In this document: positions 1 to 64,000 of the stretch, piece by piece
Position numbering within the stretch: position 1 is the stretch's first letter
Layout: each line of letters begins with the position of its first letter
From: a virus
DNA: 64,000 bases
IMG/VR virus record: IMGVR_UViG_3300027704_000014
Location: 1-64,000 of that record
Reading direction: 5' to 3' (one strand)
Notes under the pieces: generated by a model
Databases searched by the model: none
What the model was told of the DNA's origin: nothing
Seen by the model: only the letters and a program-made list of their open reading frames with translations
Position numbers and translations under genes: made by a program

Positions 1-2
1 CA

Positions 3-2000
3 CTAAATGAATTGGCGTCGGCACTAGGTGACGATGCAAACTTTAGTACAACAATAACAAATTCAATAGCCACTAAGGCGGCTATTAGTTCGCTATCCAC
101 AGTAGGAACAAGCGGACTATTTGCAGACTTATCAACTAGGCCTACTATCTCATTAAGCGGTAATGACTTAACTTACGATGGTACAACAATTGATTTAACA
201 AGCGTTGGCGCAACTGGACCAACAGGTGCCGCAGGTACTAACGGAACTAATGGTGTCGATGGCTCAAATGGATCAACTGGAGCCGCAGGTGCAACTGGAC
301 CAGCAGGAAAAAGCATCTCAAGTGGTGCCGTAAGTGCAGGAACATTAACACTCACAATGAGTGATTCTTCTAGTATAACTGTAAGTGGAAGCGTTGCAGG
401 CGAAGATGGTGCTGATAGCACAGTAGCAGGACCAACTGGTGCCACAGGCCCAGCAGGTGCAACTGGACCAGCAGGCGGAGATGGATCAAATGGATCAGCT
501 GGAGCCGCAGGTGTTGGCATTACAGCAGCAGCATTAGTAGGCGACAACTTATCATTAACATATTCGAATACTTCTGTACAAGACATAGGCAGTGTAAGAG
601 GACCAACAGGAACAACTGGATCCGCAGGTAACGATGGAACAAGCATTTCAAGTGCAGCAATTAGCGGACCAACATTAACATTAACATTGAGTGATTCTTC
701 TAGTGTAACTGTAAGTGGAAACGTTACAGGTGCAGCAGGTACTAACGGAACTAACGGTACTAACGGAACTAACGGTACTAACGGTACTGATGGTGCAGGA
801 CTAGGCGATGTTAGTGTAACAACAGCATCAGCAGGCACAGCCGCATTAGCATACAACAGTGGAACAGGTGTATTTACATTTACACCACCAGACCTAAGTT
901 CATACTTAACAAGCGAAACAGACAGTCAAACATTAAGTTTAGCAGGTAATACATTAAGTATTACAGGTGGCAATAATGTTGATTTAAGTTCAGTAGGTGG
1001 AGCAAGTGCATTTGGTGATTTATCAGATGTAAGCACATCGGGTGTAACTACTGGGCAAGTATTAAAATACAATGGTACTAGTTGGGCACCAGCAGCTGAC
1101 TCAACAGGTTCCGGTGGTATTGCTTCAGTTGCAGCAGACACTACACCTCAACTAGGTGGTGACTTAGATGTAAACGGACAAGACATTGTTACTTTAAGTA
1201 ATGGTGATATAGATTTAGATCCAAATGGATCAGGTGTTGTAGTATTCAAAGGTAATGCTACCAAAGGCTCAGGACAGTTTAAATTAAATTGTGAAGCCAA
1301 TACACACGGTATTACACTTAAAGGACCAGCTCATGCCGCGGGAGCAAACTATACTTTAACATTCCCAACAACAGACGGTGATGCAGATCAAGTATTAAAA
1401 ACCGATGGTACGGGTGGATTAGCATGGGTTAATCAATCAGGTGGCGGTGGTGGAAACGCATTCACAAACTTTGCAGTAGCAGGACAGAATATAATTGCTG
1501 CAGACAGCTCAACGGATACGCTAACTATTGCAGCAGGAAGTGGTGTTACACTTACAACCGATAGCGGCACTGATACTTTAACTATTGCAGCCTCAGGTGG
1601 CGGCGGTAGTGGTGCTACAGTTGAAAGATTTAAACTTAACTATGCATCTAATGGTAACCTAGATAATATATCAGATACATCAAGTGGTATTAGTGGTGTT
1701 ACTATCGATAGTACAACTAGTGGAGAATGTAGTATTACATTCACAGGCTATAACTATCCACCAGCTTCTGTTATGATGTACGGTTATGACTACTCTAATA
1801 ACAAATACTACATAAGCAACATTGAAACTACAATGGGAACCAGAGAAATAGCAGGTGGAGGTTCATCAGGATCACCAGTAGCATTTAACGGTTCTACAAC
1901 CCCAGTTATTAAAATTAAATTAAGAGAAGCAGAAACAGGTGCAAGTAGAAGTTTCGGTACTACTACTCATGCCTGGATACAAATGGTACTGCACGGATAA
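3..2000 (+). CDS. Tail fibre / collagen-like virion protein (5' end lies upstream of the window)
   Basis: Frame is open from base 3 (LNELASALGDDANFSTT, a typical phage fibre motif); long G-X-Y collagen runs, (NGT)n repeats and a DTTPQLGGDLDVNG motif. Confidence 0.8.
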   Translation, partial: LNELASALGDDANFSTTITNSIATKAAISSLSTVGTSGLFADLSTRPTISLSGNDLTYDGTTIDLTSVGATGPTGAAGTNGTNGVDGSNGSTGAAGATGPAGKSISSGAVSAGTLTLTMSDSSSITVSGSVAGEDGADSTVAGPTGATGPAGATGPAGGDGSNGSAGAAGVGITAAALVGDNLSLTYSNTSVQDIGSVRGPTGTTGSAGNDGTSISSAAISGPTLTLTLSDSSSVTVSGNVTGAAGTNGTNGTNGTNGTNGTDGAGLGDVSVTTASAGTAALAYNSGTGVFTFTPPDLSSYLTSETDSQTLSLAGNTLSITGGNNVDLSSVGGASAFGDLSDVSTSGVTTGQVLKYNGTSWAPAADSTGSGGIASVAADTTPQLGGDLDVNGQDIVTLSNGDIDLDPNGSGVVVFKGNATKGSGQFKLNCEANTHGITLKGPAHAAGANYTLTFPTTDGDADQVLKTDGTGGLAWVNQSGGGGGNAFTNFAVAGQNIIAADSSTDTLTIAAGSGVTLTTDSGTDTLTIAASGGGGSGATVERFKLNYASNGNLDNISDTSSGISGVTIDSTTSGECSITFTGYNYPPASVMMYGYDYSNNKYYISNIETTMGTREIAGGGSSGSPVAFNGSTTPVIKIKLREAETGASRSFGTTTHAWIQMVLHG

Positions 2001-2014
2001 GGAAGTATAGCTAA

Positions 2015-4036
2015 ATGCCCGAATTGTCATACAGAAGTAATCAGATAAAATTAAATTATCCTAATAAAGTTCTCGCCGGATCTGTAACAGCACAGTCAGG
2101 CGAGTCTTATTGGGATCATGCTAATGGATCAAATGATCCATGGTATTCAGGATCTGCTACTAAGAAATATTATCGATGGACGGTAACATTAACTATTACC
2201 GAAATGAATCACGGTTCCCACTTAACAAGAGAAGAAAAGAAATACAACGGATTAGATATTGTTGTAGGTGATTGGATCGGTGGAGCAACAACAGGGCAAT
2301 GTGTTAAGATTATTAGTATTAGTTCTAAAGAAAGAGGCACAATTACATGTGTAGTAGAAGATATACTACGATACAATACTTTTGCTAGTGCAACCGGTAA
2401 CGGTATGTTTAGTAATGGTTCTTGTGTTGTGTTCTCACTTAACGAAGATGGGTTACCTTTATTAGATCCTCTGCCAGGTGTTGCTAGTATAACTTTCTAT
2501 CCTACTGTGATGAGCAGGTTCGGATACTTGAATCCCCAATTAAATTATATACTACATCAAACAGCACACGGTTTTACTATAGGTGATGTTGTGTCTGCGA
2601 CTTCTTCTGGATTTGTTAAAGCAAATGTAGAAACGATGAGCAAGATGATAGGTACTGTGATTGACTCAGGGCCTGGTCCTAACCAATTTATTATTTCACC
2701 TAACAATAGAATTATTGACTTTGATCCTAAAATACCTGGATCACAAGGCGACTACATATACATTCAAAACGATGGGTCATTAGGTACTGCCGATACAGGC
2801 AAAGCTGCATTCTTAAATATACAAAGTTCTATACCCACTGAACTAGATGGCACAATAGATAACCCAGAAGTTCCTGTTGGTCATGTAATAAAACTTAACA
2901 ATCAAACTGTAACATTTACAGGTAATAGTGCCAATTCAACCGTAAGTGAAATAGCAATTAATATTAATGGAAGTTCAGCAACTCACTTTATTACTGCAAG
3001 TACACCTACAACATCTACAACATCTACATCTGATACAAGTGCAGTAGCATACGGACTAATAGGCGGCTATGTACCATTTAGTGCATACATTGACAGTGGT
3101 AGTGGTAATACATTAGTAAACTTTACAACAGATACAGTAGGTCAAGCAACATACGGTATTGCTGTAGGTATTGCAGCAGATATGGTGACAGATATTACTG
3201 CAGCAGGCATTGCTAATTTAACTGCTACATTTGATGCTAGTAATAGACTTACTCTCACTGAGTCACAGGGTAATGCAATATCTATAGCCAATAATACAAA
3301 TGATGCAAACGGCAACCCATACGTAGGTACAGGCAACGTGTCAGGACTACCAGCAACTATAATTGCCCCAGGCACACAAAAATTAAAACTAACTCGTAGT
3401 GACGGTGGCGAAATTCTTATATTCGAAAGCACAGAATACTTTAGAGTAGGAACAGGCATCAGCAGCGGTCATACTGGTCAGTATCCGTTAGCAATGAATA
3501 TCGAACAAGGTCTAAGAACAGCAGGTACTACAGTAGTTGCTGACATATCAGCTCGTGATGCATTAACTGCTGAAGCAGGCGATGGTGCATACGTTCTTAA
3601 CAAAGGTGACGGCGAGTGGGGTTCATATATTTATAGCGGCAGTGCTTGGGTGATGACATCTAATGAAGACAGTGCTACAGTAGATGCTAAAACTATAACA
3701 ACTACATTCACTATGCCAGCAGGCGGATTTGGAACTGCTACAACACAATTGATGGGTAATGTTAGCCCAGGTAGACGTTTGTTAAATGTAAGTGTTGATG
3801 TTACCACAGCATTTGTTGGAGCAAGCTCTACACCGAATATTCAAGTAGGCACTTTAGTAGATCCAGATGCATACGTTCCAGCAAAATCAAATGCAATTGA
3901 TGAGTTAGGTGCATTTGAAGCAACTCCAAATTATCTTTACCCATCAACTGAAACTCAGGACTTAGAAGTACGAGCAAGATGTACTCATAACGGTGCTAGT
4001 TCTGGTATTGTTACAGTGAAGTTGACTTACGTCTAA
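2015..4036 (+). CDS. Probable virion structural protein
   Basis: 673 aa, T/S/G-rich, beta-strand-like, lying between two fibre genes. Confidence 0.6.
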   Translation: MPELSYRSNQIKLNYPNKVLAGSVTAQSGESYWDHANGSNDPWYSGSATKKYYRWTVTLTITEMNHGSHLTREEKKYNGLDIVVGDWIGGATTGQCVKIISISSKERGTITCVVEDILRYNTFASATGNGMFSNGSCVVFSLNEDGLPLLDPLPGVASITFYPTVMSRFGYLNPQLNYILHQTAHGFTIGDVVSATSSGFVKANVETMSKMIGTVIDSGPGPNQFIISPNNRIIDFDPKIPGSQGDYIYIQNDGSLGTADTGKAAFLNIQSSIPTELDGTIDNPEVPVGHVIKLNNQTVTFTGNSANSTVSEIAININGSSATHFITASTPTTSTTSTSDTSAVAYGLIGGYVPFSAYIDSGSGNTLVNFTTDTVGQATYGIAVGIAADMVTDITAAGIANLTATFDASNRLTLTESQGNAISIANNTNDANGNPYVGTGNVSGLPATIIAPGTQKLKLTRSDGGEILIFESTEYFRVGTGISSGHTGQYPLAMNIEQGLRTAGTTVVADISARDALTAEAGDGAYVLNKGDGEWGSYIYSGSAWVMTSNEDSATVDAKTITTTFTMPAGGFGTATTQLMGNVSPGRRLLNVSVDVTTAFVGASSTPNIQVGTLVDPDAYVPAKSNAIDELGAFEATPNYLYPSTETQDLEVRARCTHNGASSGIVTVKLTYV

Positions 4037-4070
4037 CTGTATACTAAGTACATCACTTTACTCAAAAGTC

Positions 4071-4080
4071 ATAAATACTA
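4071..4080 (+). promoter_or_regulatory. TAAATA late-type promoter
   Basis: ATAAATACTA lies about 55 nt before the structural gene at 4136 and resembles the T4 late TATAAATA; the motif recurs before other genes. Confidence 0.6.
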
Positions 4081-4135
4081 CTATCAAATAAACTGAATTT
4101 ATTTGTTATCGATAGCATAATTTAGGAGACATTAA

Positions 4136-7100
4136 ATGGCTGATATTAAAAACTTTGGTATCAAAGGTATCGCAGCTGATGTACAAATGGGTAAGAGCGG
4201 GGGACGCCTCAAATACGATTCCAGTAATGGACGTTTTGATCTTACACAATCCGACGGAACAACCTTAGAAGATATACGTCTAGGTAGTATTACGTCAGGT
4301 ACATGGACAGGCTCAGCAATAGGAACTGCATACGGTGGAACGGGAATTGACCTTTCATCAAGTACAGGTACTATAAAAGTTTCGGGTGGAACTGTAACTG
4401 CTGGTGCAATTGACATAAGCGATAGTAACTTTGTAACAGGCGCCTTAGGCGTAGCAAACGGCGGAACAGGTGCAGCAAGTGCATCCGGCGCTAGAACAAA
4501 TTTAGGACTAGGAACATTAGCCACACAGGCTAGTACAGCAGTAGACATTGATGGCGGAGCCATTGATGGAACAATTATTGGTGCCAATAGTGCAGCAGCA
4601 ATTACAGGTTCTGTTATAACAGCAAATACAAACTTTGTTGGTGCTTTAACAGGTGCCGTAACTGGTAACGTAACAGGTAACTTAACTGGTAACAGTGCAG
4701 GTGTACATACTGGCGCAGTAACAGGTGACGTAACTGGTGATTTAACCGGTGATGTAACTGGTGACTTAACTGGTAACAGTGCAGGTGTACATACAGGTAA
4801 TGTAACAGGTAACTTAACTGGTAACAGTGCAGGTGTACATACTGGTAACGTAACTGGAAACGTATCAGGTAACTTAACTGGTGATGTAACTGGTACAGCA
4901 AGTTTGGCAACAGACTTTACAAGTGCAGTTACAATAGCATTAGCAGGTGACTCTACAGGTACTGCAACATTTACAGGTGCTGGTGATACAGCAACAATAA
5001 CAAGTACATTAGCAACAGTTAACTCAAGCGTTGGATCTTATGGTTCAGCCGCAGCCGTTCCGGTTATTACAGTTAACGCTAAAGGTTTAGTTACAGCAGT
5101 AAGTACAGCAGCTATTGCAACAGGATTTAGTGTTGCAGCTGATAACGGTACTACTGATGCAGTAGCAGGTGGCGAAACGCTAACTGTTGTTGGTACAACT
5201 AACCAAATACAAACAACTGTAACAGATAACGGACTCGAAATTGGGTTTGCTACAGCACCAACTATTAATGACTTAACAGTAACAGGTACATTTACTTCCG
5301 ATGATATTACATCGGCTACAGTTAATGTTTCCGGTGACGCAGTTATTACAGGTAACTTAACAGTTCAAGGTACACAGACAACTGTTAATTCCTCAACTGT
5401 TAGTACTAACGATCCAATCATTCGTGTAAACAGTAATGGTACAGGTGGAACTGACGCAGGTCTTGAAGCTAATATCAGTGGTGTAATGAAGCAATTCATA
5501 TACGACGGTGCTTCTAGCAAGTGGACAGTTGGTGGCGAAACAATGGTTGCAGCTACTTTCGAAGGTGCTTTAACTGGTGACGTAACTGGTGATGTAACTG
5601 GTGATTTAACAGGTGACGTACTAGCAGGTGATACTTCCGTAATGGTTGATTCAAGTGCTAAAACTTTCACAGGTGATTTAACTGGTGATGTAACAGGTAC
5701 AGTTTCAAGTATTGCTAATCATAACACTAATGCATTAAGTGAAGGTTCAACTAACCTTTATCATACTGTAGCAAGAGTTCAAGCAGTAAGTATTAACGAC
5801 CTTGTTGAAGATACTACTCCACAATTAGGTGGAACATTAGACATGAACAGTCAACTCGTTCAAGGTTCTATTGTACCAAGTGCAAACGTAACATACGATT
5901 TAGGTTCTCCTACAGCAGCATTTAGAGACCTATATTTAAGTGGTTCTACTATTGACTTAGCTGGTGTTGAATTAAAAAATAGCTCCGGAACATTAAGAAT
6001 AACAGACGGGTCTGATGCTGTCGTATCAATTAGTTTAGACGCTAACGATACTGATGATTTAAGCGAAGGTTCAACTAACTTATACTATACAAATGCAAGA
6101 GTTGAAGCAAAGATAGATTCTTATGTAAGTGGCGGAAATGCAATTAGTATTGCAAGTGGTGTTGTATCATTAGATAACACAGCAGCAACTCCGGGCACAT
6201 ATGGTTCTGCAACGCAGATTCCAGCAATCACAGTTGACCAACAAGGACGTATCACGTCAGTAAGTCAAAGTGCATTATCAACAGCATGGACATTAAGTGC
6301 TGACAGTGGCTCACAAACAATCGACGGTGGCGACACAGTTGATATAGCAGGTGGTAATAACATTACTACAGCAGTTTCAGCAACTGATACAGCAACAGTA
6401 AGTCTAGATACTACTTTAACAAGTATGGTTGCAGGTACATTTAGTGGAGCGGTACAAGCCGGTTCATTAAAAGATAGTGCCTTAACAATCGCTTCTGGTT
6501 CTATAACTGGTGGTGTTGCGGCAACATTCAGTGGTGCAGTAGAAGGTGGTTCATTAACAGACGGTACTGCTACATTAAGTAGTGGTGCATTAAGTGGTGC
6601 AACTACTGGTACATTTAGTGGAGCAGTAAGTGGTGCAAGTTTTGCAGCAACTGGTGATGTCTCTGGTTCTACAGCAGACTTTAGTGGTCAAGTAGACTTT
6701 GGTTCATTAAGTGATGGTACAATAACTGCAACTGGTTTTGTCGATGAAGACAACATGAACAGTGACAGTGCTACATTAATACCTACACAGCAATCAGTTA
6801 AAGCATACGTTGATGCCTCAATTACAGGTAGTGATTTAGACTTCCAAGGTGATACAGGCGGCGCACTAAGCATTGATTTAGACAGTGAGTCTTTAACAAT
6901 CGCAGGTGGAACTAACTTAAACACAGCTGGCGCAGGCAATGGCGTAACTGTAAACCTAGATACTACATTAACAGGCTTAACAGCAGTAACTTCAAGTCAG
7001 TTTACAGGACCTTTAACAGGTGACGTAACTGGTGATGTAACTGGTGATGTAACAGGTAATGCAGGTACAGCAACAGCATTAGCAACTGCTAGAGCATTTA

Positions 7101-8698
7101 GTGCAACTGGTGACATAACTGCAACAGGCGTATCATTTGATGGTACTAACCCTGTAGCATTATCAACTACACTAGCAACAGTTAACAGCGACACTGGAAC
7201 ACATGGTAGTGCTACTGCTATTCCAGTTGTTACAGTTAATGCTAAAGGTTTAGTTACAGCAGTAACTACAGCATCAATTAGTACTGACCTAGACATTATA
7301 GGTGACAGTGGTACAGATACTGTAAACTTAGCAACAGATGCATTAACATTCGAAGGCACTGCTAACCAAATAGTAACCGCAGTTAGTAATAACAAAGTTA
7401 CAGTTGGGTTTGCTACAGCACCAACTATTAATGACTTAACAGTAACAGGTACATTTACTTCCGATGATATTACATCAGCAAGTATTGGTATTAACGGTGA
7501 TGCAATTATCTCTGGTAACTTAACAGTCCAGGGTACTCAAACTATTGTTAACAGTACTACTGTTGAAGCAGCAGATCCAATCTTCCGTGTAAACACCTCA
7601 GGTGCTAACACTGACAGTGGTTTTGAAGCTAACGCAAACGGTGTTATCAAACAGATCCTTTATACAGCGGCTGGTACAGAATGGGACTTCGGTTCTGAAA
7701 ATGTTAAAGCAACTTCTTTTGAAGGTTCATTAACTGGTAATGCAGATACAGCAACATTATTAGCAACTACAAGAGCAATTGGTATTAGTGGTGATGCAAC
7801 TTCAACTGTTAACTTTAACGGTTCACAGGATGTTACATTAGCAACTACACTAGCAACTGTTAACAGTGATGTTGGTAGTTACGGTAGTGTTACAGCAATT
7901 CCAGTTGTTACAGTTAACGCTAAAGGTTTAGTTACAGGCGTAACTACAGCAGCAATCAGCACAGCAATTACAGTTGCTGGTGATAGCGGTGGTAACCAAA
8001 CAGTTGAAAACGGTGATACTCTTAGCATAGTCGGTGGTACTAACATTAGTACTGCAGGTAGTGCAACTGATACAATTACTGTAAACTTAGATAGCTCAAT
8101 CAGCGGACTAACAAGTGTTAGCTCAACTACATTAACAGATGGAACTGCTTCTTTAAATGCAGGTTCATTAACTGGTGTCGTTGGCGTTACTGCTAGTGGA
8201 ACTGTACAGTTTGGTTCTTTAAGCGATGGCACAATTACTGCTACTGCTTTTCAATCTACAATCACTGATAGTGATACTGTAATTCCAACAAGTGGTGCAG
8301 TTGTTGATCATGTTAGAACTTCAGCAGATGGTCTTTTATTAAGAGACGCATTTACTGCAGACAGTTCAGCAAGTTCGTTTAACATCGGAACAATGCCAAA
8401 TGTAACAAGTAGAACTTACTTTGCTAATAAATTAGTAATTAAAGTATCTACTGCATTTAGTGGTGATAGTGTTAACGCAATCAAAGTTACTGAGAACGGC
8501 ACAGGTGGCTCAACTCTAGTAGCAATTGATGATGCAGATTGTACAACAATCGGTACTTACAATGTTGAATTAGATGGCGACATAGAACTAACAAAGAATG
8601 CAGCAATTACTGTAAGTTTTGTTAAAGCAGACGGTAGCACAGCAAGTGTTCCAACTGCAGGTGTTCTTAAGGCATCAGCACATTACAACTTCGTTTAA
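4136..8698 (+). CDS. Large repetitive tail fibre / virion protein
   Basis: 1520 aa with (GDVT/GNLT)n repeats, repeated GSYGS..AIPVVTVNAKGLVT, LSEGSTNLYYT and DTTPQLGG motifs; AGGAG SD. Confidence 0.8.
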   Translation: MADIKNFGIKGIAADVQMGKSGGRLKYDSSNGRFDLTQSDGTTLEDIRLGSITSGTWTGSAIGTAYGGTGIDLSSSTGTIKVSGGTVTAGAIDISDSNFVTGALGVANGGTGAASASGARTNLGLGTLATQASTAVDIDGGAIDGTIIGANSAAAITGSVITANTNFVGALTGAVTGNVTGNLTGNSAGVHTGAVTGDVTGDLTGDVTGDLTGNSAGVHTGNVTGNLTGNSAGVHTGNVTGNVSGNLTGDVTGTASLATDFTSAVTIALAGDSTGTATFTGAGDTATITSTLATVNSSVGSYGSAAAVPVITVNAKGLVTAVSTAAIATGFSVAADNGTTDAVAGGETLTVVGTTNQIQTTVTDNGLEIGFATAPTINDLTVTGTFTSDDITSATVNVSGDAVITGNLTVQGTQTTVNSSTVSTNDPIIRVNSNGTGGTDAGLEANISGVMKQFIYDGASSKWTVGGETMVAATFEGALTGDVTGDVTGDLTGDVLAGDTSVMVDSSAKTFTGDLTGDVTGTVSSIANHNTNALSEGSTNLYHTVARVQAVSINDLVEDTTPQLGGTLDMNSQLVQGSIVPSANVTYDLGSPTAAFRDLYLSGSTIDLAGVELKNSSGTLRITDGSDAVVSISLDANDTDDLSEGSTNLYYTNARVEAKIDSYVSGGNAISIASGVVSLDNTAATPGTYGSATQIPAITVDQQGRITSVSQSALSTAWTLSADSGSQTIDGGDTVDIAGGNNITTAVSATDTATVSLDTTLTSMVAGTFSGAVQAGSLKDSALTIASGSITGGVAATFSGAVEGGSLTDGTATLSSGALSGATTGTFSGAVSGASFAATGDVSGSTADFSGQVDFGSLSDGTITATGFVDEDNMNSDSATLIPTQQSVKAYVDASITGSDLDFQGDTGGALSIDLDSESLTIAGGTNLNTAGAGNGVTVNLDTTLTGLTAVTSSQFTGPLTGDVTGDVTGDVTGNAGTATALATARAFSATGDITATGVSFDGTNPVALSTTLATVNSDTGTHGSATAIPVVTVNAKGLVTAVTTASISTDLDIIGDSGTDTVNLATDALTFEGTANQIVTAVSNNKVTVGFATAPTINDLTVTGTFTSDDITSASIGINGDAIISGNLTVQGTQTIVNSTTVEAADPIFRVNTSGANTDSGFEANANGVIKQILYTAAGTEWDFGSENVKATSFEGSLTGNADTATLLATTRAIGISGDATSTVNFNGSQDVTLATTLATVNSDVGSYGSVTAIPVVTVNAKGLVTGVTTAAISTAITVAGDSGGNQTVENGDTLSIVGGTNISTAGSATDTITVNLDSSISGLTSVSSTTLTDGTASLNAGSLTGVVGVTASGTVQFGSLSDGTITATAFQSTITDSDTVIPTSGAVVDHVRTSADGLLLRDAFTADSSASSFNIGTMPNVTSRTYFANKLVIKVSTAFSGDSVNAIKVTENGTGGSTLVAIDDADCTTIGTYNVELDGDIELTKNAAITVSFVKADGSTASVPTAGVLKASAHYNFV
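5241..5313 (+). repeat. 73-nt exact direct repeat, copy 1
   Basis: Identical to 7404-7476. Confidence 0.85.
7404..7476 (+). repeat. 73-nt exact direct repeat, copy 2
   Basis: Identical to 5241-5313. Confidence 0.85.
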
Positions 8699-8720
8699 CG
8701 TATAGGTAGGCGTGTAAGGT

Positions 8721-8751
8721 AAAAAGGGTCTCTTCGGAGGCCCTTTTTTTT
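8721..8751. terminator. Bidirectional intrinsic terminator
   Basis: AAAAAGGGTCTC-TTCG-GAGGCCCTTTTTTTT between convergent genes. Confidence 0.9.
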
Positions 8752-8756
8752 GGTTA

Positions 8757-9356
8757 CTATTTCTGTGGAGGTCTACCGTCCCAGGGAACTGCGGCGGTAA
8801 ATGTGAATTGCATTAGTATAGTGTTTGCCATACTATTATTAGGAGTGAAACCAGTTTTCAGATGCGAGGGCCAAAATACATATTTGTACTTAGCAGGCTT
8901 AATGTAATGGTTGTAATCTATCAAGCCTAGTGGTGTTGAATATGTTTTGCCTTGTGGTGCTTCTGTGTATAAGTGGCTTCCTTTGTTTGTTGTTTGCAAC
9001 CAAACGCAACCTGAGTAATATCTGTTTCGTTCAAAGGTAGAAGGTACATTACACTTAGGATTTATACTTACTAAGTTTGGTCTTACTAATTCTATTTGAG
9101 TCTTAGTTGCTTCTAAGTAAGGTAAGTGTTTCTTAGCTTCAATAAAAAATGTATTCAGTAATACTTGTTGTAAGTTCTTCAGCTCACGGTTTAATGGTAC
9201 AAATTTGTTTGTACAAAAACCGTAGTTAGTTTCTTCTACGGATCCACTGTTTGCTTCGGTTAGTATAGCCGCATTTAGTTGAGATTCTATCTCAGTTGTT
9301 AAAGGTAAACTTCCTTCAAACACTATGTCTGGGAATATTGTATATGTCTTTGCCAT
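8757..9356 (-). CDS. Degenerate 2OG-Fe(II) oxygenase-like (TIGR02466-like) protein
   Basis: YSGCVWL...VFWPSHL...PNNS pattern, but the His ligands appear absent; TAAATA upstream at 9362-9367. Confidence 0.5.
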   Translation of the reverse strand: MAKTYTIFPDIVFEGSLPLTTEIESQLNAAILTEANSGSVEETNYGFCTNKFVPLNRELKNLQQVLLNTFFIEAKKHLPYLEATKTQIELVRPNLVSINPKCNVPSTFERNRYYSGCVWLQTTNKGSHLYTEAPQGKTYSTPLGLIDYNHYIKPAKYKYVFWPSHLKTGFTPNNSMANTILMQFTFTAAVPWDGRPPQK

Positions 9357-9414
9357 ACTACTATTTACACAAAAAGGGTGTTTAAGTCATTGTTAATACG
9401 GCAAAAAATAACAC

Positions 9415-9443
9415 TTGACATTTAGCACATGATCTTGTATAAT
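9415..9443 (+). promoter_or_regulatory. Consensus sigma70 promoter
   Basis: TTGACA-17 nt-TATAAT. Confidence 0.85.
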
Positions 9444-9476
9444 ATGTGTATAGATTAGAATAACAGAGCAGAAAAT

Positions 9477-10067
9477 ATGGATAAGAAATTAATTTTCACA
9501 GACGTTGATGGCGTCTTACTTAACTGGGAATATGCATTCAACGAGTGGATGGAGTTCCAAGGTCATACTCCAGTAGATGATCATAAGGACCATTACAATA
9601 TTGCAAAGCAATACAGTTTACCATCTAAAAACATAGGGCATAATCTTATAAGGCAATTCAATGCCAGTGCCGCTATAGGCTTTTTGCCACCCCTTAGAGA
9701 TGCCCAACAGTATGTTGAGAAATTAACAGCAGACGGATATAGGTTTGTAGTACTTACATCACTTAGCACAGACAAGTATGCTAAAGAGTTGAGAACAAGA
9801 AACTTAACTAAACTGTTTGGTGATTGTTTCGAAGAGATTATTTGTTTAGCAACTGGTGCTGATAAAGACAATGCATTAGTTAAACTAGCAAACAAATATG
9901 GTACAGGTTATTGGATAGAGGACAAACCGTCTAATGCTGATGCAGGTACCAAAGCAGGATTTAACACTATCCTAATTGAACACAGACATAACTTAGGTTA
10001 TGAAGGTGATGCAATAATTGCTCCATTGTGGGCAGACGTGTATAACATAATCACAAACAATTCGTAA
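9477..10067 (+). CDS. HAD-family phosphatase / 5'-nucleotidase (T4 gp30.2-like)
   Basis: FTDVDGVLLNW motif I, VLTS motif II, IEDKPSN motif IV. Confidence 0.8.
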   Translation: MDKKLIFTDVDGVLLNWEYAFNEWMEFQGHTPVDDHKDHYNIAKQYSLPSKNIGHNLIRQFNASAAIGFLPPLRDAQQYVEKLTADGYRFVVLTSLSTDKYAKELRTRNLTKLFGDCFEEIICLATGADKDNALVKLANKYGTGYWIEDKPSNADAGTKAGFNTILIEHRHNLGYEGDAIIAPLWADVYNIITNNS

Positions 10068-10077
10068 GGGGAAAAAT

Positions 10078-10725
10078 ATGAATAACTTTTTAGTGTCGGA
10101 CGTAATTGCCGTCAGCTGTGCCATCCAAAGACTTAATAAGGGATTTGTTAAGAAAGGTGAAGACCTCGGTGATCATCAAAAAAGTAATAGCTCGTTCCTA
10201 TATGAGCACTTTTGCGAAGGTAGTGTAGTAAGTGTTCTCGATGAGGACAAAGCACTAGGTAACGAAGTTATTGAGTATTTGCGAGGGTTAGGCTTTAAAG
10301 CATTAGAGCGTAACTTAACAGACTTTGAACGTAAAGTACTAAGCCTAGTTACTAGTGATACCGTAGATAAAACTACACTAGGTATTGCTGCAAGTTTACC
10401 AAATGTATATCTTAATAAGGTTAAGTCTGATGCATGGGATATCAGAGAATGTGAGTTAGGTAGGACTACAGACTATGTAGGGGTTGAAGCAACAAGATGC
10501 GAGTTTACTGTTAATGTAGAGTTTATGCGTTTCATTCCTAGTACAGGAAGCCACCTAGTTACATGCAGTGTTGATAACAAGAATATTGTTAAATTCTTTA
10601 TGCCCGAGGCTAAAACTAAAGTTGGTAACACCTATACCCTAGTTGGATATGTTAAACCGCATGCAGTAAATAAGCATACTGGCTTTAAAGAAACAATGAT
10701 CAACCGTATTAAATTTCAAGAGTAA
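10078..10725 (+). CDS. Hypothetical protein (possible C-terminal OB-like fold)
   Basis: 215 aa ORF with SD, in operon context. Confidence 0.6.
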   Translation: MNNFLVSDVIAVSCAIQRLNKGFVKKGEDLGDHQKSNSSFLYEHFCEGSVVSVLDEDKALGNEVIEYLRGLGFKALERNLTDFERKVLSLVTSDTVDKTTLGIAASLPNVYLNKVKSDAWDIRECELGRTTDYVGVEATRCEFTVNVEFMRFIPSTGSHLVTCSVDNKNIVKFFMPEAKTKVGNTYTLVGYVKPHAVNKHTGFKETMINRIKFQE

Positions 10726-10728
10726 TGT

Positions 10729-10738
10729 GATAAATACT
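10729..10738 (+). promoter_or_regulatory. TAAATA late-type promoter
   Basis: GATAAATACT upstream of 10762. Confidence 0.55.
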
Positions 10739-10761
10739 ACTACATAGGTAGGAGTAATCAC

Positions 10762-11091
10762 ATGACAGAAGAAGTAACTAAAACAACGACACACCATCCT
10801 GCCGATTCAAATGGAGATGGTAAAGTGTCTAAAGCAGAAGAAAAGATGTATCTAGAGTTTAAAAGAAAAGAATTAGAAGACGCAGACGCAATGAGAGATG
10901 CTCAACGTAAGATGACATGGTTTGCATTGTTTGGATTATTGTTATATCCATTTGCAGTAGTAATATCTAGTTTAGCAGGACTAAGTGAAGCTCAAGCAAC
11001 ACTAGGGTCAATGGCACCTACATACTTTGTAGCAGTTGCTGGCATCGTAGCCGCGTTCTTTGGCGCACAAGCATACAGTAAAGGTAAGTAA
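10762..11091 (+). CDS. Two-TM membrane protein with EF-hand-like loop (holin-like candidate)
   Basis: DSNGDGKVSKAE loop, two hydrophobic helices, basic C-terminus, late-type promoter. Confidence 0.55.
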   Translation: MTEEVTKTTTHHPADSNGDGKVSKAEEKMYLEFKRKELEDADAMRDAQRKMTWFALFGLLLYPFAVVISSLAGLSEAQATLGSMAPTYFVAVAGIVAAFFGAQAYSKGK

Positions 11092-11095
11092 TTAT

Positions 11096-11404
11096 ATGTT
11101 TAAAAAACACTTTGCACGAATAGTTTGCAGACAAGAATTAGAAAACGACGATGTCGAGCTCTTTTTTGATATCGTGCAGAGTGTGGTTGAAACAAAACTA
11201 ATAACCGCATACGATGAAGACAAAGAGGAAGTTGGCGTTGAAGTAATTTCATACGTTAGTGAAGACGATAACGGATTGTTATTTATATACGAAGTTATCC
11301 TTGCAGAAGAAATAGATCCCGAAGAAGGCAATGACATATCATATGCATTGTTCCAAGAATTCGATGAAACTACATTTACATTCGAAGCAAGTATAGAACT
11401 CTAG
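11096..11404 (+). CDS. Acidic hypothetical protein
   Basis: ATG at 11096 follows the upstream stop. Confidence 0.55.
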   Translation: MFKKHFARIVCRQELENDDVELFFDIVQSVVETKLITAYDEDKEEVGVEVISYVSEDDNGLLFIYEVILAEEIDPEEGNDISYALFQEFDETTFTFEASIEL

Positions 11405-11614
11405 ATGAAGGTTACTGTACTTTTACTAGACGACCAGTACTTAGTATTTGATGAACAAGGTGCTATGATTACTGATCGCAGTATATTAGAACAGATATCG
11501 TTTGAACCTTTTGTAGGTACTAGGTATGTTGATAACATACAGGTTGACAACAACACAGAAGATGCTATAATAACACCATTAGACATAAACATAAACTTAA
11601 ACACACAGAGGTAA
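11405..11614 (+). CDS. Hypothetical protein
   Basis: 69 aa, tightly packed with neighbours. Confidence 0.5.
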   Translation: MKVTVLLLDDQYLVFDEQGAMITDRSILEQISFEPFVGTRYVDNIQVDNNTEDAIITPLDININLNTQR

Positions 11615-11620
11615 AAAAAA

Positions 11621-11884
11621 ATGGCATTTAATAGAACATTTAACGGCGAAGAACAAGCACGTTTGAAACGTCTCATTGATGAAGGTATGCAAGTTACTTT
11701 CGAAATGGAAACTCTCAGAGAAGGTCTTAGAGACACTGTAAAAGCAATTGCAGAAGAGATGGACCTCAAACCAGGCATTATCAATAAAGCAATCAAAGTT
11801 GCACATAAAGCCAGCTTTCAAGATGAGTATGATAAGTTCGATGAACTTGAAACTATCCTAGAAACTGTTGGCAAAACACTTTAA
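11621..11884 (+). CDS. Double-stranded DNA-binding protein (T4 DsbA/GapR-like)
   Basis: 87 aa helical protein, LKRLIDEG...LRDTVKAIAEEMDLKPGIINKAIKVAHK pattern, upstream of the polymerase. Confidence 0.7.
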   Translation: MAFNRTFNGEEQARLKRLIDEGMQVTFEMETLREGLRDTVKAIAEEMDLKPGIINKAIKVAHKASFQDEYDKFDELETILETVGKTL

Positions 11885-11892
11885 GGTTTAAT

Positions 11893-12435
11893 ATGGCACT
11901 AGGCGATAAGGTCACAGGATCCGTCTCCTCTATGTTTCTTGACCATTGTATCGCTAGGTACAATGAGGGCAAGGAAAATAAGGAGTTTACACGTGATGCT
12001 GTGACCATGTACAGTCACAAGTTTAGACGTGCCAAGGACTTATCTGTAGTTGACGATCCAATTATCCGTAGTACTATACAAACGTTAATGATGAGCCATA
12101 ACAATGCACATTATGAGTTTGACTTAAACGACGAGATAGAAATATACATAATGGAATACACTGAAGCAAGTGCAGGATATGTTGACTGGCACAATGACTT
12201 TGCAGCCAAACCATTATACGATCAAAAAATAGGCAAGCAAATTAAGTTATCCATGTCATTGATGTTGAATGACGATTTCACAGGCGGTGAACTTGAGTTT
12301 GACGAAGGACTGCAACAGTTAGGTAAAGGAGAATATTTAATTTTTCCTTCTATATGGAGACATAAAGTAAACCCTGTAGCAAGTGGGACAAGGATATCTG
12401 TGGTTGCTTGGAACTATGGGCCTAATTGGAAATAG
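11893..12435 (+). CDS. 2OG-Fe(II) oxygenase (PKHD/P4H-like)
   Basis: WHND, LNDDFTGGEL and IFPSIWRHKVNPV..GTRISVVAW motifs. Confidence 0.85.
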   Translation: MALGDKVTGSVSSMFLDHCIARYNEGKENKEFTRDAVTMYSHKFRRAKDLSVVDDPIIRSTIQTLMMSHNNAHYEFDLNDEIEIYIMEYTEASAGYVDWHNDFAAKPLYDQKIGKQIKLSMSLMLNDDFTGGELEFDEGLQQLGKGEYLIFPSIWRHKVNPVASGTRISVVAWNYGPNWK

Positions 12436-12489
12436 CCAGGAATTCGTGTCGTAAGACACCTATAGGTATATATATTAGTAGTTGGTATT

Positions 12490-12520
12490 GCGACAGCCGA
12501 AAGTGTTGCTTGATATAGGA
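12490..12520 (+). promoter_or_regulatory. Putative autogenous translational operator hairpin of the DNA polymerase
   Basis: GCGACA-8 nt loop-TGTTGC, then 7 nt, then AGGA SD. Confidence 0.45.
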
Positions 12521-12528
12521 AAAGATAA

Positions 12529-15225
12529 ATGAGTTACGTTGACGCCTTCTTCGAGAAGAGCAAAGATATTATACATGTAGTTGAGCGTGTAGATGGTAAA
12601 AGAATTATTCAACAATTAAAGCCAGAGTATAACTTTTATGTGCTTGACCCTAAAGGTAAGCAACAAAGTATATACGGAGATACAGTTTCAGAAGTACGTT
12701 GCAATAGCGATAAAGACTTTAAAAAGAACATTGCAATGAACACCCACAACAAGACATTTGAAAGTGACATCAAGCCACTAAACAAAACACTTGCAAAGCA
12801 TTACACAAATGCAGAGCCACCTAAACTACACACAGCCTTCTTTGATATTGAAGTTGACTTTGACCCACTGAGAGGTTACAGTTCGCCGGATGATTCGTTT
12901 ACCCCTATAACAGCTATTGCAATATATTTACAGTGGATGGATGCTATGGTATGTTTAGCAGTTCCACCTAAAACATTAAGTTGGGGACAAGCCCAAGCAA
13001 TAGCGGCAAAAATGCCCGAAGTTATATTGTTTCGTACAGAGGGAGAACTACTTAAAACATTCCTAGAAGTAATCGAAGACGCTGATATACTAAGTGGTTG
13101 GAACAGTGAGGGTTATGATATTCCTTACACATACAATCGTATTGTGCGTACAATCGGCAAAGCAGAAACTCGTAAGTTATGTTTGTTTGGTAAGACTCCA
13201 ATGAAGAAAACCTATGAGGCATTTGGTGCAGAGCGTACTACATATGACTTAATAGGGCGTGTACACTTAGACTATATGCAACTGTATAGAAAGTACAACT
13301 ATGAGGAACGTCATAGTTACAGACTAGACTACATTGGCGAGATGGAAATAGGTGAGAAGAAAGTAGCATACGAAGGCTCACTAGATAAACTTTACAATCA
13401 TGACTTTGAAAAGTTCTTAGAATACAACATTCAAGATACATTGTTATTGCATAAACTAGATGTGAAGTTACAGTTTATTGACTTAGCAAATACTATTGCA
13501 CATGACAACACTGTATTACTGCCGGTAACAATGGGTGCTGTGGCTACAACAGAACAAGCAATCATAAACGAATCACACAGACGTGGTCTTGTTGTTCCTG
13601 ATAGAATTAAAAGCAGAGACGATAACACACAAGCGGCAGGTGCGTATGTTGCGTTTCCTAAGAAAGGATTCCATGAATGGGTAGGCTCAATGGATTTAAA
13701 CAGTCTATACCCTAGTGTATTCCGTGCGTTGAATATGGGTAACGAAACTATCGTTGCACAAGTTAGACCCGAGTACACTGACGAAGAGATCTACAATTCA
13801 GTTACATTAGAGAAGAAGTCGTTTGCTGATGCTTGGTTAGGTAAGTTTGGATCAAACGAATACGAACTAGTTATGGCTAAGGATATTGACCGCCCACTGA
13901 AGTTAGACATGATAAACGGTGAGACTGTAGATTGCACAGGTGCAGACATATACAATCTAGTATTCAACAGTGATCAACCATGGAATATCAGTGCCAACGG
14001 TACTATATTTAAAACAGATGTACTAGGTATTGTGCCAGGATTACTAGAGCGTTGGTATTCGGAACGACAAGTGTTGCAGGCTAAGAAGAAACAAGTAACT
14101 ACAGATGCTGAGAAGATGTTTTATGACAAGCGACAGTTAGTTAAGAAGATTAACTTGAACAGTTTGTATGGTGCGATACTTAATCCACATTGTAGATTCT
14201 TTGACAAACGCATTGGACAGAGTACTACACTCACAGGCAGAGCTATTACTAGACACATGGGTGCTGAAACTAATCGCATGCTAACAGGCGAGTATGATCA
14301 TACAGGAGACTGTATGATATACGGTGATACTGACTCTGTTTACTTTAGTGCTGTACCGGCCTTACCGGAAGGACAAACATTAGATATGGATAGTGCAATT
14401 AAATTGTATGATCATATCTCTGACACAGTTAGTGATACATTCCCACAGTGGCTCAATGATCAATTCAATGTGCCACTAGCAGCAGGCGCAGTTATGGTAG
14501 CTGGACGCGAAGTAGTTGGGCGATCCGGGCTGTTTATTACTAAGAAGCGTTATGCTATTAAGGTATTAGACTTAGAGGGTTGGCAACCAGAGGGTGGCAA
14601 ACTAAAAGTAATGGGACTAGACTTGAAGCGTAGTGATACGCCAGAGTTTATACAAGACTTCTTAGAAGAGATATTAACTGATTGTCTTGATGGCTTAACA
14701 GAGGAAAGCGTCATTGATAAAGTACGCGACTACAAGAAGTACTTTAAAGGATTACCTAATTGGAATAAAGGTATGCCTAAACGTGTAAACAATCTAACCA
14801 CATACGCCGCTAAGATTGCAGAGAAGGCAAGAGTTAATGCGCCGGACAACTATAGGCTACAACGACTTGACGCAATTAAAGATGAAGGCAAAAAGAAAGG
14901 TGGGGCAATACCAGGACATGTTAGAGCAAGTATTAATTGGAACAACTTTAAACAAGCAGTCGGCGATAACTACAGCATGACTATTACAGATGGCATGAAA
15001 GTTATTGTGTGCAGACTTAAAAGTAATGCAATGGGCTATGACAGCATAGCATATCCTACTGATGAACTACAGTTACCTCAATGGTTTAAAGAGTTGCCGT
15101 TTGACGAGGAAGCAATGGAGATGGCAGTACTGGATAAGAAAGTAACCAATGTCATTGGTGCTATGGGATTTGACTTGACTCGTATACATGAAAGCGAGAC
15201 TATGCAACAGTTTTTTGAATTTTAA
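12529..15225 (+). CDS. Family B DNA polymerase with 3'-5' exonuclease (T4 gp43-like)
   Basis: ExoI FFDIEV, motif A SMDLNSLYPS, motif B KINLNSLYG, motif C YGDTDS, KKRYA. Confidence 0.97.
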   Translation: MSYVDAFFEKSKDIIHVVERVDGKRIIQQLKPEYNFYVLDPKGKQQSIYGDTVSEVRCNSDKDFKKNIAMNTHNKTFESDIKPLNKTLAKHYTNAEPPKLHTAFFDIEVDFDPLRGYSSPDDSFTPITAIAIYLQWMDAMVCLAVPPKTLSWGQAQAIAAKMPEVILFRTEGELLKTFLEVIEDADILSGWNSEGYDIPYTYNRIVRTIGKAETRKLCLFGKTPMKKTYEAFGAERTTYDLIGRVHLDYMQLYRKYNYEERHSYRLDYIGEMEIGEKKVAYEGSLDKLYNHDFEKFLEYNIQDTLLLHKLDVKLQFIDLANTIAHDNTVLLPVTMGAVATTEQAIINESHRRGLVVPDRIKSRDDNTQAAGAYVAFPKKGFHEWVGSMDLNSLYPSVFRALNMGNETIVAQVRPEYTDEEIYNSVTLEKKSFADAWLGKFGSNEYELVMAKDIDRPLKLDMINGETVDCTGADIYNLVFNSDQPWNISANGTIFKTDVLGIVPGLLERWYSERQVLQAKKKQVTTDAEKMFYDKRQLVKKINLNSLYGAILNPHCRFFDKRIGQSTTLTGRAITRHMGAETNRMLTGEYDHTGDCMIYGDTDSVYFSAVPALPEGQTLDMDSAIKLYDHISDTVSDTFPQWLNDQFNVPLAAGAVMVAGREVVGRSGLFITKKRYAIKVLDLEGWQPEGGKLKVMGLDLKRSDTPEFIQDFLEEILTDCLDGLTEESVIDKVRDYKKYFKGLPNWNKGMPKRVNNLTTYAAKIAEKARVNAPDNYRLQRLDAIKDEGKKKGGAIPGHVRASINWNNFKQAVGDNYSMTITDGMKVIVCRLKSNAMGYDSIAYPTDELQLPQWFKELPFDEEAMEMAVLDKKVTNVIGAMGFDLTRIHESETMQQFFEF

Positions 15226-16019
15226 TGATAGCAGATAATACCTTACTAACAGCAGCCAGGGCAATAGGATTTGGCAATCCTAACAGACGTCTAGAGCAAT
15301 TCGATGACTTTACTAATCAGTTTCATGTATGGGTGCATTCAAGTAAGCAAGAAGTAGCAGGCTTACCTAACAAACGTAATCCTAATATTGTTAGTGGTGT
15401 TACTGATGCGTTCAACCAACTATACGGAATGTATGACAAGATAGGAATACACGATGGCGAGTATGGATATCATAATTTGTGTGTTGAGGACAGAACCACA
15501 TACAACCTAAGCGAAGCAGACTGTATAGTTATCAGTCATCCGTTTAGTGCAGACGGTAAATGTTCGCATGCAAAAATACAAGAAGCAGATAAACTAAACA
15601 TACCAATCTTTATTGATTGTGCGTTCTTTGGTATTTGCACAGACATAGACTTTAATTTTAAGAAATATAAAAATGTACAAAGTGTATGCTTTTCACTAAG
15701 CAAAGCATTCGGTACAGGTTTAACCAGAGTAGGGCTATTGTACACAAAGGATAAATTTCCTTGTACAATCTACAACGAATGGCAGTATCCGTTGATCGCG
15801 AGTGCAGAATACCATTACAGTAATATAAAAACTATAGGGCCTGATGATCTGCCCATACAGTATATGCAATCTCAGATTAAGATATGCGAGGAACTAGGAC
15901 TTGAACCAAGTCCAACCATTATATTTGGTTTGGACTATACCGATAAGTACAGTGATTTCAAACGTGGACCAGTGAATAGAGTATGCATTACAAGGAGACT
16001 AGAACTTGACAAAGGATAA
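15225..16019 (+). CDS. Short PLP-dependent aminotransferase-like protein (fold type I)
   Basis: IFIDCAF and FSLSKAFGTGLTRVG (PLP-lysine motif). Confidence 0.65.
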   Translation: MIADNTLLTAARAIGFGNPNRRLEQFDDFTNQFHVWVHSSKQEVAGLPNKRNPNIVSGVTDAFNQLYGMYDKIGIHDGEYGYHNLCVEDRTTYNLSEADCIVISHPFSADGKCSHAKIQEADKLNIPIFIDCAFFGICTDIDFNFKKYKNVQSVCFSLSKAFGTGLTRVGLLYTKDKFPCTIYNEWQYPLIASAEYHYSNIKTIGPDDLPIQYMQSQIKICEELGLEPSPTIIFGLDYTDKYSDFKRGPVNRVCITRRLELDKG

Positions 16020-16269
16020 AAAAGCCGCACTGAAAGAGGCGACTACGGATACATTACTAGCAACAGTAATAAACTTTCCACTTAACATGCTATTGTTATT
16101 CGTAGCTAATAGAACATTTCTATCATGGATGGAAACAGAAACAGAACAAATATTTTGGACGTCAGTATATTTAACAATAGTATTTTCTGCCGTTGCTATA
16201 ACTAGAAAGACGTATGTTAGACTATATTTTAACAAAAAGAATCTAAAAAAACAGGCTAAAAAAACTTGA
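16006..16269 (+). CDS. Small two-TM membrane protein
   Basis: Two hydrophobic segments and a basic tail (RKTYVRLYF). Confidence 0.55.
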   Translation: MTKDKKAALKEATTDTLLATVINFPLNMLLLFVANRTFLSWMETETEQIFWTSVYLTIVFSAVAITRKTYVRLYFNKKNLKKQAKKT

Positions 16270-16294
16270 CTTACCTAAATAACAAGTGTATAAT
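16266..16294 (+). promoter_or_regulatory. sigma70 promoter with an embedded TAAATA
   Basis: TTGACT-17 nt-TATAAT; TAAATA at 16276-16281 within the spacer. Confidence 0.7.
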
Positions 16295-16327
16295 AACACA
16301 CAACAACACTCAACACGGAGAATAGAG

Positions 16328-17083
16328 ATGGCTGATAATCATATCAAGAACATATTAAAGGATGTACTAAAGCATACACATGGCTTAGGTATATTCGAAA
16401 TGGTAAAGATCACAGGTGACTTGGAGAAAACAGAAATACAAACTGTTGATCCAGAGAAGACTGTAATCTTTAAAGGCAACACAGTAACACCGGTGCCAGA
16501 ATTTGCAGACGCAACATTAGGCCTAAGCAGAATGGGTGTACTACAAGGTTACTTACAATATCCAGGATTTGATAGCGAAGATGCTACAGTTAAGATTGAG
16601 ACGCAAGTAAGAAACGAAGTTGAAGTACCTGTTGAAGTAGCATTTAAAAGCACAGACGGTAACGATGCAAACTATCGCTTTATGTTAGCAGATGTTGTTA
16701 ACCAGCAAATGAAAGATATTACATTTAAAGGTGCTGACTTTGAAGTGAACATTGTTCCTACTGCAAAGAACTTAAAAGACTTAGGATACTTTAATGGCAT
16801 CCTTGGTGCTTATGAGGCAACGTTCTCACCCAAGACTGACGGCACTGACTTAACATTCCACATCGGTGATGGTGTTAGTGATAGAGCTAAAGTACATATC
16901 AATGGTAATATTGATGGTGGAATCAAACGTGAATGGAAATGGCCACTAGACATTGTGTTGAAGATCCTAAGACTTAGCGATAGTGCAAACTGTGTTTTGA
17001 GTATTAATGACTCAGGCTTAATGCAGATTAAAGTACTAAGCGGTCTAGGCGAATACACTTACTTACTACCTGCAAAGGGTTAA
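16328..17083 (+). CDS. Probable DNA polymerase sliding clamp (gp45/PCNA-like)
   Basis: About 250 aa near the polymerase, with a YTYLLPA C-terminus typical of clamp folds; GGAG SD before ATG 16328. Confidence 0.65.
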   Translation: MADNHIKNILKDVLKHTHGLGIFEMVKITGDLEKTEIQTVDPEKTVIFKGNTVTPVPEFADATLGLSRMGVLQGYLQYPGFDSEDATVKIETQVRNEVEVPVEVAFKSTDGNDANYRFMLADVVNQQMKDITFKGADFEVNIVPTAKNLKDLGYFNGILGAYEATFSPKTDGTDLTFHIGDGVSDRAKVHINGNIDGGIKREWKWPLDIVLKILRLSDSANCVLSINDSGLMQIKVLSGLGEYTYLLPAKG

Positions 17084-17086
17084 TGA

Positions 17087-18649
17087 ATGAGAGACTTAGG
17101 TAAAACACAGAAAGACTATGCGGTATACTTACCGGCTATTAGTAGTTTCTATACAAAACAACTAGATAAGATTGTTAGTAAAGTACCTAACGAAAGCAGA
17201 GTGCCAGCAGGCTTTGAACACGGAAACGAAGGTTTAGATTTCCTCAAAGACAAAGACACTTATTTTCATTACCCATATGGGCTATACTCGGCGGGGCATG
17301 CACATTTAGATATTGCAAAAAGCCACGCCGATGAGCCTATGATTCAAGACCGAGATAGAAATGTTGTTAAGGTTATGTTGGGCGACTCCGGTGGTTTCCA
17401 GATAGCAACTGGTGTTATGAAAATGGATTGGGCTAATGCTAAAGATCCTAATGACCCAGCAAGAACAGCAACATGTGAAAAGATATTGCGTTGGTTAGAG
17501 CATACAGCAGAATGGAGCATGACGTTAGACATTCCAGCGTTTGCCGCTGTTGAACCTCTAAGCAGTAAAACAGGACTTACGGAGTTCTCAGACACATTAG
17601 ATATCAGTCTACTAAACTTACATTACTTCACAGCAAATAGAGTACCGGGTGCTACTAAGTTCCTTAACGTGTTGAGTGGAACGGATGAAGCAACGAGTAA
17701 AGAATGGTATGATGCTGTTAAGAGTTTCTCCGATCCTAAGTTTGTAGGTGAAGCATATGGTGATGCATCACGCACACTAGAAGGTTATGCATTTGCAGGT
17801 ATCAATATGAAAGACATGCACTGTGTCTTAAACCGCTTGTTAGACTTACGAGAGGACGGGCTGCTTGAGGGCAAGGACTGGATACACTTCCTAGGTACAG
17901 GTAAATTACAATGGGCATGTTTCTTAACAGCAATACAACGCCAGTTAAGGAAGTATGACAATCCTAACATCACACTATCATTTGATGCGGCAAGTCCTTT
18001 TGTTAATACAGCATACGGACAAACATACGCACACAATTTCTTTGAACCAGGTAAGTTTGGTTACTTCATGGACAGAGCATTCGATCAACAAGATCTAGTA
18101 GGTAGTACATTACCTGCACCGTTTGGACATAGTCCTGTAATGAGTAGACTTACAATGGGCGACCTTTGTACTATGAATGCAGGCGATGCAGACAAGAACG
18201 GTAACTTTAAGTTTAGCGAAGGACAACCACTCACAGACAAGCACGGTGAGCCTAAGTTAGACACAGAAGGCAACCAGTTATATGCAGAACGTGATAGCAC
18301 AACGTGGGACACTCAGACATATTTGTATTATATGGGTCATAGTGTGTTCAATCACATTGATGCAGTACAAGAAGCAAACAGACTGGCAGATGTTGAACGT
18401 TTCAGAGAAAACTTTGATTACAAAGGCTGGCGTAAGGCCAAGAAGAGTAGTAAGGCAGGCGAACTTAGTCCTTACGTTCCTGCTAACATTTTGATGTTTC
18501 AGAAGTTTGCAGAGGATTTCTTTAATCCTGCTAACCCTAACCCAAGACAAATGCTCACAGACTATAAAGAGTTTATAACGCATGTTAGTTTTGCAGGTGA
18601 AAGTGATACGTCTACAGAAGAAGTAATGAACGAGTTTTTTGAGTTTTAA
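17087..18649 (+). CDS. dpdA: TGT-fold DNA 7-deazaguanine transglycosylase (DpdA/DpdA2-like)
   Basis: DSGGFQ, MTLDIP, IHFLG and SFDAASP motifs of the TGT family; folE/queE nearby; adjacent to the clamp. Confidence 0.8.
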   Translation: MRDLGKTQKDYAVYLPAISSFYTKQLDKIVSKVPNESRVPAGFEHGNEGLDFLKDKDTYFHYPYGLYSAGHAHLDIAKSHADEPMIQDRDRNVVKVMLGDSGGFQIATGVMKMDWANAKDPNDPARTATCEKILRWLEHTAEWSMTLDIPAFAAVEPLSSKTGLTEFSDTLDISLLNLHYFTANRVPGATKFLNVLSGTDEATSKEWYDAVKSFSDPKFVGEAYGDASRTLEGYAFAGINMKDMHCVLNRLLDLREDGLLEGKDWIHFLGTGKLQWACFLTAIQRQLRKYDNPNITLSFDAASPFVNTAYGQTYAHNFFEPGKFGYFMDRAFDQQDLVGSTLPAPFGHSPVMSRLTMGDLCTMNAGDADKNGNFKFSEGQPLTDKHGEPKLDTEGNQLYAERDSTTWDTQTYLYYMGHSVFNHIDAVQEANRLADVERFRENFDYKGWRKAKKSSKAGELSPYVPANILMFQKFAEDFFNPANPNPRQMLTDYKEFITHVSFAGESDTSTEEVMNEFFEF

Positions 18650-18650
18650 T

Positions 18651-18851
18651 ATGAGTGAAATAGATCGCAGTATAGAAGGTGTATTTGTTAATGAAGGATA
18701 CGAAGTTTCAGTCCTAATAAAGGATTCAGCGTTAGTAGAGTTCACATACATGCATAACGGTAAGCCCATGACAAGTACACGGGTTGAACACAATACTGCG
18801 GCAACACTTGTTGATAATTTAATAGCAGAAGGTTATATTAGATATGGATAG
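18651..18851 (+). CDS. Hypothetical protein
   Basis: 66 aa, operonic. Confidence 0.5.
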   Translation: MSEIDRSIEGVFVNEGYEVSVLIKDSALVEFTYMHNGKPMTSTRVEHNTAATLVDNLIAEGYIRYG

Positions 18852-19353
18852 AGAAGGTTATACAGACGACACTAAGTTCTTTATAGGAACAGAAGTAGAA
18901 CGTAGCCCAGCATACGGACAACGAACATTATTTGTCATAGGCTTACAGAATCCTAAGGAGATACTTGCTAGGGCGTTGAATAACAACTGTCCTCATATCT
19001 ATCTCGGTGCTAATATGAGTTTCGATCCTCAAGATCATACAGATTGGAAGGATTGGGACTTTATGTTAATAGAACTACTAAAGAGTGATATATGGGTAAC
19101 ACTGGACTATGATGTCCGGCACCATGAAAATGTACTCGAAGGTGGTATGACAGAGTATGACACTTTTATCCCAATGATTAGTATTAAGTTACCTTATATT
19201 AGCCAGTTAAATTATAATGCGTGTATTAAGATAGATGACAAAGACTTTAAAGCAACCAATCCAGGTGTTTGGGTTCACAGTGTACACGACATGCTAGACC
19301 GAGAAGTATTTACTGATTGGTCTAAATACACCAAAGATGAAATAATAGACTAA
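18844..19353 (+). CDS. Hypothetical protein linked to the deazaguanine cluster
   Basis: 169 aa, FFIGTEVERSPAYGQRTLFV...HIYLGAN...PGVWVH. Confidence 0.6.
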   Translation: MDREGYTDDTKFFIGTEVERSPAYGQRTLFVIGLQNPKEILARALNNNCPHIYLGANMSFDPQDHTDWKDWDFMLIELLKSDIWVTLDYDVRHHENVLEGGMTEYDTFIPMISIKLPYISQLNYNACIKIDDKDFKATNPGVWVHSVHDMLDREVFTDWSKYTKDEIID

Positions 19354-19523
19354 TGGACGGTGTAATTTTAGCGGCAGTAATAGTATGTATGATAGTAAGT
19401 TTATATGCTATCCTTAGTTTAATATTTGGTGCCGGTGGTACTAAAGGTATTACTAGTGAGTACAAAAGTAAGGACGGTGTAACCCGCACTGCCAAAAAAG
19501 AAAGAGAGAACCACATAGTATGA
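19353..19523 (+). CDS. Small membrane protein (56 aa, not in ORF track)
   Basis: MDGVILAAVIVCMIVSLYAILSLIFG...; TAATG overlap with the upstream stop. Confidence 0.55.
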   Translation: MDGVILAAVIVCMIVSLYAILSLIFGAGGTKGITSEYKSKDGVTRTAKKERENHIV

Positions 19524-19528
19524 AAAGG

Positions 19529-19557
19529 TTGACTAGCAATGGTTTTTGTAGTATACT
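19529..19557 (+). promoter_or_regulatory. sigma70-like promoter
   Basis: TTGACT-17 nt-TATACT. Confidence 0.6.
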
Positions 19558-19590
19558 AGCTACTAAAGATGTATTTAAGGACGTAAAAGC

Positions 19591-19722
19591 GTGAAAATAA
19601 AAATAGAATTAGAAATTGACACCAGAGAAGATCTCAATGAGATACAGGATCTAGTTGACTTAGTTACAGAATTTAAAGAAAAGCTAGTAGCAATGAGTGA
19701 AAGCGAATACTACAATGATTGA
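19591..19722 (+). CDS. Small hypothetical protein (43 aa)
   Basis: GTG start with AAGGA SD; MKIKIELEIDTREDL... Confidence 0.5.
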   Translation: MKIKIELEIDTREDLNEIQDLVDLVTEFKEKLVAMSESEYYND

Positions 19723-19915
19723 TATCCTTTACTTCATAGTTGGATTAATCATATGCGTAATAGGTATGATGATTGTGTGGGAGAGCAGTGTAATGCTAAC
19801 CGAGCGTAATAAACTGCGAAAGATCACAGGCCAATACTATGACTTTGATATTGATGAAAAGTTGAAAGAAATGGGATTAACTAGAGAACAAGCATTGAAG
19901 CATTTTAATGATTGA
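19715..19915 (+). CDS. Small membrane protein
   Basis: N-terminal TM helix. Confidence 0.5.
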   Translation: MIDILYFIVGLIICVIGMMIVWESSVMLTERNKLRKITGQYYDFDIDEKLKEMGLTREQALKHFND

Positions 19916-20012
19916 ATTATTAGTATGGTTTATCTTCACGTTTGCATGGGCGGCATATGGTACGCATGTAATAAGAGAGTTTATAAAGCATAATCGGAAC
20001 GTATTAAAATGA
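19908..20012 (+). CDS. Tiny membrane peptide (34 aa)
   Basis: MIELLVWFIFTFAWAAYG...; overlapping start/stop coupling. Confidence 0.4.
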   Translation: MIELLVWFIFTFAWAAYGTHVIREFIKHNRNVLK

Positions 20013-20107
20013 ACAAACAAGATAAAAATTTATTAATTAACTATTCGCCGTTGCTAATTGTAGCGGTGATTATGATATCCTTGCTGTGGGCACAACAAGC
20101 AGGATGA
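20009..20107 (+). CDS. Tiny membrane peptide (32 aa)
   Basis: ATGA overlap; YSPLLIVAVIMISLLWA. Confidence 0.4.
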   Translation: MNKQDKNLLINYSPLLIVAVIMISLLWAQQAG

Positions 20108-20197
20108 AAGAACATAGTCCATATGGGCATGTAGTTTTGAAGGAAGTACCTTTAGAATTTAACAACGAAGGTAAGACTTCAAAAAGAGGAAGATAGA

Positions 20198-20395
20198 ATG
20201 GCAACAGGAAAAGTAAAATGGTTTGATTCAACCAAAGGGTTTGGATTTATAGCACCGACTGACGGAACAGCAGATGTGTTTGCACATCACACAGCAATCC
20301 AAGGTGATGGTTACAAATCGTTAGCTGAAAACCAAGAAGTTACATATGATGTAATTCAAGGCGATAAAGGCTTACAAGCAACTAATATTGTTTAA
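20198..20395 (+). CDS. cspA: Cold-shock protein
   Basis: GKVKWFD..KGFGFI (RNP1) and DVFAHH (RNP2). Confidence 0.95.
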   Translation: MATGKVKWFDSTKGFGFIAPTDGTADVFAHHTAIQGDGYKSLAENQEVTYDVIQGDKGLQATNIV

Positions 20396-20403
20396 GGAAT
20401 AGT

Positions 20404-20787
20404 ATGAGAAGTATCTGGGTAACATTTAGTAAAGAAGGTATACATAAGTATCCTGCGGCATTAACTGATCCTAACTTGGCGACTGGCGACGAGTACGACG
20501 TCAGTTTCCTAGGCTATCCGCATAGACACACATTCCACTTTAAAGTGTGGATTGAAGTGTTCCATGATGATAGAGATATAGAGTTCATACAATTTAAAAG
20601 ATGGTTGGAGAAACTGTATGGAAATGCAGAACTCCAACTAGATTATAAATCTTGCGAGATGATCGCAGAGGACTTAGCGAAAGAGATTAACGAACGTTAT
20701 CCTAATCGCTGGGTAAGGATTTCAGTAGCCGAAGATAATGAAAACGGCTGTGAAATGGAATGGGAATTTGGTCGTATTAACGGCTAA
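20404..20787 (+). CDS. QueD-paralog T-fold protein (DpdL-like candidate CDG decarboxylase)
   Basis: GIHKYP, LGYPHRHTF (LxxxHRHxF), SCEMIA and VAEDNENG motifs. Confidence 0.7.
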   Translation: MRSIWVTFSKEGIHKYPAALTDPNLATGDEYDVSFLGYPHRHTFHFKVWIEVFHDDRDIEFIQFKRWLEKLYGNAELQLDYKSCEMIAEDLAKEINERYPNRWVRISVAEDNENGCEMEWEFGRING

Positions 20788-20814
20788 ACCCTATAACAAC
20801 AACAGGAGAATAAA

Positions 20815-20994
20815 ATGACAGAAACTCATTTACAAATAAAAGCGGCATTAGAAACATACCTTGCTGAGAACGATAAGTTCGAAAACAATGGTGTTAAAGC
20901 ATCAGCCGCAAGAGCACGTGGTGCATTGATGGACTTAACTAAACTTGCTAAAGCAAGACGTGGTGAAATCCAAGACAAAAAGAACGCAATGTAA
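20815..20994 (+). CDS. Histone H1-like / Hc1-like nucleoid protein (59 aa, not in ORF track)
   Basis: KFENNGVKASAARARGALMDLTKLAKARR; AGGAG SD. Confidence 0.7.
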   Translation: MTETHLQIKAALETYLAENDKFENNGVKASAARARGALMDLTKLAKARRGEIQDKKNAM

Positions 20995-21041
20995 TTTGTG
21001 TTCTTTGAGAGCAGAACGACCAATTTATTAACGAGACAACT

Positions 21042-21197
21042 ATGCCTAGCAAAAAATCGAAAAAATCAGTAGTAAATGATAAAAAACTTCTAAATACTGA
21101 TGCTGGAGGTTTATCAGACAAAGTAACGCAAGTTGTTGATTATGGTGAAATCCCTAGCAATACTCCACCAACACCGGAGAAGGAAACAAAGAAATGA
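21042..21197 (+). CDS. Small hypothetical protein (51 aa)
   Basis: ATGA overlap with the downstream glycosyltransferase. Confidence 0.35.
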   Translation: MPSKKSKKSVVNDKKLLNTDAGGLSDKVTQVVDYGEIPSNTPPTPEKETKK

Positions 21198-22390
21198 GAA
21201 AACTATTTTATATGGGTTTAGAGAGTTACGAGGCTCGCTACACTTTACAACTACAAGATTGGAACGAAAGAGTATTCAATCACCGCGGACTTGACTATGA
21301 AGTCATTGTCGGTGACGAGTTAGATAACAGTAAAGCTATTGTAACAGGTAGTGTGTTAGATGCTCATGGACGTTCATATTATAGTTTATCACAGACTATG
21401 GACCTTGTTCAAAAGATGAAGAATGGAGAGCTTACTAGTGATGATGTTATCTTTTATGAAGATATGTTTACACCAGGACTAGAGTGTTTACCGTACATCA
21501 TGGATCAATCCCCACCAGAATATAGACCCAAAGTGTTTGTTAGATTCTTAGCACAAACAACTGACCCAGACGACTTCTTAATTAGAGAAGGTATGTTTGA
21601 ATGGATGCGTAAGTACGAACAGATGCTAGATAAATTTGTATCTGGTATTTGCGTAGCCTCTGAAGAGTTTGTTGCACATCTAAGGATTGCAGGATTCAAG
21701 GCACCAATCTATGTTACAGGTTTACCATATGGTAAAGAAGAAGTACAAGAACGTGTACCAGAACTTAAAACTCTCATTACTAGAACTAGACGTGTTGGCT
21801 TTGCCGCTCGTTGGGATGATGAGAAGCAACCTCACTTTTATATGGACTTAGCAGAATCGTATTATAAAGTAGACCCTAGTGTAGAGTTTGCTATATTTTG
21901 CGGCCACCCAGAACTAAAGAGTAATGACCAAGCGTATGTAGATCGTGCCATGGCATTACAAGAGGGTAATACAGCAAACTTTAAAGTTTATACAGGACTT
22001 AAGAAGAATGATTATTACAACTACTTAGCAGATAGCCAGGTGTTGTTTAATTGTGCTTTACAGGACTGGGTAAGCAATACAGTAAGCGAAGCAGACACCA
22101 TGGGTACTTTAACACTATATCCAGCATATAGAAGTTTCCCAGAAGTATTTGCTAACAACGGTAACCATTTATATGTACCATGGAGTATCGATGACGCACA
22201 GGAAAAGTTGACTAAGATGTTTAATTCAATTGACAACAACGACCTATTAGCGTATAATATCGGTAAGATAAGTGATTACCAAAATGGAACTATTGACCGT
22301 ACAATAGATGTATTAGAAGGCAATGGTGAACAATGGGCGAGAAACGATTGGGGTTTCCGTAAACATGTAGCAAAGGCAAAATATGAATAA
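21194..22390 (+). CDS. GT-B (GT4-like) glycosyltransferase
   Basis: GFAARWDDEKQP, and a C-terminal nucleotide-sugar binding region (CALQDWVSNTVSEA...PAYRSFPEV). Confidence 0.75.
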   Translation: MRKLFYMGLESYEARYTLQLQDWNERVFNHRGLDYEVIVGDELDNSKAIVTGSVLDAHGRSYYSLSQTMDLVQKMKNGELTSDDVIFYEDMFTPGLECLPYIMDQSPPEYRPKVFVRFLAQTTDPDDFLIREGMFEWMRKYEQMLDKFVSGICVASEEFVAHLRIAGFKAPIYVTGLPYGKEEVQERVPELKTLITRTRRVGFAARWDDEKQPHFYMDLAESYYKVDPSVEFAIFCGHPELKSNDQAYVDRAMALQEGNTANFKVYTGLKKNDYYNYLADSQVLFNCALQDWVSNTVSEADTMGTLTLYPAYRSFPEVFANNGNHLYVPWSIDDAQEKLTKMFNSIDNNDLLAYNIGKISDYQNGTIDRTIDVLEGNGEQWARNDWGFRKHVAKAKYE

Positions 22391-23357
22391 AAGTAACGCA
22401 GAAGCGAAAACAGTATTAGTAACAGGTGGTAGTGGATACATAGGTGGCATGGTATGTCGCTTACTTGTAGCCGCAGGACACAATGTTATAAATGTAGACC
22501 GGGTCAAGAAGGAAATACCCGGAGTAACACAATACCCATTTGATTTAAACAATCATCAAATGAAAGGTGTTATTAATCTAACAAAACCTGATTCAATTAT
22601 GCACTTTGCAGCTGACCATGAGGTTGGACGCAGTGTAACAGACCCAGGTGTATTTTACGGCAACAACGTAGCAAACACAATTAACTTGATTAATAATGCA
22701 GTTGAAGCTGGCGTTAAGAAATTTATATTTAGTAGTTCAAGTTCAGTGTATGGAGACATACAAAACTTTCCTACTACTGAAGACACTGCAACCAATCCTA
22801 TAAGTGCATACGGACTTACTAAGAAGATGGTTGAGGATATGCTACCTGACTATGATAGAGCATACGGAATGAAGTTTGTGAACTTACGATACTTTAATGC
22901 CGCAGGTGCAGCACCAGATAATACACACGGGTATGTACAAAACCCAGCAAGTCATTTAGTGCCTATTATTGCTAGAGCAATTATTAAACAGGAACCAATC
23001 CAAGTGTTTGGTAACGACTACGACACCGATGACGGTACTTGTGAAAGAGACTATACTCATGTGTTTGACATTGCTACAGCACATTTAGCCGCACTTAACT
23101 ATTTAGATGACAAAGGTACTAGTAATACATTTAACTTAGGGCAGTCTAGTCCTAATAGTGTAATGCAAGTAATTGAAGCATTCGAACGTGTAACAGGTGA
23201 GAAGGTAAACTACGAAGTAGTTGATAGACGTGCAGGTGATCCACCTAAGACGTATGCTGACATCACTAAGGCTAGAGATGAACTAGGCTGGAGTCCAATC
23301 TACGGATTAGATGAGATAGTCGCACATTCATTCGAGTGGGAGAAGAAGCAGAAGTGA
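22383..23357 (+). CDS. galE: UDP-glucose 4-epimerase
   Basis: LVTGGSGYIG, FSSSSSVYG, YGLTK, LRYFNAAGA and DGTCERDYTHV motifs. Confidence 0.92.
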   Translation: MNKSNAEAKTVLVTGGSGYIGGMVCRLLVAAGHNVINVDRVKKEIPGVTQYPFDLNNHQMKGVINLTKPDSIMHFAADHEVGRSVTDPGVFYGNNVANTINLINNAVEAGVKKFIFSSSSSVYGDIQNFPTTEDTATNPISAYGLTKKMVEDMLPDYDRAYGMKFVNLRYFNAAGAAPDNTHGYVQNPASHLVPIIARAIIKQEPIQVFGNDYDTDDGTCERDYTHVFDIATAHLAALNYLDDKGTSNTFNLGQSSPNSVMQVIEAFERVTGEKVNYEVVDRRAGDPPKTYADITKARDELGWSPIYGLDEIVAHSFEWEKKQK

Positions 23358-23839
23358 AGTTATTTTATGACTACGAAACACTAACTGGTGACTTACAACA
23401 TATTGTTAGAGATATGTCCGTTGCACAGTACAAGCCAGATGTTATAATTGGACCTGGCAGAGGTGCATACTTCCCAGGCGTTATGCTTAGTCATTACTTT
23501 GATGTACCATTTGAAGGATTCAGGTGGCAATTAAGAGATGGCGAGTTACAAGACGAAAGCACATTGCGACACATCTTAGACAAGCACCAACATGATAAGA
23601 TACTGTTAGTTGACGACATAAACGACACAGGTGCAACACTGTTAGGTATTGACGACTTTATATTTACATGGGCTGCACAGGAAATGGTAGACATTCAACT
23701 AAAATATGCTACACTACTTAGTAAGTCCACAAGCAGTTTTGAACAAGTAGATTTTTACGCAAGGGAACTAACTCCGGATTACGATCCATGGGTAGTTTTT
23801 CCTTACGAACAATGGTGGAACTTTAAGGAAACAAAATGA
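23354..23839 (+). CDS. Purine phosphoribosyltransferase (Gpt-like)
   Basis: IIGPGRGA, ILLVDDINDTGATL (PRPP motif), WVVFPYE; GTGA overlap with galE. Confidence 0.85.
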   Translation: MKLFYDYETLTGDLQHIVRDMSVAQYKPDVIIGPGRGAYFPGVMLSHYFDVPFEGFRWQLRDGELQDESTLRHILDKHQHDKILLVDDINDTGATLLGIDDFIFTWAAQEMVDIQLKYATLLSKSTSSFEQVDFYARELTPDYDPWVVFPYEQWWNFKETK

Positions 23840-24048
23840 ATACAAAAAAGACAGCAAAAATTCGTAAAACAGTATATGCTGGCAACGGTAGTGGTGGACC
23901 AGATATGGTATATGTGGTAGACCTTTTTCAAGGAAACAAACTAATGGAAAGTAGAACATTACTAGGCAAAAGTATTCACTATGCTGAAGATGTTGCTGAA
24001 AATTGGGAAACAGGAATAATTAAACTAAACAAGACATCCTCGTCTTAA
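23836..24048 (+). CDS. Hypothetical protein
   Basis: KSIHYAEDVAENW-type small phage protein. Confidence 0.55.
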   Translation: MNTKKTAKIRKTVYAGNGSGGPDMVYVVDLFQGNKLMESRTLLGKSIHYAEDVAENWETGIIKLNKTSSS

Positions 24049-24061
24049 ACTCGGAGAAGAA

Positions 24062-24751
24062 ATGAAAAAGCATGAAGAAGTAATCAAACGATTACAAGAT
24101 AGTAACACTCGTTACTGGGCAGGAGATAACATCTCAGAACACCTCAAAGAAGGTGATCAAGAATTACTAATTGACGAAGCAACCGAAGCATTCGAAGGTG
24201 TACTAGATGCACTAGTTATTGATAGATTCAATGATCCGAATAGTCACGGAACAGCAAGACGGTTAGCAAAGATGTACTACAAGGAAATTATGGAAGGGCG
24301 TTATGTTGGTATGCCTAATGCAACAGCATTTCCTAATCATCTAGATGATGGTTATAAAGGCATGCTGGTTGTGCGTAGTGAACTTAAAAGTATGTGTTCA
24401 CATCACCATCAACCAGTGACTGGTGTAGCATACATCGGTATCATTGCCGCGGAGAAACTAATTGGCCTAAGCAAGTACACAAGAATAGCACAATGGTGTG
24501 CTAGGCGTGGTACATTACAAGAAGAACTATGTAATGATATTACTAGGGAGATACAGAGGGCTACTGGTTCAGAGAATGTAGGTGTTTATATTCAAGCAAC
24601 GCATGGTTGTTGTGAGAATAGAGGCATTATGGCTACTAGTAGTTTAACACAAACAACTGTACTAGAAGGGTTCTTTAAAACAGATCCTGGTACCAAGAAG
24701 GAATTTATGGATAACATTCATTTACAACAACAACATGCGTGTGGTAAGTAA
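24062..24751 (+). CDS. folE: GTP cyclohydrolase I
   Basis: SMCSHHHQP, IGLSKYTRI, LQEEL and HGCCENRG motifs. Confidence 0.95.
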   Translation: MKKHEEVIKRLQDSNTRYWAGDNISEHLKEGDQELLIDEATEAFEGVLDALVIDRFNDPNSHGTARRLAKMYYKEIMEGRYVGMPNATAFPNHLDDGYKGMLVVRSELKSMCSHHHQPVTGVAYIGIIAAEKLIGLSKYTRIAQWCARRGTLQEELCNDITREIQRATGSENVGVYIQATHGCCENRGIMATSSLTQTTVLEGFFKTDPGTKKEFMDNIHLQQQHACGK

Positions 24752-25254
24752 TGGGAATAGAAACTAGAGGTAATGATAACTTATTAGTTATTGCAGGCTC
24801 GGCAGTATTAGTCGACGATGTTGGTGATGCAGTTTTAGACAGACAAAACTTAGACTGGATCTGTAAAAGATTTCCAATAACAGTAGACGAAGTATTCCAG
24901 TGTGTTGAAGTACTAGCGGATTCTAACACCCAATACAAAGACGGTATTACTCTAATCAATAGAGGCGATGATAAAGACATCCTACTTGAAACCATTAGCG
25001 TTAACGAAACACTTTTCTTTGGGCTACTAGATTACGGACACAGTATTAAACCGGGCTGTTTAGACTTTGATATAATTTACAATACAGGACTCGTAAAGGT
25101 TATCGAAGACATATACTTTGATCTTAAGGCTGATGCAAATCACTATGAAGTAAGCGAATTACATGAATGTGTGTATCAAGCTATACGACAAGAGATAGGC
25201 GACATTGAACCAGATGTAATATTAAATTCAATTAACAATGGCGGAATGGATTAA
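24751..25254 (+). CDS. Hypothetical protein (N-terminus weakly DUF433-like)
   Basis: 167 aa ORF coupled to folE. Confidence 0.5.
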   Translation: MGIETRGNDNLLVIAGSAVLVDDVGDAVLDRQNLDWICKRFPITVDEVFQCVEVLADSNTQYKDGITLINRGDDKDILLETISVNETLFFGLLDYGHSIKPGCLDFDIIYNTGLVKVIEDIYFDLKADANHYEVSELHECVYQAIRQEIGDIEPDVILNSINNGGMD

Positions 25255-25577
25255 TGGCAAACACAGAAACACAATTAATGATCGAACGCACTCACGATAT
25301 TAGACAATGGCACAGAGACCGTAATCTAATTGATGGTGCAACAGACAAAGATCAACTAGCAAAACTTATCCAAGAGATGGGTGAACTAAGTGATAACATC
25401 TGTAAGCAACGTGATGTCAAAGATGATATTGGAGATATGATTGTTGTACTAATAAACATTGCAGAACGCAATAATGTTAGTATTACAGAATGCCTGGACC
25501 AAGCATACAACGATATCAAAGACCGTAAAGGTAAAATGATAGACGGTGTGTTTGTAAAAGAAAGTGATAATGTCTAA
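25254..25577 (+). CDS. MazG-like nucleotide pyrophosphohydrolase
   Basis: KLIQEMGEL...KDDIGDMIVVL...AYNDIKDRKG. Confidence 0.85.
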   Translation: MANTETQLMIERTHDIRQWHRDRNLIDGATDKDQLAKLIQEMGELSDNICKQRDVKDDIGDMIVVLINIAERNNVSITECLDQAYNDIKDRKGKMIDGVFVKESDNV

Positions 25578-25947
25578 TGAACTGCTGGTGATCAACCTAC
25601 TTACTTGCTTAATGGCTAAGCATATTATTGCTGATTACTTTATGCAATACAGTTGGATGATGAAGGACAAAGCCATATATGGCGGTCCAGGTGGTGTAGC
25701 TCATGCTGGTTACCACGGTACACTAACTTTTGTAGTATTAGAGTTATTCAGTACAGGATGGCCAATATCGCTGGCACTAGCAATAGCAGATGCAGTTTTA
25801 CATTATCATATAGATTATGTTAAAAGTAATGTATGGAAGAGCAGAGGGTACGGTCCACAGGATCAAATGTATTGGGTAACACATGGCGTCGACCAGTTTG
25901 CTCATTTTTTAACTTACATAGGAATTGTATTATGGATAATGTTATAA
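25570..25947 (+). CDS. DUF3307-like membrane protein
   Basis: KHIIADYFMQ, H...H, HYHIDYVK and GVDQFAH motifs. Confidence 0.75.
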   Translation: MSNELLVINLLTCLMAKHIIADYFMQYSWMMKDKAIYGGPGGVAHAGYHGTLTFVVLELFSTGWPISLALAIADAVLHYHIDYVKSNVWKSRGYGPQDQMYWVTHGVDQFAHFLTYIGIVLWIML

Positions 25948-26096
25948 GTATGAAAGAAGCACAAATGGAAAAGTTTGTACGCAGGCTACTAGACCCTGAA
26001 GGGTTTGGTCACGCAGTAACAGCAGAAGTCCGAGATGAAGCAAGAGTGCTATTAGGAATGAAGAAAGTGGAGACGGTAAAAATACAATGCTTGTAG
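25932..26096 (+). CDS. Small hypothetical protein
   Basis: LLDPEGFGHAVTAEVRDEAR. Confidence 0.5.
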   Translation: MDNVISMKEAQMEKFVRRLLDPEGFGHAVTAEVRDEARVLLGMKKVETVKIQCL

Positions 26097-26803
26097 AAAA
26101 AGTAATAAGTGTAACACACTACAGTGATAGGTTGTTTAGTTTTAAAACAACTCGTGATAAAAGTTTCCGTTTCAAGAACGGTGAGTTTGCTATGATTGGA
26201 TTGGATGTAGAGCCAAAGCCTATTTGGAGAGCATACAGCATTGTGAGTACTAACTACGATGACCATATTGAGTTTCTAAGTATTAAAGTAGAAGACGGTC
26301 CACTCACTAGTAAGTTACAGCTCATTGAAGTTGGTAGTGAAGTACTAATTAAGCCTAAGTGTACAGGTAGTTTGGTAATTGATTACCTTAAACCAACTAA
26401 GAACTTGGTAATGCTTTCAACAGGCACAGGCATTGCTCCTTTTATGAGCATTTGCAGAGACTTTGAAACATACGAAAAGTACGATAACATATTTTTGTTC
26501 CACACAGTTAGGAACAAGAACGAACTAGCATACAGACCAGAATTAGCACTACTAGAAACAGACCTACCATTCCTATACATAGACAGTGTTACCAGAGAAG
26601 ACTATCCACGCAAGGGCAGGTTTTGGGACCACATCGATGAGTTCATAGAAGGTGGACTTACACTAGGTCGAGATTCTGTTATGGTGTGTGGGTCAACAGA
26701 CCTAAATAAACAATGCAGAGCTATGTTTAAAGAACAAGGCTGGATTGAAGGCAATGTTGGCGAATCAGGCGACTTTATGCTTGAAAGAGCATTTGTAGAT
26801 TGA
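26087..26803 (+). CDS. fpr: Ferredoxin/flavodoxin-NADP+ reductase
   Basis: RAYSIVS, GPLTSKL, STGTGIAPF, MVCGS and ERAFVD motifs. Confidence 0.92.
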   Translation: MLVEKVISVTHYSDRLFSFKTTRDKSFRFKNGEFAMIGLDVEPKPIWRAYSIVSTNYDDHIEFLSIKVEDGPLTSKLQLIEVGSEVLIKPKCTGSLVIDYLKPTKNLVMLSTGTGIAPFMSICRDFETYEKYDNIFLFHTVRNKNELAYRPELALLETDLPFLYIDSVTREDYPRKGRFWDHIDEFIEGGLTLGRDSVMVCGSTDLNKQCRAMFKEQGWIEGNVGESGDFMLERAFVD

Positions 26804-26828
26804 CACGAGTATGAACATACTGTATAAT
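26800..26828 (+). promoter_or_regulatory. Consensus sigma70 promoter
   Basis: TTGACA-17 nt-TATAAT upstream of queE. Confidence 0.8.
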
Positions 26829-26854
26829 ACATACATTATTAAAGGCGAATATAC

Positions 26855-27775
26855 ATGAATTTAAAATATAGTGAAACATTCTATAGTCCACAAGGCGAAG
26901 GTGCGTATGTGGGCATTCCTAGTTTGTGGATACGTTTTTTCTTGTGTAACTTACAGTGTAACGGCTTTGGACAAGATGAGCCTACTAAGCCTGACACATG
27001 GGAACTGCCTTACGAGACTATAGACATCTCTGAGATTAAGGTAGTAGAAGAACTTCCTGTATTTGACAAAGGATGTGACAGTTCATATACATGGGCTAAG
27101 AAGTATAAGCATCTCATAACAGATCGTACTGTAGAGGAGGCTGTAGACGAGCTTACAGCGTTATTACCCACAAGTACATTCAAGCATGCTAGGACAGGAC
27201 AAAGTGCTGACATGGTGTTTACAGGCGGCGAGCCAATGCTTAAACAAGCACAACTAAGTATGGTTGCCATTATGCGTGAGTTTGCAAAGCGTGGTGATTG
27301 CCCTGCTAGAGTTACAGTAGAGACAAACGGAACTAAAGCTATACAAGCAGACTTAGTCGATCTAATAGACGACATGCACATTAGTTCAGAGTATGGTGGA
27401 ATTATACCTGATGAGAAATCCAATGATATTGAATGGTATTGGAGTGTTTCACCTAAACTGTGGACCACTGCCGGTGAGGTAAGTAAACGTGCAATAAGAC
27501 CTGAAATAGTCGCAGACTATGCTAAGGCAAGCAATAAAGGACAATTAAAATTCGTAGTAAACGGCTCCAGCGAGAGTTGGGACGAAGTAGAAGAACATAT
27601 ACTAGCATTTAGAGAAGCTGGTGTTACTTGGCCTGTATGGATTATGGGTGTTGGTGGTACTGTCGAGGGACTTAAGATGACAGAAGCTATTATTGCAGAT
27701 GAAGCTATACAACGTGGCTACTATTATACTAGTCGTGTCCATGCTCATATTTACGGAAATGCAATAGGAAAATAA
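26855..27775 (+). CDS. queE: 7-carboxy-7-deazaguanine synthase (radical SAM)
   Basis: ETFYSPQGEG, IRFFLCNLQC...GCDS, FTGGEP, VETNG, SVSPK and RVHAHIYG motifs. Confidence 0.9.
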   Translation: MNLKYSETFYSPQGEGAYVGIPSLWIRFFLCNLQCNGFGQDEPTKPDTWELPYETIDISEIKVVEELPVFDKGCDSSYTWAKKYKHLITDRTVEEAVDELTALLPTSTFKHARTGQSADMVFTGGEPMLKQAQLSMVAIMREFAKRGDCPARVTVETNGTKAIQADLVDLIDDMHISSEYGGIIPDEKSNDIEWYWSVSPKLWTTAGEVSKRAIRPEIVADYAKASNKGQLKFVVNGSSESWDEVEEHILAFREAGVTWPVWIMGVGGTVEGLKMTEAIIADEAIQRGYYYTSRVHAHIYGNAIGK

Positions 27776-27776
27776 T

Positions 27777-27926
27777 ATGTATCCATGTAATATATGCGGA
27801 AAGAAACTACACGGTACAGATATAAAGTATCACACAGCCGATCAAACTAAAGTATTTTGCGGCGCTGAATGCAGTTTAAAATACTACACACATTTAAGAG
27901 AGGAAAAGAATGAAGAAGAAAACTAA
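27777..27926 (+). CDS. Small zinc-ribbon (TRASH-like) protein, 49 aa
   Basis: CNICG...FCGAEC. Confidence 0.55.
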   Translation: MYPCNICGKKLHGTDIKYHTADQTKVFCGAECSLKYYTHLREEKNEEEN

Positions 27927-28434
27927 AATACCGTTTGGTATGATACCAGCAAGTTGGGGTCTCAAAGGTAAGTCTAGGCTTATAGCAGAGGCTGAATATT
28001 ATTACGAAGGTTCCGACTTAGAAAAGCAATTAGCCTTAATTGATGTTGACAATGAAGTCGACGGACAGGTTGCTGAGTTAGAGATCGATCTTAAAAATGA
28101 GAAGATTGGCAAGGTTGAGTTTGAAAAGAAGGTTGCTAATCTAAAAGAAGAACCTTGGGTAAATGTATTAGAGTTAGGTGTAAATCCTGAGAACGCCCAA
28201 GCAGGCTATATTGAACTAGACTGGAACGATCACTTTATTGAGATGTTACATAACAACGGTTATACTGCTGCAAACGATGAAGAGATTGTGAACAAATGGT
28301 TTAATGACGTATGCAGAACTGTACTAGTACAAGAAAATGCAGACTTAGACTTTGGGTTACAAGAAACAGATCCAGCTGGTACAGGAGCAACTGATGTCGT
28401 CGTTAGAGCAGACAGCAAAGACCAAACTGATTAA
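27910..28434 (+). CDS. Hypothetical protein
   Basis: 174 aa, EPWVNV...ELDWNDHF...KWFNDVC. Confidence 0.6.
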   Translation: MKKKTKIPFGMIPASWGLKGKSRLIAEAEYYYEGSDLEKQLALIDVDNEVDGQVAELEIDLKNEKIGKVEFEKKVANLKEEPWVNVLELGVNPENAQAGYIELDWNDHFIEMLHNNGYTAANDEEIVNKWFNDVCRTVLVQENADLDFGLQETDPAGTGATDVVVRADSKDQTD

Positions 28435-28615
28435 GTTAGTAAAGGCAATTGAGCCAGTTGTAGAACAACAGCTCGCTGAATTTACTACAGGTGAAGTAAC
28501 GTATGTACTAGAACACTTTAAACAGCACTTGTCATACGACCTAGCTAGAGACTTTGAAACAATTAGAGAAGCAGAGCTAAAAGAATCACCATTCGATGAC
28601 TTATTAAATGATTGA
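28394..28615 (+). CDS. Hypothetical protein
   Basis: AGGAG SD before ATG 28394. Confidence 0.5.
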   Translation: MSSLEQTAKTKLIKLVKAIEPVVEQQLAEFTTGEVTYVLEHFKQHLSYDLARDFETIREAELKESPFDDLLND

Positions 28616-28676
28616 CATTGGCCTACAACCTATGTTAAACTTAGACACTAAACAAACAACTACGGTAAACAATAAC

Positions 28677-29678
28677 ATGCAAAAACAAACATTCATAATA
28701 GTAGACAGCATGAATATGTTCTTTAGAGCAAAACACGTTGCTCGCGGTAATGACATGGACATGAAGATCGGTATGGCTATGCACATTATGTTTAACAGTG
28801 TTAAGAAAGCATGGCGTGACTTTAACGGTACTCACGTTATATTTTGCTTGGAAGGTCGTTCGTGGCGTAAAGACTTCTACACACCGTACAAAGCAAATCG
28901 TAAAGTGATTGCAGACAAACGTTCACCTAGAGAACAAGAGGACGACGAGTTGTTCTTTGAAGCATATAATGACATGTTAGCATTCTTAGATGAGAAGACT
29001 AACAGCAGTGTTGTTAGACAGGGCAATGCAGAAGCAGATGACATGATTGCTACTTGGATACAACAACACCCAGACGACAATCATATTATTGTTAGTAGTG
29101 ACACAGACTTTCATCAGTTGATTGCACCTAACGTATCGCAGTACGATGGGGTACAGGATAAAATTGTTGCTATTACAGGCATTACTAGTGGCAAGACAGG
29201 TGAGGCTCTTATTAACAAGAAGACCAAGTTACCACTTGAAGCACCAGATCCTGAATGGATACTGTTTGAAAAGTGTGTGCGTGGTGATACTAGTGACAAT
29301 GTCTTTAGTGCCTACCCAGGTGCTAGAACTAAAGGTAGCAAGAATAAGACAGGCATACGCGAAGCATTTGAAGACCGTAACACAGGCGGCTTTAACTTTA
29401 ATAACTTTATGCTACAACGTTGGGTTGATCACGAAGAGCAAGAGCACAGAGTTAGAGACGACTTTGAACGTAACAAGATACTCATTGACTTAACACTACA
29501 GCCTGATGAAATTAAAACAGAGTGCATTGCTAGAATCGAAGAAGCAAAGACCAAGGCACCAATTGGACAAGTTGGTATACATTTTATGAAGTTTTGTGCT
29601 AGGCACAATTTAATGAGAATGAGTGAGAACCCAGGCGATTACTCGGAGTTTTTAAATGGACGATATGAGCAAGGCTGA
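28677..29678 (+). CDS. rnh: RNase H / 5'-3' flap exonuclease (T4 Rnh-like)
   Basis: IVDSMN, SWRKDFYTPYKANR, EADDMIA, SSDTDFHQL and GDTSDNV motifs. Confidence 0.92.
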   Translation: MQKQTFIIVDSMNMFFRAKHVARGNDMDMKIGMAMHIMFNSVKKAWRDFNGTHVIFCLEGRSWRKDFYTPYKANRKVIADKRSPREQEDDELFFEAYNDMLAFLDEKTNSSVVRQGNAEADDMIATWIQQHPDDNHIIVSSDTDFHQLIAPNVSQYDGVQDKIVAITGITSGKTGEALINKKTKLPLEAPDPEWILFEKCVRGDTSDNVFSAYPGARTKGSKNKTGIREAFEDRNTGGFNFNNFMLQRWVDHEEQEHRVRDDFERNKILIDLTLQPDEIKTECIARIEEAKTKAPIGQVGIHFMKFCARHNLMRMSENPGDYSEFLNGRYEQG

Positions 29679-29871
29679 GAAAATATTAGCAGGCACATGG
29701 CCTATGAAAGATCCTAAGTGGATTTACGAGTCGCCCGATAAAGGAGAAACACTATACCGCAGATTATTTGGCGGTAAGTACAAACAACTGTTTAACAAGG
29801 ACGACGACATGTCCAAGTTAGATGAAGAATATTTTGCAATACATTTTAATGGAGAAACAAATGGCAGATAG
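29665..29871 (+). CDS. Hypothetical protein
   Basis: WIYESPDKGETLYRR motif. Confidence 0.55.
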   Translation: MSKAEKILAGTWPMKDPKWIYESPDKGETLYRRLFGGKYKQLFNKDDDMSKLDEEYFAIHFNGETNGR

Positions 29872-30541
29872 TAATTTACCGCACCTAGTGTTAGATTGGA
29901 GTTTTAATATACCAACACAAGAGCTAACCGTTAGCATTAATGACGAGTTATCATACAGTGCGATCAATGGTGGAAGAGATGGATTCACAAAAACGTTTAA
30001 AGGTGAGGATACTACAGTAACTTTAGAAGAATGGGATAATATTGAAAAATATTGGATCAGTGAGAACTACAGTGACTTGGTAGGTACATTCCAACCAGAC
30101 GGTGATAGAATTATTCCACACCCAACGCTAGACAGAGATGACCATGCACCGATGGGAGTAGGACCAGATGGATTCTATTTAGATCACATGCAAAGACGTC
30201 AGTGTGTGCTTGACGGACATGACCAGGCAGTAATTGGATATGGCAAAGAAGGCACATTATATACAACAACAGACCAAGGCGCAACTATTTTTAAACGTGT
30301 TGCACATAGAAATGTATTATACGGTGAGTTGGAAGACCCAGCGTTTGATGACTTTAAATGGGTAGACCATTCACAGCCTTGTTTACAACAACCGTGGGCT
30401 GAAGGTGTAAAACTAAGCTCACACAAAGAAATGCTAAAGGACGGAGTTAGTCCAGTAGATGTTGAAAAATGTGTAGAAGGAAAATGGCCTAAAGCACTTA
30501 GACCAGAATTACAAGAATTATACATTTACCCAACAGACTAG
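29861..30541 (+). CDS. Hypothetical protein
   Basis: GGAG SD before ATG 29861. Confidence 0.55.
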   Translation: MADSNLPHLVLDWSFNIPTQELTVSINDELSYSAINGGRDGFTKTFKGEDTTVTLEEWDNIEKYWISENYSDLVGTFQPDGDRIIPHPTLDRDDHAPMGVGPDGFYLDHMQRRQCVLDGHDQAVIGYGKEGTLYTTTDQGATIFKRVAHRNVLYGELEDPAFDDFKWVDHSQPCLQQPWAEGVKLSSHKEMLKDGVSPVDVEKCVEGKWPKALRPELQELYIYPTD

Positions 30542-30560
30542 AACAAAAAGAGGAACACAC

Positions 30561-31073
30561 ATGATTGATATGAAAACAAAATTACAACAAATTAGTAGCG
30601 AAGCATGGATAGTGCAAAAGGGAGACAAGCGTATTGGTATTCTAAATAAGAATATACAAGATCGGTTTACTTTTATCTCGGGCAAGTCTATTGAAGTATA
30701 TGACACTGAAGAAGAAGTAAGTGAACACTTTGGTAACATTACACTGTTTGAAGATCAAATCGAAAAGCCAACAATGACCCGAGATGAGTTTTACATCAAA
30801 GGACATGCTATAGATTATGCAAACCCTATCCCAATTGAACCAGGTAATGAAAACTATAGAGATGATGTACCGTTGTATTTAAAATCCGAAGGCAGTGAAG
30901 TGTTTTATGCAGCCGGTTGGTATTGCATTAACTTTGATAAGGGCTGGAAACAAGGCCACGGACCTAAGTTAACTACACTACTTGAATATGGTTTTAGAGG
31001 GCCTTATAAGACTAAGATCGAATGTAAGCAACATATGAAACAATTGAATAAACTTCGCAAGCAAGAGCTGTGA
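30561..31073 (+). CDS. Hypothetical protein
   Basis: 170 aa, FYAAGWYCI...PKLTTL...GPYKT. Confidence 0.6.
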   Translation: MIDMKTKLQQISSEAWIVQKGDKRIGILNKNIQDRFTFISGKSIEVYDTEEEVSEHFGNITLFEDQIEKPTMTRDEFYIKGHAIDYANPIPIEPGNENYRDDVPLYLKSEGSEVFYAAGWYCINFDKGWKQGHGPKLTTLLEYGFRGPYKTKIECKQHMKQLNKLRKQEL

Positions 31074-31264
31074 ATGAGTTTCAAAAGTTAGTAGCTCACG
31101 TTAGGAACTTAAAAAAAGAAAACATATCACAAGCAACATTTGATGTGAATTACTTAAACACTGTATTAGATACAGTTGCTCCGTCTGCTGATGCAGTAAA
31201 GGCGCAACGTAAACTAAACAACACAGCAATTGTCGGCGATGGCGGCAAGTTTACAGAAGAATGA
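31070..31264 (+). CDS. Hypothetical protein
   Basis: GTGA overlap; DGGKF near the end. Confidence 0.5.
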   Translation: MNEFQKLVAHVRNLKKENISQATFDVNYLNTVLDTVAPSADAVKAQRKLNNTAIVGDGGKFTEE

Positions 31265-31503
31265 TAGAAGGCGAGTATAACGTTCATTACGATTATACTT
31301 GGAAGACTTCGGTAGCATCGTTACCAATGACCATAGTTACTTGGTTGGAGAGTGTAGTAGAAGATGAATGGGGTTGGTATTTTATACCACATGAGAATAT
31401 GGACTACGATAGAGCGGATTGGCATAAGGATCAAACAATGTGTTTAACGTTTAAAAGTAAGCAAGATCTAATTATGTGTAAACTGTCAGTAGTATTAAAC
31501 TAA
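31261..31503 (+). CDS. Hypothetical protein
   Basis: 80 aa, operonic. Confidence 0.5.
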   Translation: MIEGEYNVHYDYTWKTSVASLPMTIVTWLESVVEDEWGWYFIPHENMDYDRADWHKDQTMCLTFKSKQDLIMCKLSVVLN

Positions 31504-31519
31504 TAATAAGAGAGGAAAA

Positions 31520-31759
31520 ATGAAAGTAGTAATTTATAGCAAACCACAATGTCCATACTGCGACATGGCAAAACGACTAGCAGAACAGAAAGGATACGAC
31601 CTAGAAGTATACATGCTAGGTGAGGATTTTGAACGTGAGCAACTAATGGAAACATTCCCAGGTGCTAGAACATTTCCTCAAATTATAGTAGACGGTGAGA
31701 AGATCGGCGGATATGATAACTTTAAAGCACTAGTAATGCGTGAGGGATTAGGCAAATGA
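31520..31759 (+). CDS. Dithiol glutaredoxin
   Basis: CPYC and TFPQI..DGEKIGG motifs. Confidence 0.93.
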   Translation: MKVVIYSKPQCPYCDMAKRLAEQKGYDLEVYMLGEDFEREQLMETFPGARTFPQIIVDGEKIGGYDNFKALVMREGLGK

Positions 31760-32061
31760 GCGAAATAGAAAAGAACATTAAAGAAATGATTGCATCTAAT
31801 GATGTGGTATTGTTTATGAAAGGTAACCCAAACCAACCACAGTGTGGGTTTAGTGCTAAAGTAGTGCAATGTTTAAAAGAAGTAGGTAAGCCATTTGGAT
31901 ACGTTGATGTATTATCAGACCCTGAAGTTAGAGCAACATTGCCTAGTATTAGTGATTGGCCTACATTCCCACAACTGTTTGTTAAAGGTGAACTTGCAGG
32001 CGGATGTGATATTATTACCGAAATGCATGCCAATGGTGAGTTAAAAGAACTACTGAATTAA
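31756..32061 (+). CDS. grxD: Monothiol glutaredoxin (Grx4)
   Basis: LFMKG.P..PQCGFS, WPTFPQLF and GGCDI motifs. Confidence 0.93.
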   Translation: MSEIEKNIKEMIASNDVVLFMKGNPNQPQCGFSAKVVQCLKEVGKPFGYVDVLSDPEVRATLPSISDWPTFPQLFVKGELAGGCDIITEMHANGELKELLN

Positions 32062-32116
32062 AGCATATTATAATGGATGAAAATTGATAAATATGTGTAT
32101 ACAGGAGACACATACA

Positions 32117-32422
32117 ATGAGTAGACCAAAACCAAAGATTTTACTAGAATCCGTTAACAAGCACACATACAAGTCCGAACAAGTACTAAGTGCTGATGCA
32201 ATATACAGCGTATTCTACGAACAAAAGCCTATTAACTTACGAATTTTAAATACACTTGTGAGTTACCCAGGCCCAAAATATAAAAAGGTTTCATTTAGTA
32301 ACCCAGGACATGCTTTTAACTTAGCAGAGAGATTGAATAAGATATTTCAATCAGACGATTTCAAGGTTGTTAAATTAGACATAGGCACAGAGGTTACTGA
32401 GGATGAAATTAAACAGCAGTAA
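32117..32422 (+). CDS. Hypothetical protein
   Basis: MSRPKP...YPGPKYKKVSFSNPGHA; AGGAG SD; TAAATA at 32088. Confidence 0.6.
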   Translation: MSRPKPKILLESVNKHTYKSEQVLSADAIYSVFYEQKPINLRILNTLVSYPGPKYKKVSFSNPGHAFNLAERLNKIFQSDDFKVVKLDIGTEVTEDEIKQQ

Positions 32423-32786
32423 ACCTGTTCAATATCAGATAGCGGAATTTATCTCTAAGAATTTAACTCGTACTATCGAAAATTTTACTGATCAGTCTCC
32501 CGAAGCACAATGTTATGCATTGTTTAAAAACTTTAGATTAGTAGATAACGAACCAACAGGATTACGCCTAACATCAATAGGACATAAACTAATGAGTAGG
32601 CACTTTACTGCAACAGAATTTTATCTAGAGCAACCTATTACAGGAATAGTTCTGGTAAATTTAGACCAAGCAATGAAAAGACCCTACTACTTGAGCAAGA
32701 AAAAAGTTGCGTTCTATGATGAAAATGACGCGGCTTGGTTCAGACTAGGTGGCGAGGATTTAAAATACTTCTCAGGAAATTTATGA
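32403..32786 (+). CDS. Hypothetical protein
   Basis: 127 aa, GLRLTSIG...PYYL. Confidence 0.55.
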   Translation: MKLNSSKPVQYQIAEFISKNLTRTIENFTDQSPEAQCYALFKNFRLVDNEPTGLRLTSIGHKLMSRHFTATEFYLEQPITGIVLVNLDQAMKRPYYLSKKKVAFYDENDAAWFRLGGEDLKYFSGNL

Positions 32787-33196
32787 AACTGCCCCATTTA
32801 GACCCTATACTGTTTATAGACAGTCATTCAATAGTAGACGATACCGACATTACTGCAAAGTACACTGTACCATACGACCACCCTGTGTTGAAAGGACACT
32901 TTCCACATTTCCCCATATGGCCTGGGATACATCTAATAGAAGGATGTAACCAAACAGCCGGCCTACACGCTATGCACAGCGTCTCTACTGACATTGACGA
33001 AAACTTTGTTGCAATGGTCGCATCTATAGACAAGGTGAAGTTTAGAAGGCCCGTTTTACCTGGAGCAAAGTTACAGTATACTGCTACATTGGATAAGAAA
33101 AAAGGCTCGTATATGTACTATGATTGTGTAGTGTATGACAAAGGTACTAGAGTTGCTCAAGCATATATAGGACTTACAGCAACAAAACGACTATAA
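32783..33196 (+). CDS. fabZ: FabZ/FabA-like hot-dog dehydratase
   Basis: LPHLDPILFID, GHFP..PIWPG..LIEG..Q and KVKFRRPVLPG motifs. Confidence 0.8.
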   Translation: MKLPHLDPILFIDSHSIVDDTDITAKYTVPYDHPVLKGHFPHFPIWPGIHLIEGCNQTAGLHAMHSVSTDIDENFVAMVASIDKVKFRRPVLPGAKLQYTATLDKKKGSYMYYDCVVYDKGTRVAQAYIGLTATKRL

Positions 33197-33224
33197 GTAA
33201 CTGTTTTACATACAATTTTAACCA

Positions 33225-33252
33225 TTGACAATACAGTAAAACAGTGTATAAT
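33225..33252 (+). promoter_or_regulatory. sigma70 promoter
   Basis: TTGACA-16 nt-TATAAT. Confidence 0.75.
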
Positions 33253-33286
33253 ATATTAGTAACTTAAACAAAAAGGGAAGAAAGAT

Positions 33287-33796
33287 ATGAAAAAATTAGC
33301 ATTAGCAGTAGGTATTTTAGCAATAAGCACGTCAGCACTAGCAGAAACAGCAAGAGTTATAGACGTTGAGCCTATATTTGGCAACGTAGTAAAGACTGAG
33401 ACTGTGCCTGTTATAAAATCTGTGTGTACAGACGCAGGTCGCAGGAATAGCAAAGGATTAATTGAACGAGGCGTTAACGGTGGCTTCGGTAGTCAGGAAG
33501 GCTTACTTGGTACTGTTATTGGATACGGCATTGGTAACGAAATCGGTGGCGGATCAGGCAATGAAATAGCTAAAGTACTTGGCGCAGTTGTTGGTAATAA
33601 GATTGGTAACAGCAGAGCGGCTACAAAGAATAGCCAGTGTGAAATGGTCGAAACTGTAGAAACTCACAGATATTATGCTAGAGACATAGTATCATACAAC
33701 GTAGACGTGGAACTCGGTGACGAAATTTACACTGTTAGGCGTAAGCAAGAGCCAATGTTAGGTGATTACATTAGAGTATCAGTTAACGTTAAGTAA
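33287..33796 (+). CDS. Exported glycine-zipper 2TM protein
   Basis: Signal peptide followed by GTVIGYGIGNEIGGGSG..AKVLGAVVGNKIG. Confidence 0.8.
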   Translation: MKKLALAVGILAISTSALAETARVIDVEPIFGNVVKTETVPVIKSVCTDAGRRNSKGLIERGVNGGFGSQEGLLGTVIGYGIGNEIGGGSGNEIAKVLGAVVGNKIGNSRAATKNSQCEMVETVETHRYYARDIVSYNVDVELGDEIYTVRRKQEPMLGDYIRVSVNVK

Positions 33797-33813
33797 CAGC
33801 AATTTACGTTAGG

Positions 33814-33836
33814 AAAGGGCATTATGCCCTTTTCTT
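33814..33836 (+). terminator. Intrinsic terminator
   Basis: AAAGGGCA-TTA-TGCCCTTTTCTT. Confidence 0.75.
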
Positions 33837-33873
33837 GTGACTAAGTCATTGAAAACTAAAGTAATTATTCTAC

Positions 33874-33902
33874 TTGACATACCCCATCTAAAATAGTATA
33901 AT
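33874..33902 (+). promoter_or_regulatory. sigma70 promoter
   Basis: TTGACA-17 nt-TATAAT. Confidence 0.8.
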
Positions 33903-33934
33903 ATATACATAACAAAGACAGAAGGGGTAACGAT

Positions 33935-34129
33935 ATGTCAGATTTTCAATTCACTTATAAGCCAGGGGTTTCGCATCGTCAAAACTTTGTAGAATGGAGA
34001 ACACTTAATGCAGAAGAGCGTTCAGCATACAATGAAGTACAAATGACGCAGGAAGAAGCTGAAGCATCTTTCTTTAAAATGTACGGTGTAGGCGATATCA
34101 AAACGGTTGACATACACGACGTCCTATAG
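33935..34129 (+). CDS. Hypothetical protein
   Basis: 64 aa with its own promoter and SD. Confidence 0.55.
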   Translation: MSDFQFTYKPGVSHRQNFVEWRTLNAEERSAYNEVQMTQEEAEASFFKMYGVGDIKTVDIHDVL

Positions 34130-34135
34130 TATAAT
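34107..34135 (+). promoter_or_regulatory. sigma70 promoter
   Basis: TTGACA-17 nt-TATAAT. Confidence 0.8.
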
Positions 34136-34172
34136 ACTTACATAGGTTAAACATAAAAGGTAGGAGTTTTAT

Positions 34173-35279
34173 ATGAATGAAGTAACAGCAAGAGCATCAG
34201 TGGTAACACCGATTGTTGAAAGAGCAATGGCAGCTAACAGGCCCATCTTCCTTTGGGGAGCACCAGGTATTGGTAAGTCTGAATTAGTTGCAAAAATAAC
34301 GGAAAATCTTCCAGGTAACAATCTTATGATTGATATTCGTTTGGCACTAATGGAGCCAACGGATCTACGAGGATATCCTTTCCGTAACCCAGATACAAAT
34401 CAAATGGAATGGTCTCCACCAGTTGACCTTCCTAGCATGGAGCTCGCAGAACAATACGACACAATTGTAATGTTCTTAGACGAGTTGAACTCAGCACCTC
34501 CAAGTGTGCAAGCAGCTTCGTACCAGTTGATCCTTAACGGTAAGATTGGTCAATACCAAATGCCAAGCAATGTAAGAATTGTAGCGGCTGGTAACAGAGA
34601 GACTGATAGAGGTGTTACCTTTAGAATGCCGGCTCCGTTAGCAAACAGGTTCCGTCATATTAATATGGAAGTGAACTTTGAAGATTGGCAGCAATGGGCA
34701 GTGAACAATAACATCCACAGTGAAGTTGTTGGTTACTTATCATATGCCAAGCAAGACTTATTTGACTTTGATCCAAAGACTAGCTCACAAGCGTTTGCTA
34801 CTCCACGTTCATGGTCTTATGTAAGTGAAATCCTTAACGTACCGGGCTTTGCAGATGCAGATCGTAAAGAGCAACTTGTAGAACTTGCAGGTGCTATTGG
34901 TGAGGGGATGGCTATTAAGTTTAACGAGCATCGTAAGATTGCTTCGGACTTGCCTAACCCAACTGATATCCTTAACGGTAAGGTAAAGGAGTTGAACTCC
35001 AAAGTAGCAAAAGAAATATCAGCCAAGTATAGTTTGGTGGTAGGACTTGCATACGAAATTAACGAAGCATATAAAGAAGCAGGTAGTGTCGACAAAGACA
35101 TGGGCGTAATGCTTAACCATATGATTCGTTTTGCCTTCAATAACTTTGAGCCTGAGATGGTTATCTTTTCATTGAAGACACTAATGAAAGATTACAAGAT
35201 CGTGTTTAACTTCCGTAAGGTGTTAGACAAAGATGTGCAATCTACCTTTAACGACAAGTACTTAAAGTACATCGTTTAG
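34173..35279 (+). CDS. MoxR-like AAA+ ATPase
   Basis: GAPGIGKS Walker A, MFLDELN Walker B, AAGNR, ANRF and TPRSW motifs. Confidence 0.9.
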   Translation: MNEVTARASVVTPIVERAMAANRPIFLWGAPGIGKSELVAKITENLPGNNLMIDIRLALMEPTDLRGYPFRNPDTNQMEWSPPVDLPSMELAEQYDTIVMFLDELNSAPPSVQAASYQLILNGKIGQYQMPSNVRIVAAGNRETDRGVTFRMPAPLANRFRHINMEVNFEDWQQWAVNNNIHSEVVGYLSYAKQDLFDFDPKTSSQAFATPRSWSYVSEILNVPGFADADRKEQLVELAGAIGEGMAIKFNEHRKIASDLPNPTDILNGKVKELNSKVAKEISAKYSLVVGLAYEINEAYKEAGSVDKDMGVMLNHMIRFAFNNFEPEMVIFSLKTLMKDYKIVFNFRKVLDKDVQSTFNDKYLKYIV

Positions 35280-35287
35280 GACAGTTT

Positions 35288-35338
35288 AAAATCCTTATAC
35301 GCCTACCTATGTTACTCCCTACCTAGTATAAGGATTTT
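35288..35338. ncRNA. Candidate regulatory stem-loop RNA (13-bp perfect stem, 25-nt loop)
   Basis: AAAATCCTTATAC / GTATAAGGATTTT stem; loop GCCTACCTATGTTACTCCCTACCTA. Confidence 0.5.
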
Positions 35339-35366
35339 GGCCCTCGGAAACGGGGGCTTTTTATTT
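35339..35366 (+). terminator. Intrinsic terminator
   Basis: GGCCCTCG-GAAA-CGGGGGCT followed by a T-tract. Confidence 0.85.
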
Positions 35367-35409
35367 GTAAGTTGTTGTTTTAGTAGGGTAAAAAGTACAT
35401 ATATAACAC

Positions 35410-35437
35410 TTGACTTAGCACATAATCACTGTATAAT
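35410..35437 (+). promoter_or_regulatory. sigma70 promoter
   Basis: TTGACT-16 nt-TATAAT. Confidence 0.7.
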
Positions 35438-35468
35438 ATACAGTATAAGAACAAACAAGGTAGGACTT

Positions 35469-36782
35469 ATGACATATTCTTTCGCAAAACAGGACACAAC
35501 GGACGCACCTAAGCCGGCTATTAATGTCCCTGACACTGACAAAACATCTGCAGAAATCGAAGACATTCTAATTAAAGCTAGAGTTGATATGCTAATGAAC
35601 GCACCGTTCTTTGGCAACTTAGCAACTAGGCTAGTGTTAATTGATGCTACTGATTGGTGCCCAACTGCCGCTACAGACGGCAAACATTTTTATTACAACA
35701 GACACTTTACTGCCGCACTAACTGAAGACGAGTGCATTTGGTTAATGGGGCATGAGATACTGCATTGTGTTTACGATCATATGGATCCAAACAGACGAGG
35801 TGATCGTATACACCAACTATGGAATGTAGCAAACGACTATGTTATTAACTTAGAACTTGAAATTGCTAAACTAGGTCGTAGAATTCGTAAAGAGATCATT
35901 GAAGTATGCTTTGATCACAAGTACAACGACATGATGAGTGAAGATGTATATGACAAACTTTACCAAGAAGCAGACGAGCAAGGTCGCATTAAGCAAGTAA
36001 GTTTTGATATGCACATGGAACACGAAGAAGGCGATGACGATGGCTCTGGTGGTGTTGGACAAGAAGCTAATGTACAAGATGGTACTAAAGGCCCAGTCCC
36101 AATGACTGCTGATGAGAAGGAAAAGATTAAGCAAGAATTTAAGAGTGCTACAATGCAAGCCGCTAAGGCTGCAGGTGATGCTGGTAATTTACCTAACGGT
36201 GTTAAACGCATGTTGGACCAGTTGGTTAACCCGCAACTCGATTGGAGAACATTACTTGCTATGCAAATCCAAAGTGTTATCAAAAGTGACTACACTTTTA
36301 GCAGATCAAGTCGTAAAGGAATGGACAGTGGCTTCTTCCTTCCTGCTATGGACTATGAGCAATCAATAGATGTTGCTATTGGATTAGATATGTCAGGTAG
36401 TATTGATGACATTATGTCACGCGACTTTCTAAGTGAAGTTAAAGGCATCTTCGATCAGTACACAGGCTTTAAGATACATTTGTTTTGCTTCGACACAGAA
36501 GTACATAACCCACAACAATTCGATGATATGAACATGGGTGAGTTTATGGACTACGAACTTGTAGGCGGCGGCGGTACAGAGTTTGATTGCTGTTACGACT
36601 ACATGAAAGAAGCAGGTATCGAGCCTAAGAAGTTTATTATGTTCACAGACGGATACCCATGGGGTAGCTGGGGTGATGAACATTATTGTGATAGTTTATT
36701 TATAGTACACGGCACCGGGTACGGCGGCCAACCACCAACCTCACCGTTTGGAATAACGGTACCATACTCAAGGGAAGACTAA
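35469..36782 (+). CDS. DUF2201-type metallopeptidase + VWA-like protein (MoxR partner)
   Basis: TAATDG, HEILH, DMSGS MIDAS, GGGGTEF and FTDG motifs; ATG 35469 with AGGTAGGA leader. Confidence 0.88.
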   Translation: MTYSFAKQDTTDAPKPAINVPDTDKTSAEIEDILIKARVDMLMNAPFFGNLATRLVLIDATDWCPTAATDGKHFYYNRHFTAALTEDECIWLMGHEILHCVYDHMDPNRRGDRIHQLWNVANDYVINLELEIAKLGRRIRKEIIEVCFDHKYNDMMSEDVYDKLYQEADEQGRIKQVSFDMHMEHEEGDDDGSGGVGQEANVQDGTKGPVPMTADEKEKIKQEFKSATMQAAKAAGDAGNLPNGVKRMLDQLVNPQLDWRTLLAMQIQSVIKSDYTFSRSSRKGMDSGFFLPAMDYEQSIDVAIGLDMSGSIDDIMSRDFLSEVKGIFDQYTGFKIHLFCFDTEVHNPQQFDDMNMGEFMDYELVGGGGTEFDCCYDYMKEAGIEPKKFIMFTDGYPWGSWGDEHYCDSLFIVHGTGYGGQPPTSPFGITVPYSRED

Positions 36783-37102
36783 TGACATTCAGTAGTGCTA
36801 GAAGTATACAACCTATATATAGAAACGAACTTTCCGAATGGGAGTTTGATAAGTTATGCCAATGCCGCGGTAGCTTAGCCGAAACAATGTTATTACAACG
36901 AGCAAGAGTTGCAAACACTAAACCCAGTTATGTCGAAGACGGTGTAGTTGAGGCAGGTTTGTTAGAGTATATAGGCATTAATGCTAGAGGACTGTATTAT
37001 ATCCAACGAGGCTACTGTAATTTTACAGCATATTTTGAAATATTAAATGATCAAATTGACTTTCTTAATATGGTAGAAAAACACGCCACAAATTACCAGT
37101 AA
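36782..37102 (+). CDS. Hypothetical protein
   Basis: TAATG overlap. Confidence 0.5.
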   Translation: MTFSSARSIQPIYRNELSEWEFDKLCQCRGSLAETMLLQRARVANTKPSYVEDGVVEAGLLEYIGINARGLYYIQRGYCNFTAYFEILNDQIDFLNMVEKHATNYQ

Positions 37103-37153
37103 CAGTTAAAACATCTGTTAAATACTAAACATAAACTATTAGGAGTTATTTAA

Positions 37154-37441
37154 ATGACAAAAGAAACATCAAACATTGAAGCAGAAATGCCAGATGTCCC
37201 AGAAGCTGAAGCAGGTGCTGAAGCAGGAATTCCAGAAAGTATTAATCTTTCTGACTTAGGAACACTATTACAGATTGTTGATCTATCAACACAACGTGGT
37301 GCTTTCCGAGGTGCTGAACTTACCCAAGTAGGTGCAGTATTTGACAAACTAAACACGTTCTTATCATACGTTCAACAGCAACAAGCTGAACGCGAAGAAG
37401 AGCAAACAGACGCTCCAGAAGAAGCAGCGTCAGAGGAATAA
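37154..37441 (+). CDS. Acidic hypothetical protein
   Basis: IVDLSTQRGAFRGAEL..VG..FDKL; TAAATA at 37119; AGGAG SD. Confidence 0.6.
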   Translation: MTKETSNIEAEMPDVPEAEAGAEAGIPESINLSDLGTLLQIVDLSTQRGAFRGAELTQVGAVFDKLNTFLSYVQQQQAEREEEQTDAPEEAASEE

Positions 37442-37444
37442 ATT

Positions 37445-38107
37445 ATGGCTACTCCAATGAAACATGTAGGTAAAGTCGGCGAAAAGCCTTGTGTAGTTCT
37501 CTATAGAGAAGTACCAGGTGAATCAGATTTTGCATTAATTGTACAAACAACTAACTTACCAGATGCACAACACGATGCATTAATGAATATTGTCCAAAGT
37601 GCAGAAGCACAAGAAGCAAATGAAATTGCTGATGTATTAGATAGACGTCAGTTTAGTGATGGCAGTAACATGCTACAACAATTACATTTTGACAAACGAA
37701 TTGAAAAGGTATCAGTAAACTTGGTAAATTTAACGCCAACGCCAGCTGATAGTATTTCTCTCGCTGAAGTTAATGCTGAGATAAGAAAGATTGGAAACAA
37801 TTCTAATCCACCTCTAAAGACAGACGCAATTCAACAAATGGATAACCTTGATAACCAACCTGTAACTGCTAACCCAGTTGTTGCCGAAAGCGACCCAACA
37901 TTAGCAGCAGCTAATGCACCAGTCATGGAAGGCGATGTTAACGAGTCACAAATTGCTCTTAACTTACTACAACAAGCAACTATCTTAGAAGACGATGCAC
38001 ATGCTATTATGAATGATGCAGAAGCTAAAAGACAAGAAGCTTACCGCTTAAATCCAGACCTCGAGCCGAGGAAAGGACCAGGTAGACCAAAAAAAATCAT
38101 TAGTTAG
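37445..38107 (+). CDS. Hypothetical protein
   Basis: 220 aa; MKHVG N-terminus; C-terminal GRPKK (AT-hook-like). Confidence 0.6.
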   Translation: MATPMKHVGKVGEKPCVVLYREVPGESDFALIVQTTNLPDAQHDALMNIVQSAEAQEANEIADVLDRRQFSDGSNMLQQLHFDKRIEKVSVNLVNLTPTPADSISLAEVNAEIRKIGNNSNPPLKTDAIQQMDNLDNQPVTANPVVAESDPTLAAANAPVMEGDVNESQIALNLLQQATILEDDAHAIMNDAEAKRQEAYRLNPDLEPRKGPGRPKKIIS

Positions 38108-38139
38108 TTAACAGGCGTACAAACGTCAAGGGAGGCGGT

Positions 38140-38475
38140 ATGGCAGGGCAGGGTGAAGCAGCTCGAATCGTTCTTGTTGGTAAATCGAAGAACAAGGGCA
38201 AATTTAAGGATAAAAGTTTTTTGTCGGATATCAACCCTACTGAGATCCCTAAAAGATTTATTGTTAAGATAACAGTAACATTTGAAACCGGCGACAAAGT
38301 TGATTTCGATACGAGCAATATTGCAGAAACATTTACTATAGACGAAATGCAAGATTGGTTAAAGAAGATAGATACTAAGCATGCTATTATAAAGGTTGAG
38401 ATTATGTTAGACTTGGATCTAATATATTCAACAGTAAAAGAAGATGCTGACACTATCTTTAGTAAGTACTTCTAA
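38140..38475 (+). CDS. Hypothetical protein
   Basis: GGAGG SD; DINPTEIPKRFI. Confidence 0.55.
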   Translation: MAGQGEAARIVLVGKSKNKGKFKDKSFLSDINPTEIPKRFIVKITVTFETGDKVDFDTSNIAETFTIDEMQDWLKKIDTKHAIIKVEIMLDLDLIYSTVKEDADTIFSKYF

Positions 38476-38495
38476 AGAAGAACTTCTATAAGTTT

Positions 38496-38519
38496 AAGCC
38501 TCCGGAAGGGGGCTTTTTT
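38496..38519. terminator. Terminator at the convergence of the + and - gene blocks
   Basis: AAGCCTCC-GGAA-GGGGGCTTTTTT. Confidence 0.8.
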
Positions 38520-38739
38520 ATGAGTGTGTTTTTGGTGCGTTGTATAAGTTGATTGGTGGAAGTTCTAGTTCAGGCCAGTCTATACATTGCTTCTTGAGTA
38601 ACTTGGTATTTTTCTTTGCAAACTTCTTACACATCTTTTTTGACATAGGACACTTTAAACACTTTCCGCATTTGGAGCCTATAAGATGATATCGATCTGT
38701 GTCACCGTCTACTACGGCGTGGCATATACACTTGTACAC
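38518..38739 (-). CDS. BFD-like [2Fe-2S] ferredoxin-like protein
   Basis: MYKCICHAV...GSKCGKC. Confidence 0.55.
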   Translation of the reverse strand: MYKCICHAVVDGDTDRYHLIGSKCGKCLKCPMSKKMCKKFAKKNTKLLKKQCIDWPELELPPINLYNAPKTHS

Positions 38740-39257
38740 TACAACCCTTTAAGTATGGTATCAACGGTGTTTTCCGTAACGTGTAACGCATTGTAAGGGC
38801 AGCTGTTAGCGTTTAGCACAGCTACTATGTCTTTGTCTATCTGTTGACTGTGTGCTTTGTCCTGTGCTCTACCAACGTCATCGAACTGGTCTCTGCGTTT
38901 AAGTACTACGTTGATGTTGTCATATAAGTTATAACATTCTAATGCTAGTTTATCCATAACGTCTGTGTACATAGGACCGTCGTATACATTACGATACACA
39001 ATACTAAGCAACACAGGGCTGTCTGTAATAATGTAATCTACTTTGTCTTTGAGTCTTACTAGTTTGCGGTGTTGATGTGCTAGTACCCATAGTTGGTCTT
39101 TGAGCATAGGTACATTACCTTCCCAAACACATTCCTTAGCAAATTCAGTTACTAGTTCAACACTATAACCTTGTGCTTTCATTTTGTAAAACAAGCCTGA
39201 TGCTTGAGTGCTCTTGCCTGAGCCAGGACCGCCATAAAAGTTTATTACTTTAGTCAC
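38739..39257 (-). CDS. P-loop NTPase / nucleotide kinase (NadR/AAA_28-like)
   Basis: INFYGGPGSGKST, EFAKE and IITDSP motifs. Confidence 0.8.
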   Translation of the reverse strand: MTKVINFYGGPGSGKSTQASGLFYKMKAQGYSVELVTEFAKECVWEGNVPMLKDQLWVLAHQHRKLVRLKDKVDYIITDSPVLLSIVYRNVYDGPMYTDVMDKLALECYNLYDNINVVLKRRDQFDDVGRAQDKAHSQQIDKDIVAVLNANSCPYNALHVTENTVDTILKGL

Positions 39258-39669
39258 TTAATGTTCTTCCTCTGTTATGTTCGTAGGGTGTAGAATCAAC
39301 TAGTAAGGCATCCATGCTCTTGTGATGAGGTGCTGGCTTTCCATCATTACCTAAGTTAACAAATACTAATTTATTAATTGTGGTAATAATCTGCTTAGTT
39401 TTTTTATTACGCACTATGCAATTAATTGTTATACTTGTTCTTCCCATAGCAATAGTATCCATCCCAATCTCAACTATGTCGCCTCTAACAGCCGTAGAAA
39501 CAAATTGAATGTCAGTCATACTAGCAGTAACAATACGATCATTGCCTAACTGACAAGTACAATATATGTATGCTTCTTCATCTATCCAATCAAGTACTCT
39601 GCCTCCAAATAATGTTGCATTAGAGTTTAAGTCTTTGTGCGTAACCATCTTCCTTGTAAAGTATTTCAT
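39250..39669 (-). CDS. Acyl-CoA thioesterase (YciA-like hot-dog fold)
   Basis: DLNSNATLFGGRVLDWIDEEA and GRTSI motifs. Confidence 0.88.
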   Translation of the reverse strand: MKYFTRKMVTHKDLNSNATLFGGRVLDWIDEEAYIYCTCQLGNDRIVTASMTDIQFVSTAVRGDIVEIGMDTIAMGRTSITINCIVRNKKTKQIITTINKLVFVNLGNDGKPAPHHKSMDALLVDSTPYEHNRGRTLSD

Positions 39670-40331
39670 TTATATCCTATCTGCATAAATCTACTGTACA
39701 CTGGTATCTTTAGTTCTCCGGCATACAAAGTTCTTTTTAAAGGATAGCGTTCTTGCATATCCTCGACACTAGAGCAAGTGTTTATATGATCGTCGTACTC
39801 GTCTGAGTTATTAGTTTGCATAATAATTAATTGATCATTACCCACACTGTCAAACCAGTCGTTGTTCATATGTTCACAGCTCGTGTTTATTATAGCATAA
39901 GGTTTTACAGAAATCAACTCCCCTTCTGTGATAAATTCCATATTCTGGCAATTAAGTTCATTTACATCAGCAACTATACCTTTGAACTTCCAGCCCGGTA
40001 AGTATTGCCTGTTAAGATATTCAGCTAGTTCAATACTTTTAGGGTCCATGTCAAAACCATAGATTCTATCTATAGGTATAGCTCTGTGTAATAGAGGAAC
40101 TAATGCTCCTACCCAGCAACCTAGTATAGCCCATGTTTGGTAAGACTGTATACTAGTATTAGCAAGTGTGTGCAATAGCCATGCTTTGCTTACTAGTTGC
40201 CCTATGCTGAATGCATCCTTAGGGTACTTGTTCGTGTTTACTTCGTGTATAAGTGTAGGCGGAATATTAACACCACAGTCATCTAACCAGTGGTGTACGC
40301 TATCCCAATCACTAAGTGTTATCTTGTTCAT
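39666..40331 (-). CDS. Class I SAM-dependent methyltransferase-like protein
   Basis: ILGCWVG, FDMDP and INTSCEH motifs. Confidence 0.65.
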   Translation of the reverse strand: MNKITLSDWDSVHHWLDDCGVNIPPTLIHEVNTNKYPKDAFSIGQLVSKAWLLHTLANTSIQSYQTWAILGCWVGALVPLLHRAIPIDRIYGFDMDPKSIELAEYLNRQYLPGWKFKGIVADVNELNCQNMEFITEGELISVKPYAIINTSCEHMNNDWFDSVGNDQLIIMQTNNSDEYDDHINTCSSVEDMQERYPLKRTLYAGELKIPVYSRFMQIGYK

Positions 40332-43300
40332 ATTGTATTTTTAGCCAATCAAAGTTATTAATGTTTAATAGCACTTCCGCATTATCCTTGTTCTCTTTTG
40401 CAAACGCCACCGCTTGTTCTGCACCTGCTTTTGCGTCATCTTTAAAGTCTGCATCTGGGTTAGGGTTTAGCCATGCATCTAAACGCTCTTTGCTTTCTAT
40501 ATCATCGTTGAGTGATAGTTTAACGCACTCCCTAAACGCACTACGCCACGCACTGTAAGCGTCTGTGTTGAATCTTGTGTAGCAACTAAGCTCAGGTATA
40601 GCCTTAAATCTACTACTTAGTCCTGTTGTAAAGTCTAGTCCCCATGTAGTTGCATCTCTAACCATTTGCGTTGGGAATAGTTTAACACCGCCGTAACCGT
40701 ATTCAAGTCCGTTAATTAAGTTCATACTGTTCCATACATGAACTACTTCTTCGTCATATACATCTGGCATGTATGAAAAGTCAAAACTGTCTAATACATC
40801 AGCATCGCCATCAACTACCCAAAACATATTACTAGTAACACGGTTACTAGCATGCTGGTGAGCATTAAATATGCCGTCTATATCTTTAATCCATATTAGG
40901 TTAGGTTTACGTTTGGATACTGTAGCAAGTTCACTTACCCGTTGCTGTAACTTCTCAAAACGTTCTGCTGCTTTAGGTTCATTGTAACTTAAAAATATAA
41001 TGTCAAACATTTCTGTGATACTTCCTTGTTCACGAACGTACTGTACGTTCTTAATTTTGTTTAATTGTAAATCTGCTGTGGTTAACTTACTATAGTCTCC
41101 GTTAGTAGGCCATAGTCTAAGTCCACCATATCCGTGTGTTTGACCTGTTAAATCATTTACTTTCTGCCAGCAATGTATCTTGTTTATGTCTGCTACTTTA
41201 GGTGAGAATCCTAGTTTAGTAGGCGTTGCTTGTACGTCTGTATCTGTGTTTGGATTCACACTCCACACAAACGGCACTGGTTCGCCTGTTTCATACCCGT
41301 CTCTATAACTTTCTAGTTCGTCTAAGAAGTCGTCTCTATTGTAACTGTCTAGTCTAATGATTGGCCACTTAGGACGTAAACTTGCTTCCACAGTCATTAG
41401 TTTTAAGTTGCCTAAACTGTTGTTTAGTATCTGGTCATCAGTAAATTCCCACTCATCAAATAGGTTTTTAGGCACTAATCTAATGTTCTTATGTTCGCCA
41501 TCTTCGTTTAAAAAGACATGCATAAAGCCTGTATCGTACTGTGTAGGATAGTAATCGAAGTTAAAATCTGGCGATACTTGGGTATGTAAGTCAACAACCC
41601 AGAACATACTGGTGTCTGTAGTTGCACACAAGCGTCTGTAAGCGGCGTCTAGTGTTCCGGTGTAATCTTGTGGGTCTAAAGTATAAACAGGGTACTGTTG
41701 CTGTTTACAAGCAGGCTCGCGGATGAATTTAGGGCGACCTTTTGCGTTAGGTACCTTAGGACATAGTGCAACACCAGCATAATCGTATTGTCTGCCTGTA
41801 AGAGGATTAAGTTTTTGCCATACATGCTTCTTGCCTTTATCCCATACCGGAGGAACGTATGAGAAATCAAACTCTTCTAATACATCTACTTCTGAGTCTA
41901 TTACCCAGAACCAGTCTTTGGTTGTGTTTGCTCTGCCTTCTTCTTCAGTGCTATAATGATCAAACACAGGTTTAGTAAAGGGCGATTCTTCATGTATCTT
42001 AGTTTCTGCTTCTTCCCAATTTAACGGTAGCCAGCGAACTCCACCCATTGCTTCTGGATACTTATGTTCAAGTTGCCCGTCTACATGAAATGTGTGTATA
42101 AAATTTTTCTCAAAATTACTAGGTAACCATTCAATTTCTTCGTCAAGTTGATACTCGCTATCAATTAACCAGCACTGTCCATTTGACTGTGTATAGTCAT
42201 TAGGGTCAGTAACAAAGTACATAGGGTAGCGTTTTGCCTTGACAGGAATGTCTGCATGTATTACAACATCCTCATTTCTGTCTACTGGAACCCAGCGAAC
42301 TCCACCCATTGCTTCTGGATATTTGTGCTTTAACTGATCAGGAACATGAAATGTGTGTACGTTCTTCATTTCAAATACACTTGGACTCCAATCTATGTCA
42401 TCATCAATTTGATATTCTTTGTCTATGATCCAGCAGTCTTGTGTAACAATACTATAGTCGGTTACATCATCAACAAACAGGATAGGATATTCTTTCTTGT
42501 GTTGTTGCATGGAACCTTTATACTTTGTAGATGTGTTTTCGTTGTGAGTTTTAGGCACAAGGTATATGCCGCCTTCTTGCTCAGGATACTTATGCTGTAA
42601 CTGATCATCTACTTTAAAATTAAGTAAATATTTTTGCTCATCTTTAGTAGGTACATATTTAAATACGTTACTAATAGTGTGTTCTGCATCAACAACCCAG
42701 CACATCTTTGTTCTGCTTTTCTTAATACATGCATCAAAGTTACTCGGCTCTGCTATGTAAAACACATCAAAACGCACAGGTACAGTACTTGCTTGATACT
42801 TATGCTTAGTCATATCAAAGTTTTTGTTCATTAACCGCACACCGCCACAACGATTATCCCAAGCGTCTGTGTAGTCTGCTGGGTAACGTTCTTCTAAGTG
42901 TCCTGGTATTTTAAATACGTGAATATACTCTTGTTCGTGTAATGCAGGAACATATAGCAGTTTACCATTAAACTGGAACTCTCTGTCTACTATCCAAAAC
43001 CATTCAGACTTACTACGCTCTGCATACTCGCTGTACGTTTCGGCATTGAAGTCATCGCTATCGATGTAAAATACATCATACGCTTCATCCTCAATTGGAC
43101 AATCAGGATGTATTTTAGTTTCTGCTTTTTTATAGTTTTTAGGTACTAGTCTAATACCGCCCATTGCTTGTGGATATTTGTCTTGCAACTGATATGGCAT
43201 TCTAAATACATGTAGCATATCATCTTCAAACGGACTAGGTACCCAGTCGACAGTAGAAAAATTTACTGCATGTTGTGCATCTATCATCCATACATAATCT

Positions 43301-43923
43301 TCCCTAAATGTATTACGTTGAGCATAGTTCTCAACATCTTTAGTATACAGTATAGGATATGTTATATTAGCACCCAAGAATCCATGGAACTTAGTTTTAG
43401 CAGTTTTCCAATTCTTAGGATATAACTTGATGCCACCTTCTTCGGCAGGATATTTGTGTTCTAGTTGTCCACGTAAATGGAATGAATGTATAAAGTTAGG
43501 CTCGAAGTTACTAGGAGCCCAATCAATATCACTGCTTAGTTTATAATCTTTATCTACACACCATACGTGAGTTGCATATTTGTTCTTTTCAAAGTACTTA
43601 GCAGGTGTCTTAGTATTAAGTATATCAAACTTCTTTTTACATACAACTTTATTTACTTCCTTAATACCATTACTTATATCTGCAGGTAACAAACGTAAAC
43701 CACCGTAGTTAGTATTATCCCATTTCCACACATGTTCGTAATGCTCGTCATGCACATCTGGTCTATAGTCTAATACATCAAAATCATTAAGTTCGATGTT
43801 TGGCTCTACAAGCCAATACATCTTTGTATTAGAATTTATACTAGTAGTAGAATCTACTTGTTTTGCAAAAGGTAGGTTATCTTTTACTTGTTGGTTTTCA
43901 CCAATATAGAATATATCAAACAT
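40312..43923 (-). CDS. Multi-module GT-A-like glycosyltransferase repeat protein
   Basis: About 11 tandem modules (W-h-h-D...PxxxE...HxF...GGhxLxP); the terminal module has FWVVDGDA and YGYGGVKLFP. Confidence 0.6.
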   Translation of the reverse strand: MFDIFYIGENQQVKDNLPFAKQVDSTTSINSNTKMYWLVEPNIELNDFDVLDYRPDVHDEHYEHVWKWDNTNYGGLRLLPADISNGIKEVNKVVCKKKFDILNTKTPAKYFEKNKYATHVWCVDKDYKLSSDIDWAPSNFEPNFIHSFHLRGQLEHKYPAEEGGIKLYPKNWKTAKTKFHGFLGANITYPILYTKDVENYAQRNTFREDYVWMIDAQHAVNFSTVDWVPSPFEDDMLHVFRMPYQLQDKYPQAMGGIRLVPKNYKKAETKIHPDCPIEDEAYDVFYIDSDDFNAETYSEYAERSKSEWFWIVDREFQFNGKLLYVPALHEQEYIHVFKIPGHLEERYPADYTDAWDNRCGGVRLMNKNFDMTKHKYQASTVPVRFDVFYIAEPSNFDACIKKSRTKMCWVVDAEHTISNVFKYVPTKDEQKYLLNFKVDDQLQHKYPEQEGGIYLVPKTHNENTSTKYKGSMQQHKKEYPILFVDDVTDYSIVTQDCWIIDKEYQIDDDIDWSPSVFEMKNVHTFHVPDQLKHKYPEAMGGVRWVPVDRNEDVVIHADIPVKAKRYPMYFVTDPNDYTQSNGQCWLIDSEYQLDEEIEWLPSNFEKNFIHTFHVDGQLEHKYPEAMGGVRWLPLNWEEAETKIHEESPFTKPVFDHYSTEEEGRANTTKDWFWVIDSEVDVLEEFDFSYVPPVWDKGKKHVWQKLNPLTGRQYDYAGVALCPKVPNAKGRPKFIREPACKQQQYPVYTLDPQDYTGTLDAAYRRLCATTDTSMFWVVDLHTQVSPDFNFDYYPTQYDTGFMHVFLNEDGEHKNIRLVPKNLFDEWEFTDDQILNNSLGNLKLMTVEASLRPKWPIIRLDSYNRDDFLDELESYRDGYETGEPVPFVWSVNPNTDTDVQATPTKLGFSPKVADINKIHCWQKVNDLTGQTHGYGGLRLWPTNGDYSKLTTADLQLNKIKNVQYVREQGSITEMFDIIFLSYNEPKAAERFEKLQQRVSELATVSKRKPNLIWIKDIDGIFNAHQHASNRVTSNMFWVVDGDADVLDSFDFSYMPDVYDEEVVHVWNSMNLINGLEYGYGGVKLFPTQMVRDATTWGLDFTTGLSSRFKAIPELSCYTRFNTDAYSAWRSAFRECVKLSLNDDIESKERLDAWLNPNPDADFKDDAKAGAEQAVAFAKENKDNAEVLLNINNFDWLKIQYEQDNT

Positions 43924-43925
43924 TA

Positions 43926-45437
43926 CTAATCACTCGTATGGACCGGTACGCCATAATGGAAGGCAAACATCGCGGCGTCCTCCATGTCGTTAACTATGGG
44001 CTGGCCTTTAATATTCAAACTAGTGTTCACCATCATAGGACACCCTGTTGCTTTATAAAACTCTCTGAGTAATGTGTATAAGCCAGGATGTTGATTTAGT
44101 GAGACAGTTTGTACTCTGCTTGTTCCGTCTTTGTGTACAATAGCAGGGTACTCGTCTGGGAATTTGCATCTAGCAACGAACTGCATGTACGGACTAGTTT
44201 CAACCGGCATGTCAAAATACTCGTGTGCGAATTCTTCAAGTATAACAGGAGCAAACGGTCTGAACTCTTGTCTCTTTTTAATTTGATTCATTTGATCTTT
44301 TACGTTTGGTCCCCTAGGGTCAGCACATAATGTTCTGTTGCCTAACGCTCTTGGACCAAACTCTGCTTTACCGTTAGCAATACCAAATAGTTCTCCTGCT
44401 AGTAAACTTTTTAATGCGGCTTTAACAGGATAAGTACCAGGAATGTTTTTACCTAAGTAAGGACCTTCCCATTTAATTTTTTTACCTGTTTGATTGTAAT
44501 ACTCTAAAGCTGCGGCACCTAAACTACTTCCAGCATCACCTGGGTTAGGCATTATGTGTACGTTATCGTATCCAACTTCTTTTAATCTACTGTTAGCAAC
44601 ACAGTTAAGAGCAACACCGCCCATGAATACTATGTTGCTACTGTTTGTTAATTCTTTAGCATATTGTGCATACGCAAGTATACGTTCTTCTACTTGCATT
44701 TGTGCAGCCATTGCAATGTCAAAGTCATCTACACCTTTGTACATTTTAGGGTCCATGCCTTTTTGCAAATTCTTCTTCATCTTAATAGCTTGTGATGGCT
44801 TAGTGTATGCCCAAGTATGCTTGAAAAAGTCTTTGCCCATTTGTCTGCTTAATTTAGATGCTATAATTGGATTACCGTATGCAGCCATTCCCATGAGTAT
44901 GTATTCATCTTCGTTTGGTTTTAAACCTACACGATGAGTAACAGCACTATAGAATAATCCTAAACTACTAGGAAACCTTGTACTGTGTAACTTAGTTAAC
45001 TTCTTGTTTTTCCAACCCCAAATAGTTGCACAATCAAATTCGCCAATTGCATCAATAACCATGATAGCACTTTCTTGGAAGTTGCTAGTTAGTATACCGG
45101 CGGCCGCATGCGTCTCGTGGTGCCAGTAACTTTTAATCGGAATGCCGGCTAGTTGTGGATAAAACTCTTTGATCCAATCTTCTTGTGATAGTTCATTGAA
45201 ACTATTAAAGTCACCACTCAGTAATGCTCTAAATTTCTTTGCTTTACTATTCTCATGTAGTACGATTATATCTGGTGTGCCGTGTTCTAGTGCGGCATCA
45301 ATTAGCTCGTGATTTAAAAATGGATCATTCTTTTGTTTACTGTAACGTTCAGCATGAGCGGCGAATCTTATTTTGCCTGCTCTAACAACTGTTACAGCCG
45401 CATCGTGGAAGCCCGAGCTTATTCCTAAAATATTCAT
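43926..45437 (-). CDS. Carbamoyltransferase (NodU/CmcH/TobZ family)
   Basis: GFHDAA, HHETHA, MGMAAYG, GGVALNC, EFGPRALGNR, FRPFAP and NTSLN motifs. Confidence 0.95.
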   Translation of the reverse strand: MNILGISSGFHDAAVTVVRAGKIRFAAHAERYSKQKNDPFLNHELIDAALEHGTPDIIVLHENSKAKKFRALLSGDFNSFNELSQEDWIKEFYPQLAGIPIKSYWHHETHAAAGILTSNFQESAIMVIDAIGEFDCATIWGWKNKKLTKLHSTRFPSSLGLFYSAVTHRVGLKPNEDEYILMGMAAYGNPIIASKLSRQMGKDFFKHTWAYTKPSQAIKMKKNLQKGMDPKMYKGVDDFDIAMAAQMQVEERILAYAQYAKELTNSSNIVFMGGVALNCVANSRLKEVGYDNVHIMPNPGDAGSSLGAAALEYYNQTGKKIKWEGPYLGKNIPGTYPVKAALKSLLAGELFGIANGKAEFGPRALGNRTLCADPRGPNVKDQMNQIKKRQEFRPFAPVILEEFAHEYFDMPVETSPYMQFVARCKFPDEYPAIVHKDGTSRVQTVSLNQHPGLYTLLREFYKATGCPMMVNTSLNIKGQPIVNDMEDAAMFAFHYGVPVHTSD

Positions 45438-45601
45438 TTGTGTTTAGTCTCTATCTGTCTGTGTTCTAATTCATGCATTATGTGTATTCTGCGTTCTGTT
45501 GTTAAGTTTGCCCACGCAACGATTTCGTCTAGCGATCGTTTACACCCTTTGCAGAAATTGTTCTCATTTATCCTGCACAGGTTTACACACGGTGATTCCA
45601 T
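45434..45601 (-). CDS. DUF1289-family Cys-rich (Fe-S/Zn) protein, 55 aa (not in ORF track)
   Basis: SPCVNLC...CKGCKRSLDEIVAW; ATGA overlap with the carbamoyltransferase. Confidence 0.8.
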   Translation of the reverse strand: MESPCVNLCRINENNFCKGCKRSLDEIVAWANLTTERRIHIMHELEHRQIETKHK

Positions 45602-45766
45602 TTATCTGTAAATGAAAGGATCTCGTCTGCGTAACTCTTCGATGCGTTTCTTTAACTGTGCTTCTTGTTCTGCTTTTACTCTAGCAATTTTTTCATCTGA
45701 GGTCTCAGTGCCTGCTGGAGGATTGCGGTCAGTACCTAGCGAGCCTTCGTGATCGTTGTTTTCCAT
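45602..45766 (-). CDS. 54-aa peptide ending RDPFIYR (not in ORF track)
   Basis: AGGAGA SD and TAAATA upstream; translated by hand. Confidence 0.7.
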   Translation of the reverse strand: MENNDHEGSLGTDRNPPAGTETSDEKIARVKAEQEAQLKKRIEELRRRDPFIYR

Positions 45767-45788
45767 TGTATCTCCTTTGTATGTGTAT

Positions 45789-47081
45789 TTATTTGAGCTT
45801 ACCCATAATCTGCTGTAAGTATGGATGACGTCTAACGATATCCATTATAACACCATTGCCGCCATCTCTATCTACAAATGTTTTCCATGAGCCAGTCATG
45901 GGATTAACTAAAGGACTATGTGCTGCTTGTTGCGATATTACTTTTTCGTTATTTCCTAAATCTTTAACTATCTGAGGAATATACGGATCATGGAAACACA
46001 ATTCTAAATAGTTTTTTAAGTTATGTTCTATTTTACTTTTACACAGTCGTCGTGTAACATCTAGATTTAAATCTAAGTCATTTAAGCGTTTTAATTCGGC
46101 TGCTAATGCTTCTGTTCGCTTCCTAGGACTTGCAATTGAATCAAACGAGTAATCAATTACTTCATCATATAACTCAAATCCATACTTTTTTAAATTTTGG
46201 TTTATGTATCGTGGACCGTGTATCATAAACAATTTTTGATACACAATAGGCCATACACATTTTTCTGTGCGAAAATGTGTTGTTAGCGAAGTTTCTGAGA
46301 CAACATCAATAAGACAATTAATATATCCTTTCGGTGGTCCAGAGTATATATCCCCTTGTAGCTCTTCTTCACTATCGTATATATGTCTACCGTGACTGTA
46401 TGTTGTTGCTCCAATCTCTTCCATTATTTTGTCGCATTCCGCATGCGGGTCTATCAATGTAAATCTATTTTGATCATTATCAATTAAACCTCTTTTTTGT
46501 ATTTCATCAAGTAGTAATAGTCTATGGTGTTTTGCAACACGGTTCTTGAGGAAAAATAAGGCGTCTAGTCTGTGTTTACTAAAGTTGGATATGCCCTCTA
46601 AGGCAGGAGCTGCTACTTTTGTACCATTCCACACTAAAAAATAAGTTGGCCATATCTGAACATTGTCAAAAAAGTGCTGTTGTAGTAACACTGAATACGG
46701 GCCACGTGTATATGTTGGTTGAGGAGGTAGTTCGCCACAAAGCTCGGCCAACCGGCGAGCTTCCTTGTAAGTTTCTACCTGCTTTAGACCATCCAACGTT
46801 ATATCAATCTGTGATGTTTCTTCTGGAATTAACTTGTAATTGCCAGTAATAATGTCTACCCTGTTACCGTTTTGTTCATTGTGTGCGATTGCTTCGTTCA
46901 TTACACGTTCAAATTCAGCAGGATCTTGCCAAAGTTCTACTTCTGTCATCGATGCTTCTTTTGATGCATCAACAATAATATGTGTGTTAGCGTTTTGCAT
47001 ACATATACTAAATAATTTAGATACACTGAGAGCATGATTCCATAAATCTAAAACTTTGTATTTGTTATACCTTTTTGTCAT
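45789..47081 (-). CDS. Glycosyltransferase-like protein (ET...TEK family)
   Basis: DVVSET...FRTEK..WPI...GFELYDEVIDYSFD. Confidence 0.55.
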   Translation of the reverse strand: MTKRYNKYKVLDLWNHALSVSKLFSICMQNANTHIIVDASKEASMTEVELWQDPAEFERVMNEAIAHNEQNGNRVDIITGNYKLIPEETSQIDITLDGLKQVETYKEARRLAELCGELPPQPTYTRGPYSVLLQQHFFDNVQIWPTYFLVWNGTKVAAPALEGISNFSKHRLDALFFLKNRVAKHHRLLLLDEIQKRGLIDNDQNRFTLIDPHAECDKIMEEIGATTYSHGRHIYDSEEELQGDIYSGPPKGYINCLIDVVSETSLTTHFRTEKCVWPIVYQKLFMIHGPRYINQNLKKYGFELYDEVIDYSFDSIASPRKRTEALAAELKRLNDLDLNLDVTRRLCKSKIEHNLKNYLELCFHDPYIPQIVKDLGNNEKVISQQAAHSPLVNPMTGSWKTFVDRDGGNGVIMDIVRRHPYLQQIMGKLK

Positions 47082-47100
47082 CGATCGAAAATCCTTATGA

Positions 47101-47125
47101 GATAAATACTGTTTTAATATTTATC
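47101..47125. promoter_or_regulatory. Face-to-face TAAATA promoter pair
   Basis: GATAAATA-9 nt-TATTTATC inverted repeat between divergent genes. Confidence 0.55.
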
Positions 47126-47139
47126 AAAGGAAATACGCA

Positions 47140-47745
47140 TTGAGCTTTAAAACTGTAAGAGAATTCGAAACAGCAATAGCACAGTTTTATGATGCCCCAT
47201 ATGCTGTGGCAGTAGATTGCTGCACTCATGCGGTCGAACTTTGCTTACGTTATACTAAGCCAGAAGTCAACATAGGCATACCAACTAATACATATATTAG
47301 CATTCCGTTTACATGTCAAAAACTAGGGCTAAAGTGGCACTGGGTTGAGAACGAATGGGAAGAGTATTATCACATAGATGGCACTGATATAATAGATGCA
47401 GCAGTATATCTTAAACGTGATGGTTATATTCCACTAAGTTTTATGTGTTTAAGTTTTCAATTTAAAAAGCCATTGAGCTTAGGCCGTGGCGGTGCTATAC
47501 TGTGTTATAACGAAAGTGACTACATAGCATTAAAGAAGATGGCATACGATGGACGAGTAGACGATATCGCATGGGCCGAACAAGCAATAGACACAATAGG
47601 TTATCATTATTACATGACACCTGAAACTGCACAAATGGGGTTGGACAAACTGCCAGAGGTTGCAAATAAAGAATGGCGCAAGTGGAGTTACAAGGACTAT
47701 CCGTTTTTACCGGATGTACCTGTATTCAACACCGGCCATCATTAA
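47140..47745 (+). CDS. Short DegT/DnrJ/EryC1/StrS-family sugar aminotransferase
   Basis: FETAIA...AVAVDCCTHA, IDAA, CLSFQFKKPLSLGRGGAI and GYHYYM motifs. Confidence 0.8.
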   Translation: MSFKTVREFETAIAQFYDAPYAVAVDCCTHAVELCLRYTKPEVNIGIPTNTYISIPFTCQKLGLKWHWVENEWEEYYHIDGTDIIDAAVYLKRDGYIPLSFMCLSFQFKKPLSLGRGGAILCYNESDYIALKKMAYDGRVDDIAWAEQAIDTIGYHYYMTPETAQMGLDKLPEVANKEWRKWSYKDYPFLPDVPVFNTGHH

Positions 47746-47757
47746 AAAGAGACATAT

Positions 47758-48705
47758 ATGAGAAGAATTTTTACGTTCGGGTGTAGCATGACCGAATACC
47801 AATGGCCTACGTGGGCTGATATGTTATGCTACCATTATAATCAAGAGGAAGGTGCTGAAACATACAATTATGCTAATTGTGGCATGGGCAACGAACATGT
47901 TGTGCAAGCATTAACAGCAGCTGATCTAAAGCATACATTCACAGATGACGATATTATATGTGTACTGTGGAGTAGTTGGCTAAGAGAAGATCGACTTTGG
48001 CAAGATAAACGTTGGGGCAAAAATGGAAGTATTCTTAACACTCCAACTACTCAGCCATTTGGTGAGTTTGCTAATAATTATTTTAGTTTAGAAAACTATA
48101 TAATGAAAAATATTACTAATATACATACTGCTAATAAAGCATTCAAGATTACTTATCAGGATCACATCTTCCAATGTGAGGAACCATTAATGTCTGAGGA
48201 GGCTGATAAGTTGTTGCACAGTTTTTACTTTGATATGCCAGGTGGTGCTGCGTTTACTAAAGAAGACGTAGCAGAGTATATTAAAGGTAACGGTGGTGTA
48301 GACGGGCAGTCAATAATCAGAGAGGTAGATGGCCATCCTAGTCCAGCTGAACATTTATTATACTTAGAGAATAAAGTATTACCTGCACTAGGCATCTCAC
48401 AATTAAATACTAAAGCAGCAGAATGGGTAGATATTTGGGACAAACGAATAACACTTGCGAATAAGCAGATAATAGCAGCGTCGGGTCATCCAGTGGATGA
48501 TGCTGTATTTAATGCAAGAGGAACATGGTCAGAGATGATAACAAATGAAACTAGCACTTGGATGGATAGATGGGAAGACTTGTGGGACACGCAATTTTTA
48601 CATAGCGTTGGGTCTGAAGAAGGTGTTTACAAAATGTTACAACTCTACCAGGATAAGTATGGAAACGGCCAAAAGTCTAACTTTGATTACCATCCAAATG
48701 AATAA
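47758..48705 (+). CDS. SGNH/GDSL-like protein
   Basis: FTFGCSMT..WPTWAD, GMGN and DGHPS motifs. Confidence 0.6.
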   Translation: MRRIFTFGCSMTEYQWPTWADMLCYHYNQEEGAETYNYANCGMGNEHVVQALTAADLKHTFTDDDIICVLWSSWLREDRLWQDKRWGKNGSILNTPTTQPFGEFANNYFSLENYIMKNITNIHTANKAFKITYQDHIFQCEEPLMSEEADKLLHSFYFDMPGGAAFTKEDVAEYIKGNGGVDGQSIIREVDGHPSPAEHLLYLENKVLPALGISQLNTKAAEWVDIWDKRITLANKQIIAASGHPVDDAVFNARGTWSEMITNETSTWMDRWEDLWDTQFLHSVGSEEGVYKMLQLYQDKYGNGQKSNFDYHPNE

Positions 48706-49429
48706 ACTCAAATAACTTTTTTGCATGAAGTCTATGAGGCTCTTCGTTGTGGTGCCAGTACTTTGCTTTAGGATTTTCATATCCTGCATTTCTATAATGC
48801 CAAAAGAAGGCGGCATCATTGTCTAGCATATCCATATACTTACTTTGATCTACTAGGTCAATATAAAACTGTAAGTGTGTGTTTTCAGATGAGAACATTT
48901 CCATAGTATTAGTCATAACATAGTCAATGCCTTTACTGTTAAAGAAGTACTGCATTTGTAGCACTGTGTTAATACATTCTAACTCACACATAAACTCGTG
49001 CCTTGCCTGATACTCGTGCCAGTAAGGTATAACATCTTTTTCGTAATCGTTACCTCCAGCCCAGCCTGCATTAATTTGTAGGAAGTATTCGTTAATTTTA
49101 GTGTAATAGTCTGCGGCAGTATTAGCTGGAGCATAGCCTATCGCATGCGGGTTAGGTAAATCAATGCGTGTAGTTTCTGTCCAACCTATTAGTACTTTTA
49201 CGTCCATAGTGTCAGCATTGTATTCTTTATCAAACCAATTTAGTACACTTCGTGCAATAGCTCTATTACTCATTGCAACCATTGCTATGTTTATAGGCTT
49301 CCTGTCCAGCTTTACTGCTAGTATGCCACCAAAACTGTTTTTACGATTATACTCGCTGTCTTCACTGCCATCAATTTCACTTCCGCCAGTGTGGCTACAA
49401 CCTGCTATTAATAATATTCTTTTAATCAT
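48677..49429 (-). CDS. SGNH/GDSL-like protein
   Basis: IAGCSHT, SNRAIAR and WHHNEEPH motifs. Confidence 0.6.
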   Translation of the reverse strand: MIKRILLIAGCSHTGGSEIDGSEDSEYNRKNSFGGILAVKLDRKPINIAMVAMSNRAIARSVLNWFDKEYNADTMDVKVLIGWTETTRIDLPNPHAIGYAPANTAADYYTKINEYFLQINAGWAGGNDYEKDVIPYWHEYQARHEFMCELECINTVLQMQYFFNSKGIDYVMTNTMEMFSSENTHLQFYIDLVDQSKYMDMLDNDAAFFWHYRNAGYENPKAKYWHHNEEPHRLHAKKLFEFIHLDGNQS

Positions 49430-50846
49430 TGTTAAATTCCGTATTTGCCCATTCTGACTGCCACTGCATGTGTATTAACGAGTTGTCTGATTCGGTTATA
49501 GTACCTGTTTGCGTATTATCTATTGCTTTTCTGAAATTATACTCTAGTGTATTTCTCATATCAGTATACATTACAAATAACTCGTCATATGATAAAGTTT
49601 CAATCCAATCAATAATTTCTACAATCTTTTTAAGTCTTAGTACATGATTTTCTTCTTCATCATAACTTTCGTCCCACCACTTGTTAAATGTTTTGTAACC
49701 TGCTTCTCTCATACTCTTTAATGTGTAAGGCGGTGCGAGCAGTATGAACGGAGTTTTATATACTACCGATTGTATTGCTTTTTCACTATAGTTGCCTGTT
49801 GGTTGTGCAAATCTACTCTCAACATGCACACTAACAAATGTTTCTCTATAATATTTTTCTAGTCTATGTTGTTTTTCGTTATATGCTACAGGATTCATAC
49901 CATCGTTAACTTGCTTGTCATCTAGATCCGCTGGGTAATTATGAGCAGCATGCTCGCGAATAAATGTCGAACCGGATGCTTTAAAATCTAATTCATATGG
50001 CGCAATTCTATTCATTTTTATTGTACTTGCCTGAAATCTTTCGTTAAAGCCTGGAAAGTATTTATTCATTTCTTCTTTATTTGCCCATGGTGATTGCTCA
50101 CATATATTTGGAGATACAGCAAAGTACCAGGATAAATGCGAATCACATTCTGCCATCACTGTAGATATTAAGTACCTAGCAGTTGTGTATCTCCACATAG
50201 GACAAACAAATTTCTTTGTAATTTTTACTTTAGGTTCTTGACTCATGCCATCGTATATCCGTAAGTCTCTTAAAAATAAATCGTCGTATATTAACGTCAT
50301 ATGATCTTTATATAACGGATAATACTTGTCAGCATCATAATCACAAGTTGCTACAGTAACATTAGTCAATGCATGTTTCCTTACAAAATTCCAAATACTG
50401 TCTAACTCTTTTGCTCTAAACTCTCTTGTGTTACCGTCGTTATAAAATTCACTATAAAAGCCAAAGTTAAAGTTATGGAATAGTGTATGAGCGTAACGAT
50501 CGTTTACCATATGCGAGCACAATGGCTCTGTTAGAAATATCTTGAGACCATGCTTGTTTAAGAATTTACGAGTTTCTAAAGATAATTCTGTAGCATCTAG
50601 TGAAATCATGGGACCATTAGAATAATATACTATAACTGCTGTCAATGGGTCATCTAAGGATAGTGTTCCTAGCCTACTGTAGTCGCTGAAGGTGGCCTTT
50701 AAAAATTCATTTGTCTCTACCTTAGGTATGTGATCTAGCTCACCAGGGAAATTATGCGTGTATAAACTTGACTCAGTTTGAATCATATCTGTGCCGTTTT
50801 GCTCATCGTCAGATATATGTACTGTTGTTTTTTTCTCTCTAGCCAT
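49422..50846 (-). CDS. Glycosyltransferase-like protein (ES...SEK family)
   Basis: VHVESRF...YSEK...TPFIL...GYKTFNKWWDESYD. Confidence 0.55.
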   Translation of the reverse strand: MAREKKTTVHISDDEQNGTDMIQTESSLYTHNFPGELDHIPKVETNEFLKATFSDYSRLGTLSLDDPLTAVIVYYSNGPMISLDATELSLETRKFLNKHGLKIFLTEPLCSHMVNDRYAHTLFHNFNFGFYSEFYNDGNTREFRAKELDSIWNFVRKHALTNVTVATCDYDADKYYPLYKDHMTLIYDDLFLRDLRIYDGMSQEPKVKITKKFVCPMWRYTTARYLISTVMAECDSHLSWYFAVSPNICEQSPWANKEEMNKYFPGFNERFQASTIKMNRIAPYELDFKASGSTFIREHAAHNYPADLDDKQVNDGMNPVAYNEKQHRLEKYYRETFVSVHVESRFAQPTGNYSEKAIQSVVYKTPFILLAPPYTLKSMREAGYKTFNKWWDESYDEEENHVLRLKKIVEIIDWIETLSYDELFVMYTDMRNTLEYNFRKAIDNTQTGTITESDNSLIHMQWQSEWANTEFNND

Positions 50847-51345
50847 TAACTATTGTTCCTGTTATTTGTAATGCGTATCGATCTTTTGTTCCAATATTTG
50901 CACTTGCATGGTCTACGTCTGCATGCCATAGCACAAAGTCTCCTGCTTTCCAAGAAGTTAGTGCGTTATGGTCTACTTCTAAATATTGTCCTGGTGCCCA
51001 ATCTTCTAAAAATAATAATGCTCTGTATACATCACTTCTATTTACTTCGAATACTTTGCAGTATGTTTCAAAGTGATCTATATGGTTAGGCATTATGTCT
51101 AATGTTGTTAGTTTATAAAATACAAATCCTGCGTTTGTTAAACCCATTTGCTCTGCTACTGTATCTGTCCATGCTGGCATAGGATTGCGACTGTCGTACA
51201 TGCCGCCTGAGAAACTCTCATGGTAATAACCAAGTGAGCGCCAGTTCTCCATTTCTTCTTCTTTGAGTGGCTGCTTAGTATATTCGTAGTCTTTAAATGC
51301 GTCTTGCCAAACTACAGCTACTTTGCCGTATGTTACGTTATCCAT
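50839..51345 (-). CDS. 2OG-Fe(II)/cupin oxygenase-like protein
   Basis: PNHID...DHASANIG...RYALQITG. Confidence 0.7.
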   Translation of the reverse strand: MDNVTYGKVAVVWQDAFKDYEYTKQPLKEEEMENWRSLGYYHESFSGGMYDSRNPMPAWTDTVAEQMGLTNAGFVFYKLTTLDIMPNHIDHFETYCKVFEVNRSDVYRALLFLEDWAPGQYLEVDHNALTSWKAGDFVLWHADVDHASANIGTKDRYALQITGTIVNG

Positions 51346-51922
51346 ATATGTTAAATTCCACTGGTATTATGTTATGGTATCCCCAGTAATATGTCTTTAG
51401 TGGGTCATGTGTTCCGTCATCTAGTTGTGCTGTTGTATGAGAATAATTGACTCCTTCGTTAGTTATACTAGGAAACGGTAGAGATAGATTTATAAGTACT
51501 CCTACGTTTAACGGATTACTCGATGGATTAAGATATGCAAAATCTTTTAAATCTTTGGCTGCTTTACTAATACATCTACCTAAATGTACACCACATAAAA
51601 ATATGTTATCGTATGTTGGGTATTCAGTATTAAATATATTAGTTACATTATTATGTAAAGATCGTATATGCTGTAACTCAGGTACTGTTTCGTTAACATC
51701 ATGCACGAAGTCAGCACCGAGATGTGGTTTAGTATGTGTTGGCGTATTTACATAAACATCAGTTCCGTGATTTACTGACTCCCACCGTGTAACTCGAGAA
51801 ATAAATTTAGATAATTCCTTTACATCGGTCAACATGTGAGCATGATATTCAGCATCTGCTGGCATTAAAGAATGCCACATATCAATTATAACAATTGCTG
51901 ATTTGCCGGATGGTCTATTCAC
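51338..51922 (-). CDS. Isochorismatase/cysteine-hydrolase-like protein
   Basis: IVIIDMW and FLCGVHLGRCI motifs. Confidence 0.5.
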   Translation of the reverse strand: MNRPSGKSAIVIIDMWHSLMPADAEYHAHMLTDVKELSKFISRVTRWESVNHGTDVYVNTPTHTKPHLGADFVHDVNETVPELQHIRSLHNNVTNIFNTEYPTYDNIFLCGVHLGRCISKAAKDLKDFAYLNPSSNPLNVGVLINLSLPFPSITNEGVNYSHTTAQLDDGTHDPLKTYYWGYHNIIPVEFNIYG

Positions 51923-52892
51923 GTTCTAGGTCCAATGTAACACAATGAAAGCCGCCGCCTAGTGTACGCTGGTGCCTAATAGGTAGCATTGCACTTTCTA
52001 TGCCATACTTTTCTAGCTCTTTTGCTAACGGTGTTTGATGTTCTTCTAATACTACTAAGTTAGGATTTACACTTAACAAATTCATATTAATCCACACACT
52101 AGCATTATTGTAATGACTATGGTAGCCAATGTCTACTGGCTCAGGACACATAATGTAGTCCCAACTTCTAAACGGTTCGGGCAATACATTTACATCTTTT
52201 ATTCTACTAGGGTTAAGTAGCATTAAACCCTCTCGTAGAAACGCTACAGTGCTGTCTATGTGCATGTAACTGTACACACCCTCTAATGTGTGTACTTTAG
52301 CAGTATCGCCTAGTAGATCCTGTAACAGCATTGCTCCTTGCTTATTACCACTATTGCTTACTAGATATAATATATCCTCGTTAGCACGAATAGTGTTAGC
52401 GGCATCGAACAATGGAGTTAGTTCGTTTAGTGCAAGTGTATCAGGATCACCACAACAATCTAAATTGTAATTGTAATCTCCTCTGTCAGCAGCTAATACA
52501 ACCATAGGCTCATCAAAAGCGTGATTAATATTTTTCCAATTAGTTGCTCTAGGGCGTATAGGGTTAGGTGTAGCCAATGCTAGTTTATTATGTACAAACC
52601 CAATATCTCTTGGGCAGTAATCGTAGTATTGTGTTTTCTCTACAGGCTGTGGGCGTATTACTTCTGCACCTTCACCTTCTAAAAATTTACTTAGAGTATC
52701 TAAGTCTTCGTTTGATTCGTCTATGACTTGCTGTGGATAGTCGCCACTAGTAATAGTGCTTTCGTCAGCAACATCTGCATAGTTTACTGTGCGTACACTT
52801 ATGTCTATGGGAGGTACAGTAGCACCAGTTGCAGTGCCTACTATTACTTTTTTTAGTGTGTCCCATTCATTGGTCGCGTATTTCTTAGTCAT
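51915..52892 (-). CDS. Amidinotransferase (glycine / inosamine-phosphate amidinotransferase family)
   Basis: NEWDTLKKVIVG, CPRD, FDAAN, HIDST and GGGFHCVTLD motifs. Confidence 0.92.
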   Translation of the reverse strand: MTKKYATNEWDTLKKVIVGTATGATVPPIDISVRTVNYADVADESTITSGDYPQQVIDESNEDLDTLSKFLEGEGAEVIRPQPVEKTQYYDYCPRDIGFVHNKLALATPNPIRPRATNWKNINHAFDEPMVVLAADRGDYNYNLDCCGDPDTLALNELTPLFDAANTIRANEDILYLVSNSGNKQGAMLLQDLLGDTAKVHTLEGVYSYMHIDSTVAFLREGLMLLNPSRIKDVNVLPEPFRSWDYIMCPEPVDIGYHSHYNNASVWINMNLLSVNPNLVVLEEHQTPLAKELEKYGIESAMLPIRHQRTLGGGFHCVTLDLERE

Positions 52893-55242
52893 CCTCACCA
52901 CTACTAGTGCTAGTAAAGGGCATGTTAGCCATATCGCCTACAAGTTGTACAACCTGTGTTTGATTAGGGTTTAAGTCTTCTACTGATTGTGCATCAGTAG
53001 AGGCACGATATGCTGCCAAATCATTTAAGTGTTCGTTATCATCATTCACACCGGGTGAAATCTCAGCAGCAACTTCAACATCATGCGAACCACGATCCCA
53101 TTTACCTGTTCCGATATAGTTGTAGTCAAAGGTAAAGTCAATGTTATCATTAAGGAATTTTTCTTCTTCAAGCAAATCATTAAAGTCTATGTCTCCGCGA
53201 CCTGCTAATTTATCCCAATCTGGTTTTGCTAGTGCTCTTGCTCGCAGTGCAGGGTTACTTTGCATACGACTATAGTCTTGTGCAAAGAATGGGCCTTTTC
53301 TGCCTACTGGCGGTGCTTCTCTCATATCATATGGGTTGTCAATTTGCTTATAATCATATGTAAATTTAGCTGTCCAGCTGCCGGATGCACTAATTCTAAA
53401 TTTGTACACTGCTGTAAACATGCCTGGTCCAAACTGATTGCCAAACTCTTTTAAATCAATCTCTGGATTGAAATGTATTTGGGCTGTGTAACCACCTCTG
53501 GTTCTCCACAACATTCTCAAGAAAGGCCATATCTCATTTACTAAGTTATCAGCAAACGGTGAGATGTCTGGCTTAATGATCTTGTAATCAAAATTCTCAT
53601 ATTCTATTTCGTGCTGAGCACCCGGATCATCTAATGTTATTTCATAATGTTCTTTAACTAAGTTACGTCTAATTGGATAACCATACGGTACGTCAGTACA
53701 CCCTGCAATAAGATCTAAGTACATGTGGAAGAACTTAACACGATGCATAACGTGTGTTCCTGCAATAGTAAAGTCATTTGCAATCCAATGATTCATATAC
53801 TTGTGATACGAAACATTATACTTATGAGGATTCTGCCCTACAATAGTTTCTGGTCCTACAGCCATTCCAACACCGGCACCAACGTTGTTGATGTTCATGT
53901 TTCTGTTACGCCATAAGAACTGCATACTTTGTGCAAAGTCGTCGTGCTTCTCTGTTGGGAAGCCTACGATCCAGTTAGTGGCCGCCATTACGCCGTACTT
54001 CTTGCCCCACTTAAAGTTATCTTCCATTTCCTTAATTGTGACACCCTTAGCCATGTCGTCTAGTACACGTTGACTACCAGATTCGATACCGTAGTTAAAC
54101 ATAATGCAACCACCGTCGCCGGAGATGTCTCTGAAAAATTCTTCGTCCATTCTACCATCGCAACGAGCATAACCTGTCCAACGCATAGGAATTTTCTTTG
54201 CTCTTAGTGCAAGTGAAAACGCCCTTAGTTCATTGGGTACGCCATTTACAAGACTGTCAATGAACCACATGATGTCTGCACCTTTCTCATAGTACAAATA
54301 TTCTGCTTCTGTGATAACATCAACTGCCTGACGCTGTCTATATTTCCAAAAGTGTGTTTCTTCGCAGAACGTACACTTAGCTGTGCAACCACGTGAGAAC
54401 TCTGAGGTTACTCCGTTAGGTACTTTATATTCATTAAAGTCTAGGCCAGTGTAGTCTGGCATAGGCATACCGTTGATGTTTATACGTTCAGTATTAGATT
54501 GTTTTAGAACTTGTGGCTCATCATGTGTAATGCCCTCTTCGAGTTCTTTTAAAATTTGTAGTATAGCATGTTCGCCTTCGCCTGTTACAACATAGTCGTA
54601 TAAGCCTTTGCTGTCGAACCAATCCTTGTGTACGTTACTGCCGCCGACCATTTGTTTAATGTGAGGCGCACGTCTACGCAATTCTGCAGACATCCAGTTA
54701 GTAGGCTCTTCAGAGATGTAATACTGACTGAATCCTACAATAGTGGGGTTTGCTTCTATGATTTGATCAATGCCTTTTATAAGCAATGGTTCCAACAACG
54801 GATGGATATCTGTTAAGTAGGTATCGCCTAGCCAATGCCAACTAGCACTCGGATCCCACAACATAAAAGGTATTTTATTATTAGGTAGCCAGTCGTCTCT
54901 GAACAGATTATACGCTTTTACATTAAGATCGATAATAGTAGTTTCGTAGCCAGTGCTTTTTAATACACCACTTAGTCTTGCTAAGTTAAAAGGTGGAAAC
55001 TCTGGTGCCCACTCAGGACACATAACAAGCATTACAGATGACTCTCTGGTTTTATATTCTGTATATACAGTTGTCATCTTCTTCTGCTGGACTTTCTTTG
55101 CAAATGGAGCAATAACTTCCATCATGGTTTGATGTCTAGCATCTTCGATACTTAGATCTGGCTTAGCGTATGAGTTCACTTTTTCTGTTGCCAGATTATC
55201 TAAGTTGAAATCAATTACTGGCTTTTTTGAGTCGTCTGACAT
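52885..55242 (-). CDS. Cobalamin-binding radical SAM enzyme (class B methylase-like)
   Basis: PPFNLARL, IVGFS, GEGE, SRGCTAKCTFC, GIESGS and IVGFPTE motifs; TAAATA at 55270-55275. Confidence 0.88.
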   Translation of the reverse strand: MSDDSKKPVIDFNLDNLATEKVNSYAKPDLSIEDARHQTMMEVIAPFAKKVQQKKMTTVYTEYKTRESSVMLVMCPEWAPEFPPFNLARLSGVLKSTGYETTIIDLNVKAYNLFRDDWLPNNKIPFMLWDPSASWHWLGDTYLTDIHPLLEPLLIKGIDQIIEANPTIVGFSQYYISEEPTNWMSAELRRRAPHIKQMVGGSNVHKDWFDSKGLYDYVVTGEGEHAILQILKELEEGITHDEPQVLKQSNTERININGMPMPDYTGLDFNEYKVPNGVTSEFSRGCTAKCTFCEETHFWKYRQRQAVDVITEAEYLYYEKGADIMWFIDSLVNGVPNELRAFSLALRAKKIPMRWTGYARCDGRMDEEFFRDISGDGGCIMFNYGIESGSQRVLDDMAKGVTIKEMEDNFKWGKKYGVMAATNWIVGFPTEKHDDFAQSMQFLWRNRNMNINNVGAGVGMAVGPETIVGQNPHKYNVSYHKYMNHWIANDFTIAGTHVMHRVKFFHMYLDLIAGCTDVPYGYPIRRNLVKEHYEITLDDPGAQHEIEYENFDYKIIKPDISPFADNLVNEIWPFLRMLWRTRGGYTAQIHFNPEIDLKEFGNQFGPGMFTAVYKFRISASGSWTAKFTYDYKQIDNPYDMREAPPVGRKGPFFAQDYSRMQSNPALRARALAKPDWDKLAGRGDIDFNDLLEEEKFLNDNIDFTFDYNYIGTGKWDRGSHDVEVAAEISPGVNDDNEHLNDLAAYRASTDAQSVEDLNPNQTQVVQLVGDMANMPFTSTSSGEDD

Positions 55243-55285
55243 AATTTCTTCTGTTCCTATTGATGCAGCTATTTACCGCTTTTTG

Positions 55286-56875
55286 CTAGTATGCAGTATT
55301 GTTCATGAGCAACCGAGAGAAGTTCATTGGTGCTGCTATTAGCTCTTTATTTCTACTAAGTACATCAAAATTATGCTGTAGGGTAGGCACCATTTCTTCT
55401 ATCATTTGTTGCCACTCGTCATGTGATAAGTTTATTAAACGTTTAGCTTCTTCCATTACCATATCCATTCGTTTATCACAGTCCGGTTCTAAATCGTAAC
55501 TCTCATCTATCCATCTGCTGAACGTTTTATACCCGAACTTGCGTAGGTTTTCTAATGTTCTATCTACCCCTACTACTACAAACGGATGCTTCATACATAA
55601 TGGTTTATATATTTTTTCACTTAAAAATACACTGTTTGTTGGCTGAATATCTACAAGATGGTTGTACTTGTATGTGTCTTTATAAAATAATGTTTCGTTT
55701 ACAATACTAAAATACGAAGTATCAAAATGTGATATATCGTCACTTTGCAAGTCTGCTGGATTCCAGCGTTCTTCTGTTTTGTTTAAGTTATAATCTAATT
55801 CAGGCACAACGTTTTCAAAGAAATAATGCATAGTATCTTCCCAGTGCCCTATGTCGCCCGGTAAACGAATACCTTTCCATCTATCAAGGTGGCCATCTGT
55901 ATTATAAAAACTAACGTGTCCTTGCTCTATTAAGCCTGCACTGTGTAATTCTGTTATAACTTTTACACGATGTAATCTAGGCATACGGTTATAACATAAG
56001 TATTTCTTTTCACGTTTGCCTGTGTATACTTCTCTGTTTATTTCAGAATAATGACCTACTAGTCCTTGTTCAAACATCATGCCTTTTGCTACTGCTTCAA
56101 ACCTTGCACAAGGTACTATAGCTAATTCTTCTTCAAACCCGTGTTGTTTACACCAGTTACTATATATTTGTTGACCGTTTAGTGCTCCGGTGAGAAACAA
56201 AAATCTATTATCAAAGCCTGGTATGTGCTTTCTTACACGTCTAATAATACTATGACATGTATACAACCTTGTCCAATACATTGCTTCGTCTTTGTCATCG
56301 AAGGCAAAGTACTCTATACCGTTATATATTTTTTTCTTAATAAAATCTACTAAATCTAATACCGCTAATTGGTCAATAGCATGTTCACGTATAGGTCCTG
56401 CATATATTGGAAATAGTCTGCCTGACTCAAAGTATGGTAGCAGTGGAGAAAAACTAGATCGAAGTACTACGTCATAATTGCCTGAATTTCTACTGTTTGA
56501 TTCGCCTAAATCTGATATGCTCAATTCATTATTTACACGTTGAATAAAATCTGAGCCGTTCCATACCCACTTATCGTTCGAAGTTAGATGTTGCATATCT
56601 GCCTGATTGTATGCAGTAGTTTCTTCATCATCTATTATAAGCAGTGTTTTATTGTAATAATTTTGAAAGTACTCTCGATTCAAACCAACTACTATGGATA
56701 CATCATATCTAGCAAAGTCTTCCTTTTCGCCGATGCCTGTATGTACTAATGACTGTATTCCTATGCTCTTTAGTTCTTGTACTAAGTCATCCATCTCTAA
56801 GGCTATACAGTCTGTGATGATTTCAATTTGATCACCAAACTTTTTTGCTTGTTGTGCAATTAAATGTGTATTCAT
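55286..56875 (-). CDS. Glycosyltransferase-like protein (ET...SEK family)
   Basis: LCYNR.PRLHR and FSIVNET...FLSEKIYKP...HPF...DESYD motifs. Confidence 0.55.
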   Translation of the reverse strand: MNTHLIAQQAKKFGDQIEIITDCIALEMDDLVQELKSIGIQSLVHTGIGEKEDFARYDVSIVVGLNREYFQNYYNKTLLIIDDEETTAYNQADMQHLTSNDKWVWNGSDFIQRVNNELSISDLGESNSRNSGNYDVVLRSSFSPLLPYFESGRLFPIYAGPIREHAIDQLAVLDLVDFIKKKIYNGIEYFAFDDKDEAMYWTRLYTCHSIIRRVRKHIPGFDNRFLFLTGALNGQQIYSNWCKQHGFEEELAIVPCARFEAVAKGMMFEQGLVGHYSEINREVYTGKREKKYLCYNRMPRLHRVKVITELHSAGLIEQGHVSFYNTDGHLDRWKGIRLPGDIGHWEDTMHYFFENVVPELDYNLNKTEERWNPADLQSDDISHFDTSYFSIVNETLFYKDTYKYNHLVDIQPTNSVFLSEKIYKPLCMKHPFVVVGVDRTLENLRKFGYKTFSRWIDESYDLEPDCDKRMDMVMEEAKRLINLSHDEWQQMIEEMVPTLQHNFDVLSRNKELIAAPMNFSRLLMNNTAY

Positions 56876-57675
56876 GTAAGATCAAACCACGCATGTAATA
56901 GTTGTTCTGGTCGTTCTTCTATTGCTTCAGTATGGGTATCACACGAGCTTGCCCATTCTCCTGTTTCACTAGATAAGTTAAAACCTATTTTGTTTAAGTA
57001 GTCGTAATATGTTTTTGTTTTAGGATGATAATCTACGCTAGGATTTCCTTCGTGGTCGTTGAATGCAAATGTTTCTGCCCACGATCCTCCGCAACCTCTA
57101 TTTAGAAGATCCGGAAGTATCTGGTTCCTAAGATCATTGTAAAATATATTTAAATCAGTATAGTCATTTGATAGATCCGGAGTCTGGCTTAACCCATAGT
57201 AATCTTGCATATCAGGATCTACTCCCCACATCGAAATACTATCAAACGATTGCGACTCGAGCATTTTCATTGCTGTGTCTACAATAGCATAGTCCCTTAC
57301 AGCAAACCCTTTAGTATCAGATAGATACTTGTTTACAATCTCTAACGGAATATCACTCTGCGAATATATGTTGCCGGGTGTTTTCCAGTCATTATCTTTA
57401 AAACTGTCTTGTCTATAGAACGTTGTCCACATAATAGTAACTAAGTCATCTTCGCCAATGTTATAGTATCGCATTGCTTGACTTAACTTAGAAAGTATGT
57501 AAGTGTTTCCTGCTCCAGGTTTACCAGTGTTTACATAGCCTGCATCTGGCATTTCGTGTGTAATTACGTCAGCCCATGTAGGCCAATAGTAGTTAGTAAA
57601 ACTGCAACCAAATGCAAAATGTCTTTTATATTTTTTTAGATCTAAATCTTTAATGTTTTGTGTATTGTATATCAT
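56872..57675 (-). CDS. SGNH/GDSL-like protein
   Basis: FAFGCSFT.YYWPTWAD, GAGN and DYHP motifs. Confidence 0.6.
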   Translation of the reverse strand: MIYNTQNIKDLDLKKYKRHFAFGCSFTNYYWPTWADVITHEMPDAGYVNTGKPGAGNTYILSKLSQAMRYYNIGEDDLVTIMWTTFYRQDSFKDNDWKTPGNIYSQSDIPLEIVNKYLSDTKGFAVRDYAIVDTAMKMLESQSFDSISMWGVDPDMQDYYGLSQTPDLSNDYTDLNIFYNDLRNQILPDLLNRGCGGSWAETFAFNDHEGNPSVDYHPKTKTYYDYLNKIGFNLSSETGEWASSCDTHTEAIEERPEQLLHAWFDLT

Positions 57676-59000
57676 GTGTGTTTATATATGAACTCTTTTT
57701 TATGTGTTAGTACAGTAAAGTTATGCTCTGCAATTTCTCTACAAAATTTCAAGTAATCTTCTAATGCTTCGCCTTCTAATTTGCATAGTCTGTCTACTTC
57801 CTTGAGTATAGCAATAAGCCTAAGCCAGTTATCTTCAATGCTATCATAACTCTCGTCTATTACTGGTGAATATGTTTTATACCCTAGCCCTCGTAAATAC
57901 TTTAATGTATGCGGTGTTGCACATAGTACAAAAGGATGTCTAAATAAAATTGCTTTAAATATCTTTTCACTGAGGAAACAACTATCTTCCCAATCTCTAT
58001 ATTCTGTAAAGAATATAGTTTCACTTACTAAACTAAAGTAAGTATCTTCGTACAGTTTATCTATGTGATCAGATGTTTCTAGTTGTGCTTGGTTTATGCT
58101 TAGATCAGGCTTGTCTAATGTTAGTTCACCTATATTAGAAATCCTTTCTCTGTTAGCAACTAGCACACGGTGTATGCCTTCATGAAAAAGAAATGACTCT
58201 TGTATTATGTAGTCTAATTCCGTTGTCCATGTTCTATTGTCATCTGATTTTGCTAAACTAACATGCCCTAACTTTAATAAGTCTGAACTTTCTAATAGTG
58301 CTGTCATTAAAGGTCTATGCAAACGCCACCGCCTATTAAAGTTTAAAAACTTCTTAGGATACTCTTTACTTTGTAATACATTAGGCATCTTGGCTTTGCC
58401 ATTTGCTACCTGGGTTGCTAGACCTGCGTCTCCATTAATCGGCACCAGGTGGCCGCCCCCTGCTGGAACCTCATGTGAGTGGCTGTCTGATGGAAGAGTC
58501 ATAGTATGTATTCCATATTTGTCTGCTATCATTCCGAACCAGTCAGATTGTACAGCAAATTCAAATTCTAACATACTGTGATATTGAAAAGGCCTTCTAC
58601 CGTATAGTTTTACATATTCATCAAATTTTTGTTGCAAATCTAATGCACCTGAGAACAGTATTAATTTCTGTGGTGGTATTTCATATCTGTCAATAACCCA
58701 TTCGTATATTTCACCAATAAGATTACTAAAGCCTTCGTGGAAGTTTTCAAGTATTATATAACATTCATCATTAGGATCTTTAATCCTAGACATTAAATCA
58801 GGTCCAACGTCTTTTGATATGTTGGCGAGATTAAGACTTACTACTGATTTAAATTCTATTAAATAGTAATCAATAGGATCGGCATCCCAATCTTTAATTC
58901 TAGTAACCATAGATACTGCACGGTGCTCTCTAATGAATATTTCGTTTCGACTGCCCTGTGTATCGTAGTACCAGTATCCGTCTGAATTAAGAAGCGGCAT
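57672..59000 (-). CDS. Glycosyltransferase-like protein (ET...SEK family)
   Basis: FLNFNRRWRLHR and FSLVSET...FLSEKIFK...HPF...DESYD motifs; start uncertain (59000 or 59051). Confidence 0.55.
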   Translation of the reverse strand: MPLLNSDGYWYYDTQGSRNEIFIREHRAVSMVTRIKDWDADPIDYYLIEFKSVVSLNLANISKDVGPDLMSRIKDPNDECYIILENFHEGFSNLIGEIYEWVIDRYEIPPQKLILFSGALDLQQKFDEYVKLYGRRPFQYHSMLEFEFAVQSDWFGMIADKYGIHTMTLPSDSHSHEVPAGGGHLVPINGDAGLATQVANGKAKMPNVLQSKEYPKKFLNFNRRWRLHRPLMTALLESSDLLKLGHVSLAKSDDNRTWTTELDYIIQESFLFHEGIHRVLVANRERISNIGELTLDKPDLSINQAQLETSDHIDKLYEDTYFSLVSETIFFTEYRDWEDSCFLSEKIFKAILFRHPFVLCATPHTLKYLRGLGYKTYSPVIDESYDSIEDNWLRLIAILKEVDRLCKLEGEALEDYLKFCREIAEHNFTVLTHKKEFIYKHT

Positions 59001-60081
59001 CTGACTTGTTGCCCCAATCAGCGTCTGTCTTATCAAATCCTTCACCAGCAATAGTTGCTTCTACATCAATTGCTTCTGCGGCTTCTCTGTTTTCTATAGT
59101 CTTTTCATCCAGTTCTGAAAGTTCTCTTTTAGGAATAATAATATCTGTACCACAATGACAATGCATCTTGTCACATATAACAGTTCTAGGTTCTACATAA
59201 CGAATGTCTTTCATTATGTGTCCTACTTCGCCACTTACACCACAACTTGCTAATGTAATTTGTCCTGTTGGACTAATAAAGATACTGTCTCCTATACGGC
59301 ATTCCCAACCTGTAAAAAAGTTTTGTCTGCGTACAATAACATCATTACTGTTACAAGGCTCAGTTGATCCGTCTGCATACAAGTTAAAACTTTGTGCTTT
59401 ACTTTCTTTATATGGCTTAGGAATTGTAAACTCCATTTCGCAACTGTGTGATTCAATAAACTTTGTTTTATCATCGTCGTCATACTTCCATGGACCTGCG
59501 TTAACAGTCATTTCGTCATATAGTGGTGTCCATTCAATGAAGTAGTTAGGCATTGCTTTTTTAAGCTCTTCGCCATATTCTACGACTTCCCAAAATCTTT
59601 CATCATGTAATAACAGTTTAGTAGCAAGGTAGTTTACTTTGTCACATAGGAACATATTCTTTTCTTTATAACTAGCCTTGTCAGCAAACTCTACGTGAAA
59701 ACTTGCAACAATGTCATCAAACAAATGTACATGTTTCTGCCACCATGCTAGTGGTCTACTTAGGTTTGTGTTTACAGCAATAGTTGCGTCTGGCAACTTA
59801 GCTCTTAGATATTCTACAATCGGAATAAAGTGTTTCCATGCAGTTGGCTCTCCGCCACTAAAGAAAAACTTATAATGCTTGTAGCCATCTTTCTTGTAAT
59901 TTGCAATTATTGTATCTAAATTGTCTAGGTAAATTTGTAAGTCGCCCTCATTACGAAAGTCTCCTAACCAGTTACCAGGATTACAATAACTGCAACTATA
60001 GTTACAGAAGTTGTTTACCTGCCAGGTAATACTGAGATATTTCTCAGGTGCTTCAACCGCAATTAATTTTGTTCTATCCAT
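58987..60081 (-). CDS. Radical SAM enzyme with C-terminal Cys-rich (twitch-like) domain
   Basis: CNYSCSYC, FSGGEP and WEC...SC...CDKMHCHC motifs. Confidence 0.88.
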   Translation of the reverse strand: MDRTKLIAVEAPEKYLSITWQVNNFCNYSCSYCNPGNWLGDFRNEGDLQIYLDNLDTIIANYKKDGYKHYKFFFSGGEPTAWKHFIPIVEYLRAKLPDATIAVNTNLSRPLAWWQKHVHLFDDIVASFHVEFADKASYKEKNMFLCDKVNYLATKLLLHDERFWEVVEYGEELKKAMPNYFIEWTPLYDEMTVNAGPWKYDDDDKTKFIESHSCEMEFTIPKPYKESKAQSFNLYADGSTEPCNSNDVIVRRQNFFTGWECRIGDSIFISPTGQITLASCGVSGEVGHIMKDIRYVEPRTVICDKMHCHCGTDIIIPKRELSELDEKTIENREAAEAIDVEATIAGEGFDKTDADWGNKSDAAS

Positions 60082-61391
60082 TGTCTAACCTCTAATAATC
60101 TGGGTGAGATCTCTGCAAGTTCTTCACCACGCATTTTGTCCATTACATCGTTTTCTTTAAAAAATTCTTCTAGCTTATCCCTGTTCTCTTCGCCATTACG
60201 CAACGTCATCATAATCATTTTAAATGTATCATTCATGTTGCTGTCTTCTGGTTTAGGAAATTTCTCATAGTACAGTCTAAACTCTCGCATCAGATCAAGT
60301 CTAAACTTCTCAGGTAATATAGATATGTTTGCCCAATCTGGAGCAGTAAGCATATTTAGCCTTGGGGGATTAGTTATTGACGTAAATCCGTTCTCAAACA
60401 TCCAGTCAAACATTTCACTGTAATGCCAAATGTTCCATAGGCTAATTGTAGGTGTTAATCCTAATCTAATCTGTGGCGCACGTTCTCTAATAGCAAACAT
60501 ATTTTTCTTAATACGTTCCCATTTAAATCCTTTACGAATTATGTCGCCTGCTTCTCCAACTGCATCAATACTTGCCCACATTTCAATATCTGGGAAATGT
60601 TGCCATAGCTCAAACAAGTCTCGCTCGCCTTTAACTTTATCTTGGTATTTGATTTTACTCATGTTAGTAGTATAGTTTAGCCTAATGTCTTTGGCCATGC
60701 CGTTCTCAATCCAATAATCTAAGCATTCATAATGCTCAGGGTGGACTAGAATCTCGCCGCCTGCAAAGTAAACTTCTTGTACATCATTTAAGTGTGGCTT
60801 TAGTGCCTCCATGAACGAGCCGTCTGCATTTACACTCAGTAGTGTTTCTCTGCCTTTACGGTTAATCCATGTAGTCTCATCTACTAGTTTTAATTTTTCG
60901 TCGCCCCATAAGTTAGAGCATCCAGGCCCACAACTACGACATTTAAAATTACAAAGATTACTAAATCGTATATCCATGTATTTCATTTTAAAGTCTTCAA
61001 TACCACCATCTTCTTGCGTATCAAGTAGCATTGTAATATTTTCTCTAGTGTTCTCGGGCTTTTTGGTTGTAAATTGTTGTGTGTTTTGACTAATACGCAA
61101 ACTCCATGTGCCTACTTTCTCTAGGTCATAGCATCGTTGGCAACGAGCGTCCGGCTCATCTGCTAACATCTTCTTACGCATTACTTTGTATTCGTCACTG
61201 TTCATTACATCAATAATAGTATCACCAGCTTTGTATTCAGCAACTGGTTCAGCACTATCAGCAATACAGCAAGGCATAATTCTATCATCAGGCCAAGCAT
61301 GCATGTGAATCCACGGTAATACACAAAAGTGCTTACTGTCTTCTACAGCCTTAATTAAATTAGGCTCTTCAGCTATGTTATAGTCTGACAT
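60063..61391 (-). CDS. Radical SAM enzyme with N-terminal twitch/SPASM-like domain
   Basis: CVLPWIH..PCC..CQRC; CNFKCRSC; FAGGE. Confidence 0.88.
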   Translation of the reverse strand: MSDYNIAEEPNLIKAVEDSKHFCVLPWIHMHAWPDDRIMPCCIADSAEPVAEYKAGDTIIDVMNSDEYKVMRKKMLADEPDARCQRCYDLEKVGTWSLRISQNTQQFTTKKPENTRENITMLLDTQEDGGIEDFKMKYMDIRFSNLCNFKCRSCGPGCSNLWGDEKLKLVDETTWINRKGRETLLSVNADGSFMEALKPHLNDVQEVYFAGGEILVHPEHYECLDYWIENGMAKDIRLNYTTNMSKIKYQDKVKGERDLFELWQHFPDIEMWASIDAVGEAGDIIRKGFKWERIKKNMFAIRERAPQIRLGLTPTISLWNIWHYSEMFDWMFENGFTSITNPPRLNMLTAPDWANISILPEKFRLDLMREFRLYYEKFPKPEDSNMNDTFKMIMMTLRNGEENRDKLEEFFKENDVMDKMRGEELAEISPRLLEVRQWIEQN

Positions 61392-62642
61392 TTACTCCAT
61401 ATCCTGTAATGGTTTTAGTTCTGGGAAGGCATCAAAGAAGTTCTCTCCCCTAAGTTTATTTAACCGATAAGTCATATGAAAGAAGTCTTTCTTGACTTCT
61501 TCCCATGTATCTTTTTGAGCAGCAAAGCCAGTGCCGCTTTTTATTAGTCCGTCTATTGCTCTTTCGCCTTGATACATACCCATAAGTTTTGCTTTTGCAG
61601 TCTCTTTCATACTTTTTGGCAATGCCTGAGCACAATAATGCTTAGGATTTGCCGCCAAGTACAAACTGTTATAAAAGTCTTTATCATAATCTAATAGTCC
61701 TGCTCCACTCATATATTCAAAGAACTCGTATAATGTATAATAGTTCATTATACTTAATACAGTATTCATTTGGAAACTAATATGTTCTGTGGCTCTGAAC
61801 TTTTTAAGGTTTGTCTCTACTCTGCCCCAATCAGTACCGTGTCGCATACATTCTGCTCTTTCGCCAAAGTGATCTATACTGCAACTCACTTCCACCTTAT
61901 CGAAGTGTTTCCACAGTGCAAAAATATCTTTGTCTTTGTACGACACTGTACTGGCATTAGTGTTATATCGCAACACTGTGTCTGTTTTGCCTTTACGGAT
62001 TAACTCCTCTAGTATAATATAATGTTCCGGAGTAATTAACGGTTCTCCTCCAGCAAAGTATGCAATATCAATATGATCAACCTGATCTAATATCTCTTCT
62101 AATACTCCGCCTTCTTCATTATCAACATGGATAATAACCGGACCGTCTGGCTTCCAAGACTTTTTATCCTCTAGTGCCCACTGGCTACTAAATTCACTAC
62201 CACAACTACGACACTTGAAATTACAGATGTTGCTAAAACGGATATCAAAATATCGCATCTTCATTTCATCTACATGCCCATCTTCGTGTGTCATTTCTAA
62301 ACTTTCATCAAAGTACTTACCGAAGTGCTCTATGCTGTACTTTCTGAAACTGTGTGGGCCTGCTTCTTCATGCGAATAACAAAAATCACATATCTTGTGA
62401 TGTTTCTCATTCAACATATCCATACGCAAGTTCTTCATGAACTCGCCATTGAATGCTTCTTTAAGAGATACGTCTGCTGTATTAGCTATAGGCATTGTGT
62501 AGTCGTTGCTACAGCACGGAAATATGTTACCCAAGGGTGTTGCATTCAAATGCGTCCATGGATACATACAAAAGGTTTTAGACTCGTTTAACAAGTAATC
62601 TTTGTCTAACTCTTTGAGTTTTAAATACTCTGACGTACTCAT
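61392..62642 (-). CDS. Radical SAM enzyme with N-terminal twitch/SPASM-like domain
   Basis: CMYPWTH..PCC..CDFC; CNFKCRSC; FAGGEP. Confidence 0.88.
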   Translation of the reverse strand: MSTSEYLKLKELDKDYLLNESKTFCMYPWTHLNATPLGNIFPCCSNDYTMPIANTADVSLKEAFNGEFMKNLRMDMLNEKHHKICDFCYSHEEAGPHSFRKYSIEHFGKYFDESLEMTHEDGHVDEMKMRYFDIRFSNICNFKCRSCGSEFSSQWALEDKKSWKPDGPVIIHVDNEEGGVLEEILDQVDHIDIAYFAGGEPLITPEHYIILEELIRKGKTDTVLRYNTNASTVSYKDKDIFALWKHFDKVEVSCSIDHFGERAECMRHGTDWGRVETNLKKFRATEHISFQMNTVLSIMNYYTLYEFFEYMSGAGLLDYDKDFYNSLYLAANPKHYCAQALPKSMKETAKAKLMGMYQGERAIDGLIKSGTGFAAQKDTWEEVKKDFFHMTYRLNKLRGENFFDAFPELKPLQDME

Positions 62643-63955
62643 TCTATCAGTAACCTTGCTAATTTTGGGAACACTTTTTTAAAGTCTTCGCCTCTACGAG
62701 CATCTATTTTTCTAACTTCATTCCTAAACACGTCTTGTAGTTGGTCCCACTTATCAGCACTTCTTGCTAATTCATGCATTGATTCTATTGCTGACATCAG
62801 CCGTGTTACCTGTCCATACATAATTTTGGCACGACCGGGTCGACCGTCCCCTTCATAAAGATCATCTGGTGCTAAGGCTTTTAACTTTTCAAAGTATTTT
62901 AAATGTTCCGCTGCAATAGACTCTTTGAGATCTGTTGGCATGCACTGAAATGAGAATTCTTCTGGACTGTATATAGGATTAATTTGCCAAGCACCGCCAT
63001 TAGGTTCAATCCACGGTGGTATATTTTGATCTATTAAGTAATCAAAGAAACTTGTGAGTGACCCATAGTTGAAAATGCTAACAGACGTTGTAATACTTAA
63101 CTCTACTATTGGTGATCCTAGCAATGTTCTATAGTTTTTCATTACTTCGTCCCACTTAGTACCTGCTCGTATATATTCTGCTTGGTCGCCAAAGTGATCT
63201 AAACTACCGTACACCTGTACTCTATTATCAAACTTACTCCATAAGTTAAGTAAATCTTTATCTTTAAACTTTAACTTACTGAGGTTTGTATTGTAACTAA
63301 GTAATATATCTGTGCGTCCTACACGAATCATTTCTTCTAACAATTCGTAATGATCTTCTGTTATAAGAGGTTCGCCACCTGCAAAGTATGCTCGTTGTAA
63401 GTTAGGTATTTGTGCATATAAATCTTGTTGTATTTTAGAAACATCTACAGTATTTGTAGGAATATTATAATGTTGCCCGTCTTTAGCATCTTCTATTTCC
63501 CATTGGCTACTATACCCGCTACCACAAGTCCGACACTTCATATTACATAAGTTACTAAAACGTATGTCTAAGTAACGCATTTTAAAATCGTTTAGTGTAC
63601 CATCCTCATTTGTATCATCGAATGCAGATGGCAAGAAATGACCGTATTCACGCAAAGTTGTTTTTCTAAAACTTTCCATACTTTGTTCTTGCTTGTAACA
63701 AGTGTTACATGCATTAGGTTTTATACCGTTAAGCATATCTAGCCGCATTTTATTCATTGCCGGGCTGTTCATCCAATCGTCTATGCCGTCTTCCTGCTTA
63801 CCAACAATATCTAGTGTATTTTCTGTATTAGTAATACAGCAAGGCATAATATTATGATCAGGTGTTAAGTGTATATGCATCCAAGGTAAGGCGCATAGCG
63901 ATTCTTTTTTTGCCTTTTCTATATCTATGTTTGTTAAATCAATTTTCTTCTTCAT
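62639..63955 (-). CDS. Radical SAM enzyme with N-terminal twitch/SPASM-like domain
   Basis: CALPWMH..PCC..CNTC; CNMKCRTC; FAGGEP. Confidence 0.88.
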   Translation of the reverse strand: MKKKIDLTNIDIEKAKKESLCALPWMHIHLTPDHNIMPCCITNTENTLDIVGKQEDGIDDWMNSPAMNKMRLDMLNGIKPNACNTCYKQEQSMESFRKTTLREYGHFLPSAFDDTNEDGTLNDFKMRYLDIRFSNLCNMKCRTCGSGYSSQWEIEDAKDGQHYNIPTNTVDVSKIQQDLYAQIPNLQRAYFAGGEPLITEDHYELLEEMIRVGRTDILLSYNTNLSKLKFKDKDLLNLWSKFDNRVQVYGSLDHFGDQAEYIRAGTKWDEVMKNYRTLLGSPIVELSITTSVSIFNYGSLTSFFDYLIDQNIPPWIEPNGGAWQINPIYSPEEFSFQCMPTDLKESIAAEHLKYFEKLKALAPDDLYEGDGRPGRAKIMYGQVTRLMSAIESMHELARSADKWDQLQDVFRNEVRKIDARRGEDFKKVFPKLARLLIE

Positions 63956-64000
63956 GGGTACTCTTACATAAGTTCCAGAAATCTTCCATCTCTGGGAATG
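63939..64000 (-). CDS. 3' end of a further probable radical SAM paralog (truncated by window edge)
   Basis: Translates FPEMEDFWNLCKSTHEEEN*, matching the FPE/FPK tails of the neighbouring paralogs. Confidence 0.4.
   Translation of the reverse strand, partial: FPEMEDFWNLCKSTHEEEN

Follow-up and report, generated by a model that had tools for sequence, protein, structure and literature searches.

A polymerase-like C-terminal peptide on a DpdA-like transglycosylase of a jumbo phage suggests base exchange coupled to the sliding clamp

Why does a putative base-exchange enzyme of a jumbo phage end in the same short peptide as the DNA polymerase encoded nearby? This question is raised by a viral stretch of 64,000 nucleotides (hereafter the window), part of an 84,915-b contig that covers about 24% of the phage genome. 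A preliminary description had proposed that the enzyme rides the sliding clamp and exchanges guanine for a 7-deazaguanine on nascent phage DNA. Our analysis supports this interpretation, in which clamp binding and base exchange on DNA are the steps that we infer. On an overall reading that we hold with moderate confidence, the window carries a jumbo-phage replication module composed of a T4-like family-B polymerase, a PCNA/gp45-type clamp and a very divergent member of the TGT/DpdA superfamily, with the following features.

12529..15225, + strand: family-B DNA polymerase, T4-like, with exonuclease domain, 898 aa (Pfam DNA_pol_B E 1e-34; DNA_pol_B_exo1 E 1.2e-18)
15202..15225, + strand: polymerase C-terminal tail M-Q-Q-F-F-E-F and stop, presumed clamp-interaction peptide
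16328..17083, + strand: PCNA/gp45-type sliding-clamp protomer, 251 aa (AlphaFold model, Foldseek, VIA-align)
17087..18649, + strand: TGT-fold, DpdA-like transglycosylase, 520 aa, of an unannotated jumbo-phage family (structure comparison)
17384..17401, + strand: D100-S-G-G-F-Q motif, presumed general acid/base Asp (family alignment, hhalign)
17528..17530, + strand: D148, presumed base-recognition Asp (family alignment, hhalign)
17984..17986, + strand: D300 in ..SFDAASPF.., presumed nucleophile Asp (family alignment, hhalign)
18626..18649, + strand: C-terminal tail of the transglycosylase-like protein, M-N-E-F-F-E-F and stop
24062..24751, + strand: GTP cyclohydrolase I (FolE), first step of 7-deazaguanine synthesis (Pfam PF01227 E 9.4e-38)
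26855..27775, + strand: radical-SAM protein, possible QueE (Pfam Radical_SAM E 4.8e-4, weak, under the curated cut-off)
34173..35279, + strand: AAA+ ATPase, possible clamp-loader subunit (phrog_1297 'ATPase' E 1.7e-90; phrog_168 'clamp loader' E 3e-4)

The shared peptide and its genetic neighbourhood

The polymerase, which also matches phrog_262 (DNA polymerase) over residues 4-896 (E 6.2e-191), ends in ...HESETMQQFFEF, and the transglycosylase-like protein in ...STEEVMNEFFEF, each followed by the stop. The common M-x-x-F-F-E-F stretches start with ATG at 15202 and 18626, exactly where the preliminary description had placed them. The last 30 nucleotides of the two genes are identical at 22 bases and differ at 8, synonymous sites included (GAA versus GAG), so that the likeness lies at the protein level and does not reflect a fresh DNA duplication. 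Loose tail patterns were searched for at the ends of all 402 ORFs (40 aa or longer, either strand) of the complete contig. Four matched: the polymerase, the transglycosylase and two further ORFs of just 49-70 aa, of which one is antisense and the other lies within the 520-aa gene. The two enzymes are thus the sole plausible genes with such a tail in 85 kb, and this scarcity together with the recurrence of the motif in relatives makes a chance origin unlikely. In the monomer model, pLDDT stays below 50 over transglycosylase residues 503-520, as expected of a flexible tail. As part of the reading that we favour with moderate confidence, the aromatic peptide, which in both enzymes follows a flexible acidic linker, would be a clamp-interaction motif. 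In T4-type family-B polymerases the C-terminal tail anchors the enzyme to the clamp. By analogy with the T4/RB69 precedent (title of PDB 1b77), the polymerase tail described here is probably used for holding the sliding clamp.

Downstream of the transglycosylase gene are FolE, a PRTase, MazG and the weak radical-SAM match. QueC was not found and the Pfam QueD model had no match in this contig of about 24% of the genome. Phage PA5oct, whose transglycosylase homologue (EST35_0316) is 49% identical, encodes FolE, QueD and QueE, and its gene annotated as 7-carboxy-7-deazaguanine synthase lies downstream of the homologue at a position matching that of the possible QueE. Genes for 7-deazaguanine synthesis are likewise linked in Vibrio phage 2.275.O. 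The searches of the AAA+ ATPase in PHROG, PDB and Pfam establish no clamp loader in the contig: RFC2 (PDB, E 0.0018) is outscored by midasin AAA, and Pfam gives AAA_5 (E 9.1e-7).

Folds of the clamp and of the transglycosylase

By sequence, the product of 16328-17083 matches only phrog_12062, of 'unknown function'; its start was set from homologues beginning MA.NYIKDILKD. Its AlphaFold model (pLDDT 78.9) gave at least 500 Foldseek matches at E <= 0.001, among which every top match is a PCNA (best E 3.6e-10, TM 0.66). VIA-align superposed it on PCNA 8dr4_G (Z 17.4, rmsd 3.1, 227 aligned), T4 gp45 6drt (Z 16.9, rmsd 2.9, 212 aligned) and RB69 gp45 1b77 (Z 16.7, rmsd 2.9, 213 aligned). The earlier assignment of this gene as a clamp is thus borne out, as is the report that the TGT gene begins 3 nt past its stop, the stop codon ending at 17083 and the next ATG standing at 17087. 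The PA5oct clamp homologue (EST35_0314) bears the annotation 'structural protein', derived from mass spectrometry of virions; the same ESI-MS/MS note is attached to the RNR, FolE, QueD, ligase and RNase H of that phage.

The 520-aa protein has no sequence match in Pfam, PHROG or PDB. With its model (pLDDT 80.9), all 24 Foldseek matches at E <= 0.001 are tRNA-guanine transglycosylases, DpdA 7ui4 coming at rank 43 (E 1.7e-3), and VIA-align gave Z 19.3 with TGT 2ash_B (rmsd 5.0, 307 aligned) and Z 19.2 with 1iq8_A (rmsd 4.7, 297 aligned). The sequence link of the family to TGT is very weak: its profile aligns with E. coli Tgt in hhalign at E 3.5e-4 (probability 37%, 203 columns) and finds TGT in the PDB only at E 2.5, and PF01702 is reached by only 2 of 50 members (best E 0.0058). 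Residues D100, S101, G103, Q105, D148 and D300 do not vary among 50 diverse members whose identity to the window protein is only 27-49%. In hhalign, the D100 motif falls on LTDSGGFQ of E. coli Tgt (D89), D148 on D143, and D300 on D264 in MFDCVMPT. These residues correspond to the three aspartates named invariant in TGT and DpdA in the accessible text of the DpdA structure paper (PMC10164549). Such invariance of the aspartates and of DSGGFQ at this divergence argues for TGT-type chemistry. The CxCxxC zinc motif is found neither in the window protein nor in any of the 50 members. The TGT-fold call was right, with the qualification that no described DpdA subfamily is matched by sequence and the zinc motif is missing.

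The motif in relatives and its co-variation with the clamp

Matches were found in 84 loci, 74 of which had both ends complete (9 had no complete polymerase C-terminus and 1 had a truncated TGT-like protein). In all 74, the polymerase ends in ..FFEF, ..LF(S/D/T)F(D/E) or ..LFG(W). A profile of the polymerase tails, taken at its best score in the last 62 aa, gave a median of 10.4 in 82 transglycosylase homologues and 0.5 in 677 control ORFs of the same loci; 67 homologues exceeded the 99th percentile of the controls and 15 did not. Judging from these sequences, the polymerase-tail-like motif is a trait of the transglycosylase family. It stands near the C-terminus in those 67 of 82 relatives, but not at the extreme end in most of them: usually it is internal, in most cases 32-47 residues from the C-terminus, and an acidic extension follows, in most relatives the conserved block ..NPDDDxLRxLEE... 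One locus (L013) carries the identical 9-mer NTFGSLFSF in both enzymes. The motif persists at 36-100% core identity, and also in Phosso, where 175 kb separate polymerase and clamp from the transglycosylase gene, whose neighbours are primase and DnaB. The LF/FF tail is missing (4/4) from three phage records in which distant homologues occur but a window-type polymerase or clamp is not detectable, and from one bacterial island.

Do the two motifs change together? Among ten loci with an FF polymerase, the transglycosylase has FF in eight, an ambiguous MFF in one and LF in one (L084), and FF occurs in a single one of the 64 loci with an LF polymerase (L033, the reverse mismatch). Pairs from the same genome score 23.5, against 19.1 when shuffled, a value reached by none of 10,000 shuffles. 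Independent contrasts of FF/LF between the two enzymes went three times the same way, never the opposite way, and once were unchanged; with phylogeny controlled, the sign test on these 3-4 switches was not significant (p 0.25, or 0.5 with the ambiguous L081 counted conservatively). In the 53 loci of the main clade, own-genome pairs scored 26.15 and shuffled pairs 25.54, the former value being attained in 1305 of 10,000 shuffles (not significant), and sister-pair contrasts were 5 positive, 3 negative and 2 zero.

A further signal comes from the clamp. Over 106 non-redundant loci, clamp residue 231 is Leu in the 9 FF/FF loci, without exception, and Ala, Val or Ile in the other 97; among the 251 clamp columns it has the highest mutual information with polymerase position p4 (0.362, next 0.335). 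Both motif types follow this residue in 3/3 independent contrasts, too few for significance. Moreover, loci L006 and L079 resemble each other in clamp and polymerase tail but differ in transglycosylase core, and the motif type of L006 goes with its resident clamp and polymerase, not with the transglycosylase core tree. The expected co-variation of the tails is thus seen at the level of lineages (3 of 4 contrasts, none opposite) but is not significant within the largest clade.

Predicted docking, alternatives and known systems

Three copies of the clamp were co-folded with transglycosylase residues 486-520, using our own shallow alignments and three controls. The model seats the tail in the canonical pocket of the clamp, under the connector loop and between the two domains, with ipSAE 0.62, against 0.02 for the best control and 0.00 when the clamp was replaced. 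In the calibration of the method, 58 of 80 solved complexes reach that mark, as do 2 of 110 mismatched pairs; our use of three clamp copies departs from this calibration. At least 61% of contacts agree between runs, and partner pLDDT is at least 53. The predicted interface joins clamp residues 44, 47, 129, 131-136, 229-231, 246 and 248-251 to transglycosylase residues 507, 509-510, 513-514 and 516-520, and F517, the p4 residue, has its lowest-error predicted contact with clamp residue 231. Because the co-fold resembles solved PCNA-peptide complexes, this success of the model may reflect memory.

The best explanation, to which we give moderate confidence, is clamp-coupled base exchange on replicating phage DNA. 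It draws on the computed shared motif, both folds, the conserved aspartates, lineage-level co-variation and predicted docking; binding, DNA substrate, inserted base and timing would be as follows. The aromatic peptide would insert in the hydrophobic pocket under the interdomain connector loop, recruiting the enzyme to loaded clamps on phage DNA under replication. At this site the enzyme would swap guanine for a 7-deazaguanine base supplied by the FolE/QueE-type genes nearby, with Asp300 as nucleophile and Asp100 as acid/base, as in TGT and DpdA. That the enzyme carries the probable clamp tail of the polymerase suggests modification at the replication fork. If true, a phage-specific clamp tether would give access to all new phage DNA and selectivity against host DNA.

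Alternatively, the shared peptide could dock on another replisome hub (host beta clamp, helicase-primase, SSB or clamp loader), leaving the enzyme replisome-coupled. The bacterial beta-clamp motif is QL(S/D)LF, which the common form ..F-G-S-L-F.. resembles. In T7 and E. coli, acidic tails with a terminal aromatic residue mediate contacts of SSB or helicase to the polymerase, and the internal motif with its acidic block could bind a second partner. The Phosso gene order would also fit. Against these points stand the co-fold with the phage clamp itself, residue 231, which tracks motif type and ranks first of all clamp columns, and the clamp-anchor role of T4-type polymerase tails (title of PDB 1b77); we consider such a hub unlikely. 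Much the same, with slightly less weight, applies to the idea that the 520-aa protein is no DNA base-exchange enzyme, the tail merely localising an activity on phage or host tRNA, on a nucleotide or on a protein (as with CBASS Cap10), or a non-catalytic replisome factor. The absence of a described DpdA subfamily and of the zinc site would suit it, PA5oct encodes many tRNAs, and TGT-fold enzymes have been recruited for protein modification (available part of bioRxiv 10.1101/2025.04.06.647259). The invariant active site, the clamp-type motif, which points to DNA, and the linked 7-deazaguanine genes in three phages speak against it; furthermore, the DNA of PA5oct behaves like G-modified DNA, and the 462 annotated features of that phage include no second transglycosylase.

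Already disfavoured, and very improbable in our view, is a likeness without common function, by convergence on a generic acidic-aromatic disordered terminus or by past recombination of neighbouring genes. In its favour, a short aromatic motif is simple, co-variation at fine scale does not reach significance, and the possible polymerase-clamp module exchange in L006/L079 implies that recombination happens at these loci. Against it stand the specificity of the motif, seen in the excess over the control ORFs, its persistence down to 36% core identity and over 175 kb in Phosso, the difference of the tail DNAs at 8/30 bases, and the L006 motif, which follows its resident clamp and polymerase.

How does this clamp-coupled reading compare with known systems? 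Bacterial Tgt and archaeal ArcTGT are the best structural matches, with DSGGFQ and FD..P motifs aligned, but the window enzyme is about 12-15% identical, lacks the zinc motif, has a large insertion (residues about 303-328 and 360-408 poorly modelled or extended) and is encoded within a phage replication module, with a replisome-type tail. With DpdA (bacterial bDpdA; phage/viral DpdA1-DpdA4) it shares the TGT-type TIM-barrel (7ui4), the three active-site aspartates and linkage to FolE/QueD/QueE-type genes. DpdA3 of phage phiST also lies between deazaguanine genes and a polymerase gene (PMC10516641), and insertion is presented as a post-replication event, with no recruitment mechanism, in the accessible text of the two main phage DpdA papers. 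The word 'clamp' does not occur in these two papers, and no account of a clamp-coupled DpdA emerged from our literature search. A search of the DpdA3 phage CP220 with the family profile gave no match. Unlike DpdA, the window enzyme escapes Pfam TGT and every PHROG, has no CxCxxC, is longer and bears a polymerase-like docking motif.

T4 gp55 and gp33 use the same gp45 site as the polymerase. In T4/RB69, gp43 on gp45 (1b77) is a family-B polymerase with a hydrophobic/aromatic end after a flexible linker, and the ligase peptide on gp45 (6drt) is a second enzyme reusing the same kind of peptide, both as proposed here. The window clamp shares the gp45 fold and has no detectable sequence similarity to it. 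The differences from T4 are that the second client would be a base-exchange enzyme rather than a ligase or transcription factor, and that its motif is internal, with an acidic extension, in most relatives. Eukaryotic DNMT1 and UNG2 follow the same logic, PIP boxes tethering DNA-modifying or repair enzymes to PCNA, so that a short clamp motif couples an enzyme for all new DNA to the fork; they belong to another domain of life, perform methyl transfer or base excision, use another consensus and are not homologous.

Polymerase, clamp and a divergent transglycosylase-like protein

The window covers the initial 64 kb of an IMG/VR viral contig of 84,915 b judged about 24% complete, and it is therefore a fragment of a jumbo phage. 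The genes considered here are:

12529-15225, plus strand: family-B DNA polymerase, 898 aa (Pfam DNA_pol_B, E 1e-34; phrog_262, E 6e-191)
16328-17083, plus strand: sliding clamp by predicted fold, 251 aa
17087-18649, plus strand: transglycosylase-like protein ('enzyme'), 520 aa
34173-35279: AAA+ ATPase, candidate clamp loader (phrog_1297 'ATPase', E 1.7e-90; phrog_168, E 3e-4; RFC2, E 0.0018)

By sequence, the 251-aa protein matches only phrog_12062 ('unknown'), and phmmer found no relative among PDB sequences, giving chance matches alone (E at least 0.16). Its AlphaFold model, built on an alignment of 20 homologues (pLDDT 78.9), is a complete clamp protomer with PCNA as Foldseek match (E 3.6e-10, TM 0.66). 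VIA-align superposes it on PCNA 8dr4_G (Z 17.4, rmsd 3.1, 227 of 251 residues aligned), on T4 gp45 (Z 16.9, rmsd 2.9, 212 aligned) and on RB69 gp45 (Z 16.7, rmsd 2.9, 213 aligned), and the clamp chains of a three-copy co-fold reach pLDDT 90. The protein has the two-domain PCNA/gp45 protomer fold of about 230-260 aa, so that its preliminary designation as a clamp is borne out by fold. It is also encoded together with the replicative polymerase: a first survey showed homologues of both in 74 of 84 loci, of 155 loci with a match 106 non-redundant ones have both, and the two genes adjoin in Sinorhizobium phage Phosso as well. No clamp loader could be established among the contig genes by PHROG, PDB and Pfam matches; the resemblance of the AAA+ ATPase to clamp loaders and RFC is weak, in a contig that holds about 24% of the genome. 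This ATPase is syntenic with the 'ATPase' EST35_0335 of PA5oct.

Megablast of 12529-18851 against phage records gave no match. Polymerase and clamp are separated by the gene of a 264-aa protein (15225-16019), which begins in overlap with the stop codon of the polymerase and matches an aminotransferase fold weakly, below threshold (PF00155, E 0.0011), and by that of an 87-aa DUF7220-like small protein (16006-16269, E 6.5e-4). In PA5oct a 'Hef-like homing endonuclease' gene interrupts the polymerase gene (EST35_0311-0313, L002:611-5837), leaving two CDS; the window's polymerase gene, unlike it, is uninterrupted.

The 520-aa protein has no match in Pfam (E ≤ 0.01), PHROG or PDB sequences (phmmer, none at E ≤ 10). 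The Foldseek PDB matches of its model (pLDDT 80.9, tail residues 503-520 below 50) at E ≤ 1e-3 are tRNA-guanine transglycosylases (TGTs) in 24 cases out of 24, the DNA preQ0 insertase DpdA (7ui4) coming at rank 43 of the list; the best VIA-align match is 2ash_B (Z 19.3, rmsd 5.0, 307 aligned). The fold is thus that of a TGT-type (beta/alpha)8 barrel, as had been proposed from the sequence. Among 50 aligned family members, which share just 27-49% identity with the window protein, D100, S101, G103, Q105, D148, P150, H267, G270 and D300 are invariant. Comparison of the family profile with E. coli Tgt by hhalign (E 3.5e-4, with a probability of only 37%, over 203 columns) pairs GDSGGFQ with TDSGGFQ, LDIP with FDEC and SFDAASP with MFDCVMP. 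It places D100, D148 and D300 opposite Tgt D89, D143 and D264, which we take to be the acid/base, base-recognition and nucleophile residues. The enzyme thereby carries the three aspartates of the TGT/DpdA superfamily. They correspond to Asp95, Asp130 and Asp256 of DpdA, described in the available text of PMC10164549 as general acid/base, base-recognition and nucleophile residues, invariant in TGTs and DpdA, two of them shown to be essential.

The same text presents a structural Zn2+ site (Cys-x-Cys-x-x-Cys ... His) as conserved in DpdA and TGTs. Unlike these proteins, none of the 50 family members contains the CxCxxC motif, and the window enzyme has just 4 Cys (130, 246, 278, 361). The Pfam TGT model PF01702 is not reached above threshold by the window protein and is touched by two of the 50 members (best E 0.0058); in an ESM Atlas neighbour cluster (rank 15, score 0.93), 17% of the members carry it. 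A broad family profile searched against the PDB gave a sole TGT match of 10 residues (E 2.5), below three chance matches. Because it joins the TGT fold and the conserved active-site aspartates without the zinc motif, the 520-aa protein is, on its modelled structure, a member of the TGT/DpdA superfamily that has diverged very far, and judged by its sequence it belongs to no described subfamily. Reference members of the DpdA3 subfamily are phiST CGPG_00065 and Campylobacter phage CP220; the enzyme profile was compared with the latter and, in a search run with no positive control, matched nothing in the whole CP220 record at E ≤ 0.01. Neither did tblastn with three family members match any Campylobacter, Cellulophaga or Flavobacterium phage.

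A C-terminal tail common to polymerase and enzyme

The polymerase ends in ...ESETMQQFFEF and the 520-aa protein in ...STEEVMNEFFEF. The two 24-nt stretches lie exactly at 15202-15225 and 18626-18649, where the preliminary description had put them, and the 3-nt gap that it gave between the stop of ORF 16328-17083 and the enzyme gene was found as well. Over 30 nt, the two tails are identical at 22 of 30 bases, with synonymous differences among the rest. When all 402 contig ORFs of 40 aa or more were scanned for the tail patterns, the two genes came up together with two short ORFs that are implausible as genes; no further clamp client was found in the 85 kb. The common tail is real and is no chance match.

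The enzyme family is large, with 5863 proteins at E ≤ 1e-3 among 8000 candidates scored and with 760 clusters at 50% identity, and in matched phage records its members are always annotated 'hypothetical protein'. Cultured carriers are the PA5oct-like Pseudomonas jumbo phages (49% identity), Sinorhizobium phage Phosso and Vibrio phage 2.275.O; more distant ones are Xanthomonas and Erwinia jumbo phages, P. putida jumbo phages and phage NCTB. The first survey comprised 84 loci with a match (the window, PA5oct, Phosso, 2.275.O and 80 related viral contigs), 74 of them with both C-termini complete; nine lack a complete polymerase C-terminus and one has a truncated homologue. All 74 polymerases end in ..FFEF, ..NTF(G/N)xLF(S/D/T)F(D/E) or ..LFG(W). 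A profile was made from these tails, and 677 further ORFs of these loci, on the same strand and not shorter than 150 aa, served as controls. Its median score was 10.4 over the final 62 residues of the 82 homologues, compared with 0.5 in the controls, and 67 of the 82 stand above the controls' 99th percentile, the other 15 not. In one locus (L013) polymerase and homologue share the identical 9-mer NTFGSLFSF, and in 2.275.O they end in ..NNTDLFDW and ..NNNDLFGW.

Only the window's own clade and 2.275.O have the homologue's motif at the very end of the protein; in other relatives it is placed 32-47 residues before the end and followed by an acidic extension. In most relatives (L013-L080 and others, e.g. 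L013:7891-9594) this extension of 30-45 aa contains a conserved block, ..(E/D)(V/I)D(L/F)xNPDDDxLRxLEE.., absent from window 17087-18649. From its sequence, the extension may be a second docking module, which the window's clade would either have lost or never possessed. The Phosso polymerase ends in ..TTFNDLFTF and is followed directly by the clamp homologue, while the enzyme gene lies at a distance of 175 kb, next to primase and DnaB, and its product nonetheless ends in ..KIVEGLF. Phosso gene 439 ('virion structural protein'), just upstream of the enzyme gene, was considered as a clamp and rejected, hhalign against the clamp profile giving a probability of 0.9%; the true Phosso clamp homologue is the one adjoining the polymerase.

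Some homologues carry no such tail. That of Rhizobium wenxiniae (L164:8001-9383, NZ_JACHEG010000001.1) lies in a bacterial chromosome next to an ABC-3C defence system (CTD7, MC3, DUF3732) and two integrases, so that the family also occurs in cellular mobile or defence islands. Three further distant homologues are:

L165:5572-7278: homologue of Xanthomonas phage PhiXhv-15
L166:5872-7242: homologue of P. putida phage Voja-6
L167:5617-7212: homologue of phage NCTB

The first two have Lys-rich ends (..KQKVKKKKK and ..GERSKAKK) and the third ends in ..AGAVAGW; these ends may represent a different way of holding DNA. Neither a window-type polymerase nor a clamp of the window's type was found in the three records, where a divergent clamp could be missed because the clamp profile is narrow.

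Several other proteins have ends that look like clamp-client tails. In PA5oct (MK797984.1), the large terminase EST35_0204 (128846-130441) closes with an acidic linker and PFLF (..DEDDDSMPMPFLF), and EST35_0220 (143938-144540), a 200-aa mini Pol III alpha fragment (phrog_11778, E 1.7e-63), with an acidic linker and PFKLFS (..EEEAEQEPDPFKLFS). We give the latter little weight as evidence of a clamp client, because its homologues in Phosso and in the surveyed loci L093-L095 lack the tail. Directly after the enzyme gene of 2.275.O, NVP2275O_469 (L004:8723-9835) has the ..DLF(D/G)W tail type of this phage copied at its N-terminus (MFNELFDF..), and has only a weak, sub-threshold Amidoligase_2 match. 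Two small ORFs downstream of enzyme genes in other loci, L071:10218-10808 (196 aa; NEFNSLFDV, score 11.4) and L052:11512-12141 (209 aa; STFQNLFAY), carry their motif near the C-terminus, match no Pfam or PHROG family and are possible further clients.

Predicted docking and co-variation with the clamp

Three clamp copies were co-folded with enzyme residues 486-520. The ipSAE was 0.62 (runs 0.63, 0.62 and 0.60), whereas the highest of three controls came to 0.02; it thereby passes a mark that 58 of 80 solved complexes, and 2 of 110 mismatched pairs, attain. Contact agreement between runs was at least 61% and partner pLDDT at least 53. The alignments were shallow and custom-made, and three clamp copies depart from the tool's calibration. 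Predicted contacts involve residues 44 and 47 of the first clamp domain and, in the connector loop, 129 and 131-136; in the second domain and at the C-terminus they involve 229-231, 246 and 248-251. In the model, this is the classical clamp-client site. As a prediction, a hydrophobic/aromatic motif on a flexible segment thus enters the pocket under the interdomain connector loop of the co-folded 16328-17083 protein, in line with the docking originally suggested. The contact of least error joins clamp residue 231 to F517, the same positions that co-vary. Since solved PCNA-peptide complexes may be remembered by the method, the co-fold result shows likeness, not binding.

For co-variation, the motif was placed by requiring a hydrophobic residue followed by Phe, as the profile alone misplaced it in about nine loci; the registers of L081 (MFF) and L061 (LY) were set by eye and L081 was counted both ways. 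In the 10 loci where the polymerase has F at the first aromatic position, the homologue has F in eight, an ambiguous M-F-F in one and L in one, against F in one of the 64 loci where the polymerase has L. Motif pairs from the same genome score 23.5, versus 19.1 when shuffled (none of 10,000 shuffles reaching the observed value), an excess that mostly reflects deep clades. On a FastTree of enzyme cores, with tails removed and supported branches considered, four independent polymerase switches are seen: the homologue moves the same way in three, the opposite way in none and is unchanged in one (two, none and two with L081 counted conservatively), and these switches are too few for a sign test to reach significance. 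Inside the main clade, of 53 loci, pairs from one genome are no more similar than shuffled ones (1305 of 10,000 shuffles reach the observed value), and the informative sister-pair contrasts there (five positive, three negative, two zero) reveal no fine-scale co-variation. The expected co-variation of the two tails is therefore found at the level of lineages, but not at fine scale inside the main clade.

The clamp follows the same division. Residue 231 is Leu in all nine loci where both motifs are of the FF type, whereas the remaining 65 of the 74 loci have Ala, Val or Ile there, as do the remaining 97 of the 106 non-redundant loci; the second survey, which extended to these 106, brought no further FF lineage. 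Among 251 clamp columns, residue 231 has the highest mutual information with the polymerase position, by a narrow margin (0.362 versus 0.335), and it tracks both motifs in three of three independent contrasts. Two loci, L006 and L079, have like clamp connector loops and polymerase tails but enzyme cores in different FF-type lineages, which suggests from the sequences that the polymerase-clamp module was exchanged and that the enzyme's motif fits the resident clamp.

Clamp tethering, its alternatives and its meaning

Downstream of the three-gene module the following are encoded:

NAD-dependent sugar epimerase/dehydratase-family protein
phosphoribosyltransferase
FolE (E 9e-38)
MazG-like protein
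Fpr-like reductase
radical-SAM protein (weak match)
FEN-type exonuclease

No contig protein matched the Pfam models of QueD (PF01242) or QueC, and the proposed QueD paralogue of the window matches phrog_17812 'unknown' and not PF01242. PA5oct shows the same order: after the polymerase come the clamp homologue EST35_0314, a small gene, the enzyme EST35_0316 with its ..SFNSLFDV.. motif and a GT-like gene, with QueE and RNase H farther along; FolE, QueD and MazG are encoded elsewhere in its genome, and none of its 462 features is annotated as QueC or TGT. In 2.275.O, QueF, QueC, FolE and related genes lie next to the homologue. PA5oct DNA resists five restriction enzymes, from which its authors infer modified G; of deazaguanine genes, the accessible part of PMC12191111 names only QueE and a PTPS. 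In the portion available of Iyer et al. 2021 (PMC7824862), PA5oct is credited with 'a deazaguanine synthesis/incorporation system', so the enzyme itself may have been noticed before.

The best-supported reading is that the window enzyme is a clamp-tethered, DpdA-like DNA transglycosylase, and we consider it somewhat more probable than not. More tentatively, with confidence falling somewhat short of even, we propose that the large jumbo-phage family is a new DpdA-like replisome branch. Its enzymes would ride the phage's own sliding clamp via a polymerase-mimicking peptide and, held there, would replace guanine co-replicatively; the phage clamp would serve as a self-marker confining hypermodification to phage DNA, and in most lineages the acidic module (..NPDDDxLRxLEE..) would recruit a further replisome partner.

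Docking of the same kind could be directed instead at another replisome hub or at the host beta clamp. The Phosso enzyme gene lies beside primase and DnaB; on the other side, a residue of the phage clamp itself follows both motifs. We regard this as unlikely. Slightly less likely still is that the TGT-fold protein acts on something other than DNA or is not catalytic: by sequence it fits no described DpdA subfamily and the zinc motif is lacking, and against these stand the three invariant aspartates and the deazaguanine genes around relatives of the enzyme. Likeness between the tails with no function behind it, for which the silence of the main clade at fine scale may speak, is very improbable, as the motif sets 67 of 82 homologues apart from neighbouring ORFs and persists in Phosso, where the genes lie far from each other. 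Clamp tethering of a DNA transglycosylase remains the reading that we prefer.

Modification of DNA with 7-deazaguanines is a major anti-restriction strategy of phages. If tethering is true, a clamp-docking motif is a concrete, testable answer to how the inserting enzyme finds phage DNA, spares host DNA and in some phages reaches complete replacement, because recruitment would go through the phage replisome. Clamp riding would be a mechanism for very high replacement levels, and the current view of insertion as an untethered post-replicative step would need revising. The consulted sections of PMC10516641 describe insertion as post-replicative and report DpdA3 phages with complete G replacement, leaving the means unexplained; the word 'clamp' is absent from the two main phage DpdA papers, of which this is one. 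A literature search found no description of a clamp-coupled DpdA, in agreement with the preliminary description, and the supplements of PMC7824862 and PMC10516641 may already list the enzyme. The missing inserting enzyme of PA5oct-like Pseudomonas phages would be supplied and, PA5oct being cultured, the clamp-tethering hypothesis is directly testable. More generally, tails that mimic the polymerase can point to clamp clients not seen before in phage genomes. What is new here is the docking motif: by sequence and model, the system would combine chemistry of the DpdA type, to which that of the enzyme is likened, with clamp docking of the T4 type, to which its tail is likened.
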